Of a stretch of 64,000 nucleotides of DNA, positions 1 through 64,000 are shown piece after piece; positions within the stretch are counted from its first letter, which is position 1; each line of letters starts with the position of its first letter. The position numbers and the translations under genes were made by a program. The stretch covers positions 98,410 to 162,409 of the forward strand of contig CAKQWA010000002.1 of assembly GCA_934277945.1 (NCBI GenBank), given 5' to 3'. Below the pieces are notes generated by a model. That model was not told where the DNA came from. It searched no databases and worked only from the letters and a program-made list of their open reading frames with translations. Source of the stretch: an uncultured Alphaproteobacteria bacterium. GTDB taxonomy: Bacteria > Pseudomonadota > Alphaproteobacteria > CAAGCB01 > CAG-977.

Positions 1-642
1 TTCGTCCTCGATATTGTCATTCGCGCGCAGAAAGTCCTGTTTTTCGGCGTATCCGTCGTCGTAAACGGGCGTGTTCAGCGACACGTCGCCGCTTAAACGC
101 TGATTCATTTCCACCACGTCCGATTCGGGAACGTCCAGTTCTTTCGCAATCTGCTTGACCGCATCGTCCTGCAAATCGGTATCGTCGTAAAAGCCGAGTT
201 TCGCCTTGATTCTGCGCAGGTTGTAAAACAACTTCTTTTGCGCCGCGACCGTGCCGATGCGCACCAAAGACCACGATTTCAGAATAAACTCGTTAATCGC
301 GGCTTTAATCCACCAAATCGCGTAAGTGGACAGGCGCGTGCCTTTTTCGGGCTCGAATTTCTTGACCGCCTGCATCAGACCGATGTTGGCTTCGGAAACC
401 AAATCCTCCAAAGGCAGACCGTAATAGCGGTAGGAAAAGGCGATTTTCGCCGCCAAGCGCAAATGGCTGGAAATCAGTTGTTTCGCCGCCTGCAAATCGC
501 CGTGCTGACGAAAACGCATGGTCAGCATATATTCTTCTTCGGCGGATAAAACGGGGAACTGTCGAATCGCGTTCAGATACGCGCGCAAGCCGTCGCGCCC
601 CGAAACCGCGGGTAATAAACTCATTGTCGTTGTCATCATCAT
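1..642 (-). CDS. rpoH: RNA polymerase sigma-32 factor RpoH (N-terminal ~213 aa; C-terminus runs off the window start)
   Basis: Minus-strand frame is open from ATG 642 (alternative ATGs at 639, 636, 624) down to nt 1. Translation shows sigma-70 region 2 (LVSEANIGLMQAVKKFEPEKGTRLSTYAIWWIKAAI) and the diagnostic RpoH box QKKLFYNLRRIKAKL. The ORF track did not list it because there is no stop inside the window. Confidence 0.85.
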   Translation of the reverse strand, partial: MMMTTTMSLLPAVSGRDGLRAYLNAIRQFPVLSAEEEYMLTMRFRQHGDLQAAKQLISSHLRLAAKIAFSYRYYGLPLEDLVSEANIGLMQAVKKFEPEKGTRLSTYAIWWIKAAINEFILKSWSLVRIGTVAAQKKLFYNLRRIKAKLGFYDDTDLQDDAVKQIAKELDVPESDVVEMNQRLSGDVSLNTPVYDDGYAEKQDFLRANDNIEDE

Positions 643-763
643 ATCCTTTCATAAAGCAACATGACTTACACGGGAGTCTTCAATCAGCCCTCCCGCAAGA
701 CGCATACAGTATACCGCCGCTGATCGAAAAAATCAACGGCGGAATGAAAAAATAACCGAAAAA

Positions 764-3700
764 TCAGTTGCTGAACACGTTGCTCAACAGCATATACAGC
801 CGTCCCGCGTCGCTGCTCAACAACACGTCGGACAGCACGTCGCCGCGCTCGGTTTCGCGGGCTTTGCGCAAAAGCGTGTCGAATTCGGCGGTGTATTTCG
901 ACACATAATCGCGGAATTCGGCGTTCTTGGCGAACAGTTCGGATAATTTGCGAATCTGCTGTTTGTCCAGCGACCGCGACAGATAGCGCACGAACGCGCT
1001 CCGGTCGCCGTTGTAATAGCGTTTCCACAAATCCGCCTCGACGTTCGGGTCGAACAGGCGCGCGATGTCCACGCCGAAAGACTGCAAATGCTCGGTGATG
1101 AACGTCGCGTCTTTCATAAAATGCGTCACGGAAGCGTCCTGTTTGCGCTTTTCCAAATCCTCGATGTAGTCCTGCGCGCCCTTTGACGCGTCCAGCAGAG
1201 CCTGCACCTGCCGCCCGAACGCGCCGCCCAGTTTCAGCGACTGCGCGGAAATTTTGTCGCCGGTGTCCAAAATCGTCGCGGCGTTTTCTTTCATCACGCC
1301 CAGCAAATCGTCCAGCCGTCCGACCGCCGTGTCCGCCGCCTGCGACAACACGTCGGACTGTTCGACGAACTGTTCGCCCGATTTGCGCACTTCCAGCGCG
1401 ATGCGTTCCGAATTGGACGCGATTTCGCCGATCATCGAACGCAAACGCTGTCCCGCCAAGTCGATTTGAATGACGCCCTTGTTCGACATTTCTTCAAATT
1501 CGGTTTCAATCTGGCTCACCGCGTCTTTCAGCAAACGCACGCTCTGCGCCGACGATTCCGCCATTTTCGTAAAGTCAGCCGCCCGCTCGCGCAACGACAC
1601 GCTCAACCCTTTGACCGCCTTTTGCGCGTCTTCGGAAATGCGGTTCAGTTGATAGGATTGGACAAGGAACGAATCGCCCGTCGCGGTCAATTCGTCGCGC
1701 GCCATGCTTCCCGCCGCCTGCATTTGCGCGGTCTGTTCGGCGAACACCTGCCCCGTTTTCTGCATGGAGGACACGACCGTCTGCGCGACTTCCGCCAGAA
1801 TCGCCGCTTTTTCCTGCAAGAACGCCGCCGCTTTCGTCGAACGTTCCAGACTGTCGGACGCCGCGCTTGCCGCTTCTTCGTTGCGCTGACGCAGATTTTC
1901 GCCCATCGCGTCCAACTCGAACCCGATGCGCGACGACGCGCCCAGCAAATCGTTTGTGTTCTGGCGCACCGCTTCGTTGATGTTGCGGATGTGCGTCATG
2001 ACTTCCTCGGCGGCTTCGCGCAAATAACGCGTCTGCTGCGTCAAAGCGGATTCGCCCAAACGCGACTGCGCGGACACGACGTTCGCCACGTCCGTCAGTT
2101 CGGTGATTTGCCGCTGCATCGCGTCGCGCACCATAATCGCCTGTTGGGTCGACTTCGCGGCGTGCTTCTGCAACGCGTCCGTCTGCGCCGTAATGCGCTC
2201 GTCCAAAGAATCGACCTGCGTCTTCAACTGTTCGGCGGATTCTTTGAATTCGTTGTGGCACCGCTCCATTTGCTCCGCCGCTTCGACCGCGCCCGCCGCG
2301 CTCGCTTTCAGCGACGTGTCGAACAAAGCCGTTTTTTCGGCAAGCAAATCGGAAACGCCGGTCAGCCGCTCTTTCAAAGAATCGCTCATGCCGGTCAGTT
2401 CGTCCGCCTGCTTCGTCAAGTTCTTGCCGACGCTTTCCAGTTTGCCCAAAGCGGTTTCCGTCGCGGCGGACAATTCTTTCGTCTGAACGTCCAAGCCCTC
2501 TTGCAGCAAACGCACGCGCGGCGCAAGACGTTCCAAATCCGCCTCCGCCTGTTCGGACTGCCGCCGGAGCAATTCCGACACGTCCGCCGCCTGCGCCGAC
2601 AGTTTGTCCGACGTTTCGGTCAGCCGGTTCTGCTGGCGGACAAGCAATTCGCCCAAATACGCCGCCTTGTCGTTCATGGTCACGGTGGCGGCGTCCGCGT
2701 TGTCGATGAAGCCGTGCGCGTTGTCGCACAAAGCGTCGAATCGCGCCTGCATTTCATCGACCGATTTTTGCAGTTGCGCGCACAGTTTTTCGGTGCCGTG
2801 CGCAATCAGCGCCGTGCGGCGTTCCGCTTCCGCCGCCAAAGCGTCCGAACGCTCTTTCAGCAGATTCTGTGTTTCGTTGAAATCAGCCGCGCGCCGTTGC
2901 AGCATTTCGTTCAAGCCGTCGCCGACCGCGCCGATTTTGCCCGCCGCGCCGTTCAGCCCGTCCGTCTGGCGCGCCAAAGTCACGTCCGCCTGTCCGATTT
3001 TGTCAAGCACGTCGCCGACCTGCTCGACGGTCTGCGACAGTCTTTCCGCCAGATTTTCAATCGACTGGCGCGTTTTGCCGTCCAAAGCGTCCGCCAGATC
3101 GAACAAAGTCTGCGCCTGCTGTTTCAGCGCGTCTTTCGTCTGTTCGACGTTGGCGGCGGCGGCGTCCAGATATTTCTGCTGACGGTTCAAAGAGGCTTCC
3201 GTCACGCCGGACTGCGATTTCAAAGCCGCGCTCAAATCCGACAATTCGGACATTTTCTGATTCAATCCGGTCGTCAGGTCTTTCGTCTTTTCGCCGCAAT
3301 CGTCCAGATGCGACGCGAAAACGTCCGCCGCACCCGACACTTCGTCGACGTAGGATTTGACTTTCTGCGCCGCGCCGTCCAGCACGCCGGACATCTTGTC
3401 CGCCGCGTCCGTCATCACGTCCGCCATGACCGCCGAGCGTTCGGCAAGCGATTTCACGCGCGCTTCCAGAACGTCGCCTTTCGCCGTCAGCGCGTCCGTC
3501 CATTCGGTCAGAGTCTGCTGCGAACGCGCGGACAGCGACGAAAGCGCCTCCGCCTTTTCGTTCAGCATCTGCGCCGCGGCGTCGATTTTCTCGTGCGCGT
3601 CGTCCGACACGCCGGAAATTTCGCCGACGTAGTTTTCCAAAGACGATTCGATGACCTTGAAGCGCGACAGGACGGTTTTGGTTTCCTCGTCCAGCAACGC

Positions 3701-4918
3701 GTTCTGTTTTTGGAAATTTTCAAGCACTTTCGACGCGGTGTCGTTCAGTTGCGCGTCGCGTTCGTCAAAGCGATCCGCCTGTTCGTCAAACACGGCGCAC
3801 AGATTGTCCGTCGCCTTTGTCAGATCTCTGCCGATTCGCGCCGCGCCGTCCATCGCGTTTTGCGTCGCCTGCGCCAGTTTGTCCGTCTGTTCGTCGACCA
3901 AAAGCGTCAGCGACGCGACGTTGTCCTGCAAGCGTTCCTGCATTTGCGTCAATTCTTCGGACTGGCGCGTGAAATCGGTTTTAATCAGCGCCGCCTGCTC
4001 CGTCATCAGTTCGCGCACGGATTGCGCCGTTTGCGCCAGCGACGCGTTTTGCGCCGACGCCGTCTGCACAAGGCGTTCGGTTTGCGCCGACATCAATTCC
4101 TGCGCCGTTTCGCCCGCGTGGGTCAGCAATCGGGTCTGTTCGCGCACCTCGTCCGCCACCGCGCGCGTGCGGTCGCCGATTTGCGCGTGCGCGTCGTTCA
4201 GCAAAGTCAGCGCGTCCGCCAAAAACGCGTGGATGCCGTCCGCTTTTTCGCGCGCCTTGTCCCCCGCCGTTTCCAAAGAATCGAGCGCGTTTGCAATCAG
4301 CGCGGCGTTTTCGTGCACTTGCGACGCCGTTTTTTCGGATTCTTTGGCGAACGCGGCGATTTTCTCGTCGACCAGCGCGGACGCGCTCAACAGGGAATCG
4401 TCGAATTTTTCGGACAATCCGCGCATTTCGCTCAACGTTTCGCCCAACCCGTCGACAATGCGGCGCACGTTGTCCTGCGCGCTTTTGCACGCGTTGTTCA
4501 GCGCCTGCGTTTCGTCGGAAATCTGCGTCAAAAGGGATTTCACATACAGTTTGTCTTTCGGCGACGGCTGAATGAACTGGCGCAAATAGTTGCGCAGACG
4601 CACCGCTTCGTCGTCGTAGCGTTTGTGTCCCGCGAAATAGATGACGACGAACCAAATCAACGCCAGAGGCATCAGCAGCCCCGCCAGAAAACCGACGTAT
4701 TCGGGCGGAGTCATGTCGTAGCGCGCGTCCCACCAGCCCGTTTGAGCCAGAAAATCGGCGGCAAGCCCCAGCCACGCGGCGCTGAACAGCGAGGCGACGA
4801 TGTTTTCCGTGCGCAAAATCCACGGCTTGAAGTCCGTCAAATCGACGGATTGGCGCGAAAACAGCGGCGAGCCGTTTTCGTCGTTTTTGCTGTTGCGGGG
4901 CGAAGTATTGTCAGACAT
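764..4918 (-). CDS. 1384-aa membrane-anchored giant coiled-coil protein (two N-terminal TM helices, ~1100 aa Ala/Gln/Glu/Leu-rich alpha-helical region, ~150-aa globular C-terminus); TipN-like polarity-factor architecture
   Basis: Single long ORF with protein-like composition. Hydrophobic segments IVASLFSAAWLGLAADFLAQ and YVGFLAGLLMPLALIWFVVIYFA near the N-terminus, followed by a continuous heptad-like low-complexity region. The 1160-aa ORF on the opposite strand (1466..4948) is an Arg/Phe/Val-rich antisense artefact. Confidence 0.7.
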   Translation of the reverse strand: MSDNTSPRNSKNDENGSPLFSRQSVDLTDFKPWILRTENIVASLFSAAWLGLAADFLAQTGWWDARYDMTPPEYVGFLAGLLMPLALIWFVVIYFAGHKRYDDEAVRLRNYLRQFIQPSPKDKLYVKSLLTQISDETQALNNACKSAQDNVRRIVDGLGETLSEMRGLSEKFDDSLLSASALVDEKIAAFAKESEKTASQVHENAALIANALDSLETAGDKAREKADGIHAFLADALTLLNDAHAQIGDRTRAVADEVREQTRLLTHAGETAQELMSAQTERLVQTASAQNASLAQTAQSVRELMTEQAALIKTDFTRQSEELTQMQERLQDNVASLTLLVDEQTDKLAQATQNAMDGAARIGRDLTKATDNLCAVFDEQADRFDERDAQLNDTASKVLENFQKQNALLDEETKTVLSRFKVIESSLENYVGEISGVSDDAHEKIDAAAQMLNEKAEALSSLSARSQQTLTEWTDALTAKGDVLEARVKSLAERSAVMADVMTDAADKMSGVLDGAAQKVKSYVDEVSGAADVFASHLDDCGEKTKDLTTGLNQKMSELSDLSAALKSQSGVTEASLNRQQKYLDAAAANVEQTKDALKQQAQTLFDLADALDGKTRQSIENLAERLSQTVEQVGDVLDKIGQADVTLARQTDGLNGAAGKIGAVGDGLNEMLQRRAADFNETQNLLKERSDALAAEAERRTALIAHGTEKLCAQLQKSVDEMQARFDALCDNAHGFIDNADAATVTMNDKAAYLGELLVRQQNRLTETSDKLSAQAADVSELLRRQSEQAEADLERLAPRVRLLQEGLDVQTKELSAATETALGKLESVGKNLTKQADELTGMSDSLKERLTGVSDLLAEKTALFDTSLKASAAGAVEAAEQMERCHNEFKESAEQLKTQVDSLDERITAQTDALQKHAAKSTQQAIMVRDAMQRQITELTDVANVVSAQSRLGESALTQQTRYLREAAEEVMTHIRNINEAVRQNTNDLLGASSRIGFELDAMGENLRQRNEEAASAASDSLERSTKAAAFLQEKAAILAEVAQTVVSSMQKTGQVFAEQTAQMQAAGSMARDELTATGDSFLVQSYQLNRISEDAQKAVKGLSVSLRERAADFTKMAESSAQSVRLLKDAVSQIETEFEEMSNKGVIQIDLAGQRLRSMIGEIASNSERIALEVRKSGEQFVEQSDVLSQAADTAVGRLDDLLGVMKENAATILDTGDKISAQSLKLGGAFGRQVQALLDASKGAQDYIEDLEKRKQDASVTHFMKDATFITEHLQSFGVDIARLFDPNVEADLWKRYYNGDRSAFVRYLSRSLDKQQIRKLSELFAKNAEFRDYVSKYTAEFDTLLRKARETERGDVLSDVLLSSDAGRLYMLLSNVFSN

Positions 4919-5161
4919 ACGCGTGCGCCTTACATAAAAATAAAGTGAAATCTGTTGAAAGATTCCATAAAACAGCCCGTGCCGTCAAGTCAAGTCGCGC
5001 ATTTTCTTCGATTTCGGGCGGTTGCGCGCGCAAAACGGCGGGCACGGCGGACGAATCGCGCGGACGAATCGTCATAACCCCGCCGATTTTCGATAAAATG
5101 ATTGACCTGTCAGCCCCCAACGGCTAAAAGAAAGACAATGGTATGAAAACAAGGTGGAAAA

Positions 5162-8100
5162 ATGGCAAAACAGAAACATTATCCCGACATTCAGGCGAAA
5201 GCGGATTTTCCCGCTTTGGAACAGGAAATCCTTGATTACTGGAAAAAGGACGAAACGTTCAAAAAGTCCGTCGCCTTGCGCGACGCGGGCGAAAAAGGCT
5301 CCAACGAATACGTCTTTTACGACGGTCCTCCGTTCGCGAACGGTCTGCCGCACTACGGGCATTTGGTGACGGGCTACGTCAAAGACATCATCCCGCGCTA
5401 CCAGACGATGCGCGGACACCGCGTCGACCGCCGCTTCGGGTGGGACTGCCACGGTCTGCCCGCCGAAATGGACACCGAGAAATTCCTCGGCATTTCGGGG
5501 CGCGCCGCCATTTCCAAGTTCGGCATCGGCAAATTCAACGAAACGTGCCGCCAGCGCGTGCTGATGTACACGAACGAATGGGAACAGACCGTCACGCGCC
5601 AAGCGCGCTGGGTCGCGTTCGACAACGACTACAAAACCATGGATCTGCCTTACATGGAATCGATCATCTGGGCGTTCAAGGAATTGTACAAAAAAGGATT
5701 GATGTACGAAGGCGTGCGAATCCTGCCGTACAGTTGGGCGGCGGAAACCCCCGTGTCGAACTTTGAAACCCGCATGGACAACTGCTACCGCGAACGCGAA
5801 GACCCGTCCGTGACCATTATGTTCACGCTGAAAACGAACGAGGGCGAAAAGCCGACGAAAGTGCTGGCGTGGACGACGACTCCGTGGACTCTGCCGTCGA
5901 ACTTGGCTTTGTGCGTGCGCGACGACATCGACTACGACGTGTACGAGGAAGACGGCACGCGCTACATTCTGGCGTCGGCTCTGGCGGGCAAGTACAAACG
6001 CGAACTGGCGAACGCGCAAAAGATTGAAACAATCAAAGGAGCGGATCTGGTCGGGCGCAAGTACGAACCGCTGTTCGACTATTTCAAGGACACGCCCAAC
6101 GCGTTCCAAATCATTCACGCGGATTACGTTTCGACCGAAGACGGCACGGGCATCGTTCACATCGCCCCCGCGTTCGGCGAAGACGACATGAACGCGTGCC
6201 GGCCTTACGGCATTCCCGTCATCTGCCCCGTAGACAGCAAAGGGTGCTTCACCAAAGCCGTCCCCGATTACGAGGGGATGCAGGTTTTCGACACGAACGA
6301 ACCGATTATCAAGCGTCTGAAAGCCGAAGGCAAACTGGTGCGCAAGGAAATGTACCGCCACAACTACCCGCATTGCTGGCGCACGGACACGCCGCTGATT
6401 TACAAGGCGATTAACAGTTGGTTCGTCAAAGTGACGGCTTTCCGCGACAAAATGGTGGCGAACAACCAGACGATCAACTGGATTCCCGAACACATTAAAA
6501 ACGGGGCGATGGGGATGTGGCTGGAAGGCGCGCGCGACTGGTCGATTTCGCGCAATCGCTTCTGGGGCACGCCGATTCCCGTGTGGAAGTCGGACGATCC
6601 GAAATATCCGCGCGTCGACGTTTACGGCTCGATTGCCGAAATGGAAAAGGACTTCGGCGTGAAAATCACCGATTTGCACCGCCCGTTCATCGACACGCTG
6701 ACGCGTCCGAACCCCGACGATCCGACGGGAAAATCGACGATGCGCCGCGTGGAAGACGTTTTGGACTGCTGGTTTGAATCGGGCTCCATGCCGTTCGCGC
6801 AAGTGCATTATCCGTTTGAAAACAAGGAATGGTTTGAAAACCACTCCCCCGCCGATTTCATTGTCGAATATCTGGCGCAAACGCGCGGCTGGTTCTACAC
6901 GCTGATGGTCATGAGCACGGCTCTGTTCGACCGCGCGCCGTTCAAAACCTGCCTGTGCCACGGCGTCGTGCTGGACGAAAACCAGCAGAAACTGTCCAAG
7001 CGTCTGCGCAACTACCCCGATCCGTCGGAAGTGTTCGACACGCTCGGGTCGGACGCGCTGCGCTGGTTTTTGGTGTCGTCGCCGATTCTGCGCGGCGGCA
7101 ACCTGTCCATCGACCGCGAGGGCAAGGAAATCGCCAAAGCGTCGCGCAAAGCGTTGATTCCGCTGTGGAACGCGTTTTACTTCTTTACGCTGTACGCCAA
7201 CGCGGAAGGCTTGAAAGCCAAAGAAATCCGCGATCCGAAAGACGTGCTTGACCGCTATGTGCTGGCGAAAACGCGCGATTTGATTAAAGGATTGACCGAA
7301 AAACTGGACGCGTGCGACATTGTGGGCGCGTGCGCCGACGTTTCCGATTTTCTGGAAATCATGAACAACTGGTACATCCGCCGCTCGCGCGCGCGCTTCT
7401 GGGACACGGCGAACGGAACGGAAGCGTTCGACACGCTGTACACGGTTCTGGTCGCGCTGACCAAGGCGATCGCGCCTTTGCTGCCGCTGACGTGCGAATA
7501 CATCTATCGCGCGCTGACGGGCGAAGAAAGCGTGCATTTGACGGATTATCCCGATTACACGCAATTCAAGGCGCAGGACGCGCTGGTCGCCGACATGGAT
7601 TTCGTGCGCGCGGTCTGCTCGACGGCGAAAGCGGTGCGCGAGGAAAACAAACTGCGCAACCGTCTGCCTTTGGCGTCGATGACCGTCGCCGGCAACAACG
7701 CGCAGCGTCTGAACGCCTACGCCGATTTGCTGAAAGACGAAGTGAACGTCAAGGAAGTGCGCCTTGTCAGCGACGTCGCGGCTTTGGCGGACAATATGCT
7801 GTACATTTTCACGCCCGTCGTCGGCAAACGTTTGGGACGCTTCATGAAAGACATTCTGGCGGCGTCGAAAACGAACGACTGGACGAAGAACGCCGACGGC
7901 ACGCTGTCCATCGCCGGACAGACGCTGAACGCGGACGAATTCGAGTTGCGCTTGGTGCTGAAAGACGGCAACGCGGGTCAGGCTCTGCCCGACAACACCG
8001 CCGTCGTCGTTTTGGACACGCAGGTGCGTCCCGAATTGGAACGCGAGGGCATCGCCCGCGACTTCGTGCGCGTCATTCAGCAAAAGCGCAAAGACAGCGG

Positions 8101-8293
8101 CTTTGACGTTTCCGACCGCATCAGCGTCGCTTACGCGTCGGACAGCGACGTTGTTTTGCAGGCGTTGAGCGAATACGCCGCTTACGTCAAGGAACAGGTG
8201 CTGGCGGCCTCGTTCGCGCAGACGGAAAACCTGACAGGCGACACCGAAGAAGTCGGCGATGCGAAAGTCACGTTCAAAATCGAAAAAGCGTAA
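5162..8293 (+). CDS. ileS: isoleucyl-tRNA synthetase, long (type-2 / eukaryote-like) form, 1043 aa
   Basis: HIGH motif PHYGHLVTGY and a KMSKS-like KLSKRL motif. Class I editing-domain synthetase architecture. RBS aaggtgg lies 6 nt upstream of the ATG. Length and lack of a C-terminal Cys zinc-finger fit type-2 IleRS. Confidence 0.95.
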   Translation: MAKQKHYPDIQAKADFPALEQEILDYWKKDETFKKSVALRDAGEKGSNEYVFYDGPPFANGLPHYGHLVTGYVKDIIPRYQTMRGHRVDRRFGWDCHGLPAEMDTEKFLGISGRAAISKFGIGKFNETCRQRVLMYTNEWEQTVTRQARWVAFDNDYKTMDLPYMESIIWAFKELYKKGLMYEGVRILPYSWAAETPVSNFETRMDNCYREREDPSVTIMFTLKTNEGEKPTKVLAWTTTPWTLPSNLALCVRDDIDYDVYEEDGTRYILASALAGKYKRELANAQKIETIKGADLVGRKYEPLFDYFKDTPNAFQIIHADYVSTEDGTGIVHIAPAFGEDDMNACRPYGIPVICPVDSKGCFTKAVPDYEGMQVFDTNEPIIKRLKAEGKLVRKEMYRHNYPHCWRTDTPLIYKAINSWFVKVTAFRDKMVANNQTINWIPEHIKNGAMGMWLEGARDWSISRNRFWGTPIPVWKSDDPKYPRVDVYGSIAEMEKDFGVKITDLHRPFIDTLTRPNPDDPTGKSTMRRVEDVLDCWFESGSMPFAQVHYPFENKEWFENHSPADFIVEYLAQTRGWFYTLMVMSTALFDRAPFKTCLCHGVVLDENQQKLSKRLRNYPDPSEVFDTLGSDALRWFLVSSPILRGGNLSIDREGKEIAKASRKALIPLWNAFYFFTLYANAEGLKAKEIRDPKDVLDRYVLAKTRDLIKGLTEKLDACDIVGACADVSDFLEIMNNWYIRRSRARFWDTANGTEAFDTLYTVLVALTKAIAPLLPLTCEYIYRALTGEESVHLTDYPDYTQFKAQDALVADMDFVRAVCSTAKAVREENKLRNRLPLASMTVAGNNAQRLNAYADLLKDEVNVKEVRLVSDVAALADNMLYIFTPVVGKRLGRFMKDILAASKTNDWTKNADGTLSIAGQTLNADEFELRLVLKDGNAGQALPDNTAVVVLDTQVRPELEREGIARDFVRVIQQKRKDSGFDVSDRISVAYASDSDVVLQALSEYAAYVKEQVLAASFAQTENLTGDTEEVGDAKVTFKIEKA

Positions 8294-8308
8294 GGCTCTT
8301 TCAACCGG

Positions 8309-8341
8309 AAAGCCCCCGACATCGAATCGGGGGCTTTTTTA
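8309..8341. terminator. bidirectional rho-independent terminator between ileS (+) and the convergent lipoprotein gene (-)
   Basis: gcccccgac-atcgaa-tcgggggc hairpin flanked by an A-run upstream and ttttttat downstream. Confidence 0.8.
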
Positions 8342-8391
8342 TCGGGCAAAAGCGGCGGATTGCCGTGCCGTCCGGCGAACCGGAAAACGCG

Positions 8392-9066
8392 TCACTTCAA
8401 AACGGATTTCATGTAGCGCGGCGCGGTGTCGTCCGGCGCGGGCGCGGCGAACGGCTTTCCCGTCAAAGCGGACAGGGCGAGCGCGTATTCCGCGTCTTGC
8501 AGGCGCAACGCCTCGAAATTGTAAAGCACCATCATTTTGGCGCGCATATCGTTCAATTCGTCCTTGTCGTAGGCTTTTTTGTTTTTCGGGACAAGTTCGA
8601 CAAAGTACGAGTCGCGGTCGTATTCCATATATTTTGAATCGGGGAAAAGATCGATGACCGACGTGACGATGCCCGCGCCGTACGCCGTCGTCGCAATCGT
8701 CAGCAGGAACGGATAGCCGCACCCCGTCGGATTTTTGTCGCCGTCGTCGTCAAAGTGCGAATAAGCCACGCCCTCGCATTTTCCGGAAGAAACGTCCGTC
8801 GCGTACGAAAAAACGCCATGCCGCCGCCCTTTTTTATAATGCGATTCCGTCGGCAGAGTCACGGGCTTGTAGCCTTTTTTGCGCACGGAGATTTTCGCGC
8901 GGTCTTCGCCCGACACTTCGCGCATGAACGGCGTTTCCCCGACGATTTTATCGCCAACCCACACGTCCGCCGTCACGTTCGAGTCGATGAACACCCACTT
9001 TTTTTCCGTCGGCGCGCAGGCGCAAAGGGACAGCGACAAAATCAAAGATGTTAAGATTTTCCTCAT
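8392..9066 (-). CDS. lipoprotein with PEGA-like motif (224 aa)
   Basis: Signal peptide MRKILTSLILSLSLCAC with a Cys near the lipobox position. Motif DVWVGDKIVGETPF resembles a PEGA domain. Overlaps the upstream PEGA gene by 4 nt (operon). Confidence 0.6.
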   Translation of the reverse strand: MRKILTSLILSLSLCACAPTEKKWVFIDSNVTADVWVGDKIVGETPFMREVSGEDRAKISVRKKGYKPVTLPTESHYKKGRRHGVFSYATDVSSGKCEGVAYSHFDDDGDKNPTGCGYPFLLTIATTAYGAGIVTSVIDLFPDSKYMEYDRDSYFVELVPKNKKAYDKDELNDMRAKMMVLYNFEALRLQDAEYALALSALTGKPFAAPAPDDTAPRYMKSVLK

Positions 9067-11210
9067 TTCGCCCCCTTTTCAAAAGACAGACGGACGGACT
9101 TCACGTCGGACGCTTTCACGTTCTTAAAATAAATCGGCGTGACATACTGTTGCGGATTGGCGTTGACGCGCGGAACAAAAGCGACGGCGATTTTGCCTTT
9201 CGTTTCAAATTTCGACACGCCGAACAGAATCTTCTGCGTAATTGTCCGCCCGTTTTTCAGCGTGATTTCAATGACAAGCAAACGCTCTTTTTCATTCGGC
9301 ACGGACGTGTCGATCGCCAATTCCTTGGGCGCGATCAGCACGTGCGCGTCGGCATCCGTATCGGTGTTCGCCCGCGCGGCGTCTTTCAAATCCTCCAACA
9401 GCCAGACGGAACTGACGTCCTGCTTGTACGAGCGTTTTTCCATAATCGTTTCATAGTTTTTATCAACGCCCGCTTCGATTTCGTACGTGACGGTACGCTT
9501 TGGCAGTTCGTAGGACACGGCGCAGCGCTGATTCAGTTTCGGAGGCACTTTTTTCGCGCATTTCGGCACTTTTTTCCAAGAACATTTTTTCTCCATAATC
9601 GGCGTGTTGCCGTACCAGTGCTTTTCTTCGCCGACTTTCACGTCCCTGCATTCCTGCTTTTTCGTGTACGATTGTAGCAGGCAGTGCTTTTCGGTCGCGC
9701 CGGCGCACTCAAAAAGGATGTCGCCGCTTTTTTCCTTGAATTCAAGCACTTTTGCCAATTTCAGCACTTCTTTGACAAACAGGTTTTCGTACGCCGCGCC
9801 GTCAAAGAAAACGCGCGCGTAAACAACCAGATTGTCGCCGTCCTGCGCGTACGAAACCGCCGCCCGCAACAGATTGTCCGTGTAATCCCACTTCATCAGC
9901 GCTTTGACGTAATCGTTCAATTTCGCGGCGTTCGGAATGACGGGTCTTGTTTTGGGCAAAAGCGTCAGTTCAAATTCGTGATTCTTGTCCGTCAGCGGCG
10001 TGGCGACGTTGCGTTTCGCGCGCTTTTTCACGACCGGCGCGGGAATGTCGGCAAGCGGCGTTTCCTTGTCCAACAGCACAATGCCGGCGTAATCGGAATC
10101 TTTGGACAGAGAGGCGTGCACGGGCGCGGTTTGCCCGCCAACCGCCGTAAATTCGCCCTTTTCCTCCAAATATCCCGCTTTGTAGATTTTATAGGCGTGC
10201 CGTCCGCGCGCGATTTCCTTTTTCAGCGGTTTCGCGCCCGTTTCGCCGATTTTTTCGCCGTCAACGAAAACCGAAGCCCCTTGCGGCAGGGACGTAAAGG
10301 ACGCGAACGCGGATTTTTCGGTCATTTGCGCCATAAAAGTTTTGTTGTCGTCTTCGCGAGTCAACCCCGACAAAGACAGCGCGTATTCGTAAAATTCGTC
10401 GTTTTTCAGCACAATCGTATTATCGGTGTCCAGCCGGATTGTCAGCGTGCGGGGCGTATCGCCCTGCTTGACGCCGTTCAGGAAGATTTGCGCGTCCTCG
10501 CCGCCCGCCGTTTCGACATTGACGCGGATTTTGGCGACTTCCAACTGCGCGACGACCGCCGTCGTCTGTTTTGTTTCCACGGAGATTTTCTTGGAAAAGC
10601 GTTTGTAAAGCGGGTGGTCGATTTCCAAAACGTGCTTGCCGTTTTCCCAGTTGATTTTGACGTTGGATTTGTTTTGCGACACCAGTTGCCCGTCAATGTA
10701 AACGGACGCGTCGCGCACGGGGAACGTCGTCAAATCGACCACTCCCGAAGACGAACTGCGCACGCCCGCACTGTCTTTTTTCTCCGGCTTTTTTTCTTTC
10801 AGGCGTTTCTTTTCCGCCGCGATTTCCTTTTTGGAATACGAGCAAAGCACCCACGCCTCCCACGCGGTTTTGCCTTTCAGCGTGTACGTTTTTTCCGCCC
10901 TGAATCCGACCAGACGCGCCGCCATTTTCTCCGTCGAGTGCGCCGCCAGATCAACGGCGGACAAATCTTCGTACACGGACTGAAAATACTCGAACTCCAT
11001 ACCGAAATTGTCGGTAATGGCGCGTTTGACGGCGTTTGTTTCCGCGCCGTCCGACGCTTCCTTGCGCGTCTTGCCGTTCGCGTATCCGACGTAATACTTC
11101 GCCGTCGCGGAATCTTTGGGGACGCTTTCGACCCAAGCGGGCGCTTCGGCGGCGGCAAAAGCGGCGGGCGAAATCAACAAACTTAAAAACAGGGCTAAAA
11201 CGACTGACAT
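9063..11210 (-). CDS. secreted multi-PEGA-domain protein (about 715 aa from the Met of MSVVLALFLSLLISPAAFAAAEA)
   Basis: Signal peptide at the chosen start 11210; the ORF track start at 11378 adds an unlikely 56-aa extension. Three PEGA-like repeats (DASVYIDGQLVSQNKSN, DAQIFLNGVKQGDTPRTLTI, GASVFVDGEKIGETGAKPLK), an LPP20-like N-terminal domain, and a ~330-aa C-terminal region of unknown function. Confidence 0.65.
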   Translation of the reverse strand: MSVVLALFLSLLISPAAFAAAEAPAWVESVPKDSATAKYYVGYANGKTRKEASDGAETNAVKRAITDNFGMEFEYFQSVYEDLSAVDLAAHSTEKMAARLVGFRAEKTYTLKGKTAWEAWVLCSYSKKEIAAEKKRLKEKKPEKKDSAGVRSSSSGVVDLTTFPVRDASVYIDGQLVSQNKSNVKINWENGKHVLEIDHPLYKRFSKKISVETKQTTAVVAQLEVAKIRVNVETAGGEDAQIFLNGVKQGDTPRTLTIRLDTDNTIVLKNDEFYEYALSLSGLTREDDNKTFMAQMTEKSAFASFTSLPQGASVFVDGEKIGETGAKPLKKEIARGRHAYKIYKAGYLEEKGEFTAVGGQTAPVHASLSKDSDYAGIVLLDKETPLADIPAPVVKKRAKRNVATPLTDKNHEFELTLLPKTRPVIPNAAKLNDYVKALMKWDYTDNLLRAAVSYAQDGDNLVVYARVFFDGAAYENLFVKEVLKLAKVLEFKEKSGDILFECAGATEKHCLLQSYTKKQECRDVKVGEEKHWYGNTPIMEKKCSWKKVPKCAKKVPPKLNQRCAVSYELPKRTVTYEIEAGVDKNYETIMEKRSYKQDVSSVWLLEDLKDAARANTDTDADAHVLIAPKELAIDTSVPNEKERLLVIEITLKNGRTITQKILFGVSKFETKGKIAVAFVPRVNANPQQYVTPIYFKNVKASDVKSVRLSFEKGAK

Positions 11211-11356
11211 GGTACAAAATCCGGCAGTAAAAAACCGTTTGAGTATAGACCGATTTTCATACGCGGGCAACCGTATATAATCAAAAACGCGTCCCCGATT
11301 TCCCAGCTTAAAAAATCCGCGCATTCGTGGTGCAATAATAAAAAAAGGAGGCGCAA

Positions 11357-11665
11357 ATGGTGAATGTTCGTGAAACAAGAAGAATCAACATCCGCGAAAC
11401 AAACGAGGACGTGTTCGGACCGCCCGTCAATCCGCACGAAACCGCGCAATTCGTGAAAGACAAAATCGACGTGTTCACAATGAACGCGCCCGCCATGGTC
11501 GAAAAACTGCTGAAAGACGCGGAGGGCAACGCGGCTTTGGCTTTGCACCGGCTGATGCGGCATATGCACAACGTCGCGGCGGGAACGGCGCTGAACACGG
11601 CGTCGCTGAAACTGGCGAAAATCCGTTTGGAAGAAATGACGAAACAGGTTAAAAGAAAACCGTAA
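11357..11665 (+). CDS. hypothetical protein (102 aa)
   Basis: Strong RBS aaaggagg 7 nt upstream. Protein-like composition. Immediately followed by the cupin gene, suggesting an operon. Confidence 0.55.
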   Translation: MVNVRETRRINIRETNEDVFGPPVNPHETAQFVKDKIDVFTMNAPAMVEKLLKDAEGNAALALHRLMRHMHNVAAGTALNTASLKLAKIRLEEMTKQVKRKP

Positions 11666-11680
11666 CAAACGGAGAAAGCC

Positions 11681-12004
11681 ATGTACAAAAACATCGACAA
11701 GGAAACAGTCTTGAATCTGGCGGAGTTGACGGATTATCAGGACGGGCAGATCGTCAGCAAAACGCTGGTGCAAAACGAAAAAATCAGCATCACGCTGTTC
11801 GCGTTCGACAAAGGCGAAGAAATCTCGACGCACGAATCGGACGGCGACGCGCTCGTTACCGTGCTGGACGGCACGGGACGCTTTACGGTCGGCGCAAACG
11901 TGTTCGTTTTAAAGCAGGGCGACTCGATTGTCATGCCGCGCCGCCTGCCTCACGCCGTTTTCGCGCAGGAACGCTTTAAAATGCAGTTGACCGTGTCGTT
12001 TTGA
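11681..12004 (+). CDS. cupin-domain protein (107 aa)
   Basis: Cupin-2 beta-barrel motifs (ISITLFAFDKGEEISTHESDGDALVTVLDGTG, GDSIVMPRRLPHAV). RBS ggag upstream. Confidence 0.75.
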   Translation: MYKNIDKETVLNLAELTDYQDGQIVSKTLVQNEKISITLFAFDKGEEISTHESDGDALVTVLDGTGRFTVGANVFVLKQGDSIVMPRRLPHAVFAQERFKMQLTVSF

Positions 12005-12043
12005 CGCATTGTGCTTTTCTTATCGCGCGATTTGACATATAGT

Positions 12044-12077
12044 CCCCGAAAACACTTTCTTTTTCGGGGCTTTTTTT
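12044..12077 (+). terminator. rho-independent terminator directly abutting the next start codon
   Basis: ccccgaaaa-cactttct-ttttcgggg hairpin followed by c + T7, then the ATG at 12078. Confidence 0.75.
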
Positions 12078-13328
12078 ATGAGCATTTTAATTAAAAACGT
12101 TCTTTTAAACGGCGCGCGAACGGATATTCTCGTCAATAACGGACGGTTTGAAAAAATCGGCAAATTGCAGGGCGCGCGTGCGGACGAAATTTTCGACGGC
12201 GAAGACAAGGCGATTCTGCCCGCGTTTTACAATATGCACACGCATTGCGCCATGAACCTTTTGAAAGGCTACGGCGACGACAAAGACTTGTTCGACTGGC
12301 TGTCCGGCGACATCTGGCCCGCGGAGGACAAACTGACCGCGCGCGACATCTACGTCGGCACGAAAGCCGGCATCGCGGAAATGATCCGCTCCGGCACGGT
12401 CGGCTTCAACGATATGTATTTTGAACAGCCCTCGATTATGCAAGCCGCCGCCGAAGCGGGCGTGCGCGCGAAAGTCGCTTTTGTCGAAGTGGACAATTTC
12501 GACGCCAAACAGCGCGACATGAAAATCAAAGGCACGGCGGATTTTCTGGCTCTGCCCGTCCCCGCCCCCGAACGCGTGCAAAAGCAGATCGGCGTGCACG
12601 CGGTTTACACGTCGTCAGAGGAAATGATGGATTTGGCGCGAAAGACCGCGCGCGAAAACGCCATGAGCCTGCACATTCACGCGTGCGAAACGAAAAAGGA
12701 AGTCGACGATTGCTTTGAAAAGTACGGCTGTTCCCCGATCGAACTGTTCGCCAAGCACGGCTTGCTGGGCGAAAACACGGTCTTGGCGCACGCGGTTTGG
12801 GTGAACGACAAAGATATTGAACTGGTTGTCGAAACAAAGACGGTTTTGTGCGCGAATCCGTCGTCGAACCTGAAACTGTGTTCGGGAATCATGCCTTTCG
12901 ACAAACTGCAAAAAGCGGGATGCCGCCTGACGCTCGGCACGGACGGCGCATCGTCGAACAACGCGCTGAATATGCTGTTTGAAATGAAAATGCTGGCGCT
13001 CGCCTCGAAAATTCAAAGCGGCGATCCGAAAGCCGCCAACGCGCAGGACGTGTTCGACGTCGCGTCCAAAAACGGCGCGCGGGCGTTCGGCGTCGACGCG
13101 GGCGAAATCGCCGAGGGAAAAACCGCCGACTGCGTGCTGGTCGATTTGACCAACCCGTTTTTAACCCCGCGCTACAACCTGACTTCAAACATGGTGTACA
13201 GCGCAGACACGTCGTGCGTCGATTCCGTCATCTGCGCCGGCGCGTTCGTCATGAAAAACCGCGTCATCGACTGGGAGCGCGATATTTTAAACGAAGCGCG
13301 CGACATTGCGAACCGCTTGAAAAAGTGA
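12078..13328 (+). CDS. mtaD: amidohydrolase-family deaminase, likely 5'-methylthioadenosine/S-adenosylhomocysteine deaminase (416 aa)
   Basis: HTHCAMN (HxH) metal-binding motif, TIM-barrel amidohydrolase pattern, HIHACET and TDGASSNN motifs. Symbol assigned by family resemblance only. Confidence 0.7.
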   Translation: MSILIKNVLLNGARTDILVNNGRFEKIGKLQGARADEIFDGEDKAILPAFYNMHTHCAMNLLKGYGDDKDLFDWLSGDIWPAEDKLTARDIYVGTKAGIAEMIRSGTVGFNDMYFEQPSIMQAAAEAGVRAKVAFVEVDNFDAKQRDMKIKGTADFLALPVPAPERVQKQIGVHAVYTSSEEMMDLARKTARENAMSLHIHACETKKEVDDCFEKYGCSPIELFAKHGLLGENTVLAHAVWVNDKDIELVVETKTVLCANPSSNLKLCSGIMPFDKLQKAGCRLTLGTDGASSNNALNMLFEMKMLALASKIQSGDPKAANAQDVFDVASKNGARAFGVDAGEIAEGKTADCVLVDLTNPFLTPRYNLTSNMVYSADTSCVDSVICAGAFVMKNRVIDWERDILNEARDIANRLKK

Positions 13329-13329
13329 C

Positions 13330-13791
13330 CTACGGCGCGTCAATGTCGTTTTTCAAACGCTCGACGCTCGGCGTGTTTTTGTAGCGGAGGAATTTGTACC
13401 CCGCTTCGTGAAACACCTCCTCGCTGGTCAATTTTTTCAATTTCTTTTTTTCCTGCGGCGTTTCGTCGAACTTAATCAGGCAAAACGGCGTCAGGGAATC
13501 GTCGCACAAAACGAAATCGACGCGGCAGCCCTGAAAACGCAAAAGCATTCTGGCTTTTTCTTTCGCGTTTTTCTTGCGGCTGTCCAGCAGGTCGCCGTAC
13601 GGAACCTGCGAGAAAATCAACGCTTCGGGATACGCTTCACGCAATCGCTTGAACATATTTTTACGCGACGTCGACAAAAACGTTTTTTTGCACAAACGCC
13701 GCTCGTCTTTCTTTCTGTCGGCGATGCGGTAGTAGATTTCCGACCCGCCGACCACGGCGACAAACACCGCCAGCACACACCATATATACAT
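13330..13791 (-). CDS. DUF2726-like (restriction-endonuclease-fold) membrane-anchored protein (153 aa)
   Basis: Start moved to ATG 13791 (MYIWCVLAVF...), which has RBS aaggagg 6 nt upstream. N-terminal TM helix. Motif RVDFVLCDDSLTPFCLIKFD is typical of the DUF2726/NERD-like fold. Confidence 0.55.
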   Translation of the reverse strand: MYIWCVLAVFVAVVGGSEIYYRIADRKKDERRLCKKTFLSTSRKNMFKRLREAYPEALIFSQVPYGDLLDSRKKNAKEKARMLLRFQGCRVDFVLCDDSLTPFCLIKFDETPQEKKKLKKLTSEEVFHEAGYKFLRYKNTPSVERLKNDIDAP

Positions 13792-13851
13792 GACAGACCT
13801 CCTTTGCGGGAGTTGCACTATATACAGGATACCACAATCGGCGGGCGGATT

Positions 13852-14208
13852 CTATCGGACTTTTTCAAGCACGACGTGATGCGCCGCGTACGGTTCCGAA
13901 AAGCACGGGCAGTAAACGACCAGCACTTCGGCGTTGTCGTCCAGATCGTTCCTTGACGCCGTGTTTTTGGCGGAATCGAAAACGGCAAGCCAGCTGAACG
14001 TCGTGTACGGCGTGATTTTAAAACGCGTTTTCGGATTGGAACCCTCGCCGTCCGGCGCGCGCACGCAAAACGTGCCTTGCGCTTGGTCGATGTCCGACAC
14101 GACGCCGCGCAAACGGCGCATTTTCTTTTTTTCAAACAGTTTGTACGCGCCGAACGCCGTTGTCAGCGCGCCAATCGCCCCGAATACGCCCCATAACAGT
14201 TTTTTCAT
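13852..14208 (-). CDS. small membrane-anchored hypothetical protein (118 aa from MKKLLWGVFGAIGALTTAF)
   Basis: Start chosen at ATG 14208 with RBS agggagg 5 nt upstream. N-terminal TM/signal-anchor segment. Confidence 0.5.
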   Translation of the reverse strand: MKKLLWGVFGAIGALTTAFGAYKLFEKKKMRRLRGVVSDIDQAQGTFCVRAPDGEGSNPKTRFKITPYTTFSWLAVFDSAKNTASRNDLDDNAEVLVVYCPCFSEPYAAHHVVLEKVR

Positions 14209-14290
14209 GCCAACCTCCCTTGTCTGATAAGGAAAGTATAGGCGAAACGGCGGCGCGCGGCGAGCCGTCAAAGCGGTTATAAAGGGTCTG

Positions 14291-16087
14291 TCAGCCGTCC
14301 TGATTTTTCATGAACTGAATGTTGTAGAGCATTTTGTAAATGCCGTCGCGGGACAGAAGTTCGGCGTGCGTCCCCTGATCGACAATCTCGCCCTCGTTCA
14401 TCACGACGATTTTGTCCGCGTCGACAATCGTGGACAGGCGGTGCGCGATGACAAGCACCGTGCGGTTTTTCATCAGTTTTTCAAGCGATTTCTGCACCGT
14501 GTTTTCCGAACGCGAATCAAGCGCCGCCGTCGCTTCGTCCAGCAACAAAATCGGCGCGTCTTTCAGCATCGCGCGGGCAATGGACACCATTTGCCGCTGA
14601 CCGCCCGACAATCCGCCCCCCTGTTCGCCCAACATCGTGTCGTAGCCGTCCTGCGCGCGCATGATGAAATCGTGCGCTCCGGCGGCTTTCGCGGCGGCGA
14701 TCACCTGCTCGTCGGTCGCGTCTTCGCTACCGTAGCGAATGTTGTTCTTAATCGTGTCGTTAAACAAAATGACGTCCTGCGACACATACGCCGTCTGTTC
14801 GCGCAGGCTTTTCAGCGTCACGGATTTGATATCCTGCCCGTCAATCAGAATTTCGCCCGCGTCCGCATCGTAAAAGCGCGGCAGCAGGTTGATCAGCGTC
14901 GTTTTGCCCGACCCCGAATGACCGACGAACGCGACCGTTTCGCCCGCGCCGATTTTCACCGACACGTCGCGCAAAACCTGATGCTCGCCGTCATAGGAAA
15001 ACGACACGTGCCGCACGTCGATTTCCCCTTTCGTCACGACCAGATCTTTGGCGTTTTCCGCCTGCACAATGGCAGGTTTGACGTCCAGCATGGAGAACAG
15101 TCGCTGCATGGACGCGACGCCCATCTGCATACGCATATGCAGATTCGCGACGTTTTTCATCGGCTTGTACGCCGCGACAATCGCCAGCAGGAACACCATG
15201 AAATTGCCGGGGCTCATGTTGCCCTGCATAATCTGATATCCGCCGTAGCCCAGCGTCGCCGCCATCGCGATGCCGCCGAAAAACTCCATCAGCGGACTTT
15301 GAATCGCGCCCAAGCACGCCATGGAAAACGACAGTTTGTTCATTTTGACGATCGTCTTGTCCAACTCGTCGAATTCTTTGTCTTCCATGCAGTACGACTT
15401 GACGATTTTAATGCCCTTGAAACTTTGGGTCAAAAGGTTGAAAAAGCCCTCTCCCGCCTCTTGATTGCGCTTTGTCTTTTTGCGCATTTTGCGCCCGCAC
15501 CAGACGACCGGATACACGCCCAGCGGAAACACGAAAAACACGACGCACGCCATTTCAAGCGACTGAAAAAACATCAAAATGACAAGGAAAATCACCGACG
15601 CGCTGTCTTTGACGAAAGTGGTCAGGCTGTTCAAAACCGCGTCTTTGACCATGGCGACGTCGGACGTGAAGCGCGTAATGATTTCGCCCGTCGTGTGTTC
15701 TTCAAAAAACGCGTTGTCCATGCGAATCAGGCGTTTGAAAATGTCCCGCTGCATATCGGCGATAACGCGGATGGACAGTTTCGTCATGACGACGGACTGC
15801 GAATAGGAAAACACGCCTTTCAAAAAATACAGCGTCAGAATCGTCAGTCCGATCGTTCCCAAAGCCGCGCGGTTCTTGTCGATGAACACTTCGTCGAACA
15901 CGGGTTTGAGCTGGCGCACCAAAAGCGCGTCGAAACTGGCGGCAATCAGCATCAGCACGACCGCGACGACCAGCCAGCGCCACTTGTCCGCCACATAGTC
16001 GCACCAGACGCGGCGGTACATCAGCATACTTTCTTTTGTTAAAGGGGGCAGGTCTTTATTCTTCGACTTTTTTAAAAACATACTCAA
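14291..16087 (-). CDS. ABC transporter, fused permease/ATP-binding protein (MsbA/lipid exporter-like, 598 aa)
   Basis: Six TM segments at the N-terminus; C-terminal Walker A GHSGSGKTT, ABC signature LSGGQRQ and Walker B ILLLDEAT. Confidence 0.9.
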   Translation of the reverse strand: MSMFLKKSKNKDLPPLTKESMLMYRRVWCDYVADKWRWLVVAVVLMLIAASFDALLVRQLKPVFDEVFIDKNRAALGTIGLTILTLYFLKGVFSYSQSVVMTKLSIRVIADMQRDIFKRLIRMDNAFFEEHTTGEIITRFTSDVAMVKDAVLNSLTTFVKDSASVIFLVILMFFQSLEMACVVFFVFPLGVYPVVWCGRKMRKKTKRNQEAGEGFFNLLTQSFKGIKIVKSYCMEDKEFDELDKTIVKMNKLSFSMACLGAIQSPLMEFFGGIAMAATLGYGGYQIMQGNMSPGNFMVFLLAIVAAYKPMKNVANLHMRMQMGVASMQRLFSMLDVKPAIVQAENAKDLVVTKGEIDVRHVSFSYDGEHQVLRDVSVKIGAGETVAFVGHSGSGKTTLINLLPRFYDADAGEILIDGQDIKSVTLKSLREQTAYVSQDVILFNDTIKNNIRYGSEDATDEQVIAAAKAAGAHDFIMRAQDGYDTMLGEQGGGLSGGQRQMVSIARAMLKDAPILLLDEATAALDSRSENTVQKSLEKLMKNRTVLVIAHRLSTIVDADKIVVMNEGEIVDQGTHAELLSRDGIYKMLYNIQFMKNQDG

Positions 16088-17172
16088 ACTTTCAGCAAAA
16101 ACTCTTTGGGGTCTTTCAGGGAAACCTGCGCTTCTTTCATATTTTCGACGGCTTTGTCAAGCAAGTCGTCCGGCGAACAGAACTCGTCGGGACCCGTCTG
16201 CGCCACGCCCATGCAGAACGCCACGCCGTACACGTTGCGTTTGCGGAATTTCTCAATCAGCCGGCGGCAGACTTTCGCCGCGTCTTTCGCGATCGCGTTC
16301 GGCATGATGACGACGAAATCGTCATAGGCGTAGCGGCACAAAATGTCCGTTTCGCGATAAGTGTCCGTCATCGCCGCCGCCATGATGTTCAGCAGGCGGT
16401 CGCCCGCGCGCCGTCCCTGCGCTTCGTTGAATTCGCCGAATTTGTTTAAATCGAAATACACGATCGACACGGGCCATTTGTGACGCTTCCCGTTGCCGAT
16501 TTCGCGATACAGATTGTCGTAAAAGCCGCGCTGGTTGTACAGGTTCGTCAGCGGATCCTTTTGCGTCAGTTCTTCCAGCGATTCGGTCATTTGAAACAGT
16601 TTCTTTTCCAAAGAATCGACATAGTGGCGCAAACGCTTTTCGTCCGTTTTGTCGCGCCCCGCCTCCGCCGCGCGAAAAGCGTCGACGATGACCGCGGTGT
16701 CCAGACGGAAAAAGCGGTCGAACGCCTTGACGGTCAGCAGGGCGTTTTCGCCGTCGCCCATGACGTGCCGGATTTCCGATTCCATTTTTTCCTGAACAAA
16801 CGCCAGAAACGGCATAAAATCTTTCGGATAAATCTCAAAACGGTGGAACAGACGCCCCCAGCGGTCGCGATCCTGAATATGCTCGGCGTCGCACGCGCCC
16901 TCGAAATAATCGCGCAAAAAATCGCGCATTTTCTTAGAAAAGGACTCCGCCGTGTACACTTCGCCCAGCAAGGCGCGCATCCCCTCGAACACGTCGAAAG
17001 CCGTCATCGTTTCCGCCGCCAGTTTGTCAATGCGCGCGAACAGAGCCGTGCGGTTCGTCGACAAAAGCGCAATGTCCGTCGACGACAGATTGAACATCTG
17101 CATCAGTCTGTCAGGTTCCAAAAAAGCGATGGAAACCTTTTCGGAGGGCAGTTCGTTTTCCATTCGATACAA
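16084..17172 (-). CDS. sensor protein with degenerate GGDEF domain (A-site RYAYDDF, I-site RETD intact); probable c-di-GMP binding, non-catalytic
   Basis: C-terminal GGDEF fold (LTNLYNQRGFYDNL...VSIVYFDLNKFGEFN...RETDILCRYAYDDFVVIMPN). N-terminal ~180 aa sensor region of unknown type. Confidence 0.75.
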   Translation of the reverse strand: MYRMENELPSEKVSIAFLEPDRLMQMFNLSSTDIALLSTNRTALFARIDKLAAETMTAFDVFEGMRALLGEVYTAESFSKKMRDFLRDYFEGACDAEHIQDRDRWGRLFHRFEIYPKDFMPFLAFVQEKMESEIRHVMGDGENALLTVKAFDRFFRLDTAVIVDAFRAAEAGRDKTDEKRLRHYVDSLEKKLFQMTESLEELTQKDPLTNLYNQRGFYDNLYREIGNGKRHKWPVSIVYFDLNKFGEFNEAQGRRAGDRLLNIMAAAMTDTYRETDILCRYAYDDFVVIMPNAIAKDAAKVCRRLIEKFRKRNVYGVAFCMGVAQTGPDEFCSPDDLLDKAVENMKEAQVSLKDPKEFLLKV

Positions 17173-17175
17173 TCC

Positions 17176-18165
17176 TTATATAGCCGCCGTCGGAAACGCT
17201 CGTTTCGGATACGCCGCGCGCTTCAAACGGTCGTTGATCGCCAATCCCAAATCGTTCATCGGAACCGGCATGACCGCAATTCCCGTATACTTTTTATTAT
17301 TGTCCAATTTGCGCAAATACGCAAACAAGTTTGCCGCCGCTTCGCGCAAATCGCCCTTTTCGCTTAAATTCAGCACCGCGTCCGGCGCGTGTCCGAAGCC
17401 CAGCAGAGCCTCGCCGCCGCGCGCTTCCGACGCGTTCAGGCGCACCGGCAAAGCGGGCGCGTAGTGCGACAGCATCTGACCGGGGGAACGCGGCAGGGTT
17501 TCGTCTTTTTCGGGACGCAGAACGTCGCCCGCCACGGCGCTCAATTCCTCCACCGTGACGCCGCCCGCGCGCAACAAAACGGGCTTGTCGCCGTCAACCG
17601 CCACGACGGTCGATTCAACGCCCACGCGGCACGGCTCCGCCTGCAAAATCATGTCAATCCGCCCGTTCAGACCGTCGGCGACGTGTTGCGCGGTCGTCGG
17701 ACTGACCGTACCGGAAATGTTGGCGCTCGGCGCGGCGACAGGCACGTCGCACGCCTTTAAAAACGCTCTGGCGGCGGGATGCGCGGGAAAACGAACGGCT
17801 ATCGAATCCAGCCCCGCGCTGACCAGATACGACACGGGCGAATTTTTCTTGCGCGGCAGAACCAGCGTCAGCGGCGCGGGCCAGAAACGCTCCGCCAGTT
17901 TCGCCCCCAGCGGCGTCATTTCCGCAAAAGCGTCAATCTGCGCAATGTCGTAAATATGCACGATCAGCGGATTGAACTGCGGTCTGCCTTTGGCTTCAAA
18001 AATCGACGCGACGGCGGAGTCGTCAAGCGCGTTTGCGCCCAATCCGTACACCGTTTCCGTCGGAAAAGCCACCAGTCCGCCGTTGCGGACGATTTCCCCC
18101 GCCTGCTCGAAAGCCCGCACGGAAACGGGCGTCATCACCGTTTTTTTATTAAAAATCATAGCCAT
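17176..18165 (-). CDS. tsaC: L-threonylcarbamoyladenylate synthase (Sua5/YrdC family, long Sua5 form, 329 aa)
   Basis: YrdC-domain motifs (GGLVAFPTETVYGLGANA, PLIVHI, LVLPRK, VAAPSANISG) plus a C-terminal Sua5 domain. Confidence 0.9.
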   Translation of the reverse strand: MAMIFNKKTVMTPVSVRAFEQAGEIVRNGGLVAFPTETVYGLGANALDDSAVASIFEAKGRPQFNPLIVHIYDIAQIDAFAEMTPLGAKLAERFWPAPLTLVLPRKKNSPVSYLVSAGLDSIAVRFPAHPAARAFLKACDVPVAAPSANISGTVSPTTAQHVADGLNGRIDMILQAEPCRVGVESTVVAVDGDKPVLLRAGGVTVEELSAVAGDVLRPEKDETLPRSPGQMLSHYAPALPVRLNASEARGGEALLGFGHAPDAVLNLSEKGDLREAAANLFAYLRKLDNNKKYTGIAVMPVPMNDLGLAINDRLKRAAYPKRAFPTAAI

Positions 18166-19163
18166 TTCAACCGTTTGAAAACATACAAAAGCAACGCCGC
18201 GAAGCCCGTCAAAACCAGCGTGACGACCAGCAGTCCGTTTTCGTCCTGCGCGAACGGAATGCCGCCGACGTTCATGCCCATCAGCCCCGTCACAAACGTC
18301 AAAGGAATGAACACCGCCGCCAAAACGGACAGCATATTAATGTTTTTCTGCGTTTCCTCGCGCACTTGGTTCGCCAGTTCGTCGATGTTGATCATCGCGC
18401 GTTCGCGCAAAGACCCGATGTCGTCCAAAATGCGCATCAGCAGGTTCGCGTTTTCGCGCAACTGGTACAGATTGTCTTTCGTCAGCCACGAAGCCGTCTG
18501 GCGCGACAAAACTTCCAACGCGTACTTTTCGGGCGACAGATAGCGGCGCATTTCCGTCAGGGCGCGGCGCATTTCGGACAAAACGGGAATGAAATTGTCC
18601 GTGTCCGTCCCTTTGATGATGTTTTCCTCCATCTCGTTCATGCGGTCGTCAAAATCGTCCACGCTTTCGATAATCTTGTCCAGATTGACGTAGCAAATCT
18701 CGTCCAGAAGTTCGCCCGCCGATTTCGGTCCTCTGCCGATTCGCAATTTCTGCTCCACGTCGATCAGGCTCAACAGCGGCGATTCGCGCACGGTGATAAT
18801 CCGTCCGCTTTCGCAATACACGCGCAGGGAAATCATGTCGTCGCGTTCTTCTCCGGGGTTCAGATTGACCGCGCGCATGAACAGCAGAAGATTGTCGCCG
18901 AACGCCATGCACCGCGGGCGCACTTCGTCCTCGTCCAACAGCAAATCGGCGATTGTCGGGTCGATTTGCCCCTTGTTGTGAATCCAGTCGTGCGTTTCGG
19001 GACGGTTCAAATCCATGTGCAACCACAAAACGCCGTCCCGCTCCGACCATGAATCCAACTCGGCGGAGGAAATATGCCGCGCGCCGCCCTCGCCGTTCAG
19101 GACGAAAGCGTATTGAAGCCATTTTTTATCGGCGGATAGCGAATTTTTCTGATCGTCCGTCAT
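18156..19163 (-). CDS. CorA-family divalent cation channel (ZntB/CorA-like, 335 aa)
   Basis: Two C-terminal TM helices with the GMN signature (GLMGMNVGGIPF). Large cytoplasmic N-terminal domain. Confidence 0.85.
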   Translation of the reverse strand: MTDDQKNSLSADKKWLQYAFVLNGEGGARHISSAELDSWSERDGVLWLHMDLNRPETHDWIHNKGQIDPTIADLLLDEDEVRPRCMAFGDNLLLFMRAVNLNPGEERDDMISLRVYCESGRIITVRESPLLSLIDVEQKLRIGRGPKSAGELLDEICYVNLDKIIESVDDFDDRMNEMEENIIKGTDTDNFIPVLSEMRRALTEMRRYLSPEKYALEVLSRQTASWLTKDNLYQLRENANLLMRILDDIGSLRERAMINIDELANQVREETQKNINMLSVLAAVFIPLTFVTGLMGMNVGGIPFAQDENGLLVVTLVLTGFAALLLYVFKRLKWL

Positions 19164-19242
19164 GATTTTCCCTTTTTGAAACCACCCCTTACGTCATACC
19201 AAAACCGCGACGCTTTTGCACGCAAATTGCGACAAAAAAATA

Positions 19243-19257
19243 TGAAAATCATTTTCA
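19243..19257. promoter_or_regulatory. perfect 7-1-7 inverted repeat TGAAAAT-C-ATTTTCA in the divergent corA-like/pepA promoter region (candidate operator)
   Basis: Seen directly in the sequence. Centred about 80 bp from the CorA-like start and about 75 bp from the pepA start. Confidence 0.4.
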
Positions 19258-19325
19258 CAGAATCGCAAAAGCGGTGTATCGTGATTGCATATTCATTCTG
19301 ACTTGAAACAAAGGACGTTGACAAG

Positions 19326-20801
19326 ATGCAAATTCTTTTTAAAAAAACGGAAATTCCGTGCGACACGACCCTGTTGATCGGCGTGCACGCGGGCAATCAA
19401 CTGTCGAAAACGGCGAAGAAAATCAACGCGCTGACGGACGGTGCATTGACGCGAATGCTCGACAATTCCGGCTTTGACGGCAAAATCGGCGAAACGTACA
19501 CCGTCGCCGGCGGCAGCGGGCTGTCCGTCAACCGCCTGATTTGCGTCGGATTGGGCGACAAGGCGGAAAGTTCCGATTTGAACGCCCAGCTGATCGGCGC
19601 CGCCGCCATGCGCGCCGTCTTGAAAACGCAGGAAAAAACCGCGGAATTCGCTACCGACGATTTGCCCGCCGCGCAAGTCGCTTTCGGCGCGAAACTGGCG
19701 GCTTACCGCTTCGACAAATACAAAACGCTCGCTCAAAAACCCGTTTTGGAACAGTTCGTCCTGCTGACCCCGCTGGCGCAGGAAGCGCAAAACGATTACG
19801 AAATCCTGTCCGCCGCCGCGAAAGGCGTCTACACCGCCCGCGATTTGATGAACGAACCGGCGAACATGATGACTCCCAAGGACTTCGCCGCCCGCGCCGA
19901 AGAATTGAAAAAATACGGGCTGACGGTCGAAATCTACGACAAAAAACAGTTGGCGTCCAAAGGCTTCAACGTGATGCTCGGCGTGGCGCAGGGCTCGGCG
20001 AACGAACCCGTGCTGGCGGTCGTGCAATGGAAAGGCGCGGCGGGCAAAGACGTGCCGTTCGTCGTCGTCGGCAAGGGCGTGTGCTTCGATTCGGGCGGAA
20101 TCAGCCTGAAACCCGCCGCCCACATGGACGAAATGAAATTCGACATGGCGGGCGCGGCAATCGCTTTGGGCACGCTGCAAACGCTCGCCATGCGCAAGGC
20201 GAAAGTCAACGCCGCCGCCGTCATGGCTTTGGTGGAAAATATGCCGTCCGGCTCGGCGCAACGCCCCGGCGACATCGTGAAATCTCTGGCGGGGCTGACC
20301 GTCGAAGTCGCCAACACCGACGCCGAGGGACGCTTGATTCTGGGCGACGCGATGTGGTACGCGCAGGAACGCTTCGCTCCCGCCGTCATGGTCGATCTGG
20401 CGACGCTGACGGGTGCGTGCGTCGTCGCTTTGGGACACGAATACGCGGGACTGTTCTCCAACGATTCGTCCGTGTGCGACGCCGTCAAAAAAGCCTCTGA
20501 CAAAACGGGCGAACGCGTCTGGGAAATGCCGCTGTGCGACGATTTCGACAAGCAAATCGAATCCGACGTGGCGGACATTCGCAACATGGGCTCCGTCGAA
20601 CGTTCCGCCGGCAGTTGCATCGCCGCCGCGTTTCTGAAACGCTTTGTCAAGCCCGAAACGAAATGGGTACATCTGGACATCGCCGGCACCGCGTATTTAA
20701 GCAAGGACACACCGCTGTCCGTCAAGGGCGCGACCGCGTTCGGCGTGCGTCTGCTGAACGCTTTTTCCAAAGATTACTTTGAGGAAAAAGCCGCCGAATA
20801 A
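19326..20801 (+). CDS. pepA: leucyl aminopeptidase (M17 family, 491 aa)
   Basis: NTDAEGRL signature (VANTDAEGRLILGDA), VGKGVCFDSGG and MKFDMAGAA motifs. Confidence 0.95.
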   Translation: MQILFKKTEIPCDTTLLIGVHAGNQLSKTAKKINALTDGALTRMLDNSGFDGKIGETYTVAGGSGLSVNRLICVGLGDKAESSDLNAQLIGAAAMRAVLKTQEKTAEFATDDLPAAQVAFGAKLAAYRFDKYKTLAQKPVLEQFVLLTPLAQEAQNDYEILSAAAKGVYTARDLMNEPANMMTPKDFAARAEELKKYGLTVEIYDKKQLASKGFNVMLGVAQGSANEPVLAVVQWKGAAGKDVPFVVVGKGVCFDSGGISLKPAAHMDEMKFDMAGAAIALGTLQTLAMRKAKVNAAAVMALVENMPSGSAQRPGDIVKSLAGLTVEVANTDAEGRLILGDAMWYAQERFAPAVMVDLATLTGACVVALGHEYAGLFSNDSSVCDAVKKASDKTGERVWEMPLCDDFDKQIESDVADIRNMGSVERSAGSCIAAAFLKRFVKPETKWVHLDIAGTAYLSKDTPLSVKGATAFGVRLLNAFSKDYFEEKAAE

Positions 20802-20814
20802 GTACGGCTTTAAC

Positions 20815-20859
20815 AAAAACGACTCCGCGCGGATTGCCGTTCGCGCGGAGTCTTTTTTA
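20815..20859 (+). terminator. rho-independent terminator after pepA
   Basis: gactccgcgcg-gattgccgtt-cgcgcggagtc hairpin followed by ttttttat. Confidence 0.85.
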
Positions 20860-20939
20860 TACCCGCTTTCGATTATCTGACCGAAAATCCGTCTGTATGC
20901 GCGCCGCGTTTCGCCGTACTCTGTATGCGGAGGTGAGAC

Positions 20940-21332
20940 ATGCCCTATTATTCCGACTGGTACGAAACTTTGATTTTGCCGCCGCTGACGCCCGCCGCCG
21001 AAGCGTTCCCGACGGTCTGGACGATTCTGTACGCCATGCTCGCGGTGTCGTTTTTACTCTATTTAACCGCGCCGCACGACAAATCCAAAAAAGCGGGCTA
21101 CATCTGGTTTTTGGCGCAGTTGGCGCTGAATCTGGCGTGGTCGCCCGTGTTTTTCGGTATGCAGAGTCCGATCGGCGCGCTGTGCATCCTTGTCGCGCTG
21201 GTTGTCTGCCTGCTAGCGACTCTGCGCCGGTTCTACGCCGTTTCAACATTGTCCGTCCTGTTTTTACTGCCCTACACGCTGTGGTGCCTGTTCGCCTTGT
21301 ATTTGAACATCGGCATCGTCGCGCTGAATTAA
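20940..21332 (+). CDS. tspO: TspO/MBR-family (tryptophan-rich sensory protein) homolog, short form (130 aa) lacking the usual first TM helix
   Basis: WYETLILPPLTPAAEAFPTVWTILYAMLAVSF matches the conserved TspO region after TM1. Four further TM helices. Good RBS ggaggtgagac before the ATG. No in-frame upstream extension is available. Confidence 0.65.
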   Translation: MPYYSDWYETLILPPLTPAAEAFPTVWTILYAMLAVSFLLYLTAPHDKSKKAGYIWFLAQLALNLAWSPVFFGMQSPIGALCILVALVVCLLATLRRFYAVSTLSVLFLLPYTLWCLFALYLNIGIVALN

Positions 21333-21356
21333 GGCTTTGAATTGAAAACGGCGATA

Positions 21357-21395
21357 TGAAAAAAGCCCCTGAAACTTTCGCTTCGGGGGCTTAAT
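21357..21395. terminator. bidirectional terminator between tspO (+) and rplQ (-)
   Basis: A-run + gcccctgaa ... ttcgggggc hairpin + ttaatt. Confidence 0.6.
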
Positions 21396-21414
21396 TCATT
21401 TCCAAGCAACCGGA

Positions 21415-21828
21415 TTATTCGGCTTTCGCTTCAACAACGGGAGCGCCCGAATCCAATCCTTTCGCGTTGACGTCGCGATCGACCAGTTCGATGATCGCCA
21501 ACGGCGCGCAGTCGCCATAGCGCAGACCCGCTTTCAAAACGCGGGTGTAGCCGCCCTGACGGTCTTTGTAGCGCACAGCGACGACCGAAATCAGTTTTTC
21601 GACCATCTTTTCGTCGCGCAGGAAAGAAATCAACTGGCGGCGTTTGTGCAGATCAGCCGCTTTCGCGGTCGTGATCAGTTTCTCAAAGACAGGACGCAGT
21701 TCCTTGGCTTTGGGTAAAGTGGTTTTGATTTGTTCGTGCTTAATCAGAGCGTTCGCCATATTGGCAAACATCGCACGACGGTGAGCAAACGATTTGTTCA
21801 GTTTGCGCTTTGCATTACGATGATTCAT
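21415..21828 (-). CDS. rplQ: 50S ribosomal protein L17
   Basis: 137 aa, L17 family sequence, last gene of the alpha operon. Confidence 0.95.
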
Positions 21829-21959
21829 GTTAATTTCTCCCTTAATGTGTTTCGATGACGAAACGGATAATTACACCCGCCGCACCGCTTTCTTAAAATT
21901 CATCGTTCTTTTAAGATCCCGTATGTAGCGGTGACGCTTCGACCGAAGCGTCGATGTTG

Positions 21960-22970
21960 TCAGAACGGTTCTTCCAAGCCTTTGGAGAGCGTTTCCAGAT
22001 TTTCAGGAGGCCAACCCTCGACTTCCATACCCAGATGCAACCCCATCTGCGAGAGCACTTCCTTGATTTCGTTCAAGGACTTGCGCCCGAAGTTCGGCGT
22101 GCGGAGCATTTCCGATTCCGTTTTCTGCACCAAATCGCCGATGTAAACGATGTTGTCGTTTTTCAGGCAATTCGCGGAACGGACGGACAATTCCAATTCG
22201 TCCACCTTGCGCAACAGGTTGCGGTTGAAAGGCAATTCGTCTTTCTGCGCGTCCTGCGCGTCGTCTTCGGGTTCTTCGAAATTGATGAACAATTTCAGCT
22301 GATCCTGCAAAATGCGCGCCGCATAGGCAATCGCGTCTTCGGGTTTGACCGTGCCGTTCGTTTCCACCGTCAAGGACAGTTTGTCGTAGTTCGTAATCTG
22401 TCCGACGCGGGCGTTTTCGACCGTGTAGAACGCTTTGACGACGGGGCTGAAAATCGAATCGACGGGAATCAAACCGATGGGGCAATCTTCCGGACGGTTC
22501 GCGGACGCGGGGACATAGCCCTTGCCCGTGCCGACGATCAATTCCATATTCAATTCCGCGTCTTTATCCAACGTGCAAATGACCAATTCGGGATTTTTGA
22601 TTTCGACATCGTGTCCCGTTTCAATCATTGCCGCCGTCACTTCGCACGGTCCTTTCACCTTCAAATACATACGGCGGGAACCTTCGCCGTCGTAGCTCAA
22701 CGCCAGCATTTTGATGTTCAGAATGATATCGGAAACATCTTCGCGCACGCCGGATACGGACGAAAATTCATGCAATACGCCGTCGATTTTGATGGCGGTA
22801 ACCGCCGCGCCTTGCAACGACGACAACAAAATACGGCGCAAAGCGTTGCCCAGCGTCATGCCGAAGCCGCGTTCCAGCGGTTCAACGACGACCGTCGCCT
22901 TGCATTCGCCGTCATGTGCGACGTCAATGTTGTTCGGCTTAATCAAATCCTGCCAATTTTTTTGAATCAC
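21960..22970 (-). CDS. rpoA: DNA-directed RNA polymerase alpha subunit
   Basis: 336 aa, N-terminal dimerisation domain and alpha-CTD. Confidence 0.97.
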
Positions 22971-23026
22971 GGATAAATCTCCTGCGAAATGTATCTTGCG
23001 ATACTGTTGTTATCGGAAATCCTCAA

Positions 23027-23422
23027 TTACACGCGACGACGCTTACGAGGACGGCAACCGTTGTGCGGAACCGCCGTAACGTCGCGAATCGCCGTAATGA
23101 CGAAACCGACAGACTGCAACGCGCGCAGAGCGGATTCACGTCCCGAACCGGGACCTTTCACCCACACTTCCAACATTTTCAGACCGTGTTCGGCGGCTTT
23201 GCGACCGGCGTCTTCCGCCGTCACCTGCGCGGCGTACGGAGTCGCTTTGCGCGATCCCTTAAAGCCGTGCGCGCCCGAAGAAGACCACGACACCGCGTTG
23301 CCCTGAGCATCCGTAATTGTTACTTTCGTGTTGTTGAACGTCGAATTGACGTGCGCAACACCCGAAGTGATATTTTTGCGTTCACGTTTTTTTGTACGTG
23401 CCGTAACTGCTGCTTTAGCCAT
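23027..23422 (-). CDS. rpsK: 30S ribosomal protein S11
   Basis: 131 aa S11 family. Confidence 0.95.
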
Positions 23423-23441
23423 TTCTATCGCCTTTCTTCAC

Positions 23442-23816
23442 TTAAACTGCTTTTTTCTTACCGGCGATGGGCTTCGCGGGACCTTTACGGGTGCGCGCAT
23501 TCGTGTGGGTGCGCTGTCCGCGGACGGGCAGACCCTTACGATGACGCAGACCGCGGTAGCAGCCCAAATCCATCAACCGCTTGATGTTGACGCCGACTTC
23601 ACGGCGAAGTTCGCCTTCAACGTGATATTCGTGGTCAATCAATTCGCGGAGTTTCAACACATCGTCATCCGTCAGCTCGTTCACACGCTGAGCGTCTTGG
23701 ATGCCGATTTTCTCGCAAATTTCGCGAGCCTTTGTCCGACCGATGCCGTGAATGTACGTCAACGCAATCACGACACGTTTATTCGTCGGAATATTTACAC
23801 CAGCTATACGCGCCAA
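23442..23816 (-). CDS. rpsM: 30S ribosomal protein S13
   Basis: 124 aa, [10 protein letters not shown] start. Confidence 0.95.
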
Positions 23817-23926
23817 GTTATATTCTCCTATTACAAATCAAAACCTGCCCGTTCCGTTATGAAACGGACACACAAAACAAGCGACGGTTTTTCTCTGCGG
23901 CCGCCTCTTGCCTTTTAAGAGTGGGA

Positions 23927-23954
23927 ATTATACTTGATTCCCAGCCCTTGTCAA
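23927..23954 (-). promoter_or_regulatory. sigma-70-type promoter in the adk-rpsM gap (TTGACA-16 nt-TATAAT) for the rpsM-rpsK-rpoA-rplQ unit
   Basis: Minus-strand sense reads cgcTTGACAagggctgggaatcaagTATAATtccc. A small hairpin (tccgtt-tcata-aacgga) follows in the rpsM leader. Confidence 0.6.
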
Positions 23955-23964
23955 GCGATTGGTG

Positions 23965-24627
23965 TTACATTCCAATCACTTTTTTAATCTTTTCCGCGAC
24001 CTCGTCGATCGCGCCCGTCCCGTCGATGACGGATAACAACCCCTCGTATTCGTAATACGGCAACACGGGAGTCGTCACGGCGTAATACGTTTTCAGACGC
24101 GACACGACCGTTTCCCAGTTGTCGTCCTGCCGTCTGATAAAGTGCGTTCCCTTACATTCGTCGCAAACGCCGAACACTTTTGTCGGTTTCAGCGTGTCAT
24201 GGTACATCGCGCCGCACTGCGCGCACGAAAAACGACCGATGACGCGCTGGATGATCAAATCGTCCGGCACTTGAATCTCAATCACGTTGTCCAGACGGCG
24301 CCCTTTTTCAAAAAGCAGTTCGTCCAAAGCCTTGGCTTGCGGCAACGTGCGCGGAAAACCGTCCAAAATGAAGCCGTTTGCGCAATCGGGCTTGTCCAAA
24401 CGTTCGGAAATCAGCGATACAATCATTTCGTCGGGAACGAACTTGCCCTTGTCAATCAGTTCTTTCGCCGCCAATCCCAGCGGAGTCCCGCTTCTGCCGG
24501 CGTTGCGCAACATCTCGCCCGTCGACAGATGAGGCACTTCCAAACGGTCGCGCAAAATGCGCGCCTGCGTCCCCTTGCCGCCGCCGGGGGGAGCCATCAA
24601 TACAAGATGTTTCCCTTTTGCAATCAC
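23965..24627 (-). CDS. adk: adenylate kinase with Zn-ribbon lid (CxxC...CxxC)
   Basis: P-loop MAPPGGGKGTQ. Lid motif CAQCGAMYH...CDECKG. Its position between secY and rpsM is the alphaproteobacterial arrangement. Confidence 0.95.
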   Translation of the reverse strand: MIAKGKHLVLMAPPGGGKGTQARILRDRLEVPHLSTGEMLRNAGRSGTPLGLAAKELIDKGKFVPDEMIVSLISERLDKPDCANGFILDGFPRTLPQAKALDELLFEKGRRLDNVIEIQVPDDLIIQRVIGRFSCAQCGAMYHDTLKPTKVFGVCDECKGTHFIRRQDDNWETVVSRLKTYYAVTTPVLPYYEYEGLLSVIDGTGAIDEVAEKIKKVIGM

Positions 24628-25973
24628 TTTTTGCGTCCTTTTAATTTCGCTTTTTTCATCAAGCCCTCATACTGATGCGCGATCAGGTGGGATTGAATCT
24701 GCGTCGCGAATTCCATTGTCACGGAAACAACGATCAACAGCGTCGTGCCGCCCAAAATGAACGGAACCGAGAATTTCGCAATCAAAATTTCCGGCAAACA
24801 GCACAAAGCCGCCAAATACGCCGCGCCCAAAACCGTCAGACGCGTGATGACGTAATCCAGATAATCCGCCGTGCTTTTTCCCGGACGGATGCCCGCGACA
24901 AAGCCGCCCTGCTTTTTCAGATTATCCGCCGTTTCTTCGGGATTGAACACAACCGCCGTGTAGAAGAACGTGAAAAAGATAATCAGCAGCGCGTACAGCG
25001 ACAGATAGACAGGCTGACCATGCGCCAAAACCTGCGACAGCGTGGCAATCCAGTCGGGCGTGTTCGCGCTTTTCGCGGAAAAATCGACAATGGTCATCGG
25101 CAACAGCAACAGCGAGCTGGCAAAAATCGGCGGGATAACGCCCGTCGGATTGATTTTCAACGGCAGATGCGAATTTTCGCCGCCCATCATGCGCCCGCCC
25201 ATTTGACGCTTCGGATACTGAATCAGAATACGGCGCTGGGCGCGTTCCATAAAGACGACAATGTAAATCAGCGCCAGAATGATGAACAGGAACATCAGCA
25301 AAACCCATGAACCCAACTGTCCGACGCGTCCCAATTCAAACGTTTGCGCCAAAGCCATCGGAATCCCCGCGACAATGCCCGCCGTGATGATCAGCGACGA
25401 ACCGTTGCCCACGCCGCGCGACGTAATCTGATCGCCCAGCCACACGATGAACATCGTGCCGCCCAGCAGGGACACGACCGTCGTAAAGCGGAACCACATC
25501 CCCGGATTGATGACGGCGGAATATCCCGCCGCACCCGTTGCGGCTTCCAATGTCAGCGCCAGACCGTAGCCCTGAATGATCGTAATCAGAACCGTCAGGT
25601 AGCGCGTGTACTCGTTCATCTTGCGATGACCCGATTCGCCCTCTTTTTTCAGCGCCATCAGCGACGGAACGACGGACGCGCCCAGCTGAATGATAATCGA
25701 CGCCGAAATGTACGGCATAATGTTTAAAGCAAAAAGCGTCATACGCGACAGCGCGCCGCCGGTGAACATATTGAACATTCCCAGAATACCGCTGGCGTTG
25801 CGTTCAAAAATTTCCGTCAGAATCGCCGAATTGATGCCGGGCAAAGGGATGAACGTCCCGATTCGGTACACGATCAGTGCTCCCAAAGTGAACACCAAAC
25901 GTTTTTTCAAATCGGACGCTTTTGAAAACGATTCCCAATTCAAACCCGCAGCCATTTTGTCAACTGACGCCAT
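24624..25973 (-). CDS. secY: preprotein translocase subunit SecY
   Basis: 449 aa, 10 TM helices, typical SecY sequence. Confidence 0.97.
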   Translation of the reverse strand: MASVDKMAAGLNWESFSKASDLKKRLVFTLGALIVYRIGTFIPLPGINSAILTEIFERNASGILGMFNMFTGGALSRMTLFALNIMPYISASIIIQLGASVVPSLMALKKEGESGHRKMNEYTRYLTVLITIIQGYGLALTLEAATGAAGYSAVINPGMWFRFTTVVSLLGGTMFIVWLGDQITSRGVGNGSSLIITAGIVAGIPMALAQTFELGRVGQLGSWVLLMFLFIILALIYIVVFMERAQRRILIQYPKRQMGGRMMGGENSHLPLKINPTGVIPPIFASSLLLLPMTIVDFSAKSANTPDWIATLSQVLAHGQPVYLSLYALLIIFFTFFYTAVVFNPEETADNLKKQGGFVAGIRPGKSTADYLDYVITRLTVLGAAYLAALCCLPEILIAKFSVPFILGGTTLLIVVSVTMEFATQIQSHLIAHQYEGLMKKAKLKGRKK

Positions 25974-26061
25974 TTTTGTCGCTCTTTTCTTTAAAAATTA
26001 TGTCACACAAGAACCGCAAAAGAGAAGATACTCCTCTTTTGCGGCATACATTACATTTGAA

Positions 26062-26517
26062 TCAACCGACGATAACCTGACCGCCGACTTTTTCGACAGC
26101 CGCTTTCGCCGCTTCCGAAGCACCGGCAACCTTAATGGTGATCTTCGCCGTCAATTCGCCTTTCGCCAGCAGGCGAAGTCCGTCGTAGCTGTGTTTGATA
26201 ACACCTTTTTCGACCAAAACATCGGCGTTGATTTCCGCCGCCGCGTCCAAAATGCCCTTGTCAATGGCCGCTTGCAAACGACCCAAGTTCACTTCCGCAA
26301 ATTTGTCGGCGAAAATGTTGTTAAAACCGCGTTTCGGCATACGACGGTACAAAGGCATTTGACCGCCTTCAAAACCGTTGATGGCAACACCGGTACGCGC
26401 CGTCTGACCTTTACCGCCGCGGCCGCCGGTTTTACCCTTGCCGCTGCCGATACCGCGGCAAATGCGCATACGGCTCTTTCTGGCGCCTTCGTTGTCACGA
26501 ATTTCATTTAACTTCAT
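26062..26517 (-). CDS. rplO: 50S ribosomal protein L15
   Basis: Start set at MKLNEIRD (ATG 26517); the ORF track start at 26553 adds an implausible 12-aa extension. Confidence 0.9.
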
Positions 26518-26601
26518 TTTTCTGTCTCGCTTTAAAAAGATGCGTCGCCGCATCGCTTAAAAAACTTTTGAAAGCCCTTGTTTCGCGCAAGGGCTTTCCC
26601 C

Positions 26602-26796
26602 TTACTTGTCTTCGGAGACCGTCACCAAGTGGGCGACTTTTTCAATCATGCCGCGAACCGCCGGCGTATCCAGCAATTCTTTTTTCGCGTGCATTTTTTT
26701 CAGCCCCAGACCGACCATCGTCGCTCTTTGCTGTTTCGTCGCACCGATGATGCTTCCCGTTTGTTCAACAATCAGCTTTTTTTCCGCTTTTGTCAT
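26602..26796 (-). CDS. rpmD: 50S ribosomal protein L30
   Basis: 64 aa, L30 family. Confidence 0.9.
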
Positions 26797-26802
26797 CGTT
26801 CA

Positions 26803-27426
26803 TTACTCCTTAACGGCGGCTTCGGCGTTTGCGCCGTCGCGACGACCGACGATGTCACCGACTTTTTTGCCGCGTTTGGCAGCAACCGCGCGAGGCGAGC
26901 TGACCGCTTTCAACGCGTCGAAAGTCGCTTTGATCATGTTGTGCGGATTCTGCGAACCGAGAGATTTCGCAACGACGTCCTGAATGCCCATCGTTTCAAA
27001 AACGGCGCGCATAGGACCGCCGGCAATGATTCCCGTACCGGCGGGAGCCGTGCGCAACACGACTTTGCCGGCGCCGAATCTGCCGACCGCGTCATGATGC
27101 AACGTGCGACCTTCGCGCAAGGGAATGCGGATCATGTCTTTTTTCGCCTTGTCGGTCGCTTTGCGAATCGCTTCGGGAACTTCGCGCGCTTTGCCCGTGC
27201 CGTAACCGACGCGACCGCGCTGATCACCGACGACGACTAACGCCGCGAAAGCCATACGGCGACCGCCTTTGACCGTCTTGGCAACGCGATTGACGTGAAC
27301 CAGTTTGTCGATGATTTCATCGGCTTCGTGATCGGCGCGGTCAGCGCGCTGATCGTTGCGTTCGCGTTCGTTTTCGCGTTCTTTGCCCCCTCTGGGGCGA
27401 CGTTCTTCATTATTTGTACGTGCCAT
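26803..27426 (-). CDS. rpsE: 30S ribosomal protein S5
   Basis: 207 aa with a basic N-terminal extension and S5 dsRBD plus C-terminal domain. Confidence 0.95.
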
Positions 27427-27437
27427 ATCTTTATTCC

Positions 27438-27800
27438 TTAGAACGACAGACCGGCTTCACGAGCCGCTTCCGCCAAAGCCTTAACTCTGCCATGGTAGAC
27501 ATACGCGCCGCGATCGAAAACAACGGTTGTGACACCGGCTTTCAACGCGCGTTCAGCCACCAATTTGCCGACGGCGCTCGCCGCCGCGATATCGGAACCC
27601 TTCTTCAAGACGGATTTCAAATCCTTGTCCAAAGAAGACGCGGCAGCCAGCGTTTTTCCCTGTTTGTCGTCAATAACCTGAGCATAGATATGCTGTCCCG
27701 AACGGAACACGGACAAACGGGCGCGATCTCCCGCTTTGCAGCGAAGGGCGTAGCGGGTGCGCGCCTGACGGCGCATGAATGTAAAATCAGCTTTATTCAT
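27438..27800 (-). CDS. rplR: 50S ribosomal protein L18
   Basis: 120 aa. Confidence 0.93.
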
Positions 27801-27816
27801 TTTTCATTACTCCCAC

Positions 27817-28353
27817 TTACTTCTTCTTGCCTTCTTTGCGCAAGATGAATTCGCCTTCGTACTTGATGCCTTTGCCCTTGTAGGGTTCGGGCGGACGATA
27901 CGCACGGATTTCAGAAGCCATCTGACCGACTTTTTCTTTCGAAATGCCGGAGATTTCAACGTTCGTCGGCGTAGCGCAGACGACTTTGATGCCTTCGGGG
28001 ATTTCATAGTCGATGTCGTGGCTGAAACCAAGGTTCAATTTCAGGACTTTGCCCTGCACCTGCGCCTTGTAGCCGACGCCGACGATTTCCAGTTTCTTGG
28101 AGAAACCTTCGCTGACGCCTTTGACAATGTTGTTGATACGGGCGCGCGCCGTTCCCCACATGCTGCGGTTGATACCTTCTTCATGCTCGACGGGCGAAAC
28201 CCAAATTTTGTTGTCTTCCAATTTCAAAGCGACATATTCGCCGGCTTTATAGGACAATTCGCCCATTTTGCCTTTGGCGGAAATGGTGTCGCCTTTAATC
28301 GTCACCGTAACGCCTTCGGGGACAATGACAGGATATTTACCAACTCTTGACAT
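27817..28353 (-). CDS. rplF: 50S ribosomal protein L6
   Basis: Start set at MSRVGKYPV (ATG 28353); the ORF track start at 28398 is a spurious extension. Confidence 0.92.
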   Translation of the reverse strand: MSRVGKYPVIVPEGVTVTIKGDTISAKGKMGELSYKAGEYVALKLEDNKIWVSPVEHEEGINRSMWGTARARINNIVKGVSEGFSKKLEIVGVGYKAQVQGKVLKLNLGFSHDIDYEIPEGIKVVCATPTNVEISGISKEKVGQMASEIRAYRPPEPYKGKGIKYEGEFILRKEGKKK

Positions 28354-28363
28354 CGCTTCCCCC

Positions 28364-28762
28364 TTAGAACACTTTGCACAAAACTTCGCCGCCGACATTG
28401 GCTTGGCGCGCTTCGTGATCGGACATGACGCCCTGCGGCGTCGACAAAACGGAAATACCCAAGCCGTTGTAGAATTTCTGCAATTCCTTAACGCCCGAGT
28501 ACACGCGGCGACCCGGCTTCGACACGCGAGAAATCTCGCTGATCACGGGACGGCCTTCGTAGTATTTCAGTTCAACTTTGATTTCGTCGATGCCTTTACG
28601 GACGTTTTTGCGTTCGTAACCGCGAATGAAACCTTCGCGTTTCAGAACTTCCAACACGCTTTCGCGCAACTTGGAAGCCGGCACCGTAATGTCGCTCTTG
28701 CGAGCCTGCTGACCGTTACGAATGCGGGTCAACATATCTCCCAACGGATCGGAAAATGACAT
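28364..28762 (-). CDS. rpsH: 30S ribosomal protein S8
   Basis: 132 aa. Confidence 0.95.
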
Positions 28763-28780
28763 GGCAGTATCTCTCCTTTA

Positions 28781-29086
28781 TTACCAACTGGACTTGACCA
28801 TGCCGGGAATCTGACCTGCGGAGGCCAAATCCCGCAACACAACACGCGACAGTTTGAACTTGCGGTAGTTACCGCGAGCACGACCTGTCAACTCACAACG
28901 GGAATGAATACGAATTCTCGCACCGTTACGGGGCATCTGCGCCAGTTTCAGCACTTCCTGAAAACGTTCTTCCACGGACAAGGAACGATCATAAATCTTC
29001 GCTTTAAGAGCGGCGCGGCGGGCGCGATACTTCTGCGCCATGCGTTCACGTTTCTTATTGCGTTCGACAGCACTTGTTTTAGCCAT
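28781..29086 (-). CDS. rpsN: 30S ribosomal protein S14 (long, 101-aa form)
   Basis: Start set at [13 protein letters not shown] (ATG 29086). Confidence 0.92.
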
Positions 29087-29108
29087 ATTTTTACTACGCT
29101 CCTTAAAA

Positions 29109-29660
29109 TTATTTAGCAAACGGCATTCTGAAACCGGACAGCAGGGCTTTCGCTTCTTTGTCCGTTTTTGCAGACGTGCAGAATACTATATCCAAACCAC
29201 GAATTTTATCAACAGAATCATAGTCGATTTCCAAGAAAATGATCTGTTCTTTCAAACCCATGGCATAGTTGCCTTTACCGTCGAAACTTTTGTTCGAAAT
29301 TCCGCGGAAGTCGCGGACGCGCGGCAGAGCCGTCGTCACCAGACGATCCAGAAATTCGTACATACGTTCACGACGAAGCGTCACTTTGCAACCGATCGGC
29401 ATACCTTCGCGCAATTTGAAGGACGCGATGGATTTTTTCGCATAAGTGATAACGGGCTTCTGACCGGCGATCGCCGTCATGTCTTTCAGCGCGTTGTCAA
29501 CAGCCTTGCGGTCGTTGACGGCATCGCGACCGACGCCCATGTTCAAAACGATTTTTTCCAAACGAGGAATTTCCAATTCGTTTTTATAGCCGAACTCTTT
29601 TTTCAAAGCAGGGCGGACGACATTCTGGTAATGCTCGTACAATCTAGCCTTATTAGCCAT
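29109..29660 (-). CDS. rplE: 50S ribosomal protein L5
   Basis: 183 aa. Confidence 0.95.
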
Positions 29661-29673
29661 CGTTCAATCCCCC

Positions 29674-29994
29674 TTACTTCTTGTCTTCAATGACTTCGCC
29701 CGAACGCTTCGCATAGCGAACTTTGCGTCCGTCGACAACTTTGAAACCCACGCGGGTCGGTTTGCCCGACGCGGAATCGATAATGGCGACGTTGGAAACG
29801 TCAATCGGCGCTTCCTTGGAAATGATGCCGCCGGGGTTCGTCTGGGTCGGTTTGGTATGGCGTTTCACCATATTGACGCCCTGAACGACGACTTTGTTCG
29901 TTTTCGGCATAGCGCGCAAAACGACGCCCTGTTTGCCTTTGTCGCGACCGGTCGTCACGACGACCGTGTCATTCTTTTTGATTTTATTAGCCAT
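29674..29994 (-). CDS. rplX: 50S ribosomal protein L24
   Basis: 106 aa. Confidence 0.95.
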
Positions 29995-29997
29995 TTT

Positions 29998-30366
29998 TTA
30001 AATTACCTCCGGCGCGAGAGAAATGATCTTCATGTATTTCTTCGCACGCAATTCTCTGGTTACCGGCCCGAAAATGCGCGTACCGATAGGTTCGCCGTCT
30101 TTGTTGATCAGAACGGCGGCGTTGGAATCAAATCTGATTGCGCTACCGTCTGCACGACGGATTTCTTTTTTGGTACGAACGATTACGGCGCGAGCCACAT
30201 CACCTTTTTTGACACGTCCGCGCGGTATCGCTTCTTTAATAGAAACAACAATAACGTCGCCGACAGATGCCGTCTTACGTTTGGATCCACCTAATACCTT
30301 TACGCACTGCACTTTGCGCGCGCCCGAGTTATCAGCGACATCCAGGTTGCTTTGCATTTGAATCAT
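29998..30366 (-). CDS. rplN: 50S ribosomal protein L14
   Basis: 122 aa. Confidence 0.97.
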
Positions 30367-30391
30367 GGGTTCTATCCTTTACTTTACCCGT

Positions 30392-30628
30392 TTATTCGGC
30401 GTCCGCCAGCACTTCCCAAGAAACAGTCTTGGAAACCGGACGGCATTCGCAGATGCGAACGATATCGCCAACCTTGCAACGATTGGCTTCATCGTGCGCA
30501 TGATACTTTTTGCTGCGCCGAATGAATTTTTTGTAAATCGGGTGCATGACGCGGCGTTCAACTTTCACGACGACAGTCTTGTCCATTGCATCGCTGACGA
30601 CGACACCCTGTAAAATACGTTTAGGCAT
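30392..30628 (-). CDS. rpsQ: 30S ribosomal protein S17
   Basis: 78 aa. Confidence 0.95.
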
Positions 30629-30635
30629 CTTTCAA

Positions 30636-30842
30636 TTACTCCTTAGATACCGTTTTTTCGCGTTCAGACAAAATGGTTTTTATCTGAGCCGTTTCGCGAC
30701 GGATTTGACGTCTACGGTTCGTATTCGTCAATTCACCGCTGGCCTGCTGAAAACGCAAGTTAAAACTTTCTTTCTTCAAAGTCAAGAGTTGTTCGTTCAA
30801 CTCGTCAACAGACTTTGCGCGCAAATCTTTAATTTTTGCCAT
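30636..30842 (-). CDS. rpmC: 50S ribosomal protein L29
   Basis: 68 aa. Confidence 0.93.
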
Positions 30843-31265
30843 TTAGACCTCCTCTGCCGCCGAACGGGCGATAAAACGCGTTTTGATCGGCAATTTGGCA
30901 GAAGCCAGTTCAAAGGCTTCGCGCGCCGTTTTTTCCGAAACGCCGTCTACTTCAAACATAATGCGACCCGGTTTGATACGGCACACCCAGAATTCCGGAT
31001 TCCCCTTACCTTTACCCTGACGGACTTCGGGGGGTTTCTTGGAAACGGGAACGTCGGGGAACATACGCAACCAGAAACGTCCCTGACGCTTCATGTGACG
31101 CACGATCGCGCGGCGAGCCGCTTCAATCTGACGCGCCGTAACGCGTTCAGGTTCCATCGCTTTCAGACCGAACGTACCGAAAGCCAATGTGGTTCCGCCT
31201 TTCGCAACGCCGTGAATACGGCCTTTGAACTGTTTGCGGAATTTTGTTCTTTTAGGACTTAACAT
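30843..31265 (-). CDS. rplP: 50S ribosomal protein L16
   Basis: 140 aa. Confidence 0.97.
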
Positions 31266-31281
31266 TCTTCATGCCCCTTTC

Positions 31282-31950
31282 TTAACGCTGTTCGGACAAA
31301 CGTTTATCTTGCGCCATCGGATCATGAGCCAGAATTTCACCTTTGAAAATCCAGACTTTGATGCCGCAAGCACCGTACGTCGTGTGAGCCGTCGCAACAC
31401 CGTAATCGACATCGGCGCGCAGGGTGTGCAAAGGCACGCGGCCTTCGCGGTACCATTCGACGCGGGCGATTTCCGCGCCGCCCAGACGACCGCTGCAATT
31501 GATGCGGATGCCTTCCGCGCCCTGACGCATGGCGGACTGGACGGAACGTTTCATTGCACGACGGAAAGAAACGCGGCGTTCCAACTGCTGCGCGATGCTT
31601 TCGGCAACCAGCAGAGCGTCGATTTCAGGTTTGCGCACTTCAACGATGTTCAAATGCACTTCGCTTCCCGTCATTTTCTGCAATTCGGTTTTCAGCGCGT
31701 CGATATCCTGACCCTTTTTGCCGATAATCACACCCGGACGGGCGGAATAGATCGAAATACGCGCTTTTTTGGCGGGACGTTCGACGACGACGCGGCTGAT
31801 GCCCGCCTGCGCCAAACGTTTTTTCAAGAAATCGCGGATGCGGAAATCTTCATGCAACTGTTTGGCATAATCGCCATCGGCGAACCAGCGGGAATCCCAT
31901 GTACGATTGATTCCCAGACGCAAACCTATCGGGTTAACTTTCTGCCCCAT
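31282..31950 (-). CDS. rpsC: 30S ribosomal protein S3
   Basis: 222 aa, [13 protein letters not shown] start. Confidence 0.97.
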
Positions 31951-32315
31951 TAACGTTTCTCCTCGTGTTCACGGACAACGACTGTCAGATTGGAAAACAT
32001 CTTTTCAACACGGCCCGCGCGACCTCTTGCACGAGCGCGGAAGCGCTTCATGACCATCGCTTTGCCGACATAGGATTCGGCAACGACCAGACGGTCGACG
32101 TCCATGTTGTGATTGTTTTCGGCATTCGCAATCGCCGACTGCAATACTTTTTTGACTTCCCCTGCGACGCGGCGAGGCGAAAAACTCAACTGAACCAGAG
32201 CGTTTTCCACTTTCAAACCGCGAATCGACGCCGCAACCAAATTCAGTTTGCGGGTGCTGGCGCGAATGGCCGTCGCGCAGGCTTTTGCTTGTTTAACTTC
32301 TTTTTTCGCTACCAT
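31950..32315 (-). CDS. rplV: 50S ribosomal protein L22
   Basis: 121 aa. Confidence 0.95.
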
Positions 32316-32317
32316 TT

Positions 32318-32596
32318 TTAGCCTCTCTTGGCCTTGTTGTCGCCGGCGTGCCCGTTGAACGTGCGCGTCGGAGCGAATTCACCCATTTTGTGACCAATCA
32401 TGTTTTCGGTTACCAGAACGGGAATGAACTTTTTACCGTTATAAACGCCAAAAGTCAAGCCCACAAAATCCGGCAGAATCGTAGAGCGGCGCGACCACGT
32501 TTTGATCACTTCGTTACGACCAGATGCTTTGACCTTTTCAGCCTTCGTAAGAAGGTAACCGTCGACAAAAGGTCCTTTCCATACGGAACGTGTCAT
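32318..32596 (-). CDS. rpsS: 30S ribosomal protein S19
   Basis: 92 aa. Confidence 0.97.
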
Positions 32597-32613
32597 AATT
32601 TTTTACTCCTTAC

Positions 32614-33453
32614 TTAAGCTTTTTTCTTAGCCGCATGACGCGTACGCATAATAAATACACTAGTTTTCTTATTTGTGCGAGTCTTTTTACCTTTTGTCGG
32701 CTTGCCCCACGGAGAAACAGGATGACGACCGCCGGAGCTGCGTCCTTCGCCACCGCCCAACGGGTGATCGACAGGGTTCATCGCGACACCGCGGACGGAC
32801 GGACGAACGCCCAACCAGCGATTGCGACCGGCCTTGCCCAGATTTTCGTTCTGTTTGTCGGCGTTGGAAACCGCACCGACGGAAGCCATGCATTCGCCGC
32901 GAACCAAGCGCAATTCACCGGAACTCAAACGCAACTGGGCATAGCCCGCGTCCTTGCCGATCAACTGGGCGTAGCAACCCGCGGAACGCGCGATCTGACC
33001 GCCGTGACCGGGGTTGAGTTCGATGTTGTGCACAACCGTACCGACGGGCATATTTTTCAACTGCATCGCGTTGCCCGGTTTGATATCGACTTTCGCGCCG
33101 GAAACGACGACGTCGCCGACCTGCAAGCGCTGCGGCGCCAGAATGTACGCCTGTTCGCCGTCTTCGTATTTCACCAGAGCGATGAAAGCCGTGCGGTTCG
33201 GATCGTATTCCAAACGTTCGACCGTCGCGGTGACGTCGAATTTGTTGCGTCTGAAATCGATGATGCGATAACGACGCTTGTGACCGCCGCCCATACGGCG
33301 GCTTGTGATGTGACCGTCGTTGTTGCGACCGCCTGTTTTATTCAAGCCTTCGGTCAAAGATTTGACCGGAGCGCCTTTGTACAAATCGCCGCGTTCAACC
33401 AAAACAAGATGTCTGCGGCCGGGCGTTACCGCCTTAAATGATTTCAACCCCAT
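32614..33453 (-). CDS. rplB: 50S ribosomal protein L2
   Basis: 279 aa. Confidence 0.97.
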
Positions 33454-33456
33454 GGC

Positions 33457-33768
33457 TTAAATCCCTGTCGTAATGTCAATGTTTTGACCGTCCGCCAACG
33501 TAACGATTGCTTTTTTGTAATCGCTGCGCACGCCTTGAATTCCACGAAAGCGTTTCGTCTTTCCGGACACGCGGATAGTGTTCACAGATTTCACTTTAAC
33601 GCCGTACAACGCTTCAACGGCGTCTTTGACGTCCTTTTTTGTCGCCTGCAACGGAATGGTGAAAACGACCTGACCGTTTTCGGAGCCCTTCATCGCCTTT
33701 TCGGTGATGACGGGACGAATCAACGTGTCGTACATTTTTTCCGTTACTTTCACTTCGGATTTGCTCAT
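33457..33768 (-). CDS. rplW: 50S ribosomal protein L23
   Basis: 103 aa. Confidence 0.93.
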
Positions 33769-34385
33769 TTCAGTCTGGCCTCCAGATTTTCCGCGGCGTC
33801 TTTGGTCAGAACCAAAGTGTCACGACGCAGAATGTCATAAACGTTCGCTCCCTGCTGGGGCAGGACATCAACGTTAACAATGTTGTTCGCCGACAACTTG
33901 AAGTTAGCGTCAATCGTTTCCCCGCCGATGAACAAAACGGATTCAAGACCCAATTTATTCATTTTAGCCAAGAGATCTTTTGTTTTGGCTTCGGACATCG
34001 TCAAAGAATCGACAATGACCAGTTTGCCGTTTTTCGCCTTTGCGGACAAAGCGCAGCGCATGCCCATCTGGCGAATTTTCTTCGGCAGATCCTGCGCGTG
34101 AGAACGCACGACGGGTCCGAAAACAATGCCGCCGCCTCTGAACTGCGTGGCGCGCAAGGAACCCTGACGGGCGTTGCCCGTGCCTTTCTGCTTGTAGGGT
34201 TTCTTCGTCGTGCCGCTGACTTCGGCGATCGTCTTCGTTTTGTGCGTTCCCGCACGGCGATTCGCCAACTGCCAGTTGACAACGCGGCTTAAAATGTCTT
34301 CACGGACTTCGGCGCCGAAAACGTTGTCCGCCAATTCGATCGAACCGACGTTTTGGTTGTCCAAATTAACGATATTCTGTTTCAT
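33765..34385 (-). CDS. rplD: 50S ribosomal protein L4
   Basis: 206 aa. Confidence 0.95.
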
Positions 34386-34390
34386 CGCCG

Positions 34391-35101
34391 TTATTCCTTC
34401 ACTTCATCAGACGCGGCGGCCTGCGCTTTCGCTTTCAAACCCGCAGGAATGGGAGCGTCTTTCGGCAGAGCCTTTTTCACGGCGTCTTTAATCAAAACGT
34501 AAGCGCCTTCAAAACCCGGAACGGCGCCTTTGACCATAATCAAACCGCGATCCGCATCCGTAGCGACAACCTTCAAATTCTGAACGGTGACGCGTTCGGC
34601 ACCCAAATGACCCGCCATCTTTTTGTTCTTGAAGACGCGACCCGGATCCTGACGGTTACCCGTAGACCCTAACGAACGGTGGGAAATGGAAACCCCGTGC
34701 GTAGCTTCAAGACCGGCAAAATTGTGGCGTTTCATACCGCCGGCGTATCCTTTACCGATAGACGTGCCGACGATGTCGACGAATTGACCGACCACGAAAT
34801 GCGCGGCGGACAGTTCGTCACCGGGTTTCAAGACACAGTCTTCGGAAACCCGAAATTCAACCAATTTGCGCTTCAATTCGGCACCCGCTTTGGCGAAATG
34901 ACCTTTAACCGCTTTGGAAACGCGGTTGGCTTTCGCTTTGCCCATGCCCAACTGCAACGCCGTATATCCGTCTTTGTCCTGAGTACGAACAGAGACGACT
35001 TCGCAGTCCTCGACTTTCAGGACCGTGACGGGAACGTGAGTCCCGTCGTCCTGAAAGATGCGAGTCATGCCCATTTTTTCAGCTATAAGACCTGAACGCA
35101 T
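34391..35101 (-). CDS. rplC: 50S ribosomal protein L3
   Basis: 236 aa. Confidence 0.95.
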
Positions 35102-35113
35102 TGCTCTTATCCT

Positions 35114-35422
35114 TTAAAGCTTGATTTCGACATCGACACCGGCAGCCAAGTCCAGCTTCATCAAAGCATCAACCGTTTGCGGAGTCGGATCGATAATGTC
35201 AATCACACGTTTGCACGTACGAATTTCATACTGTTCTCTGGACTTTTTGTCAACGTGCGGAGAACGGTTTACCGTAAATTTTTCGATACGCGTCGGCAGA
35301 GGAATGGGACCGCACACCTGCGCGCCCGTTCTTTTCGCCGTATTCACGATTTCGCCGGCGGATTGATCAAGCAAGCGCTTGTCAAAGGCTTTCAGGCGAA
35401 TTCTGATATTCTGACCTTCCAT
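35114..35422 (-). CDS. rpsJ: 30S ribosomal protein S10
   Basis: 102 aa, [11 protein letters not shown] motif. Confidence 0.97.
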
Positions 35423-35439
35423 TTTATTTAGTCCTTATT

Positions 35440-36630
<1,191 letters not shown>

Positions 36631-36653
36631 TTTAAAACTCCAAAAATTCTTTA

Positions 36654-38732
<2,079 letters not shown>

Positions 38733-38756
38733 TTATTTAAAACCTTCTTTAAAATC

Positions 38757-39227
38757 TTACCAACGATAGTGCGAAAACGCTTTGTTCGCTTCCGCCATAC
38801 GATGCGTATCTTCACGTTTCTTGACCGCGGAACCCCTGTTGTTCAAGGCGTCCATGAATTCACCGGCCAAGCGTTCTTCCATTGTTTCTTCCGAACGGTT
38901 GCGCGCGGCGGCGATGATCCAGCGGATCGCCAAAGCCTGACGGCGTTCGGGACGGACTTCAACCGGCACCTGATAGGTTGCACCCCCGACGCGACGGGAG
39001 CGAACTTCAACGGTCGGTTTGACATTGTCCAGAGCATCGTTAAAAGCCTTCAACGGCTCTTGTTTTGTTTTTGCGCTAACGCGATCCAACGCACCGTAAA
39101 CGATTTTTTCGGCAGTCGCTTTGGCGCCGTCATACATGATGCAGTTCATGAATTTGGCGACAACGACATCACCGTATTTTGCGTCAGGAACGATTTCGCG
39201 TTTTTCAGCAGCGTGACGACGAGACAT
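38757..39227 (-). CDS. rpsG: 30S ribosomal protein S7
   Basis: 156 aa. Confidence 0.97.
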
Positions 39228-39245
39228 TTCTTACTTTCCCTTCTC

Positions 39246-39617
39246 TTATTTAGGACGTTTCGCACCGTACAGAGAACGGCTCTGACGACGGGCGGAAACA
39301 CCCTGTGTATCCAACGTACCGCGGATGATGTGATAACGCACGCCCGGCAAGTCTTTTACACGGCCGCCGCGAATCATGACGACGGAGTGTTCCTGCAAAT
39401 TGTGACCTTCGCCCGGAATGTAGCTCAAAACTTCGGCGGCATTCGTCAAACGGACGCGCGCCACTTTACGCAAAGCGGAGTTCGGCTTTTTCGGGGTCGT
39501 CGTGTAAACGCGGGTGCAAACGCCGCGTTTCTGCGGACAAGCCTGCAAAGCCGGAGCCTTGTTGCGTTTCACGCGCGGCTTGCGCGGAGCGTGAATTAAT
39601 TGGTTTATTGTCGGCAT
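39246..39617 (-). CDS. rpsL: 30S ribosomal protein S12
   Basis: 123 aa, first gene of the str operon. A ~290-bp leader/promoter region lies upstream. Confidence 0.97.
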
Positions 39618-39908
39618 TAAAATTCCCTCTATTTCTTGTTTCCTTGCGGAAACGCCTAAACCATTAAACAGACTTATCTCGATTCCTTTTTGAAAGGGAA
39701 CCGAAAAAAGTTAAAACCTTTAAAACAGCGGAAACCCGCCATTTTTTCAATCACCTGACGCATCCGGAAGGGTTGCATACACACCCCTTTCGGACACTTC
39801 GGGTAAGGCATAGTCGCAAAAAACCGCCGTCGAGTCAAGGAAAATAAACGGTTTTTTGAGGTTTTTCGTAATTTTTTCAACGCTTAACGAGTCGCGTTTC
39901 ACGAATCC

Positions 39909-41117
39909 TCACAGATTCAACCTGTCCATCAAAATTCCCGTATCCTTGTCGCCGCGTCCGGACAGATTCACGATGATGATTTCGTCTTTGCGGCACGCCG
40001 GCGCCAACTTTAACGCGTAAGCCAGCGCGTGCGACGATTCCAGCGCGGGAATAATCCCCTCCGTGCGCGAAAGTTCCAGACACGCGTTCAAAGCCTCGTC
40101 GTCCGTCGCGGAAACGTATTGCGCGCGTTTTGAATCTTTCAGCATACTGTGTTCGGGTCCGACGCCGGGGTAGTCCAATCCCGCGGAAACGCTGTACGTT
40201 TCCATTGCCGAACCGTCGTCTTTCTGCAAAAGGTAACTGTACGCGCCGTGAAGCACGCCGGGGCGTCCTTTTTCAAGCGTGGCGCAATGTTCGGGCGTGT
40301 TCAAGCCCCGTCCCGCCGCTTCCACGCCGACCAGTTTGACGCTTTCATCGCTCATAAAGCCGGAAAACAGCCCGATCGCGTTGCTGCCGCCGCCGACGCA
40401 CGCGATCGCGCAGTCGGGCAGACGGTCTTCGTGTTCCAGAATCTGCCGGCGCGCCTCCGTGCCGATCACGGACTGGAAATACTTGACCATTTCGGGATAC
40501 GGATGAGGACCGACGGCGGAACCGATCAGATAAAACGTTTCCTTGTAATTGCTCATCAAATCGCCCAAAGCGGCGTCGACGGCGTCGGAAAGCGTACCCT
40601 GCCCCTTTTCGACGGGAACGACGGTCGCGCCGAGCAGTTTCATGCGAAACACGTTCAAAGACTGGCGAATCGTGTCCTCTTTGCCCATATAGATTGTGCA
40701 GGGCAGTCCGAACAGCGCGCACACGGTCGCGGTCGCCACGCCGTGCTGACCCGCACCCGTTTCGGCGATGACGCGCTTTTTGCCCAATTTCCGCGCAATC
40801 AGAATTTGCCCCATCGTGTTGTTGATTTTGTGCGCGCCCGTGTGACACAAATCTTCGCGTTTCAGGTAGATTTTCGCGCCGCCCAGTTTTTCGGACAATT
40901 TGCGGGCGTAGTACAGCGGCGTTTCGCGTCCGACGTATTCTTTTAAATAACAGGCGAGTTCGCGTTTGAAAGAATCGTCGTTTTTGACGGCGTTGAACGT
41001 TTCTTCGATTTCGTCAAGCACGGGTTTGAGGCGATTGTCGACGAACGCGCCGCCGAACGCGCCGAAGTAGCCTTTTTTTGTTTTGTTTTCATTGGAAAGC
41101 GCATTCATTTTTTTCAT
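39909..41117 (-). CDS. trpB: tryptophan synthase beta chain (402 aa), stand-alone with no adjacent trpA
   Basis: PLP-binding motifs HTGAHKINN and GGGSNAIG, full-length TrpB1-type sequence. Confidence 0.95.
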
Positions 41118-41182
41118 CCTTTGCTAAAAAATAAGCCGCTTGTTCCGACGTTTCGGGAAAAGCGGGCGTTTGTAAAAGAATG

Positions 41183-41219
41183 AAAAAAAAACCGCAAGTC
41201 CCGAACGGGAACTCTGCGG
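41183..41219 (-). terminator. attenuator terminator (segment 3:4 hairpin + U9) of the trpB leader
   Basis: Minus-sense ccgcagaGTTCCCgttcGGGACttgcgg followed by ttttttttt, about 65 nt before the trpB ATG. Its 5' half (GUUCCC) can alternatively pair with the upstream GGGAAC (antiterminator). Confidence 0.8.
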
Positions 41220-41246
41220 CAAAAGCGGTTATGTCGGCAGGTTCCC

Positions 41247-41303
41247 TTAACGGAACCGCCACCAGTTGTTGTTTGACAATGATAAGACATATACCTGTTT
41301 CAT
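41247..41303 (-). CDS. trpL: trp leader peptide (18 aa, MKQVYVLSLSNNNWWRFR) with tandem Trp codons
   Basis: Minus-strand ATG at 41303 to TAA at 41249-41247. Codons 14-15 are TGG TGG. The stop codon sits in the loop of the GGUUCC-GUUAAG-GGAACC pause hairpin. Confidence 0.75.
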   Translation of the reverse strand: MKQVYVLSLSNNNWWRFR

Positions 41304-41310
41304 ACGGACA

Positions 41311-41339
41311 ATTTAAAAACAATCCGCGCGCCGTGTCAA
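41311..41339 (-). promoter_or_regulatory. sigma-70-type promoter for the trp leader transcript (TTGACA-17 nt-TTAAAT)
   Basis: Minus-sense gTTGACAcggcgcgcggattgtttTTAAATtgtccgtATG. The leader ATG lies about 7 nt after the -10, implying a very short or leaderless 5' end. Confidence 0.55.
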
Positions 41340-41443
41340 CAGAAAATTCCGTATCGCCGGAATGTTTATGACATATCGGGCGCATTGACTTTTCGCGGAC
41401 CGCAAGCGACGCTTGAAGCATTGAAAACGACAGGAGAAAAGCA

Positions 41444-41890
41444 ATGAACAAGGTAATGACAGGATTTCTGGCTCTGGCTTTTTTGACGGCGACTCCCGCC
41501 GTCGCCAAAGAGGGCTGTATGCAGAAATTTGAAAAGAAAAGCGAGGAAATCGTGCAGGATTTTGAAAAGCACGTCAAAAAAATCCGCAAAAACGACGATT
41601 TAAGTCCCTCCATGAAAAAACTGCTTGTCAAACAGGCGGGCGAAACGCGCGATTTGAAATTGAAGCACCTGAAAGAAAAAACGGAATTGAAGCGCGCGCA
41701 CAAGGCGCAGGTCAACGCCTTGCGTCCGGCTTCAACGCAGGACAAAAAGGCGAACGCGTCCATGAACGGCGACGATTCGGACTGGTATGTCGAGGAGGAG
41801 GAAATCGACATCGTCACCCTGCCCGCGCCGGAAACGGACGGAACGCCCGCAAAGCGCACGAAAAATCCGAACCGGCATTTGATGAAATAA
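41444..41890 (+). CDS. secreted Lys-rich hypothetical protein (148 aa)
   Basis: Signal peptide MNKVMTGFLALAFLTATPAVA; RBS ggag 8 nt upstream. Confidence 0.6.
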   Translation: MNKVMTGFLALAFLTATPAVAKEGCMQKFEKKSEEIVQDFEKHVKKIRKNDDLSPSMKKLLVKQAGETRDLKLKHLKEKTELKRAHKAQVNALRPASTQDKKANASMNGDDSDWYVEEEEIDIVTLPAPETDGTPAKRTKNPNRHLMK

Positions 41891-41900
41891 GGCGCGGCGC

Positions 41901-42209
41901 ATGAAAAAAACGATTGCAACGCTCGCTGTCGCCGCCGCTCTTGCGGGATGCACGCACGAACCGCCGCCGATGCAGGAACTTGTGCCGCCCGATCCGGCGG
42001 TCGCGGACACCGTCGTCGTGCAGGAGGAAGTGTACGAACCCGTCACCGTCGAACCGGCTCAAACGCCCGATTCGCCCGCACCGGAAAACGCCGTCCCCCC
42101 GCTTGAAAACAGCGGCGCGAATGAAAACGCCGTCCAACCGTTTGAAAACGACGGCGCGGCGGACAATTCGGATCCGGCGGTCTATGTGTCGCCGTTCGCC
42201 GTCCCTTAA
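41901..42209 (+). CDS. proline-rich lipoprotein (102 aa) with short ENAV/PxEN repeats
   Basis: Lipobox LAGC after MKKTIATLAVAAA. C-terminal repeats ENAVPPLEN / ENAVQPFEN. Confidence 0.6.
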   Translation: MKKTIATLAVAAALAGCTHEPPPMQELVPPDPAVADTVVVQEEVYEPVTVEPAQTPDSPAPENAVPPLENSGANENAVQPFENDGAADNSDPAVYVSPFAVP

Positions 42210-42210
42210 A

Positions 42211-42242
42211 AGAGAAAAGCACCGTTCGCGCGGTGCTTTTTC
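42211..42242. terminator. bidirectional terminator between the lipoprotein gene (+) and the His-phosphatase/GNAT gene (-)
   Basis: agcaccg-ttcgcg-cggtgct hairpin with an A-run upstream and ttttt downstream. Confidence 0.7.
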
Positions 42243-42243
42243 A

Positions 42244-43278
42244 TTATAAATCAAGACGCATCGGCACAAACCGGATGCCGTCGCGTTCGCAAACGCCGTT
42301 CGTCGCCTTAAAGCCCCGCTTTTCATAAAACGAAACGGCGGATTCGGCGCTGTTGACGGTCAGGCAGTCCTTGCCGAGCCAGTTTTTCGCGCGGTAGGCG
42401 GCGGCGCGCAGAAGCATTTTGCCCGCGCCTTTCCCCTGCCTGTTTTCTTTCACGAACAGCAGGCACAAATGGTTTGCGCCGCGCGTTCCGGCGACTCCGA
42501 TCAGTTCCGCACCCCGAAAACAGCCGTAGAGCGCAATGTCGTTTTGCGGATTCGTCAGATTTTGCGGCGCGATGAATTCCAAGAAAGTCCGCACGCCGCG
42601 CGCGCTGTACGTTGGCGCTTCAAACCGCATGAAAACGTCTTTGACCAAGGAAACCGCGCCGTTCAACTCGAACGGTTCGATTTCGCGCACATAAAGCGGA
42701 TTGTTTTCGTCGTAGGAAAAAACGCCGTTTTCGTAATGCACGACAATCGGCGTGCCGTGTTCGATCGCCGGCATACGCAAGCCCAAATACAGCATGAAAT
42801 AGCGCAAAACCGCGCTGTGCGAGGCTATGCCGATCTTGCGCGACGGACAGTTTTCCGCCGTGCGAATCAGGGCTTCGACCATGCTTTTTTGAATTTCGCG
42901 CTTGGATTGCCCGTTCGGAAAGCGCGCGTCCATGAACGCATCGTCCAAATTGTGCCACTCGGCAAATTCTTTCGGGAATTTTTCCTTTATTTCCGCACGT
43001 TTCAACCCCTCCGCATCGCCCAAAGACGCTTCCATGAAGCCTTTTTCCTCGACAACGGGGACGTTCAGCGATTCGCCGACGATTTGCGCGGTTTTCAGCG
43101 CGCGTTTCAGCGGACTGGCGTAAATGATTTCAAGCCCCGCGCCTTTGAGATTTTCAGCCAGCGCGCGCGCCTGATTTTCGCCGTTTGCGTTCAATTCGGA
43201 ATCAATGCCGCGCCCCTGCCAGCGCGTTTGGGCGTTCATATCGGTTTCGCCGTGGCGAAACAGGTAAAAATCGGTCAT
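42244..43278 (-). CDS. fusion protein: histidine phosphatase (phosphoglycerate-mutase-like) N-terminal domain + GNAT N-acetyltransferase C-terminal domain (344 aa)
   Basis: RHG catalytic motif (LFRHGETDMN) and second His region (ASHSAVLR). C-terminal GNAT acetyl-CoA motif RQGKGAGKMLL. Confidence 0.75.
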   Translation of the reverse strand: MTDFYLFRHGETDMNAQTRWQGRGIDSELNANGENQARALAENLKGAGLEIIYASPLKRALKTAQIVGESLNVPVVEEKGFMEASLGDAEGLKRAEIKEKFPKEFAEWHNLDDAFMDARFPNGQSKREIQKSMVEALIRTAENCPSRKIGIASHSAVLRYFMLYLGLRMPAIEHGTPIVVHYENGVFSYDENNPLYVREIEPFELNGAVSLVKDVFMRFEAPTYSARGVRTFLEFIAPQNLTNPQNDIALYGCFRGAELIGVAGTRGANHLCLLFVKENRQGKGAGKMLLRAAAYRAKNWLGKDCLTVNSAESAVSFYEKRGFKATNGVCERDGIRFVPMRLDL

Positions 43279-43983
43279 TTAAAACATATCCAAGATGTAT
43301 TTGGCGTTTTCGCTCAACCGGTCGATTGTCCAAGCGGGCTCCCAAACCAGTTTGACGGTGACTTTGCCCGTTCCCGCGACTTTGGACACCGCTTCCGCCA
43401 CCTGATTGGGCATGACGCCCGCGACGGGACAGGCGGGCGCGGTCACGGTCATGTCGATTTCGACGTCGCCGTTCTGCATACGATCCAAACGGTAAATCAG
43501 CCCCAAATCGTACACGTTCAGCATCAGTTCGGGGTCTTCGACGGTCTTGACCGCCTCGATAATCGCGTCGACGGAAGCAATCGGCGCGCCGGCGGGAAGC
43601 GGTTCGCCGCGCTCGGCGACGTAATCCTGCCCGAATTCGATGTACGGCACGTCGCCCTGCCCGTTCCAGAACAGATTCGCCAATTCCTCCTCCTCGGCGG
43701 ATTGGCATGACAAATCCTTTTCGGCAAAAGCGGCGGTTTGCGGCTGCTCCGCCGGCTGTGCGGCGGTGTTTTCGGAAGATTCGGCGGAGTCGGAGACTTC
43801 TGCGGTTTTAACGGAGTCGGCGGGCGCGCCCGTCGCGGCTTCCACCCGCTTTTCCGGATTTCCGGCGGGCGCGGCGGACATCGGGATTTCCAGCGTTCCC
43901 GGAAAATCTTTCGGCAGCAGTTTCGCCAACTCCTCGTTTGAAAGCGTCGTCAAATCAATGTGTTTTTGAATTTCGTCCGTCAT
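43279..43983 (-). CDS. SUF-associated DUF59/MIP18-family Fe-S assembly protein (SufT-like) with a ~130-aa acidic low-complexity N-terminal extension
   Basis: C-terminal ~100 aa matches the DUF59 fold (VYDLGLIYRL...VEIDMTVTAPACPVAG). Lies directly downstream of sufS. Confidence 0.7.
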   Translation of the reverse strand: MTDEIQKHIDLTTLSNEELAKLLPKDFPGTLEIPMSAAPAGNPEKRVEAATGAPADSVKTAEVSDSAESSENTAAQPAEQPQTAAFAEKDLSCQSAEEEELANLFWNGQGDVPYIEFGQDYVAERGEPLPAGAPIASVDAIIEAVKTVEDPELMLNVYDLGLIYRLDRMQNGDVEIDMTVTAPACPVAGVMPNQVAEAVSKVAGTGKVTVKLVWEPAWTIDRLSENAKYILDMF

Positions 43984-43986
43984 TTT

Positions 43987-45210
43987 TCACACTCCGAACA
44001 TTTTTTTCGCTTTTTCAATGCCTTGCGCCAAAACGTCAATCTCTTGCGCCGTGTTGTACAGTCCGACGGAAGCGCGGATGCTCGCCGTCAGACCGAAGCG
44101 TTCGTGCAAGGGCTGGGCGCAATGATGCCCCGTGCGCACCGCGATTCCCGTATGATCCAAAATCATGGACGCGTCTTGCGGATGCACGCCGTTGATGACG
44201 AACGACGCGACGCCCGCCTTGTCTTTCGCCGTGCCGATCAGCCGCACGCCGCGAATGTTTTGAAGCGTTTCTGTCAGTTTTTTCGCCAGAACCGCCTCGT
44301 GCGCCGCCACGTTTTCCATGCCGAGCGCGTTCAGGTAATCTATCGCGCATCCCAATCCGACGGCTTGGACGATCGCGGGCGTTCCCGCCTCGAATTTCGC
44401 GGGCAAATCCGCCCACACGCTTTTGTCGAACGACACGGTTTTAATCATGTCGCCGCCGCACTGGTACGGTTCAAGCGTTTCCAGCACGCTTTTTTTGCCG
44501 TACAGAACGCCGATTCCCGTCGGTCCGTACAGTTTGTGTCCGGAAAACGCGTAAAAATCGCAATCCGAATCCCGCACGTTCACCGGAAAATGCGTCACGC
44601 CCTGACAACCGTCGACACACGCCAAAGCGCCCGCGTCGTGCGCCGCCTTCACAATGTCGCGAATCGGAAAGACCGTGCCGAGAACGTTCGACACCTGCAT
44701 GACGGACACGAGTTTCGTTTTGTCGTTCAACAACGCTTTGAACGCGTCGAAATCGAACGAACCGTCGTCGCGCACGGGAGCGACCTTGATTTTAAAGCCC
44801 AAACGGTCGCGCCACAACTGCCACGGCACGATGTTTGAATGATGCTCTGCTTGCGATATAATGATTTCGTCGCCCGCTTTCAAGCGCGACCAGGCAACCG
44901 TTTGCGCGACCAAGTTCAGCGATTCCGTCGCCCCGCGCGTGAAAATGATTTCGTTTTCCGATTCGGCGCCGATAAAAGCCGCGATTTTGCGCCGCGCCGC
45001 CTCGAACGCGTCGGTCGCCTTTTCGGACAATTCGTACACGCCCCTGTGCACGTTGGCGTACGACGTTTCATAAAACGCCGCCATCGCGTCAATCACTTGC
45101 TTCGGTTTTTGCGCGGACGCCGCCGAATCCAAGAAAACCAGCGGCTTTTTGTGCGCCGTCGTCTGCAAGGCGGGAAAGTCCGCGCGGATTTTTTCGACAT
45201 CATACGTCAT
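43987..45210 (-). CDS. sufS: cysteine desulfurase SufS
   Basis: Start set at MTYDVEKIRADFP. PLP-lysine motif SGHKLYGPTGIG and catalytic Cys in RTGHHCAQP. Confidence 0.95.
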   Translation of the reverse strand: MTYDVEKIRADFPALQTTAHKKPLVFLDSAASAQKPKQVIDAMAAFYETSYANVHRGVYELSEKATDAFEAARRKIAAFIGAESENEIIFTRGATESLNLVAQTVAWSRLKAGDEIIISQAEHHSNIVPWQLWRDRLGFKIKVAPVRDDGSFDFDAFKALLNDKTKLVSVMQVSNVLGTVFPIRDIVKAAHDAGALACVDGCQGVTHFPVNVRDSDCDFYAFSGHKLYGPTGIGVLYGKKSVLETLEPYQCGGDMIKTVSFDKSVWADLPAKFEAGTPAIVQAVGLGCAIDYLNALGMENVAAHEAVLAKKLTETLQNIRGVRLIGTAKDKAGVASFVINGVHPQDASMILDHTGIAVRTGHHCAQPLHERFGLTASIRASVGLYNTAQEIDVLAQGIEKAKKMFGV

Positions 45211-45928
45211 GATTGAACCCTGCAAAAGCGTTCAGCGATTCGCTCAACGCGCCGCGCACGCTTTCGTCTTCGATTTCGTACAGAATTTCGCTTAAAAAAC
45301 CCTGCGTCAGCAAAGCGCGCGCCTGCTGTTCGGGAATCCCGCGCGTCATCGCGTAATACAGTTGCCGGTCGTCCAGCGAGCCGATTGCCGACCCGTGCGC
45401 GCATTTCACGTCGTCGGAATAAATTTCCAATTTCGGCACGGCGCCGACTTCGGCGTCGTCGGACAACAACAGCGCGCGGTGCTGCTGCGCCCCGTCCACC
45501 GCTTTTTTATCGTAAGGAATCAGCACGCCGCCCTCGAAAGACGCTTTGGCGCGGTCGTACACGGCGCCTTTAATCAGTTGCGCGGACACGGTTTCGTCTG
45601 CGTCGTGGCGAATGTTCGTCACAATGCCCGCGACGTCGTCGTTTTTCAAAACATACAGCATATCGCTTTGCAAACGCGCGCCCCTGCCGCTTAAAGAAGC
45701 CTCGATTCGCGTGTCGCCGCCGCCCAGTTTGACGGTAATCAGCGTGTAGGACGCGTCCTGTCCGACCGACGCGGTCAGAACGTTGTTCTCGCGGCTTTGC
45801 AGGCGGTAATGCACCAAACGCGCGCCCTTTTCCAAAACGATTCGCGTTTCGGTTTGGGGATCGGTTTCAAAAACAACGCGGCTTTCCCCCTCTTTCAGCG
45901 TCAGCGCGGATAAATTTTCACTTTCCAT
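45200..45928 (-). CDS. sufD: Fe-S cluster assembly protein SufD (short 242-aa form)
   Basis: SufBD beta-helix family sequence (KCAHGSAIGSLD) between sufC and sufS. Confidence 0.85.
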   Translation of the reverse strand: MESENLSALTLKEGESRVVFETDPQTETRIVLEKGARLVHYRLQSRENNVLTASVGQDASYTLITVKLGGGDTRIEASLSGRGARLQSDMLYVLKNDDVAGIVTNIRHDADETVSAQLIKGAVYDRAKASFEGGVLIPYDKKAVDGAQQHRALLLSDDAEVGAVPKLEIYSDDVKCAHGSAIGSLDDRQLYYAMTRGIPEQQARALLTQGFLSEILYEIEDESVRGALSESLNAFAGFNHDV

Positions 45929-46690
45929 TTACGCGCCCTTTTCCGCCATGAACTGCGCATAACCCGATTTGTCAATGATTTGCGCCAATTCCGCGCCGCC
46001 CGACTGCACCAGCCGCCCCTGCACCATGACGTGCACGGCGTCGGGTTTGATCAATTCCAAAACGCGCGAATTGTGCGTGATGATCATTACCGCTTTTTCG
46101 GGGGAGCGCATGACGTTCACGCCCGCCGCCGCGATTTTCACCGCATCGACGTCCAGTCCCGAATCCATTTCGTCCAAAATCATGAAATCGGGCTCCAAAA
46201 CAGCCATTTGGAAGACTTCCATACGTTTGGACTCGCCGCCCGAAAAGCCCGTGTTGACGGGGCGTTTGAGCATTTCGTCCGTAATGCCCAACGCTTTGGC
46301 GCGCACTTTGACGTGCTTCATGAACGACACCGCGTCCAGTTCGGGCAGTCCCGCCGCTTTGCGCTTGGCGTTCAGCGCGTATTTCATAAACGTCATGACG
46401 GACACGCCGGCAATCGCGACGGGCGATTGAAACACAAGGAAAATGCCTTCTCTGGCGCGCTCGTCGACGCTCATTTCAAGCAAATTTTTGCCTTTGAACG
46501 TAATGGAGCCGCGCGTTACCGTGTAATGCGGATTGCCGCACAAAACGTTGGACAACGTGCTTTTGCCCGAACCGTTCTGCCCCATGATGACGTGGACTTC
46601 GCCCTGTTCGACGGTCAAAGAAACGCCGTTCAAAATCGGTTTGTCGCCGACGTTAACGCATAAATCCTTAATTTCAAGCCAAGCAGTCAT
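45929..46690 (-). CDS. sufC: Fe-S cluster assembly ATPase SufC
   Basis: Walker A GQNGSGKST, ABC signature FSGGESKR, Walker B ILDEMDSGLD. Confidence 0.97.
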   Translation of the reverse strand: MTAWLEIKDLCVNVGDKPILNGVSLTVEQGEVHVIMGQNGSGKSTLSNVLCGNPHYTVTRGSITFKGKNLLEMSVDERAREGIFLVFQSPVAIAGVSVMTFMKYALNAKRKAAGLPELDAVSFMKHVKVRAKALGITDEMLKRPVNTGFSGGESKRMEVFQMAVLEPDFMILDEMDSGLDVDAVKIAAAGVNVMRSPEKAVMIITHNSRVLELIKPDAVHVMVQGRLVQSGGAELAQIIDKSGYAQFMAEKGA

Positions 46691-46699
46691 AATCTCTCC

Positions 46700-48151
46700 T
46701 TATCCGACGCTTCCTTCAAGCGTCACGGCGACCAGTCGGGTCGCTTCCATAGCGAATTCCATAGGCAGTTTCTGCATCACGTCCTTGCAAAACCCGTTGA
46801 CGATCAGCGACACGGCTTCTTCCGCGCCCAAACACCGCTGGGAACAGTAAAACAACTGTTCGTCGCTGATTTTGGACGTCGTCGCTTCGTGTTCGATGAC
46901 GGCGGACGGCTGGCGCGACTGCATGACGGGCAGCGTGTGCGCGCCGCATTTGCTGCCGATCAGCAAACTGTCGCATTGCGAGAAATTCCGCGCGTTTTCG
47001 GCGGATTTCGCCATTTTGACCAAGCCGCGATATGTGTTCTGCGAATACCCCGCCGAAATGCCTTTGGACACAATGGTCGATTTCGTGTTTTTGCCGATGT
47101 GAATCATTTTCGTGCCGGTGTCCGCCTGCTGACGATTGTTCGTAATGGCGACGGAATAAAATTCGCCGACCGAATCGTCTCCGATCAGCACGCACGACGG
47201 ATATTTCCACGTCAAAGCGGAACCCGTTTCAACCTGCGTCCACGACAATTTCGACTTTTCGCCGCGGCAAGCCCCGCGCTTCGTCACAAAGTTGTAAATG
47301 CCGCCCTTGCCGTCCTTGTCCCCCGGATACCAGTTCTGCACGGTCGAATACTTGACTTCGGCGCGGTTCATCACGACGATTTCGACAATCGCGGCGTGCA
47401 GTTGATTTTCGTCGCGTTGGGGAGCCGTGCACCCTTCCAGATAACTGACGTAGGAATCGTCGTCGGCGATAATCAGCGTGCGCTCGAACTGCCCCGATTT
47501 TTTCGCGTTGATGCGGAAATACGTCGACAATTCCATCGGACAGCGCACGCCTTTGGGAATGTAAACGAACGTGCCATCCGTAAACACCGCGCAGTTCAGG
47601 CAGGCAAAGAAATTGTCCGTGTACGGCACGACGGAGCCCAGATATTGCTTCACCAGTTCGGGATATTTGCGCACCGCTTCGGAAATCGAGCAGAAAATAA
47701 TTCCCTGCGCTGCCAGTTTGTCGCGGAACGTCGTCGCGACGGACACGCTGTCGAACACGGCGTCGACGGCGACGCCCGCCAAAACCGCGCGCTCTTGCAA
47801 AGGCACGCCCAGTTTGTCGTACGTTTTCAGCAATTCGGGGTCGACGTCTTCGAGCGATTTGGGTTCTTCCGCGCTTTTCGGCGCGGCGTAGTAATAGATG
47901 TCCTGATAATCAATCGGCGCATAATCGACTTTCGCCCAATGCGGCTCCGTCATCGTCAGCCAATGGCGGTACGCTTTCAGACGGAATTCCGTCAGCCAGT
48001 CGGGTTCCTCCTTTTTGGCGGAAATATAGCGGATGATGTCTTCGTTCAAGCCTTTGGGCGCGGTTTCGACGGCGACGTCGGTTTCAAAGCCGTACTTGTA
48101 GGTGTCGTTTTCCACCGCCTGACGCGCCGATATTTTTTCCGTCCGAGTCAT
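46700..48151 (-). CDS. sufB: Fe-S cluster assembly protein SufB
   Basis: Start set at [22 protein letters not shown] (ATG 48151, RBS aagg/aggg upstream). The ORF track start at 48319 would run through the fba terminator. Confidence 0.93.
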
Positions 48152-48201
48152 TTTTACCCTGCCTTTTTCATTTACAGGAAAGATACAAAAGAGTCCCTTA
48201 T

Positions 48202-48237
48202 TTCTCAACAGAAAAATAAAAAACCCACCTGTTTTGC
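48202..48237 (-). terminator. rho-independent terminator for fba (minus strand)
   Basis: Minus-sense cccgcctg-ccgcaaaa-caggtggg hairpin followed by tttttatttttc. Confidence 0.8.
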
Positions 48238-48267
48238 GGCAGGCGGGTTTCTTTACGACGGCAAGCG

Positions 48268-49323
48268 TCAGATTTTGTGGTTCAATTCGCCCGACGCATA
48301 GCGTTTCGCCATGTCGCACAAACGAATCGGCTTGATTTTGGAAGCCATGCCCGCCGCGCCGAACTGTTCGTAGCGCGCTTCACAGACTTTCTGCATTTCT
48401 TCCATCGCGGGCCCCATGTACTTGCGCACGTCGAATTCTTCGGGCTTCGTCGCAAAGACTTTGCGAATCGCCGCCGTCATCGCCATGCGGCAGTCGGTGT
48501 CGACGTTGATCTTGCGCACGCCGTGCTTGATGCCTTCCTGAATTTCTTCAACGGGCACGCCGTACGTCTGCGGGATTTTGCCGCCGAATTCGTTGATCAT
48601 GTCCTGCAATTCCTGCGGGACGGAGGACGAACCGTGCATAACCAAAGCCACCGTCGGAATCTTCGCGTGAATTTTCTTGATGGTGTCGATGGACAAAATC
48701 GCGCCGTCGGGTTTGCGGGTGAATTTGTACGCGCCGTGGGACGTGCCGATTGCGACCGCCAGAGCGTCGATGTTCGTCGCTTTGACGAATTCGACCGCTT
48801 CGTCGGGGTCGGTCAGCAGTTTGTCTTTGCTGATCGCGCCGTCAAAGCCGTGACCGTCTTCCTTTTCGCCCTTGCCGGTTTCCAGCGAGCCGATGCAGCC
48901 CAGTTCCGCTTCGACGGAAGCGCCGATCATGTGAGCGATTTCGGCGACTTTGCCGGAAACGGCGGCGTTGTATTCGTGCGTCGCGGGCTTGCCGTCTTTC
49001 AGCGAGCCGTCCATCATGACGGACGTGTAACTGTTCGCCAGAGCGGTCACGCAGGTTTCGACGGACGAGCCGTGATCCTGATGCAAGCACACGGGGATGT
49101 CGGGATACATTTCGCACGCGGCTTCGACCATGCGGCGAATCATCGGGTCGCCGGCGTAGGAACGCGCGCCTTTCGACGTCTGCAAAATGACGGGCGAATT
49201 CGTTTTTTTCGCCGCCGCCATCACCGCCAGCACCTGTTCCATGTTGTTGATGTTAAAAGCGGGCATACCGTAACCGTACTCGGAAGCGTGGTCAAGCAGC
49301 TGACGCAAACTGATCATAGGCAT
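48268..49323 (-). CDS. fba: fructose-bisphosphate aldolase, class II (351 aa)
   Basis: Start set at [30 protein letters not shown] (ATG 49323, RBS aaggag). Zn/His motifs HQDHGS and HGSSSVP. Confidence 0.93.
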
Positions 49324-49346
49324 TTTTATTTTCTCCTTGATAAAAA

Positions 49347-51317
49347 TTAAGCCAGAACGTCCGTCGCAGCTTTGGCGACGGCTTCGGGCGTGATGCCGAA
49401 ATGTTGATAGAGCAATTCCGCGGGAGCGGACGCGCCGAACGAACGCATCGCGACGATCGCACCGTCCAAGCCCGTGTATTTTTCCCAGCCGAACGCGCCC
49501 TGCGCTTCGACGGCGACGCGCGGGCAATCGCCCAAAACGGCTTTCTTGTACGCTTTGTCCTGCTTGTCGAACAATTCCCACGACGGCATGGAAACGACGG
49601 CGGCTTTAACGCCTTTTTCCGCCAAAATCTTCTGCGCGTTGACGGCGATTTCGACTTCGGAGCCCGTCGCCAAAATCGTCACGTCGCGCTTGCCTTCGCA
49701 ATCGGAAATGACATACGCGCCTTTCGCGGACAGATTTTCTTTCACGCTCGTGCGCAACAGGGGCAGATTCTGACGCGACAGCGCCAAAACGGACGGCGTG
49801 TGTTCGGCTTCAATCGCCAATTCCCAGCATTCGGCCGTTTCGACGGCGTCGCAGGGACGGAACACATACACGTTCGGAATCGCCCGCATACTCGCCAGAT
49901 GTTCAATCGGCTGATGCGTGGGACCGTCTTCGCCCAGACCGATGGAATCGTGCGTCAGAACGTAAATCGCGCGCACGCCCATCAGCGCCGCCAGACGCAG
50001 AGAGGGCTTCAAATAGTCCATGAACACGAGGAACGCGCCGCCGTAGGGAATGAACCCGCCGTGCAGGGCAATGCCGTTCATCGCCGCCGCCATGCCGTGT
50101 TCGCGAATGCCGTAGTGCATATAGTTGCCCGTGAAATCGTCGGGCGTGACGGACACGGACGCTTTGGCGTTCGTCAGGTTGGAACCCGTCAGGTCGGCGG
50201 AACCGCCCAGCAGTTCGGGAATCGCGGGGACAAGGATTTCCAAAGCCATTTGAGAGGCCTTGCGCGTGGCGACCTTGGGCTTGTCCGCCAGCAACTGTTC
50301 CTTGTACGCCATCATTTTGTCTTTCCAGCCCGCCGGCAGAATGTGGTTGACGACCGTGCGCTCGAATTCGGCTTTCTTCGCGCCGTCCATGGCGGCGAAA
50401 CGGGCTTCCCACGCTTCGCGGTCGGCTTTGCCGCGCGCGCCGAATCCGCGCCACGCGTCCAGAATGTCCTGCGGCACTTCAAACGGAGCGTATTCAAAGC
50501 CCAGTTTCTTACGGGCGACCAGCAGGTCTTCCGCGCCGATCGGCGAACCGTGGACCTTGTTCGTGCCCTGCTTCGTCGCGCCGTATCCGATGACGGAATG
50601 GCAGGCGATCAGCGTCGGCTTGTCGGATTTTTTCGCGCGTGCGATCGCCGCTTCGATTTCTTCGGGCTTGTACGCGTCGCATTCGTCCGTGTTCCAGCCG
50701 TTCGCTTCAAAGCGCGCGCGCTGGTCGGTCGACGTCGCGACGGACGTTGCGCCGTCAATCGTGATTTTGTTGTCGTCCCACAGAACGATCATCTTGTTGA
50801 GTTTCAGATGACCCGCCATGGAAATCGCTTCTTCGGAAATGCCTTCCATCAGGCAGCCGTCGCCGCAGATGACGTAGGTGTAGTGGTCGACGATGTCGTT
50901 GCCGTAACGCGCGTTCAGCAATTTTTCGGCGATCGCCATGCCGACGGCGGTGGCAATGCCCTGCCCCAAAGGACCGGTCGTCGTTTCAATGCCTTCCAAA
51001 TGGCCGTATTCGGGGTGTCCCGCCATTTTGGAACCCATCTGGCGAAAATTCTTGATTTGGTCGAGCGTCGCTTCCTTGTATCCCGTCAAGTACAGCAGGG
51101 AATACAGCAGCATGGAGCCGTGTCCGGCGGACAAAACGAAGCGGTCGCGGTCCGCCCAATGCGGTTCGGACGCGTCGAATTTCAAAAATTTAGAAAACAG
51201 AACGGTCGCGACGTCCGCCATGCCCATGGGCATACCGGGGTGACCGGAATTCGCTTTCTGCACGCCTTCCGCCGCCATGAAACGCAGAGCGTTTGCCAAA
51301 TCCTTATGAGAAACCAT
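49347..51317 (-). CDS. tkt: transketolase (656 aa)
   Basis: ThDP-binding [13 protein letters not shown] motif, HTPSV and GPTHQPIEH motifs. Confidence 0.97.
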
Positions 51318-51477
51318 AAATCCTCCTAATTAGCAGATTGGATAAAAAAATTAAGTTGCTGGGAACTGTTATAGCACAACAAAATCAAAACGAAAAACAT
51401 TCTTAACGCGAATTTTGATTTTTTTTCAAATTTGTCGCCGAAAGGTTGAAAAGCGGGGCGGGAAAGTGAAAAAGACG

Positions 51478-51506
51478 TTGACCGGCGCGCATAAAGCGAG
51501 TATAAA
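51478..51506 (+). promoter_or_regulatory. sigma-70-type promoter for tRNA-Glu (TTGACC-17 nt-TATAAA)
   Basis: TTGACCggcgcgcataaagcgagTATAAAgcgcgtacaa directly precedes the tRNA 5' end. Confidence 0.6.
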
Positions 51507-51516
51507 GCGCGTACAA

Positions 51517-51591
51517 GACCCCGTCGTCTAACGGTTAGGACACCGCCCTCTCACGGCGACAATACGGGTTCGAATCCCGTCGGGGTCGCCA
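51517..51591 (+). tRNA. tRNA-Glu (anticodon CUC)
   Basis: 75 nt with encoded CCA. Acceptor GACCCCG/CGGGGTC, T-arm ACGGG-TTCGAAT-CCCGT, anticodon loop CTCTCAC. Near-identical overall to canonical bacterial tRNA-Glu. Confidence 0.9.
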
Positions 51592-51618
51592 ATCGGCAGC
51601 ATCAGCCGAATATGAACA

Positions 51619-51643
51619 ACGTCGCGCCGCGGCGTTTTTTTTA
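51619..51643 (+). terminator. putative terminator after tRNA-Glu (GC hairpin + T9)
   Basis: cgtcgcgccgcggcg followed by ttttttttt. Confidence 0.5.
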
Positions 51644-51701
51644 TGCCCGATTTTCGCGCGTAAAAACAAAGTTGCACTCCCCCGCCTTTTTTGCTAGGCT
51701 T

Positions 51702-51890
51702 TTAAGCGGCGCGGATTTTCCGCGCAAGTGCCTTTGCGGGTGCGGGGCTGTCGTAAGCTCTCATAATCTCATACGGCGCAAGATATGCGTCGACACCGTT
51801 TTGCGTATCGCAAATGCGGAAAATATCCCCGAATTCATCTTTGATGGTTCGGGGAGCTTTCGGTGTATGTTCAGAAGTTTCGACGAACAT
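51702..51890 (-). CDS. small hypothetical protein (62 aa) at the island boundary
   Basis: ORF with protein-like composition (MFVETSEHTPKAPRTIKDEFGDIFRICDTQNG...); weak RBS; no recognisable motif. Confidence 0.25.
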   Translation of the reverse strand: MFVETSEHTPKAPRTIKDEFGDIFRICDTQNGVDAYLAPYEIMRAYDSPAPAKALARKIRAA

Positions 51891-54180
51891 CGACTAACTT
51901 TAAAGACCGGAAGAATCATTTTTATGAGATTATGATTTACGAACTCCCCGAGCCGCCTGAAAAGGCGGTTTTATTAATTCTTCAATGGGAGAGTATCATG
52001 GCTTTCACACTTGGAAACAATACGTTGGAAAACTATTTTAAAGAATACACTCTATCGAAAAGCCAATCGCAAGTCTTAAAAGAACTGACTGATTTTCTCC
52101 ATAATTCAGAAGAACGCATTTTTCTATTAAAAGGCTACGCTGGGACAGGTAAAACATTTATCGTAAACGGATTAACCGATTTTCTGACAAGTCAAGGACG
52201 CTGTTTCCATTTAGCTGCTCCTACGGGAAAAGCCGCACAGGTACTTGCTCAAAAGGCGCAAGCGGATGCTGGAACTCTTCACAGCCTGATTTATAATATA
52301 AACGGAATGAAAGAATTTAAGACGGAAGATCTTGAAAATTCAGAAACTTACCGTTTCTATGCAAATCTCAAAATCAATGACGATCCGGCAAACACAGTGT
52401 ATATCGTGGATGAAGCATCTATGATATCAGACAGCGACAGCGAAGCTGAATTTATTAAATTCGGTAGCGGAAAGCTTCTTTCCGACTTTTTAGAATATGT
52501 AAATTTGGACAATAATGATCACGATAAAAAAATAATTTTTTTGGGAGATCCCGCTCAATTACCACCAGTAGTGAACGCCGGCAAAAAGGATTTTTCGCCG
52601 GCTTTATCTGCCGAATATTTAAAAAACTGTATTCACGGCGCGCCCTCTCGCGAATTTTTAATGACAGACATCGTTCGGCAAAAAAAAGAAAGCGGTATAT
52701 TGAAGTTTGCAATGCAAATCAGAGAAGGAATAGAAAAAAGCGACTTTTATAAACTGTATGTTGCTCCGGATTCGCTCGATATTCAAATTACATCGGATTT
52801 CGACAGCACTTTTAAAATGGCATGGAATGAATCAAAAAACAGTATGGTCATTGCCAGAACAAATGAAAAGGTGGCATTGCTCAATCAGTCTGTCAGAAAA
52901 TATCGCTTTCCAAATGCACCTCTTCATTCGTCAGGAAAAACCGTTTTACAGAAGGGGGATAAGATAATAGTCACAAAAACGGTGATTACAAAAAACCATG
53001 CCGTCTACAATGGAGATTTCGGTCTTATATCCGCCATTAAAGAAAGTGTTGAGCTGCCAGCGCCTGTATCCGTAAAAAATGCCGAAACAGGTCAAACGGA
53101 TACAAAAAACGTAACTGTCATATACAGAAAAGTCGATTTGACACTTAAAGATACAGACGGAAAAAAATTTGTAATTCAGAATGTTTATATCATTGAGAAT
53201 CTTCTTTACAATAATCAGCCCGACTTGTCTTCCTATGAAAAGAAATCGCAATACATAAACTTTAAGAAGCGAATGATTGAAAACGGCATAAAGCCAAATT
53301 CGGAAGAATTTAAAAGATGCTTGGAGATTGACCCGTTTTTCAACGCTTTTTGCGTAAAATTCGGATATGCAATCACGTGCCATAAAGCGCAAGGAAGCGA
53401 ATGGGATATTATTATCGCAGACACGTCTGTCCCAAATAAAAACAAATCGGAATATTTTCATTGGCTGTACACGGCAGTAACCCGTTCTCAACAGAAATTA
53501 TATCTTCTAAACTTCAAAAATATGGATATAGGAAGTACAATTAAAACGCCCCTCAATTTCGGAAAAGAGGAAACAGCCGTTCAGAACGAACTTGCGTCCC
53601 AAAACACGCAAGACAAAAATATAAATGCCGAAGAAACGCCTTTATCAAAGATTAAAAGATTCGTTTCATCCGCACTTAAAGAATCTGGCATCAAAATAAT
53701 CTCACAAAAATCAAACAACTATATGGAAGAATACACTTTCCAAGAAGGCAGTTCTGTTGCAATATTTCAAATATATTATAATGGAAAGTTTTTCATCACT
53801 AACATTACACCAAAATTCTGTGACGATTTTTCTGAAAAAGTTTTAAGAAAAATCAGTAGGTTATGCGGATGTTATATCGGAAACGTCACAATTAACAAGG
53901 TAGTATTGGCTGAAAATTTTAAAAAAGATTTTAACAACAGGATATCAAAAATTGCGGAAAGAAACGGTTTCTGTATTATGGATTTGGAAGAAATCCAGTC
54001 TGCACTTCGTTATACCTTTTTTAAAAATGATCGGATTTGTGTTTTGGATTTTCCATTTAAATCAGCACAAACTTTTGAAGCGGCGCCTATGGTTATCAAA
54101 AAATTGTCATCATCCGATAAAGAAGCGCAAGAACTAGCGTGTTTAATCGTAAATTCTTTGCGGGAGTGTTGAAAACCATC
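51880..54180 (+). mobile_element. ~2.3 kb low-GC (~35-38% vs ~60% background) genomic islet inserted between tRNA-Glu and nfo, carrying one helicase gene
   Basis: Abrupt compositional shift visible in the sequence, tRNA-adjacent location, and a hairpin ccgcctgaaaaggcgg at the left edge (51951-51975). No integrase or clear direct repeats found. Confidence 0.5.
51998..54172 (+). CDS. RecD/Dda-like SF1B DNA helicase (about 724 aa) with an uncharacterised ~240-aa C-terminal domain
   Basis: Start chosen at MAFTLGNNT (RBS gggagag 5 nt upstream; alternative upstream ATG at 51863). Walker A GYAGTGKTF, Walker B IVDEASMI, RecD motif III FLGDPAQLPPV, motif VI AITCHKAQGSEWD. C-terminal region is Asn/Lys/Ile-rich with CGC and CDD motifs. 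Confidence 0.85.
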   Translation: MAFTLGNNTLENYFKEYTLSKSQSQVLKELTDFLHNSEERIFLLKGYAGTGKTFIVNGLTDFLTSQGRCFHLAAPTGKAAQVLAQKAQADAGTLHSLIYNINGMKEFKTEDLENSETYRFYANLKINDDPANTVYIVDEASMISDSDSEAEFIKFGSGKLLSDFLEYVNLDNNDHDKKIIFLGDPAQLPPVVNAGKKDFSPALSAEYLKNCIHGAPSREFLMTDIVRQKKESGILKFAMQIREGIEKSDFYKLYVAPDSLDIQITSDFDSTFKMAWNESKNSMVIARTNEKVALLNQSVRKYRFPNAPLHSSGKTVLQKGDKIIVTKTVITKNHAVYNGDFGLISAIKESVELPAPVSVKNAETGQTDTKNVTVIYRKVDLTLKDTDGKKFVIQNVYIIENLLYNNQPDLSSYEKKSQYINFKKRMIENGIKPNSEEFKRCLEIDPFFNAFCVKFGYAITCHKAQGSEWDIIIADTSVPNKNKSEYFHWLYTAVTRSQQKLYLLNFKNMDIGSTIKTPLNFGKEETAVQNELASQNTQDKNINAEETPLSKIKRFVSSALKESGIKIISQKSNNYMEEYTFQEGSSVAIFQIYYNGKFFITNITPKFCDDFSEKVLRKISRLCGCYIGNVTINKVVLAENFKKDFNNRISKIAERNGFCIMDLEEIQSALRYTFFKNDRICVLDFPFKSAQTFEAAPMVIKKLSSSDKEAQELACLIVNSLREC

Positions 54181-54196
54181 ACGAGTTGATAAAATT

Positions 54197-55039
54197 CTAT
54201 TCCCGCCAAGATTTCAGCAAGGCGATTTCCCGCGCGTAGCCGTCCAATTCGTTCGGCGTTTCCAGATAGAACGGCAAATCCCTTAACAGCGGGTGGTTGA
54301 TCAGGCGTTTGAGCGCGGGCGCGCCGATGTGTCCCCGTCCGAGTTTTTCGTGTCTGTCCTTATGCGAGCCGAGCGGATTCTTACTGTCGTTCAAGTGAAC
54401 CGCTTTCAGCCGTTTCAGTCCGATGATTTCGTCAAAATCTTTCAGCACGCCGTCAAGGTCGTTCACGACGTCGTATCCCGCGTCGAAAACGTGGCAGGTG
54501 TCAAGGCACACGCCGACTTTATCCGACAATTTCACGCGGTCGATGATCGCGCGCAACGCCTCGAATTTCCCGCCGACTTCCGTCCCTTTGCCCGCCATGG
54601 TTTCCAAAAGCACGGTCGTCGTTTGGCTTTCGGTCAAAATGCCGTTCAAAACTTGCGCGATTTTTTCAATCCCCGTTTCAATCCCCTGCCCGACGTGCGC
54701 GCCGGCGTGGAAATTGTAGTAATTGTGCGGCAGATGCTCCATGCGTTTTAAATCGTCCGCCAGCGTGTCGAAAGCGAACTGACGCGTGTCTTCGTCGGCG
54801 GCGCAGGCGTTCAGCGTGTACGGCGCGTGCGCGAGCAATTTGCCGAAACCGTTTTCTTGCGCCGTTTTCAAAAGTTTCGCAACGTCCGCTTCGTCAATCG
54901 CTTTCGCTTTGGCGCCGCGCGGGTTGCGCGTGAAAAACTGAAACACGTTCGCGCCGATTTTCAGCGCCGCGTCGCCCATTGCGGCGAAACCCTTGGCGCA
55001 TGACAAATGACATCCGACGTAAAACACGGCTTTCTCCAT
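54197..55039 (-). CDS. nfo: endonuclease IV (AP endonuclease family 2)
   Basis: 280 aa, TIM-barrel Nfo motifs (HAPYTLN, CLDTCH, HLNDSK). Confidence 0.92.
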
Positions 55040-55076
55040 ACAATTCAGCCCCTTGTGTCAAGGGGCCGGACTAAAA

Positions 55077-55841
55077 TTATTTTTTCACGGGCTTTGCGCG
55101 GAATTGCGCGTTCAGCGGTTCGATTTCCTTCAAGATTTCGTACAAGGGGAAGCCCTTTGCCAAATCGGTGAACGCCTTGACGTCTTTCGGGAAGCACTTG
55201 CCGCCGTAGCCGAACGATCCGTCGGGACCGGGGACGCTGGTGTGCGTCGGCGAAATGTATTTGCTTAACAAAATGCCCTGACGCACCACGTCGAAGTCGC
55301 ATCCGTTCTTTTCGCAATAATCGTAAACGGCGTTGAAATACGTTACTTTCAGCGCGCCGAAAACGTTGTGAACGTACTTGATGACTTCCGCTTCTTTCGA
55401 GGTCGCGATGATGTGCGCCTTGTTCGGAAACACTTTTTTGAGCAAATCGTAGTGCGCGGTGAACACCATCGGTTGAGAACAGAAATCTTCGTAAGCCGTG
55501 CGTTCGGTCAAAAATTCGGGCATGAAATAAATCGGTTTGCCGAATTCTTTTGCCAAAGCGTCGCACGTTCCCGTCTTCATCGTCGTGCGGATGAAAATGG
55601 GCACGTTCGGCAATTTCGCCAGAATGGACTTCAACAGCGTCAAATCCTGCGAGCCGTCCGCTTCCGTAATGATGTGCAACTGAATGAAAACGACGTCGGC
55701 TTCGCTTAAATCGTCGTTCATGTTTTTCGGGGGATCGGAACACAAAACGGTGTGATTCGTATGCGTTTCCAGCCATTTTTTCATCACGCCGCCCAAAACG
55801 CCGACGCCGACCAGACCGACTTTCAATTTTTCTTCCGACAT
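55077..55841 (-). CDS. short (254 aa) UDP-glucose/GDP-mannose dehydrogenase-family protein lacking the C-terminal UDP-binding domain
   Basis: N-terminal Rossmann GLVGVGVLGG and catalytic-Cys motif GYGGKCFPKD. Ends about 150 aa earlier than canonical UGDH. Confidence 0.6.
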   Translation of the reverse strand: MSEEKLKVGLVGVGVLGGVMKKWLETHTNHTVLCSDPPKNMNDDLSEADVVFIQLHIITEADGSQDLTLLKSILAKLPNVPIFIRTTMKTGTCDALAKEFGKPIYFMPEFLTERTAYEDFCSQPMVFTAHYDLLKKVFPNKAHIIATSKEAEVIKYVHNVFGALKVTYFNAVYDYCEKNGCDFDVVRQGILLSKYISPTHTSVPGPDGSFGYGGKCFPKDVKAFTDLAKGFPLYEILKEIEPLNAQFRAKPVKK

Positions 55842-56990
55842 TTATTTCGCCTCATATTTTGTAAGCAACTCTTGATAAATACCAAGCGTTTTATCGCAAA
55901 GCAACTGTATTGTGAAATTTTTGCGCACAAAAGCGGCGGCGGCTTCGCGCATTTTCTGCTTTTCGGCGTCGGGCAGGTCGATCATCGCGTCGAGTTTTTC
56001 AGCCAAATCCGCCGCGTCCGACGGCTTGAAGTGCATCCCCGTCACGTTGTGTTCGATTGTTTCCGCCGCGCCGCCGTAGTTCGCGCCGACCACCAAAGCC
56101 CCCATCAACTGCGCTTCGGGGATTGTGCGTCCGAACGCTTCGGGCTTTGTCGTCGCGGAAATGACGATATCCGCCAGCATATACGCCGCCGGCATCTGCG
56201 AGCATCCGCCCGTCAGAAGCACTTTGCCCGTCAGCCCGCGCTTTTCGATTTCGGCTTTCAGTTCGTCCGTGTATTCCGTCTTGCCCTGATCGCCGCCGAC
56301 GAACAGGCACTGCACGTCGTCCTTGTGCCGCATTTGCGCCAGCGCGTCCATGACCAGATGATGCCCCTTGATGCGCGTCAGCCGTCCGGGGAGCATCAAA
56401 ATCGTTTTGGATGTGTCAATCCCCCATTTTTCAGCCAGAGCGCGCCGTTCCTCTTCGGAAACTTTCGCGGGGTCGAACAAATCCGTTTCTGCGCCGCGGC
56501 AGACCAGACGGATTTTTTCATCGGGCACGCCGTAATTTTCTTTGATGTGGTTCGCGATGTGCTTCGACACGGCGATGACCAAATCCCCCGACAGCATGAC
56601 GCGGTTGTAGGGCTTTTTAATCCACGCGGGCTTAATGCCGTAAGTGCCGTGATACGTCGCCAGAAAAGCGATGTTTTTAAACGGTTTCAGCGCGATTTTC
56701 GCCGTCCACGCAGGCGCGCGGGAGCGGACGTGCACGACGCCGACGTTTTCGTCCCTGAACACTTTGCGCAGTTTCAGCGCGGTCAGGAACATCACGAACG
56801 GATTTTTGGAATGCACGGGAAGCGTGACGTGCTTCACGCCCGCCTTTTCCAGTTCGGCGACCAGTTTGCCGCCCGAAGACACGACCAGATTCGGCATCCC
56901 CGCTTTTTGCAGGGCGTTCGCGATTTCAAGCGTGCCGCGTTCGACGCCGCCCGAATCCAGCGCGGGCAAAATCTGACAAACCGATCTCAT
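55842..56990 (-). CDS. glycosyltransferase family 4 (GT-B, 382 aa)
   Basis: GT4 motifs (conserved Glu in EAFGRTIPEAQLMGALVVGAN); immediately upstream of the dehydrogenase-like gene. Confidence 0.8.
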   Translation of the reverse strand: MRSVCQILPALDSGGVERGTLEIANALQKAGMPNLVVSSGGKLVAELEKAGVKHVTLPVHSKNPFVMFLTALKLRKVFRDENVGVVHVRSRAPAWTAKIALKPFKNIAFLATYHGTYGIKPAWIKKPYNRVMLSGDLVIAVSKHIANHIKENYGVPDEKIRLVCRGAETDLFDPAKVSEEERRALAEKWGIDTSKTILMLPGRLTRIKGHHLVMDALAQMRHKDDVQCLFVGGDQGKTEYTDELKAEIEKRGLTGKVLLTGGCSQMPAAYMLADIVISATTKPEAFGRTIPEAQLMGALVVGANYGGAAETIEHNVTGMHFKPSDAADLAEKLDAMIDLPDAEKQKMREAAAAFVRKNFTIQLLCDKTLGIYQELLTKYEAK

Positions 56991-57001
56991 GGCAATCCCC
57001 C

Positions 57002-58477
57002 TTATTCCTCGTCAAAGCGCACTTCTTCAATCCAGTTGCCGAAGCGCGTGTATTCCTTTTCAAAAAACAGCGGAATGGTCGCCGTGGGACCGTGGCGCTG
57101 TTTGCCGATAATCAGTTCGGCTTTTTTCTGCACTGCCTGTTTTTTGGCTTCGATTTTGTTCTGCCGTTCCTGAAATTTCGCGTCGTTTTCGTTTTGACGC
57201 TGCTGCGGTTCTTCCTTTTCCAAATAGTAGATTTCGCGGAAAATGAACATCACCGCGTCCGCGTCCTGTTCAATGGAGCCGGATTCGCGCAAATCGGACA
57301 GTTGCGGACGTTTGTCCTCGCGTTCTTCGACTTTGCGGGAAAGTTGTGACAAGACCAGCACCGGCACGCTCAATTCTTTCGCCATCATCTTCAAGCCGCG
57401 CGTGATTTCGGACAAGGACTGCACGCGGTTTTCGTGATGCAGGGTGTCGGAATCGTCAATCAGTTGCAAATAGTCGATGACAATCAGCCCCAAGCCCCTG
57501 TTCGCGTCGCTTTTCATGCGGCGGGCGCGCGTGCGAATGGCGGCGACGGTCAGCGCGGGCGTTTCGTCGACGTACAAAGGCAGTTTCTGCAAATGCTCCG
57601 CCAGTCCCGCCAAGCGCGTGAATTCTTCGGGCTTGACCTTGCCGTTGCGCAGGTTGTGCGACGAAATTTGCGCTTCGGTCGCCAAAATGCGCCCCGCCAG
57701 CTGATCGGCGGACATTTCCAGAGAGAAAAACGCCACGCCTTTCTTTTCCTTGCCCGCTTTCGCCTGTTCGTAAAAATACGACGCCGTGTTAAACGCCAGA
57801 CAAGTCGCCAGCGCGGTTTTGCCCATGGCGGGACGCCCCGCCAAAATCAGCAGGTCGGAATCGTGCAGACCGCCCATCGCCTTGTCCAAATCGCGAAAGC
57901 CCGTCGTCACGCCCGAAATGCCGTCGGGGTTCATCATCGCGCTTGCCGTCGCCTGAATCACCTTTGTCAAGGGAACGGAAAATTCCTGCGGACCGCCGTC
58001 AAGTTCGCCCTTTTCAGACAGTCTGAACAACTGCTGTTCGGCAAGGTCGATTTGCTTTTTCGCGTCCTTGTCCACGGAAATTTCGTACGCGCCGTTGACG
58101 ATGTTCGTGCCGAAATCAATCAGTTGGCGGCGCAAATAGCGGTCGAAAATCAGGCGGGCGTAGTCCCCCGCGTTGATAATGGCGGGATTCGAGCCGACCA
58201 GTTCCATCAGGTACGCCATGCCGCCGACCTGATCCAGCGTGCCGTCCGCCGAGAAAAATCCTTTAAGCGTAATGGGGTCGGCGATGTGTCCGCGCTTGTA
58301 CAAAGACAGCGCCGCGTCGTAAATGCGCGCGTGCACGGGCGATGAAAAATGTTCGGGACGCAAAAATTCGGACACTTTTTCAAAAGCGGCGTTGTTCGAC
58401 AATAAAGCGCCCAACAGCGCCTGTTCCGCTTCCAGATTCTGCGGCGGAACGCGCTCGGCGGCGGTTGTTTCCATCAC
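57002..58477 (-). CDS. dnaB: replicative DNA helicase DnaB
   Basis: 491 aa, Walker A GRPAMGKT, Walker B IVIDYLQL, N-terminal DnaB domain. Confidence 0.97.
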   Translation of the reverse strand: MMETTAAERVPPQNLEAEQALLGALLSNNAAFEKVSEFLRPEHFSSPVHARIYDAALSLYKRGHIADPITLKGFFSADGTLDQVGGMAYLMELVGSNPAIINAGDYARLIFDRYLRRQLIDFGTNIVNGAYEISVDKDAKKQIDLAEQQLFRLSEKGELDGGPQEFSVPLTKVIQATASAMMNPDGISGVTTGFRDLDKAMGGLHDSDLLILAGRPAMGKTALATCLAFNTASYFYEQAKAGKEKKGVAFFSLEMSADQLAGRILATEAQISSHNLRNGKVKPEEFTRLAGLAEHLQKLPLYVDETPALTVAAIRTRARRMKSDANRGLGLIVIDYLQLIDDSDTLHHENRVQSLSEITRGLKMMAKELSVPVLVLSQLSRKVEEREDKRPQLSDLRESGSIEQDADAVMFIFREIYYLEKEEPQQRQNENDAKFQERQNKIEAKKQAVQKKAELIIGKQRHGPTATIPLFFEKEYTRFGNWIEEVRFDEE

Positions 58478-58516
58478 ATTCCCCTAAAAAATCAAAATAT
58501 GTTTTAAATAATCGCA

Positions 58517-58548
58517 AACGGCGAAACGCGTTGAAACGTTCCGCCGTT
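58517..58548 (-). terminator. putative terminator/hairpin downstream of rplI
   Basis: 12-bp near-perfect stem aacggcgaaacg / cgttccgccgtt with an 8-nt loop. Followed in minus sense by tgcgattatttaaaac, a weak U-tract. Confidence 0.4.
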
Positions 58549-58581
58549 CGACTTTATCAGTTCTTGCACGCGAGCCGGGAA

Positions 58582-59127
58582 TCAGACGGCGGCTTCGGCA
58601 GGCGCTTCGGCGGCTTTCGCGGCTTCGGCGGCGGCTTTGGCGGCGGCTTTCGCGGCGGCGGCTTCGTTGCGTTCGATTTCTTCCTGCGAACGCGCGATCA
58701 CCACGTCAACCGTGCGGCTGACATCGGGGTGCAGGGAAATGCGGACGCTGAACGTGCCGATTTCTTTGAACGGCTGATCCAGAATGACCTGACGGCGTTC
58801 AATGTTGAATCCCGCTTCGCGAATCGCGTCGCGAATGTCGCGGCCCGTGACGGAACCGTACAACTGTCCGGTTTCGGCGGCCTGACGGATGACGACCAGT
58901 TTCAAGGACGCCATCTTTTCGGAAATCTGTTCGGCTTCCGCTTTGCGTTTCAGGTTGGCGGCTTCCAGCTGGGCTTTCTGCGCTTCAAAAATCGCGAGGT
59001 TTTCCTTGGAGGAACGCAACGCTTTCTTTTCAGGCAGCAGATAGTTGCGCGCATAACCGGGTTTCACTTTGACGACGTCGCCCATCTGACCCAGTTTTTC
59101 GATACGTTCGAGCAAAATAACTTCCAT
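58582..59127 (-). CDS. rplI: 50S ribosomal protein L9
   Basis: 181 aa with an Ala/Lys-rich C-terminal tail. Confidence 0.93.
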   Translation of the reverse strand: MEVILLERIEKLGQMGDVVKVKPGYARNYLLPEKKALRSSKENLAIFEAQKAQLEAANLKRKAEAEQISEKMASLKLVVIRQAAETGQLYGSVTGRDIRDAIREAGFNIERRQVILDQPFKEIGTFSVRISLHPDVSRTVDVVIARSQEEIERNEAAAAKAAAKAAAEAAKAAEAPAEAAV

Positions 59128-59139
59128 TTATTTTCTCCC

Positions 59140-59373
59140 TTAGTCCATAACGTAAGGCAACAGGCCCAGATAGCGCGCGCGTTTGATCGCTTTCGCCAAT
59201 TCGCGCTGTTTTTTCGCGGAAACGGCGGTAATGCGGCTGGGAATGATTTTACCGCGTTCGGAAACGAAACGCTGCAACAGTTTAATGTCCTTGTAATCAA
59301 TCTTCGGAGCGTCTTTCGCCGCAAAAGGACAAGCCTTGCGGTGACGGATAAAGGGACGACGGATAGCAGGCAT
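59140..59373 (-). CDS. rpsR: 30S ribosomal protein S18
   Basis: 77 aa. Confidence 0.95.
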
Positions 59374-59765
59374 CAGAATTCCTCACTTTCATCTTCGGCA
59401 TCAAATTTGTCATCGAATTTCTTGCGGCCTTTCGTGTCTTTGCCCTTGTAGGACAAGATCGCGGAAGGAGCGTCATCAAGTTCTTCCACACGGACGGACA
59501 GATAGCGGATGACGTCTTCGTCGAAGCGCATCTGGCGTTCCATTTCAATGACCGCGGCGGCGGGCGCGTCGATATTGAACAGCACATAGTAGCCTTTGCG
59601 GTTTTTGTTCATGCGGTAAGCCAGAGTACGCAGACCCCAGTTTTCTTTTTTCGTGACCTTGCCGCCGTTTTCCTTGATGACGTTTTCAAATCTGTCGATC
59701 AAAGCGTCAACCTGAGAGGCAGCAATATCCTGACGTGCGATAAACACGTTTTCGTATAAAGCCAT
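59373..59765 (-). CDS. rpsF: 30S ribosomal protein S6
   Basis: 130 aa with an acidic C-terminal tail. rpsF-rpsR-rplI without ssb is the alphaproteobacterial arrangement. Confidence 0.95.
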
Positions 59766-59928
59766 TTAACATCTCCTTTTGGCTTATCTCAATCCCGATC
59801 GGGCGGCGTTCCCCATGAATGACGTCCTCGGGACATAGTCGGTCCGTTAACCGACAAGGAGTAACGGAAAGACCTGCACTATATGCGCATTTTTCGCGTT
59901 TGGCAAGCACGATTTTCAAAATCGCCGC

Positions 59929-62900
59929 TCACGAAGCCGCCATTGTTTGAAGCGACGGATAGTCGACCTTGCCCGAACTCAACAGCGGGATTTCGGCAAG
60001 AACGACGATTTTCGACGGCACGCCCAAATCGCTCAACCCCTTTTCGCGCACATATTTTTTAATCTCGAAAGCGTCGGCGTTTTCGCGTGTCGTGAACAGG
60101 ACGAGTTTTTCGCCCTTTTTCGCGTCCGCGACGGCGACGACGGCGTTCTGCGCGTCGGGATACAGCCCGTTGACCGTCCCCTCGATCGCGCCCAGAGAAA
60201 TCATTTCGCCGCCGACTTTGGCAAAACGCTTCGCCCTGCCCTTGATGAAAATGAAATCCTCGTCGTCGACTTCGACAATGTCGCCCGTGTCGTACCAGCC
60301 GTCCCTGACGGGTTCCAAAACGCGCGGATTTTCGGGGCGCATATAGCCCATCATGACGTTGCCGCCCTTTAACAAAAGCCGCTTGCCGTCCGTAATGCCC
60401 GCCGCCTCTTCCAGTTTGTAATCCAAAGCGGGAACGATTCGCCCGACGGAGCCGCGCCTGTTATACATGCGGGAATTGACGGAAATCAGCGGGGAACATT
60501 CCGTCGCGCCGTATCCCTCGATGACGCGGATGCAGAATTTCTCGATGTACAGTTTTTCGGTCGATTCTTTGAGTTTTTCCGCGCCGACGATCGCCAGCCG
60601 CAAACTGTAAAAATCGTACGGATGCGCCGCTTCGCCGTATCCGGCAAGGAACGTGTCCGTCCCCACGAGCACCGTCGCGTTCGTGTCGTAAATCAGTTCG
60701 GGAATGATTTTATAATGCAGGGGCGAGGGATAATACACCGTCTTGATGCCGTGCAGCGTCGTCATCACCGTCGCCATGCCCAATCCGAACGAATGGAACA
60801 TCGGCAGCGCGTTAAAGAAAACGTCGCGAGGATTCAGTCCCGCCGCCACGACGCCCTGATAGCCATTAATCAGGAAATTGCGATGGGACAACAAAACGGC
60901 TTTCGGCATACCCTCGGATCCCGACGTGAACAGGACCGCCGCCGCCTCGTTTGCCGTTCTGCGCGGCATCACGCGGCAAAAATACCGTCCCAGCCCCCTG
61001 ATTTTATCGCCGAGCGACAAAGACGCGGCGACGTCCTCCAAATACAAGATGCGGACGCCCGCCTCTTTCAGCGCCGATTCGACGTTTTCCAACTTGCCCG
61101 CCTCGATGAACGCGCGCGACGACACGACCGTGCGCACGCCGACGGCTTTCAGGCAACTCAAAATCTGCGCCGGTCCGCTGGAAAAATTCAGCATGGCGGG
61201 AACTTTGTCGGCGGCAATCAAGCCGAAGAACAGAACGACGTTCGCCAAGACGTTCGGCATCATCACGCCGACGTATTCCCCGTCACGCGTGCGGTTGGCG
61301 ATCGCGCCGCCCAGCACATAGCCTTTCAACAGCAAATCCTTGTAGCGCAAAGCGTGCCTTGACGCGTCTTCGGCGATTTCGCGGTTCGCGCCGAACGTGT
61401 CGCGCGCGTCCCACAACGCTTTGACAAGGTTGCGGTTCGCGTTGAACGATTCGACCAGCATCCGCGTCATCATGCGATACATCTGCAACGACACGGCGTA
61501 GTTGCGTTTGCGCTTGTCCGCCGTTTGAGAAACCTCCAATTTCCGCGCGGGCATGATTGTCAGGCGGATTTTCGGCAGCCAGCGGGTTTTATGCTGTTCT
61601 TTCTGCAAGGAAAATTTGGAATACTGCGCGCCGGAAATGCACACGGGAAGCACGGACGCGTTCGCTTTTTGCGCCATGACGCCGACTCCCGCGTAAATTT
61701 TCATCAGCCCGCCCGTCACCGCGGAACGCCCTTCCGGAAACACCAGCACTTTCGCATTGCTTTTCAGCAAGGCGATCAGCGGGCGCAAAGCCATCGAATC
61801 CTTCATATCCAGAATATGCACGTCGGCGAACAGCGAACAGGCGTATTCAAAGAAACTTCTTTTGCGCGCGGGCGGCAGGACGACGGCAATGCGTTCGGGC
61901 ATGAAAGCCGCAATCAGCAGCGCGTCGATGCTTGACATATGGTTCGCCGCAATCAGCACGCGATGCCCCGATTCCAAGAAATGCCGCTGTCCCTTGACCG
62001 TGACGTGAAACAGGATTTCCAGCACCGTGCGCACCAGCGCGCGCTGAAACGACGCGGGACTGATCCGGCAGTTGTAAATCAAAACGCCCGCGCCCAAGAC
62101 CGCGCAGAACGCGAAAATCGCCCCGACGGGCATCCCGTAGCGATAACGTACCGCCGTCAGAATCAGCGCAATCAAAAAACACGCGAGATTTAAAAATTTC
62201 GTCGCCACGACCAAAGCCTGAAAATTGCGTTCCCGCACTCGCGTGCGCAGAGCCAGCGACAAGGGGAGCACATACATCCCCGCGCAAAACGCGTTGCCGC
62301 TCCACAAAATCAAAGAAGCGGCTTTGGCGGCGACGCCGTCGTACATCGACAAAACAGCCAAAACGGACAGGCACAGCGTCATGCCCGCGGTGTTCAGCGG
62401 CGACAGCGTGAAATCCAGAATCTGCCGCGCCAGCCGCTTGGCGTAGGCGCATCCGCCCCAAAAAGAAAACGCGGCGGAAAAAATCAAAACGTTTTCAAGC
62501 AAAACATTCCCGTTCGTCAGCGCGTCGACATTAACCAGCAGCAAGTATCCCGTCGCCCACATCCAGCTGATGCCGAACGACGCGCGGCACAGCACGGCGT
62601 ATTTGCGAATCTGCGCGAAAGAGGATATCACCCGGCGCGCGCCGATAAAGCGCATATCCGGCTCTTGCCTTTTTTCAAAAAACGAGGCGAGCGTCCGGAC
62701 GGCGCACAAGGCGGTCATCGCCGCCAAAGCGGTTTCAACCGACAAAACCGACCCGCAGAGCGACCCCGCCAGCATACTGGCGTATGTTGAAAAACGGCGG
62801 TAGTCGCGATTGAAAAACGCTTCGCCGTTTTCGGCGTCAAAGGAAACGGGCGCGCGGAACAAAGACGCGGCGACCCCCGCCCCCAGCGCAAGCGTCACGG

Positions 62901-63189
62901 GCAAAACGGGCAGATATCCGGCATACGCCGCCGTCATCAGCGCGAACAGGACGGTTTCCGCGCCGCGCAACAGGCGGCTGTTTTTCATGAAAACGCTTTC
63001 TTTCGCCGCGAACAGCAAAAAAACGAACATAAAGAAGAACATCGGCAGAAAATCGGCGCGCCCCGTCGCGCGATACGCTTTCAAAGCCATTAAAATTTCA
63101 GCAAAGCACAACAAAATGCGCACGTTCACAACCGATAACAGCGAATGAATCACTTTAAATTCCCCCTTTGGCGATTTTTGGAAATACAA
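59929..63189 (-). CDS. aas: tripartite fusion: polytopic membrane (LplT/MFS-like) domain + PlsC-type acyltransferase + acyl-ACP synthetase (Aas-like), 1086 aa
   Basis: N-terminal ~380 aa with multiple TM helices. HX4D acyltransferase motif ANHMSSID with PEGRS. C-terminal AMP-binding motifs TSGSEGMPK, GYGATE and GWYDTGD. The first ATG (63189) is taken as start; downstream ATGs are possible. Confidence 0.8.
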   Translation of the reverse strand: MYFQKSPKGEFKVIHSLLSVVNVRILLCFAEILMALKAYRATGRADFLPMFFFMFVFLLFAAKESVFMKNSRLLRGAETVLFALMTAAYAGYLPVLPVTLALGAGVAASLFRAPVSFDAENGEAFFNRDYRRFSTYASMLAGSLCGSVLSVETALAAMTALCAVRTLASFFEKRQEPDMRFIGARRVISSFAQIRKYAVLCRASFGISWMWATGYLLLVNVDALTNGNVLLENVLIFSAAFSFWGGCAYAKRLARQILDFTLSPLNTAGMTLCLSVLAVLSMYDGVAAKAASLILWSGNAFCAGMYVLPLSLALRTRVRERNFQALVVATKFLNLACFLIALILTAVRYRYGMPVGAIFAFCAVLGAGVLIYNCRISPASFQRALVRTVLEILFHVTVKGQRHFLESGHRVLIAANHMSSIDALLIAAFMPERIAVVLPPARKRSFFEYACSLFADVHILDMKDSMALRPLIALLKSNAKVLVFPEGRSAVTGGLMKIYAGVGVMAQKANASVLPVCISGAQYSKFSLQKEQHKTRWLPKIRLTIMPARKLEVSQTADKRKRNYAVSLQMYRMMTRMLVESFNANRNLVKALWDARDTFGANREIAEDASRHALRYKDLLLKGYVLGGAIANRTRDGEYVGVMMPNVLANVVLFFGLIAADKVPAMLNFSSGPAQILSCLKAVGVRTVVSSRAFIEAGKLENVESALKEAGVRILYLEDVAASLSLGDKIRGLGRYFCRVMPRRTANEAAAVLFTSGSEGMPKAVLLSHRNFLINGYQGVVAAGLNPRDVFFNALPMFHSFGLGMATVMTTLHGIKTVYYPSPLHYKIIPELIYDTNATVLVGTDTFLAGYGEAAHPYDFYSLRLAIVGAEKLKESTEKLYIEKFCIRVIEGYGATECSPLISVNSRMYNRRGSVGRIVPALDYKLEEAAGITDGKRLLLKGGNVMMGYMRPENPRVLEPVRDGWYDTGDIVEVDDEDFIFIKGRAKRFAKVGGEMISLGAIEGTVNGLYPDAQNAVVAVADAKKGEKLVLFTTRENADAFEIKKYVREKGLSDLGVPSKIVVLAEIPLLSSGKVDYPSLQTMAAS

Positions 63190-63319
63190 TTTTATACAAA
63201 TTTATAAAAAAAATCATCTCTTAACGGCGAAATGCGCAAAAATAATTCAAACGCTTATTTGAAATGCAAAAAAGCGTCTTGTTTTTTTTTTCGTTATCTG
63301 ATATTTGAGAAAGTCGTGC

Positions 63320-63406
<87 letters not shown>

Positions 63407-63440
63407 TTTTTTAAAACGCGCTCCTGTCGGGGCGCTTTAT
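63407..63440 (+). terminator. terminator after tRNA-Leu
   Basis: ttttttaaaa then gcgctcctgtcggggcgc hairpin then tttattttt. Confidence 0.55.
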
Positions 63441-63456
63441 TTTTGGAATTTCACCG

Positions 63457-63984
63457 ATGCTTGAAACGATACAAAGCCTTGATTTTTCCCTGCTCGACCT
63501 GATTGCCGCCCGCCGCTTCGGCGCGGCGACAAACGCGCTGACCGTCGTCACCCGTCTGGGCGACAACGGCGTTTTATGGATTGCCATCGCGCTGATGCTG
63601 TGCGTGTTCAAAAAAACGCGGCGCACCGGCGTTTTGATGATCATCGCTTTGGCGGCGACGTTCGTCGTCAGCACGCTGGGCTTGAAGCATCTGTTTTCCA
63701 GAGCGCGCCCCTGCGTCGTCGAGCCGGACAAAACATTCCTTTTCTGTCCCGCAGGCTATTCGTTTCCGTCGGGACACTCCGTTTCGTCTTTCGCGGCGGC
63801 GGGCGTTTTGTGGTTTCGCAGGCAGACGGGCGCGTTCGCGGCAATGCTCGCCGCTTTTCTGATCGCCTTTTCCCGCGTGTACCTGTTCGTGCATTTTCCG
63901 ACGGACGTGCTGACCGGCGCGCTCTTGGGCTTGGCGGCGGCGTACATCGTCTGCAATCTTGCGCAAAAACGCGCGGATTTTTGA
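63457..63984 (+). CDS. PAP2-family phosphatase (undecaprenyl-diphosphatase / PgpB-like, 175 aa)
   Basis: PAP2 motifs KxxxxxxRP (KHLFSRARP), PSGH (SFPSGHS) and SRxxxxxHxxxD (SRVYLFVHFPTDV). Four TM helices. Confidence 0.88.
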   Translation: MLETIQSLDFSLLDLIAARRFGAATNALTVVTRLGDNGVLWIAIALMLCVFKKTRRTGVLMIIALAATFVVSTLGLKHLFSRARPCVVEPDKTFLFCPAGYSFPSGHSVSSFAAAGVLWFRRQTGAFAAMLAAFLIAFSRVYLFVHFPTDVLTGALLGLAAAYIVCNLAQKRADF

Positions 63985-64000
63985 CAAAATAATTGACAAA

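Follow-up and report, generated by a model that had tools for sequence, protein, structure and literature searches.

A giant membrane-anchored helical-rod protein of an uncultured alphaproteobacterium and its probable distant relationship to GPR/RgsE

What kind of protein is encoded by the very large gene that lies next to a sigma-32 gene in an uncultured alphaproteobacterium, and to which characterized protein, if any, is it related? We addressed this question in a window of 64,000 nucleotides (the whole stretch of DNA that was analyzed). A first-pass annotation had described the product as a membrane-anchored coiled-coil protein with the architecture of the polarity landmark TipN. The gene, the frame opposite to it and the adjacent intergenic region are as follows.

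764..4918, minus strand: the whole gene, encoding 1384 aa, stop codon at 764-766 (ORF list, homologues, GC3)
1466..4948, plus strand: antisense frame of 1160 aa (the "mirror" ORF) that does not represent a gene (Arg/Phe content, GC1/GC3)
4919..5161, no strand: divergent intergenic region common to the gene and ileS, with a sigma-70-like site (consensus matches only)

The annotated reading frame proved to be exact. It begins with ATG, and the same product of 1384 aa has been called independently in public assemblies, where it is 99% and 90% identical; the full-length homologues, with 1382-1384 aa, show 99%, 90% and 56% identity. Its GC3 (0.767) matches that of ileS (0.771). The product is rich in Ala, Leu, Asp, Glu, Ser and Gln, and it contains 10 prolines. 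The Arg/Phe-rich frame of 1160 aa on the opposite strand, which had been flagged as misleading, is indeed present and is a codon-aligned antisense artefact: it comprises 20% Arg and 11% Phe, and its GC1 (0.758) and GC3 (0.617) mirror those of the real frame.

The downstream neighbor on the same strand is a sigma-32 gene, as annotated, which runs off the start of the window (NF005143, 268.6 bits, cut-off 241). It might seem that this adjacency, which was proposed for a synteny check, would be informative. However, rpoH lies next to a family gene at no other related locus that we examined, and therefore its adjacency gives no functional clue. Since ileS is beside the family gene only in the closest MAG, rpoH/ileS synteny was dropped altogether as a clue to function. 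The divergent intergenic region presumably holds both candidate promoters. It contains no CtrA box, and an enrichment in GANTC (CcrM) sites was discarded, as three sites in 243 nt are reached by 4% of windows, which is not significant. Rfam and tRNA scans found nothing near the gene.

At its N terminus the protein carries a conserved module that accounts for the membrane anchoring.

4469..4846, minus strand: N-terminal membrane-anchor module, conserved, aa 25-150 (alignments, hhalign, HMM)
4745..4807, minus strand: TM1, aa 38-58, with a family-invariant Trp (Kyte-Doolittle scan, alignments)
4628..4702, minus strand: TM2, aa 73-97, motif GFLAG..P.ALIW with a family-invariant Pro (Kyte-Doolittle, alignments, hhalign)

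Within this module TM1 is followed by a short periplasmic loop (WW...PPE), by TM2, and by a juxtamembrane helix that extends up to a conserved Pro. Both of the TM helices previously proposed correspond to Kyte-Doolittle hydrophobic segments, and nearly all full-length genomic family members have two such N-terminal hydrophobic helices. The two helices are separated by 14 residues and form an N-in/C-in hairpin, that is, an inner-membrane anchor. TM2 is followed by seven Lys/Arg residues, and therefore most of the protein is predicted to be cytoplasmic.

Most of that cytoplasmic part is a single helical rod.

1142..4591, minus strand: helical rod, aa 110-1259 (spectral and autocorrelation analysis; AF2/DSSP at low confidence)

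This region had been described as roughly 1100 residues of uninterrupted coiled coil. The uninterrupted helix stands, at about 1150 residues and with unbroken phase, whereas the implied heptad pattern does not. The hydrophobic periodicity of the rod shows one sharp peak, at 3.574 residues (25/7), with a power of 18.5 compared to a shuffled maximum of about 1.3, while the power at the heptad period of 3.5 is 0.14, i.e., the noise level. Similarity within the rod peaks at lags of 25, 50, 75 and so on up to 275. The rod is thus not a canonical heptad coiled coil, in that its periodicity is 25/7 and not 7/2. It consists of about 46 in-register repeats of 25 residues (7+7+11) with no indels, and the amphipathic periodicity is coherent throughout aa 110-1259. 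The core of the repeat is formed by positions 3, 7, (10/11), 14, 18, 21 and 25; of the other positions, 22 is enriched in Gly and 23 in Asp/Glu. A periodicity of charge at 25 residues, as expected for staggered packing like that of the myosin rod, is absent, and the only harmonic found is the seventh, which is the amphipathic signal. Between residues 121 and 1290 the only proline is P800. An AlphaFold2 model of aa 185-1384, analyzed with DSSP, has helices of 566, 382 and 114 residues plus a small helical bundle, although this monomer model (mean pLDDT 47.5) is of low confidence and informs on secondary structure only.

The 25/7 class of periodicity is known from the coiled-coil literature. Non-heptad coiled coils with regular stutters (18/5, 25/7, 11/3) likewise have a core spacing of 4-3/4-4/3-4-3-4-3 = 25, which can be seen as three heptads plus a stutter or as 7+7+11; unlike in these proteins, the pattern in our rod is unbroken in phase for about 1150 residues. 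Delocalized stutters in coiled coils are treated elsewhere (PMC9369452). The distance from the anchor to the C-terminal domain is exactly 1111 residues and is kept in homologues down to 42% identity. In other subgroups, as judged from representatives of clusters at 50% identity, the distance is exactly 1053 or exactly 910.

The third part of the protein is a conserved domain at its C terminus.

770..1135, minus strand: conserved all-alpha C-terminal domain, aa 1262-1383, 122 aa (profile/alignment, AF2)

A globular domain of about 150 aa had been suggested here. We do find a small all-helical domain (AF2 pLDDT 79), although its conserved part is shorter, at about 122 aa. Its invariant residues are F, E.L, D, W..Y..G, F, EFR, Y, F and D.G..Y. 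No match to this domain was found in Pfam, NCBIfam, PDB sequences, PDB folds or PHROG, so that a clear similarity to an unrelated family, which could have contradicted the annotation, did not appear. Whole-protein scans with Pfam and NCBIfam yielded nothing beyond coiled-coil noise that stayed under the thresholds (Apolipoprotein, SMC, ZorA, ATG17). As annotated, the protein has no enzymatic motif. The domain occurs in 2096 representative clusters (50% identity). In the best-scoring 150 of these 2096 it lies at the extreme C terminus, and the full-length proteins among them have 650-1500 aa. Carriers belong to Sphingomonadales, Rhizobiales, Rhodospirillales, Micropepsales, Parvibaculales and uncultured gut lineages or MAGs.

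Comparison with characterized proteins points to GPR (Atu1348) of Agrobacterium tumefaciens and RgsE (SMc00190) of Sinorhizobium meliloti. These proteins are giant organizers of polar growth (PMC8262873, PMC7327166). In a BLASTP search, aa 1269-1380 align with the last ~115 aa of GPR at 33% identity (E 2e-14), where the GPR sequence is an OCR copy of Fig. S3 of PMC8262873 that holds 2099 of the 2115 residues, with errors. The domain aligns also with an orthologue from Rhizobium sp. Leaf262, itself 61% identical to GPR over the full length, at 31% identity (E 2e-17), and this orthologue additionally gives a colinear N-terminal alignment over aa 17-632 (E 2e-7). HMMs built without any Rhizobiales sequence recover GPR, with 87.7 bits for the C-terminal domain and 26 bits (E 6e-8) for the anchor. 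An hhalign comparison of our anchor profile to the GPR/Rhizobiales anchor profile gives a probability of 97.2% (E 3e-11, 110 columns), with the caveat that TM segments can inflate such scores; in this alignment the TM1 Trp, the TM2 Pro and the juxtamembrane Pro are all matched up. Judged from these alignments and profiles, the anchor and the C-terminal domain are each homologous to their counterpart in GPR.

The overall organization is also shared. Like the 1384-aa protein, GPR and RgsE have two N-terminal TM helices, a cytoplasmic bulk with a continuous helix of over 1000 residues (predicted in our case), and, at the very end, the homologous C-terminal domain of about 115-125 residues. The membrane anchoring and cytoplasmic location of RgsE were verified by experiment (PMC7327166). 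However, there are several differences. Our protein is much shorter than GPR (2115 aa) and RgsE (2089 aa). Its rod has the 25-residue repeat, whereas GPR and eight Rhizobiales orthologues have an 11/22 repeat with a period of 3.65-3.67. Proteins of the Rhizobiales type also carry multiple PF01442 (apolipoprotein) domains, a family for which our protein stays under the cut-off. Two Rhizobium orthologues (L063 and L065) have a proline-rich low-complexity linker of ~110 aa in front of the C-terminal domain, which is missing here. Rhizobiales GPR/RgsE-type loci have an adjacent Mla/MCE operon, unlike our window, and the host, an uncultured alphaproteobacterium, is different from those of GPR and RgsE. 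Taking likenesses and differences together, we consider it probable that the 1384-aa protein is a distant and divergent member of the GPR/RgsE superfamily, acting as a membrane-anchored rod in a sub-membrane scaffold.

How much of GPR's biology this relationship carries over is a separate matter. A ring of GPR is present at the growth pole, and the C terminus of the protein is indispensable: its deletion abolishes function, and the deletion of 221 residues also removed the polar foci (PMC8262873). RgsE interacts with TolQ (by two-hybrid), RgsA and RgsS (PMC7327166). Outside of Rhizobiales, Emcibacterales and Rhodospirillales are the only orders in which Krol et al. reported distant homologues of RgsE, and they suggested a different role for homologues of this kind (PMC7327166). 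At identities of 20-33%, GPR function cannot be safely transferred. Moreover, the family is present in Sphingomonadales and Rhodospirillales, and therefore its role need not be polar elongation of the Rhizobiales type. To our knowledge, neither of these orders is known to grow from the pole.

The comparison to TipN (CC1485) of Caulobacter crescentus must be weighed against this relationship. If the protein were a TipN-type landmark, whether a true homologue or a functional analogue, the divisome or Tol-Pal would deposit it at the new pole, and the clients that it recruits would be flagellar and ParA-related. TipN positioning reportedly depends on Tol-Pal, a finding attributed to Yeh et al. 2010. 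RgsE, the homologue described above, binds TolQ (PMC7327166), and TipN, a non-enzymatic landmark or scaffold, has the same architecture of two N-terminal TM helices followed by a long cytoplasmic coiled-coil region (PMC4085708). The annotated likeness, in the TM helices and the long cytoplasmic helical region, is architectural only; in addition, our protein is about 500 aa longer. A search for a TipN model in NCBIfam gave 0 matches with nine family members. Among the 120 genomes in which a degenerate DNA pattern, constructed by hand, located the C-terminal domain motif, there was no member of Caulobacterales, and the restricted range of distant RgsE homologues mentioned above also argues against this reading. 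The approximately two dozen larger ORFs of the window that we scanned included no flagellar or tipF-like gene. A TipN-type landmark is thus unlikely, and while TipN is a resemblance, the characterized relative that can be demonstrated with these alignments is GPR/RgsE.

Another explanation is a lipid-surface protein like apolipoproteins or perilipins, whose amphipathic helices would lie flat and unpaired against the membrane or against lipid inclusions. Exchangeable apolipoproteins (PF01442, ApoA-I/A-IV/E) also consist of a long amphipathic helix made of short tandem repeats; GPR itself has been classed in PF01442, with a proposed role in lipid handling (PMC8262873). The 25/7 period gives an almost straight hydrophobic stripe, and genes for Mla/MCE or MsbA-like lipid transporters adjoin family genes in many genomes. 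However, the PF01442 match of our protein (aa 492-639) scores 30.3 bits, well under the cut-off of 90, while Rhizobiales orthologues reach 173-240 bits. The net charge of the rod, -62, would be unfavorable on anionic bacterial membranes, and only 7 of 25 positions are hydrophobic, which is a narrow seam typical of coiled-coil cores. Unlike apolipoproteins, the protein is acidic and membrane-anchored, with a 25-mer instead of an 11/22-mer repeat and without proline punctuations, and no Mla operon is found within the window. We regard this explanation as very unlikely.

A mobile-element or defense protein (phage tape-measure, ZorA-like motor tail or SMC-like) is effectively refuted, as its weak matches (tape-measure phrog_167, 40.7 bits; ZorA, 16.6 bits, cut-off 250; SMC, 33.5 bits, cut-off 567) are all far under the cut-offs and confined to the low-information helical rod, the C-terminal domain matches no PHROG, the neighbors are core housekeeping genes (ileS, rpoH, rpoA, secY, tuf, fusA, SUF, dnaB), and ATPase heads, ZorB and phage genes are all absent.

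Returning to the reading as a GPR/RgsE relative, a mechanism can be proposed. The rod would pair with like or partner rods via its nearly straight hydrophobic seam, and the paired rods would form a long coiled coil of non-canonical type, which at full extension would measure ~170 nm and could assemble into a sub-membrane scaffold. By analogy with the essential end of GPR, the C-terminal domain may be the effector or partner-binding end, and by analogy with RgsE and TolQ, the TM hairpin may couple the scaffold to envelope machinery. The protein would then likely serve to mark, or to give shape to, a zone in which the envelope grows or divides or in which polarity is set. An alternative wording in the first-pass annotation, a cytoskeletal or scaffold protein, agrees with this reading, in which the function is inferred.

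GPR/RgsE has so far been treated as a Rhizobiales specialty tied to polar growth. The family delimited by its two conserved ends is far broader within Alphaproteobacteria, with about 2,100 clusters at 50% identity, and this breadth suggests that tractable models exist outside of Rhizobiales. With the conserved residues of the C-terminal domain now defined, the action of the essential end of GPR becomes easier to approach. An unusual structural rule also emerges: the rod keeps its 25/7 phase throughout and its length is conserved exactly, which points to an assembly that depends on length or register.

A more speculative idea, which we hold to be possible but rather doubtful, is that the family represents a membrane-anchored cytoskeleton of ancient origin and pan-alphaproteobacterial distribution whose non-Rhizobiales form is a fixed-length molecular ruler, with GPR a derived, expanded version with 11/22 repeats that was recruited for polar growth. 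If this is true, the strictly phased strut of 25-residue repeats would determine one of the physical dimensions of a structure beneath the membrane at the pole or septum. The rod lengths with which the ruler idea is concerned (1111, 1053 and 910) are constant within their subgroups despite drift to about 40% identity or less.

The giant gene, encoding 1384 aa from an ATG start at 764..4918 on the minus strand, had been annotated with exact coordinates and length. Its product is present in public assemblies at 99% and 90% identity, together with a 1382-aa relative that is 56% identical. Its downstream neighbor is indeed rpoH, as proposed: a sigma-32 gene on the same strand that runs off the window start (NF005143, 268.6 bits versus a cut-off of 241). 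The upstream neighbor, ileS, is divergent. The 1160-aa mirror ORF on the opposite strand, of which the first-pass annotation had warned, is a codon-aligned antisense artefact (Arg 20%, Phe 11%). Its GC1 of 0.758 and GC3 of 0.617 are the mirror image of the giant gene's frame, in which GC3 (0.767) matches that of ileS (0.771).

A Kyte-Doolittle scan of the protein found two hydrophobic segments, at aa 38-58 and aa 73-97, with a 14-residue loop between them and a Lys/Arg-rich stretch after the second. From these features, both ends of the protein are placed in the cytoplasm, and the transmembrane hairpin anchors it in the membrane. The window protein and its distant hits have in common an anchor motif (W in the first transmembrane segment, then P.E.GGFLAG..P.AL.W) and a conserved C-terminal domain (C-domain) of ~122 residues. 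No match to the C-domain was found in Pfam, NCBIfam or PDB sequences. AlphaFold2 predicts a six-helix bundle (pLDDT 79), for which the best Foldseek match in the PDB has an E-value of 0.41.

A profile of the C-domain matches 742 proteins in a word-indexed database and 2096 representative clusters in an exhaustive database. In the best-scoring 150 of these 2096 clusters, the domain is at the extreme C-terminus, and full-length proteins have 650-1500 aa; entries shorter than this are apparently fragments. In one long-read assembly (L001:6442-8609), a frameshift splits a family gene into calls of 520 aa and 202 aa. Most other short matches that seem to be stand-alone C-domains are probably fragments also, since most are on contigs no longer than a few kb.

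These two terminal modules relate the protein to GPR (Atu1348) of Agrobacterium tumefaciens and RgsE (SMc00190) of Sinorhizobium meliloti. The sequence of GPR is printed in Figure S3 of Zupan et al. 2021 (PMC8262873), and we used a machine-read copy of this figure, in which 2099 of 2115 residues were recovered. An ORF of Rhizobium sp. Leaf262 is 61% identical to this copy over its full length, matches PF01442 at 173 bits, and has a proline-rich linker 120-230 residues from its end, which the window protein lacks. The window C-domain is 33% identical to the last ~115 residues of the machine-read GPR (E 2e-14). The same domain aligns to the Leaf262 orthologue with 31% identity (E 2e-17), and the N-terminal part of the window protein gives a second, colinear alignment to it (E 2e-7). 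GPR also scores 87.7 bits with a C-domain HMM made without Rhizobiales. For the anchor, a profile of window-like and Rhodospirillales sequences matches the GPR/Rhizobiales profile with a probability of 97.2% (E 3e-11), and the invariant Trp and both Pro are aligned. Based on these C-domain and anchor matches, sequence comparison identifies both ends of the giant protein as homologous to those of GPR. We assign it with high confidence to the GPR/RgsE superfamily. It is a divergent member with a distinctive rod of 25-residue repeats, which is a more specific identification than was within reach of the first-pass annotation.

The rod had been described as an uninterrupted coiled coil. A helical rod is what we find, but its periodicity is not the canonical heptad. 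Fourier analysis of the hydrophobic residues from aa 110 to aa 1260 gives a power of 0.14 at period 3.5 and a single, very sharp peak at 3.574 residues, or 25/7, with a power of 18.5 (shuffled maximum ~1.3). BLOSUM autocorrelation peaks at lags of 25, 50, 75, 100 and so on to 275. Given the missing heptad signal, the 3.574 peak and the 25-residue lags, the supposed coiled coil is a helical rod with regular stutters. Laid out at 25 residues per row, the rod keeps one register over 46 rows, with hydrophobic positions 3, 7, (10/11), 14, 18, 21 and 25, whose spacings total 25 = 7+7+11. Position 22 is enriched in Gly, and position 23 in Asp/Glu. Thus ~1150 residues carry a single continuous, narrow hydrophobic seam that occupies 7 of every 25 positions. 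The net charge of the rod is -62, and we found no charge zoning at 25 residues. The AlphaFold2 model of aa 185-1384 has a terminal bundle and three giant helices, and its mean pLDDT of 47.5 makes it usable for secondary structure only.

Rod periodicity splits the family cleanly. In GPR and eight Rhizobiales orthologues the period is 3.62-3.67 (3.64-3.67 in all but one) with lags mostly of 11, 22, 33 and so on, which is apolipoprotein-like. By contrast, a period of 3.56-3.58 with lags in multiples of 25 is found in the window protein, its close relatives, gut MAGs, Rhodospirillales including Azospirillum, and several unclassified groups. The short Sphingomonadales forms (~770-900 aa) have weak, mixed periodicity, and their anchors are unmatched by the anchor HMMs.

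We measured rod length from the end of the anchor HMM match to the start of the C-domain HMM match. It is exactly constant within subgroups despite low sequence identity. The length is 1111 residues in both the window protein and a homologue only 42% identical to it, whose neighboring IleRS is 87% identical to the window's. It is exactly 1053 in six further members (one genome locus and five representatives of 50%-identity clusters), and exactly 910 in nine cluster representatives. Insertions and deletions in the rod appear not to be tolerated. Family-wide, the distance is quantised at 1111, 1115, 1053, 910 or 558 residues by subgroup, and subgroups do not differ by multiples of 25 residues.

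A degenerate DNA pattern built from invariant C-domain residues matches once in the window (0 expected by chance) and at no fewer than 120 loci in a species-representative genome collection. By database label, the loci listed include ~43 Rhizobiales/Hyphomicrobiales (among them Rhizobium, Neorhizobium, Mesorhizobium, Methylobacterium and Bartonella), ~34 Sphingomonadales and ~10 Rhodospirillales-type (including Azospirillum and Thalassospiraceae), as well as Rhizomicrobium, Parvibaculaceae, Micavibrio and ruminant-gut MAGs. Caulobacterales and Rhodobacterales are absent from the matches listed. Rhizobiales ORFs ending in the C-domain have 1500 to >2300 aa. That Emcibacterales and Rhodospirillales contain "more distant" homologues of RgsE was already reported by Krol et al. 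2020 (PMC7327166). Two contigs from MAGs labeled Mycobacteriaceae (L024) and Patescibacteria (L105) carry clear members of this alphaproteobacterial family, probably through bin contamination.

With moderate confidence, we propose that the giant protein acts beneath the membrane as a scaffold for envelope growth, division or polarity. This proposal draws on the anchoring, the continuous seam, the conserved C-domain and the homology to GPR, together with the following more conjectural steps. The seam would cause helices to associate into a long bundle with weak supercoiling, which would measure ~170 nm if extended. The strict conservation of rod phase and length suggests either that length matters functionally in its own right or that non-equivalent segments have to match, as they would in a staggered, antiparallel or ring-closing assembly. 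In GPR the C terminus is essential, even though foci are still formed by some C-terminally truncated versions (PMC8262873); by analogy, the C-domain would be the functional end here. Since RgsE interacts with TolQ, RgsA and RgsS (PMC7327166), the anchor may by analogy contact Tol-Pal or divisome components. At the level of function, a landmark of the type of Caulobacter TipN, to which the architecture had been likened, is possible. A role at lipid surfaces is disfavored, as the rod is acidic and its seam narrow. The whole protein matches no curated family (Pfam Apolipoprotein 30 bits versus a cut-off of 90; SMC 33 versus 567), and we rejected tape-measure, ZorA and SMC readings, whose matches are sub-threshold, fall in the rod and come with a housekeeping gene context.

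The window is ordinary chromosome, with ileS, rpoH, a PEGA-domain pair, an MsbA-like exporter, a globin-coupled GGDEF protein, rpoA, secY, tuf, fusA, SUF, tkt and dnaB. Further features of the window are:

8392-9066, minus strand: 224-aa lipoprotein-like ORF, overlapping the start of the 771-aa PEGA protein by 4 nt
9063-11378, minus strand: 771-aa protein with a PEGA domain match
14291-16087, minus strand: MsbA-like ABC exporter (TIGR02203, 574 bits versus a cut-off of 602), 9.4 kb from the giant gene
16084-17172, minus strand: globin-coupled diguanylate cyclase (Protoglobin and GGDEF domains), just downstream of the exporter
59929-63189, minus strand: 1086-aa fusion of acyltransferase and AMP-binding domains, resembling Aas (acyl-ACP synthetase / lysophospholipid acyltransferase)

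Neither the 224-aa ORF nor the PEGA protein matches any other family. Among genome loci, the giant gene's nearest relatives are in an unclassified MAG (42% identity, ileS likewise adjacent) and a sheep-colon MAG (28% identity), and the window's is the only locus seen with rpoH beside the family gene. An ABC exporter is directly beside the family gene in three distant loci (L009:2704-4560, L070:382-2226 and L056:3925-5850). Two of these three score as MsbA-like, and that of L009 is 40% identical to the window's. This adjacency may point to a recurring connection with lipid export. In 32 loci within L016-L120 (e.g., L031:1449-5459, L051:654-4956 and L085:2656-6236), the GPR-class gene is tail-to-tail with an Mla/MCE-type lipid-transport operon; these loci come from Rhizobiales families, Parvibaculaceae, Rhodobiaceae and some unclassified alphaproteobacteria. 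The operon encodes an ABC ATPase, an ABC_trans_aux lipoprotein, an MlaE that has a STAS domain and an MlaD whose tail is long and helical. The 64-kb window contains no gene of such an operon.

The giant gene and ileS share a divergent promoter region, in which overall GANTC density is not significant. This region has a 12-nt direct repeat, GCGGACGAATCG, in two copies 13 nt apart (~5047-5071, plus strand), and a GANTC site lies inside each copy.

What the first reader, a model, noticed from the sequence alone, without database searches (positions are those of the whole stretch)
41183..41339. Textbook ribosome-mediated tryptophan attenuator (18-aa leader with tandem UGG-UGG codons) upstream of a stand-alone trpB
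Read on the minus strand, a sigma-70-like promoter (TTGACA-17-TTAAAT) is followed almost immediately by the ORF ATG AAA CAG GTA TAT GTC TTA TCA TTG TCA AAC AAC AAC TGG TGG CGG TTC CGT TAA (MKQVYVLSLSNNNWWRFR*). The stop codon lies in the loop of a GGUUCC-GUUAAG-GGAACC pause hairpin. The GGGAAC(CUGC) of that hairpin can instead pair with GCAG(A)GUUCCC about 30 nt downstream, forming an antiterminator. That GUUCCC is itself the 5' arm of a GC-rich hairpin (ccgcagaGUUCCCguucGGGACuugcgg) followed by U9, forming a terminator about 65 nt before the trpB start. The mutually exclusive structures are placed exactly as in E. coli trpL. Here the attenuator controls an orphan trpB rather than a trpE operon, and the leader ORF appears nearly leaderless with no obvious SD. 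Small leader ORFs of this kind are routinely missed by annotation.
Basis: partly seen in the sequence, partly recalled or inferred. Interest (0 to 1): 0.8.

Follow-up and report, generated by a model that had tools for sequence, protein, structure and literature searches.

The report
Tryptophan attenuator ahead of lone trpB
A tiny leaderless gene with two tryptophan codons, followed by competing RNA hairpins, very probably switches a stand-alone tryptophan synthase beta gene on only when tryptophan runs short; it is a well-known kind of switch, found here in uncultured gut alphaproteobacteria and with a possible extra second gate.

Summary
On the minus strand, TTGACA-17-TTAAAT sits 7 nt before the ATG of an 18-codon ORF (MKQVYVLSLSNNNWWRFR*). 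The stop codon lies in the loop of hairpin 1:2. A 2:3 antiterminator and a 3:4 terminator with U9 follow, upstream of a canonical trpB.

Eleven distinct relatives (TrpB 70-98% identical, gut metagenome alphaproteobacteria near 'Acetobacter sp. CAG:977') all carry the same design. They have WW or WWW exactly five codons before the stop and diverged N-terminal peptides. Helices 1:2, 2:3 and 3:4 show compensatory changes. The distance from the -35 element to the ATG is fixed at 29-31 nt, which implies a leaderless leader ORF.

That matches the known alphaproteobacterial trpL of Sinorhizobium, which is leaderless and encodes [14 protein letters not shown]. Here it sits on a locus-level solitary trpB instead of trpE(G). 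No Rfam family matches.

A second hairpin (T2, with a U-run in five to seven of the eleven lineages) and an anti-SD:SD helix lie between the terminator and trpB. Their sequences co-vary with terminator arm 4. This suggests a relay, 1:2/3:4/5:6 versus 2:3/4:5, that also gates a second terminator and translation. The relay is supported only by truncated (co-transcriptional) folding, not by equilibrium folding.

This is a new member of a known kind and of moderate interest.

The parts
41334..41339 (-). -35 hexamer TTGACA of the leader promoter
   Evidence: TTGAC[AT] lies 29-31 nt before the leader ATG in 11 of 11 lineages.
41311..41316 (-). -10 hexamer TTAAAT, ending 7 nt before the leader ATG. 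The predicted transcription start is at or next to the A of the ATG (41303/41304).
   Evidence: The start site is inferred from the geometry and was not measured.
41247..41303 (-). Leader ORF (trpL-like), 18 codons plus stop: MKQVYVLSLSNNNWWRFR*. No SD precedes it, so it is probably translated from a leaderless 5' end.
41259..41264 (-). Tandem Trp codons UGG-UGG. The first W lies exactly 5 codons before the stop in all 11 lineages.
41252..41260 (-). Segment 1 (GGCGGUUCC), the 5' arm of hairpin 1:2. It starts inside the second Trp codon.
41236..41246 (-). Segment 2 (GGGAACCUGCC). It pairs either with segment 1 or with segment 3, where it forms the antiterminator.
41207..41220 (-). Segment 3 (GCCGCAGAGUUCCC), the 5' arm of terminator T1 and the 3' arm of the antiterminator.
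41192..41202 (-). Segment 4 (GGGACUUGCGG), the 3' arm of terminator T1. With flanking bases (41205-41192) it can also pair with segment 5.
41183..41191 (-). U9 tract of terminator T1.
41175..41189 (-). Anti-SD stretch (UUUUUUUCAUUCUUU). It pairs with the trpB SD and start region.
   Evidence: The cognate versus non-cognate permutation test gave p < 5e-5.
41135..41168 (-). Second hairpin T2 (segments 5 and 6). The 5' arm CGCCCGCUUUUCCCG resembles segment 3, and the 3' arm CGGAACAAGCGGC resembles segment 4.
41126..41134 (-). UUAUUUUUU tract after T2, which makes T2 terminator-like in this lineage.
41108..41122 (-). trpB SD (AAAGGA, 41122-41117) and spacer up to the start codon at 41108. This is the 3' strand of the anti-SD:SD helix.
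39909..41108 (-). trpB, the canonical tryptophan synthase beta subunit (399 aa from the ATG at 41108; 402 aa from 41117).
   Evidence: TIGR00263 equivalog at 611 bits against a cutoff of 392. Pfam PALP.

Best explanation
This is a ribosome-mediated, tryptophan-sensing transcription attenuator of the alphaproteobacterial leaderless trpL type. It controls a trpB gene that stands alone at its locus.

Proposed mechanism:
1. Transcription starts at or next to the A of the leader ATG, so a 70S ribosome translates the 18-codon leader without an SD.
2. When charged tRNA-Trp is plentiful, the ribosome runs to the stop codon in the loop of hairpin 1:2 and covers segment 2. Segments 3 and 4 then form terminator T1 (with U9), and a transcript of about 120 nt is released.
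3. When Trp is scarce, the ribosome stalls on UGG-UGG and covers segment 1. Segment 2 pairs with segment 3 to form the antiterminator, T1 cannot form, and RNA polymerase reads into trpB.
4. Less certain (inferred, about 40%): the freed segment 4 then pairs with the 5' arm of a second hairpin, T2. This would prevent both a second terminator-like hairpin and the helix that sequesters the trpB SD, so one decision would gate a second termination point and translation.

Shown here: the sequence elements, their conservation, the compensatory changes and the energetics. Inferred: the transcription start, translation of the leader and the Trp dependence. The likely physiological role is to make Trp from indole and serine on demand in a gut bacterium.
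For: - The sequence anatomy is as described.
- Eleven of 11 distinct lineages, with TrpB 70-98% identical, have a 17-19-codon ORF with WW or WWW. The first W is always 15 nt before the stop, followed by hairpin 1:2 and a terminator. The N-terminal peptide sequences differ.
- Constrained folding was run with a ribosome at a Trp codon and the 3' arm of T1 not yet made. It gives a 2:3 helix of -13.6 to -22.9 kcal/mol that takes 7-13 nt of the terminator's 5' arm in 11 of 11 lineages. With the ribosome at the stop codon the value is only -0.5 to -6.3.
- The free leader folds into 1:2 plus 3:4 in ten of the eleven lineages, including the window.
- Covariation of 1:2 and 3:4: 93% of cells are paired against 40-53% when partners are slid. 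Eight of 17 pairs show double changes. The covariation score is 0.406 against 0.189 in shuffles, reached by 0 of 500 shuffles.
- Cross-lineage permutation: cognate segments pair better than non-cognate ones for 1:2, 2:3 and 3:4 (each p = 5e-5). The same-sense controls 1:3, 2:4 and 1:4 do not (p = 0.23, 0.59, 0.16).
- A covariance model of the element hits only these loci, hits the window once, and hits none of 80 more distant trpB loci.
- The distance from -35 to the ATG is 29-31 nt in 11 of 11 lineages, and no SD is present in 10 of 11. This matches S. meliloti, where the attenuator RNA starts with the ATG of trpL (PMC7298713, PMC6614838).
- The downstream gene is a true TrpB.
- For the second stage: T2 and the anti-SD:SD helix appear in the folds of most lineages, and in the window the region folds with z = -3.9. 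Cognate advantage was found for segment 4 with the post-T1 region (p = 4e-4), for anti-SD:SD (p < 5e-5) and for the two halves of T2 (p = 0.014). With 2:3 enforced and the transcript cut before the T2 3' arm, 6-12 nt of segment 4 pair downstream with the stretch that holds segment 5 in 10 of 11 lineages.
Against: - There is no experimental or transcriptome evidence. The start site, leader translation and Trp-dependent readthrough are all inferred.
- No Rfam leader family matches.
- At equilibrium with segment 1 masked, the terminator still wins over the antiterminator in the window and four other lineages. As in E. coli, the switch has to be kinetic.
- For the second stage: with 2:3 enforced but the full-length RNA at equilibrium, T2 and anti-SD:SD still form in the three lineages printed before the script stopped, the window included. 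Only L089 flips.
- The rise in SD accessibility (0.10 to 0.71) is partly forced by the nested-structure model, which forbids pseudoknots.
- T2 lacks a U-run in four lineages and has only a short, interrupted one in two.
Confidence: 0.87

Rival explanations
1. The core attenuator is real, but T2 and the anti-SD:SD helix are not coupled to it. They would be a constitutive structured 5' UTR, acting as a leak-reducing second terminator, an RNA-stability hairpin or a remnant of a duplicated terminator. In that case the only switch is 1:2/3:4 versus 2:3.
For: Equilibrium folds keep T2 and anti-SD:SD even when 2:3 is enforced, in the window and in the two other lineages printed apart from L089. T2 has no U-run in four lineages and only a short, interrupted one in two. 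The arms of T1 and T2 look like paralogues, so 4:5 complementarity could be a by-product of duplication or gene conversion.
Against: Cognate segment 4 pairs with its own post-T1 region better than with those of other lineages (p = 4e-4). Independent drift after one ancient duplication would not produce that. In truncated folds 4:5 forms in 10 of 11 lineages. An unregulated terminator or SD sequestor directly ahead of the only regulated gene would simply waste expression.
Confidence: 0.45
2. Besides, or instead of, acting in cis, the terminated leader RNA and its peptide act in trans. This is what rnTrpL and peTrpL do in Sinorhizobium meliloti, where they act as an sRNA targeting other mRNAs and as a peptide in antibiotic-dependent complexes.
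For: The element has the same design as S. meliloti trpL: leaderless, with WW/WWW near the C-terminus and a released terminated RNA (PMC6614838, PMC7298713). The leader of one relative, MMKNVQNISGKNWWWRP, resembles S. meliloti [14 protein letters not shown].
Against: Nothing here tests a trans function. Apart from the W run, the peptide N-termini are poorly conserved among the 11 lineages. No targets could be searched for without the genome.
Confidence: 0.15
3. The small ORF is a chance ORF and is not translated. The hairpins would be an ordinary terminator or a protein- or ligand-controlled leader (TRAP-like, T-box-like or a riboswitch).
For: No SD precedes the ORF. No experimental evidence of translation exists.
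Against: The reading frame, the tandem W codons, the fixed 15-nt distance from the first W to the stop, and the stop in the 1:2 loop are kept in 11 lineages despite sequence divergence. The promoter is placed to start transcription at the ATG in all of them. There is no T-box, riboswitch or other Rfam hit. No (G/U)AG repeat array of the TRAP type was noticed in the sequences read; no dedicated search for one was run. In the window the upstream genes are divergent, so the terminator does not end an upstream gene.
Confidence: 0.04
4. A TnaC-like nascent-peptide sensor. Free tryptophan would stall the ribosome at the end of the leader and induce the downstream gene when Trp is abundant, the opposite polarity.
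For: A short leader with conserved W residues lies close to the stop codon.
Against: The RNA logic points the other way. A ribosome at the stop codon covers segment 2 and allows the intrinsic terminator to form. The terminator is intrinsic, not Rho-dependent. The regulated gene makes Trp rather than degrading it. The conserved residues after the W run are explained by the RNA stem of segment 1.
Confidence: 0.03

Closest known systems
Alphaproteobacterial trpL attenuator upstream of trpE(G) in Sinorhizobium meliloti, Agrobacterium tumefaciens and Bradyrhizobium (rnTrpL/peTrpL; Bae & Crawford 1990 as cited in PMC6614838; PMC7298713)
   Same: Both are ribosome-mediated Trp attenuators in Alphaproteobacteria. 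The transcript begins at the ATG of the leader ORF (leaderless). The leader is 14-19 aa with WW or WWW near the C-terminus. Three stem-loops are present, the last being an intrinsic terminator. A relative's leader, MMKNVQNISGKNWWWRP, resembles [14 protein letters not shown].
   Different: Here the element precedes a locus-level solitary trpB, not trpE(G). In S. meliloti the trpFBA operon carries no attenuator (PMC6614838). Here a further hairpin (T2) and an SD-sequestering helix follow the terminator. The hosts are uncultured gut alphaproteobacteria. Homology of the RNAs could not be tested because no rhizobial chromosome sequence was available in the tools.
Escherichia coli trp operon leader (trpL; Rfam RF00513 Trp_leader)
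   Same: Both have tandem UGG codons in segment 1, the stop codon between segments 1 and 2, mutually exclusive 1:2/3:4 versus 2:3 pairings, and an intrinsic terminator with a U-run.
   Different: No hit to the Rfam family, even at E <= 10. The E. coli leader has a 5' UTR with an SD and is combined with TrpR repression. It controls trpEDCBA, not a lone trpB.
Salmonella/E. coli his operon attenuator (six segments A-F: A:B, C:D, E:F versus B:C, D:E; from established knowledge, not checked here)
   Same: It is a relay of more than four segments in which the ribosome's position is passed down a chain of alternative hairpins. That is the logic proposed here for 1:2/3:4/5:6 versus 2:3/4:5.
   Different: In the his leader only the last hairpin is a terminator. 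Here the middle hairpin (3:4) is already a full terminator, and the last one is a second terminator-like hairpin nested in an SD-sequestering helix. The relay here is only predicted.
Bacillus subtilis trp leader (TRAP): transcription attenuation plus an SD-sequestering hairpin for trpE (from established knowledge)
   Same: One Trp signal gives dual control, acting both on termination in the leader and on access to the SD of the first gene.
   Different: The sensor there is the TRAP protein binding (G/U)AG repeats, not a translating ribosome. The RNAs are unrelated.
Candidate attenuators upstream of trpB-led operons in Corynebacterium diphtheriae (trpB1EDGC, trpB2A; PMC1262725) and the annotated trpL in the Chlamydia trachomatis trpRBA intergenic region (PMC7755916)
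   Same: A leader-peptide attenuator is placed directly ahead of a trpB gene. In Chlamydia the trpBA genes serve indole salvage.
   Different: Those trpB genes are followed by other trp genes. The Chlamydia TrpL is 59 aa without consecutive Trp codons and is judged non-functional or unvalidated (PMC7755916). The phyla differ, and no leaderless design is reported for either.

Membership tests
Ribosome-mediated Trp attenuator (trpL-type leader) | Short ORF with consecutive Trp codons in the 5' leader of a Trp-pathway gene | tested here: met
   An 18-codon ORF with UGG-UGG lies upstream of trpB. WW or WWW is conserved in 11 of 11 lineages.
Ribosome-mediated Trp attenuator (trpL-type leader) | Intrinsic terminator (GC-rich hairpin plus U-run) between the leader ORF and the structural gene | tested here: met
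   T1 has dG -16.1 kcal/mol and is followed by U9. It is present in all 11 lineages with compensatory changes.
Ribosome-mediated Trp attenuator (trpL-type leader) | Antiterminator (2:3) that excludes the terminator and is favoured when the ribosome sits on the Trp codons | tested here: met
   Constrained folds gave the antiterminator in 11 of 11 lineages. Cognate versus non-cognate 2:3 gave p = 5e-5. Column-wise covariation could not be counted because the helix register shifts between lineages.
Ribosome-mediated Trp attenuator (trpL-type leader) | Hairpin 1:2 that sequesters segment 2 when the leader is fully translated or not translated | tested here: met
   Four of 7 pairs show double changes and 96% of cells are paired.
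Ribosome-mediated Trp attenuator (trpL-type leader) | Trp-dependent termination and readthrough in vivo or in vitro | not testable with these tools
   This needs RNA-seq, Term-seq, reporter fusions or in vitro transcription.
Alphaproteobacterial leaderless trpL (S. meliloti rnTrpL type) | Transcript starts at the ATG of the leader ORF (leaderless) | tested here: inconclusive
   The promoter geometry fits: -35 to ATG is 29-31 nt, the -10 ends 6-8 nt before the ATG in 11 of 11 lineages, and no SD is present in 10 of 11. The 5' end was not measured.
Alphaproteobacterial leaderless trpL (S. meliloti rnTrpL type) | Located upstream of trpE(G) | tested here: not met
   The downstream gene is trpB (TIGR00263) in the window and in all relatives.
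Alphaproteobacterial leaderless trpL (S. meliloti rnTrpL type) | Host is an alphaproteobacterium | tested here: inconclusive
   The closest named TrpB relatives are 'Acetobacter sp.' MAGs and 'Acetobacter sp. CAG:977' from the human gut. The source genome itself is unnamed, and no rRNA or marker phylogeny was done.
Rfam RF00513 Trp_leader (enterobacterial sequence family) | Match to the covariance model | tested here: not met
   No hit at E <= 10 in 39000-43000 and none at the gathering threshold in the whole window.
Stand-alone (orphan) trpB used for indole salvage | No trpA or other trp genes in the genome | tested here: inconclusive
   None is adjacent in the window or in 13 related loci. 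No TrpA- or TrpF-like ORF is present in the 64-kb window. The rest of the genome was not available.

The most novel reading that the evidence does not exclude
The leader is more than a four-segment attenuator. It would be a six-segment relay in which one stalled, leaderless ribosome sets three gates in series: terminator T1, a paralogous second terminator T2, and an SD-sequestering helix for trpB. The relay would run through the alternative chains 1:2/3:4/5:6 plus antiSD:SD versus 2:3/4:5. It would serve a solitary TrpB that lets a reduced gut alphaproteobacterium make Trp from community indole only when tRNA-Trp charging falls. The released leader RNA and peptide might also act in trans, as rnTrpL and peTrpL do.
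Probability: 0.3. Interest if true: 0.55.

Novelty: new member of a known kind. Interest (0 to 1): 0.4.

Why it matters
The result shows that the leaderless trpL design characterised in rhizobia extends to uncultured gut alphaproteobacteria. It also shows that the design has been attached to a different gene, a trpB with no neighbouring trp genes. This points to tightly regulated, on-demand use of indole, an abundant gut metabolite, for tryptophan supply.

The result provides an unannotated small ORF and an RNA element with no Rfam family. Eleven diverged examples are now available to seed one. If the predicted relay to a second terminator and to the trpB ribosome-binding site is real, it would be a compact natural example of one ribosomal decision controlling transcription twice and translation once.

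As a mechanism it is otherwise textbook, so the practical value lies mainly in annotation and in metabolic inference for gut MAGs.

Tried and rejected
1. Rfam. The permissive scan of 39000-43000 and the gathering scan of the whole window gave no leader, T-box or riboswitch family. The only outputs were a chance snoRNA hit at E = 1.4 and two tRNAs.
They were useless as orthologues but served as a negative set: the covariance model hits none of them.
3. The metagenome-contig scan with the pattern TGGTGGYG...GCCGCR...GCGGWTTTT returned 80 loci. The three weak model hits are 3' ends of coding genes, and the two WW-containing short ORFs that turned up fit neither the W-to-stop spacing of the family nor the model. 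No new member was found.
4. Column-wise covariation for the 2:3 helix was abandoned. Bulges shift the helix register between lineages in both the MAFFT and the model-based alignments. An alignment-free cognate versus non-cognate duplex permutation test replaced it.
5. Equilibrium folding does not support the relay. With 2:3 enforced, the full-length RNA still forms T2 and antiSD:SD in the lineages printed, the window included, except L089 (the script stopped after four lineages). Only truncated, co-transcriptional folds support the relay.
6. P0006, a 566-aa 'TrpB', was checked as a possible fusion partner. It is an internally duplicated TrpB from an unrelated lineage.
7. The 276-aa ORF 41089-41919 (-) that overlaps the leader was not tested. 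It was set aside because the genes called across that stretch in the near-identical relative L081 are the divergent small ORFs on the other strand, which have no Pfam or NCBIfam match.
8. A literature search for trp metabolism in RF32-like gut alphaproteobacteria found nothing relevant.
Full report
**What is in the sequence**

All coordinates are on the minus strand.
- TTGACA lies at 41339-41334. A 17-nt spacer follows, then TTAAAT at 41316-41311.
- Seven nucleotides later an ATG (41303) opens an 18-codon ORF, MKQVYVLSLSNNNWWRFR, that ends with TAA at 41249-41247.
- The two Trp codons are at 41264-41259.
- GGCGGUUCC (segment 1, 41260-41252) pairs with GGAACC.UGCC (segment 2). The stop codon lies in the six-base loop.
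- GGGAACCUGC (41246-41237) can instead pair with GCAGaGUUCCC (segment 3, 41217-41207).
- Segment 3 is also the 5' arm of a hairpin (41220-41192) that is followed by nine U (41191-41183).
- trpB follows. Its first ATG is at 41117, and the ATG best spaced from the SD AAAGGA is at 41108.

The promoter and terminator scan finds the same promoter (10 of 12 matches) and the same terminator. The leader folds far better than dinucleotide shuffles: -44.2 against -31.9 +/- 3.6 kcal/mol, z = -3.4. In the whole 64-kb window only 2 of 404 small ATG-ORFs contain WW, and only this one is followed by a T-run.

**Context**

- The downstream gene is a canonical tryptophan synthase beta subunit. It scores 611 bits on the TIGR00263 equivalog against a cutoff of 392, and matches Pfam PALP.
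- After it, on the same strand, come rpsL, rpsG, fusA and tuf.
- Upstream, on the other strand, lie two small ORFs with no family match. Beyond them are a His_Phos/GNAT gene and suf genes.
- The leader thus lies in a divergent intergenic region, and its terminator cannot be the end of an upstream gene.
- No ORF in the 64-kb window resembles the genes that flank trpB in 80 other bacteria, which include TrpA and TrpF.
- The closest named TrpB relatives are 'Acetobacter sp.' MAGs and 'Acetobacter sp. CAG:977' from the human gut.

**Comparative test**

I fetched the DNA around TrpB proteins that are 70-98% identical to the window's. Every one of 11 distinct lineages has trpB without neighbouring trp genes. 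About 180-205 nt upstream of it, each has an ORF of 17-19 codons that ends in one of these:
- ...NWWRFR*
- ...NWWRFS*
- ...NWWWRL*
- ...NWWWRP*
- ...KWWRRS*
- ...NWWRFP*
- ...NWWWLS*

The N-terminal parts differ widely. The first Trp codon is always 15 nt before the stop, and the stop lies in the 1:2 loop in every lineage checked.

- RNAalifold recovers 1:2 and 3:4 as the consensus structure.
- A covariance model built from these sequences hits only these loci, hits the window once, and hits none of 80 more distant trpB loci.
- On the model alignment, 93% of cells pair, against 40-53% when partners are slid by 1-3 columns. Eight of 17 pairs carry double changes. The covariation score is 0.406 against 0.189 in shuffles, reached by 0 of 500 shuffles.

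Bulges shift the register of helix 2:3 between lineages, so I used an alignment-free test instead. It asks whether each segment forms a stronger duplex with its own lineage's partner than with partners from other lineages.
- It does for 1:2, 2:3 and 3:4, each with p = 5e-5 from 20,000 permutations.
- It does not for the same-sense control pairs 1:3, 2:4 and 1:4 (p = 0.23, 0.59, 0.16).

**Mechanism**

I masked the RNA as a ribosome would, through 13 nt past the first base of the A-site codon, and cut it before the terminator's 3' arm is made.
- A ribosome stalled on either Trp codon gives a 2:3 antiterminator of -13.6 to -22.9 kcal/mol in all 11 lineages. It occupies 7-13 nt of the terminator's 5' arm.
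- A ribosome at the stop codon leaves only -0.5 to -6.3 kcal/mol of structure there.
- The untranslated leader folds into 1:2 plus 3:4 in ten of the eleven lineages, the window among them.

This is the classical attenuation logic. At full equilibrium with segment 1 masked, the terminator is still the more stable structure in the window and four other lineages. The switch must therefore be kinetic, as it is in E. coli.

**The 'leaderless' oddity**

- The end of the -35 hexamer lies 29-31 nt before the leader ATG in 11 of 11 lineages.
- The best -10 hexamer ends 6-8 nt before the ATG.
- Ten of 11 lineages have no SD, and eight start with ATGATG.

This places the transcription start at or next to the A of the ATG. 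[quoted passage not shown] The Agrobacterium and Bradyrhizobium leaders are MNIVSKNIANWWWSSFLRP and MSTAVAPARLWWRTS (PMC7298713; 'leaderless rnTrpL' in PMC6614838). The leader of one relative here, MMKNVQNISGKNWWWRP, resembles the S. meliloti peptide.

The element is therefore best filed with the alphaproteobacterial leaderless trpL attenuators, not with the enterobacterial Trp_leader family, which it does not match. It differs in the regulated gene. In S. meliloti only trpE(G) carries trpL, and trpFBA is not regulated this way (PMC6614838).

Attenuators directly ahead of a trpB have been predicted in Corynebacterium diphtheriae (PMC1262725). The annotated Chlamydia trpL ahead of trpBA is atypical and unvalidated (PMC7755916).

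Between the U9 tract and trpB there is a second imperfect hairpin, T2 (41168-41135). In the window it is followed by UUAUUUUUU (41134-41126).

The stretch right after terminator T1 (41189-41175) pairs with the trpB SD and spacer (41122-41108). This forms an outer helix around T2. The 90-nt region folds at -24.2 against -14.3 +/- 2.6 kcal/mol for shuffles, z = -3.9.

- T2's arms resemble T1's arms. In L089 the two 3' arms share ACCGGCGGUUUUUUU.
- An SD-sequestering outer helix recurs in nearly all lineages.
- T2 has a clear U-run in the window and its four closest relatives. The U-run is weak or interrupted in L090 and L092 and absent in four lineages.

Cognate versus non-cognate tests are significant in three comparisons:
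- antiSD:SD, p < 5e-5
- segment 4 against the post-T1 region, p = 4e-4
- the two halves of T2, p = 0.014

With 2:3 enforced and the transcript cut before T2's 3' arm, 6-12 nt of the freed segment 4 pair downstream with the stretch that holds T2's 5' arm, segment 5, in 10 of 11 lineages. In the window this is UUCGGGA/UCCCGAA plus GCGG/CCGC.

This suggests a relay:
- Trp replete: 1:2, 3:4, 5:6 and antiSD:SD form. T1 terminates, T2 acts as a backup terminator, and the SD is closed.
- Trp starved: 2:3 and 4:5 form. Neither terminator forms and the SD is open.

The model SD accessibility rises from 0.10 to 0.71 between these states. That rise is partly imposed by forbidding pseudoknots.

The relay is not supported at equilibrium. 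With only 2:3 enforced, the full-length RNA keeps T2 and antiSD:SD in the lineages printed, the window included, except L089 (the script stopped after four lineages). I therefore rate this second stage at roughly 40%. Its rival is a constitutive structured UTR or a duplicated terminator remnant.

**Comparison and novelty**

The core is a known kind of system, a leader-peptide Trp attenuator. Its sub-type, the leaderless alphaproteobacterial trpL, is also known. Three things are new:
- the host lineage (uncultured gut alphaproteobacteria)
- the target (a trpB that stands alone at its locus, plausibly for making Trp from indole)
- the absence of any Rfam family for it

The possible six-segment relay recalls the his-operon attenuator's chain of alternative hairpins. 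It also recalls the dual transcription and translation control of the B. subtilis trp leader. The sensor differs from the latter, and here the middle hairpin is already a terminator.

I classify the finding as a new member of a known kind. The relay reading is the most novel case that the evidence does not exclude.

**Limits**

- There are no expression data. The transcription start, leader translation and Trp dependence are inferred.
- 'Orphan' is shown only for the locus, the 64-kb window and the relatives' flanks.
- The source organism is identified only through its nearest named TrpB relatives.
- The metagenome pattern scan found no further members.

Noticed in passing
window 51517-54172 (+): A tRNA-Glu(ctc) at 51517-51591 is followed by a single low-GC gene, 51863-54172. 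Its GC is 0.32-0.40 against about 0.55 around it. It encodes a PIF1/RecD-like SF1 helicase (AAA_30, UvrD_C_2) fused to a TBP-TOTE 'conflict system' domain. It is probably a horizontally acquired defence gene inserted next to the tRNA.
   Followed up: partly
window 41346-41363 (-): A perfect inverted repeat, ATTCCGgcgataCGGAAT, lies immediately upstream of the leader's -35 hexamer. The scan flagged it as terminator-like. It is present only in the window and the 96%-identical relative L081, not in more distant lineages. It could be an operator or the terminator of nothing obvious.
   Followed up: no
L085, L089, L090, L092, L093, L095, L097, L099 (leader starts): Eight of the 11 lineages begin the leader ORF with a tandem ATGATG at the predicted 5' end. 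This may buffer leaderless initiation against variation in the transcription start.
   Followed up: partly
window 41444-41890 (+) and 41901-42209 (+): Two small ORFs (148 and 102 aa) are transcribed divergently from the leader promoter. They have no Pfam or NCBIfam match. The first begins MNKVMTGFLALAFLTATPA, which looks like a signal peptide. Syntenic small ORFs occur in relatives. A conserved AAAGTCAAT upstream of the leader promoter is the reverse complement of a TTGACT -35 for this divergent gene.
   Followed up: no
L085 3797-3850 versus S. meliloti peTrpL (literature): The leader peptide MMKNVQNISGKNWWWRP shares QNIS...WWW.R with S. meliloti [14 protein letters not shown] (PMC7298713). 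This hints that the trpB leader descends from the ancestral trpE(G) leader. The sequences are too short to test.
   Followed up: partly
window 41221-41235 (-): The spacer inside the antiterminator loop (AACCGCUUUUGCC) is a third near-copy of the CCGCUUUU motif found in T2's 5' arm. It could pair with T2's 3' arm (AAGCGG). This was seen only in the window and its close relatives and was not tested.
   Followed up: no
protein P0006: A 566-aa 'TrpB' from an NCBI record carries an internal duplication of about 170 residues (LRDWVTN...[12 protein letters not shown] occurs twice). It is either an assembly chimera or a real duplication, in an unrelated lineage.
   Followed up: no
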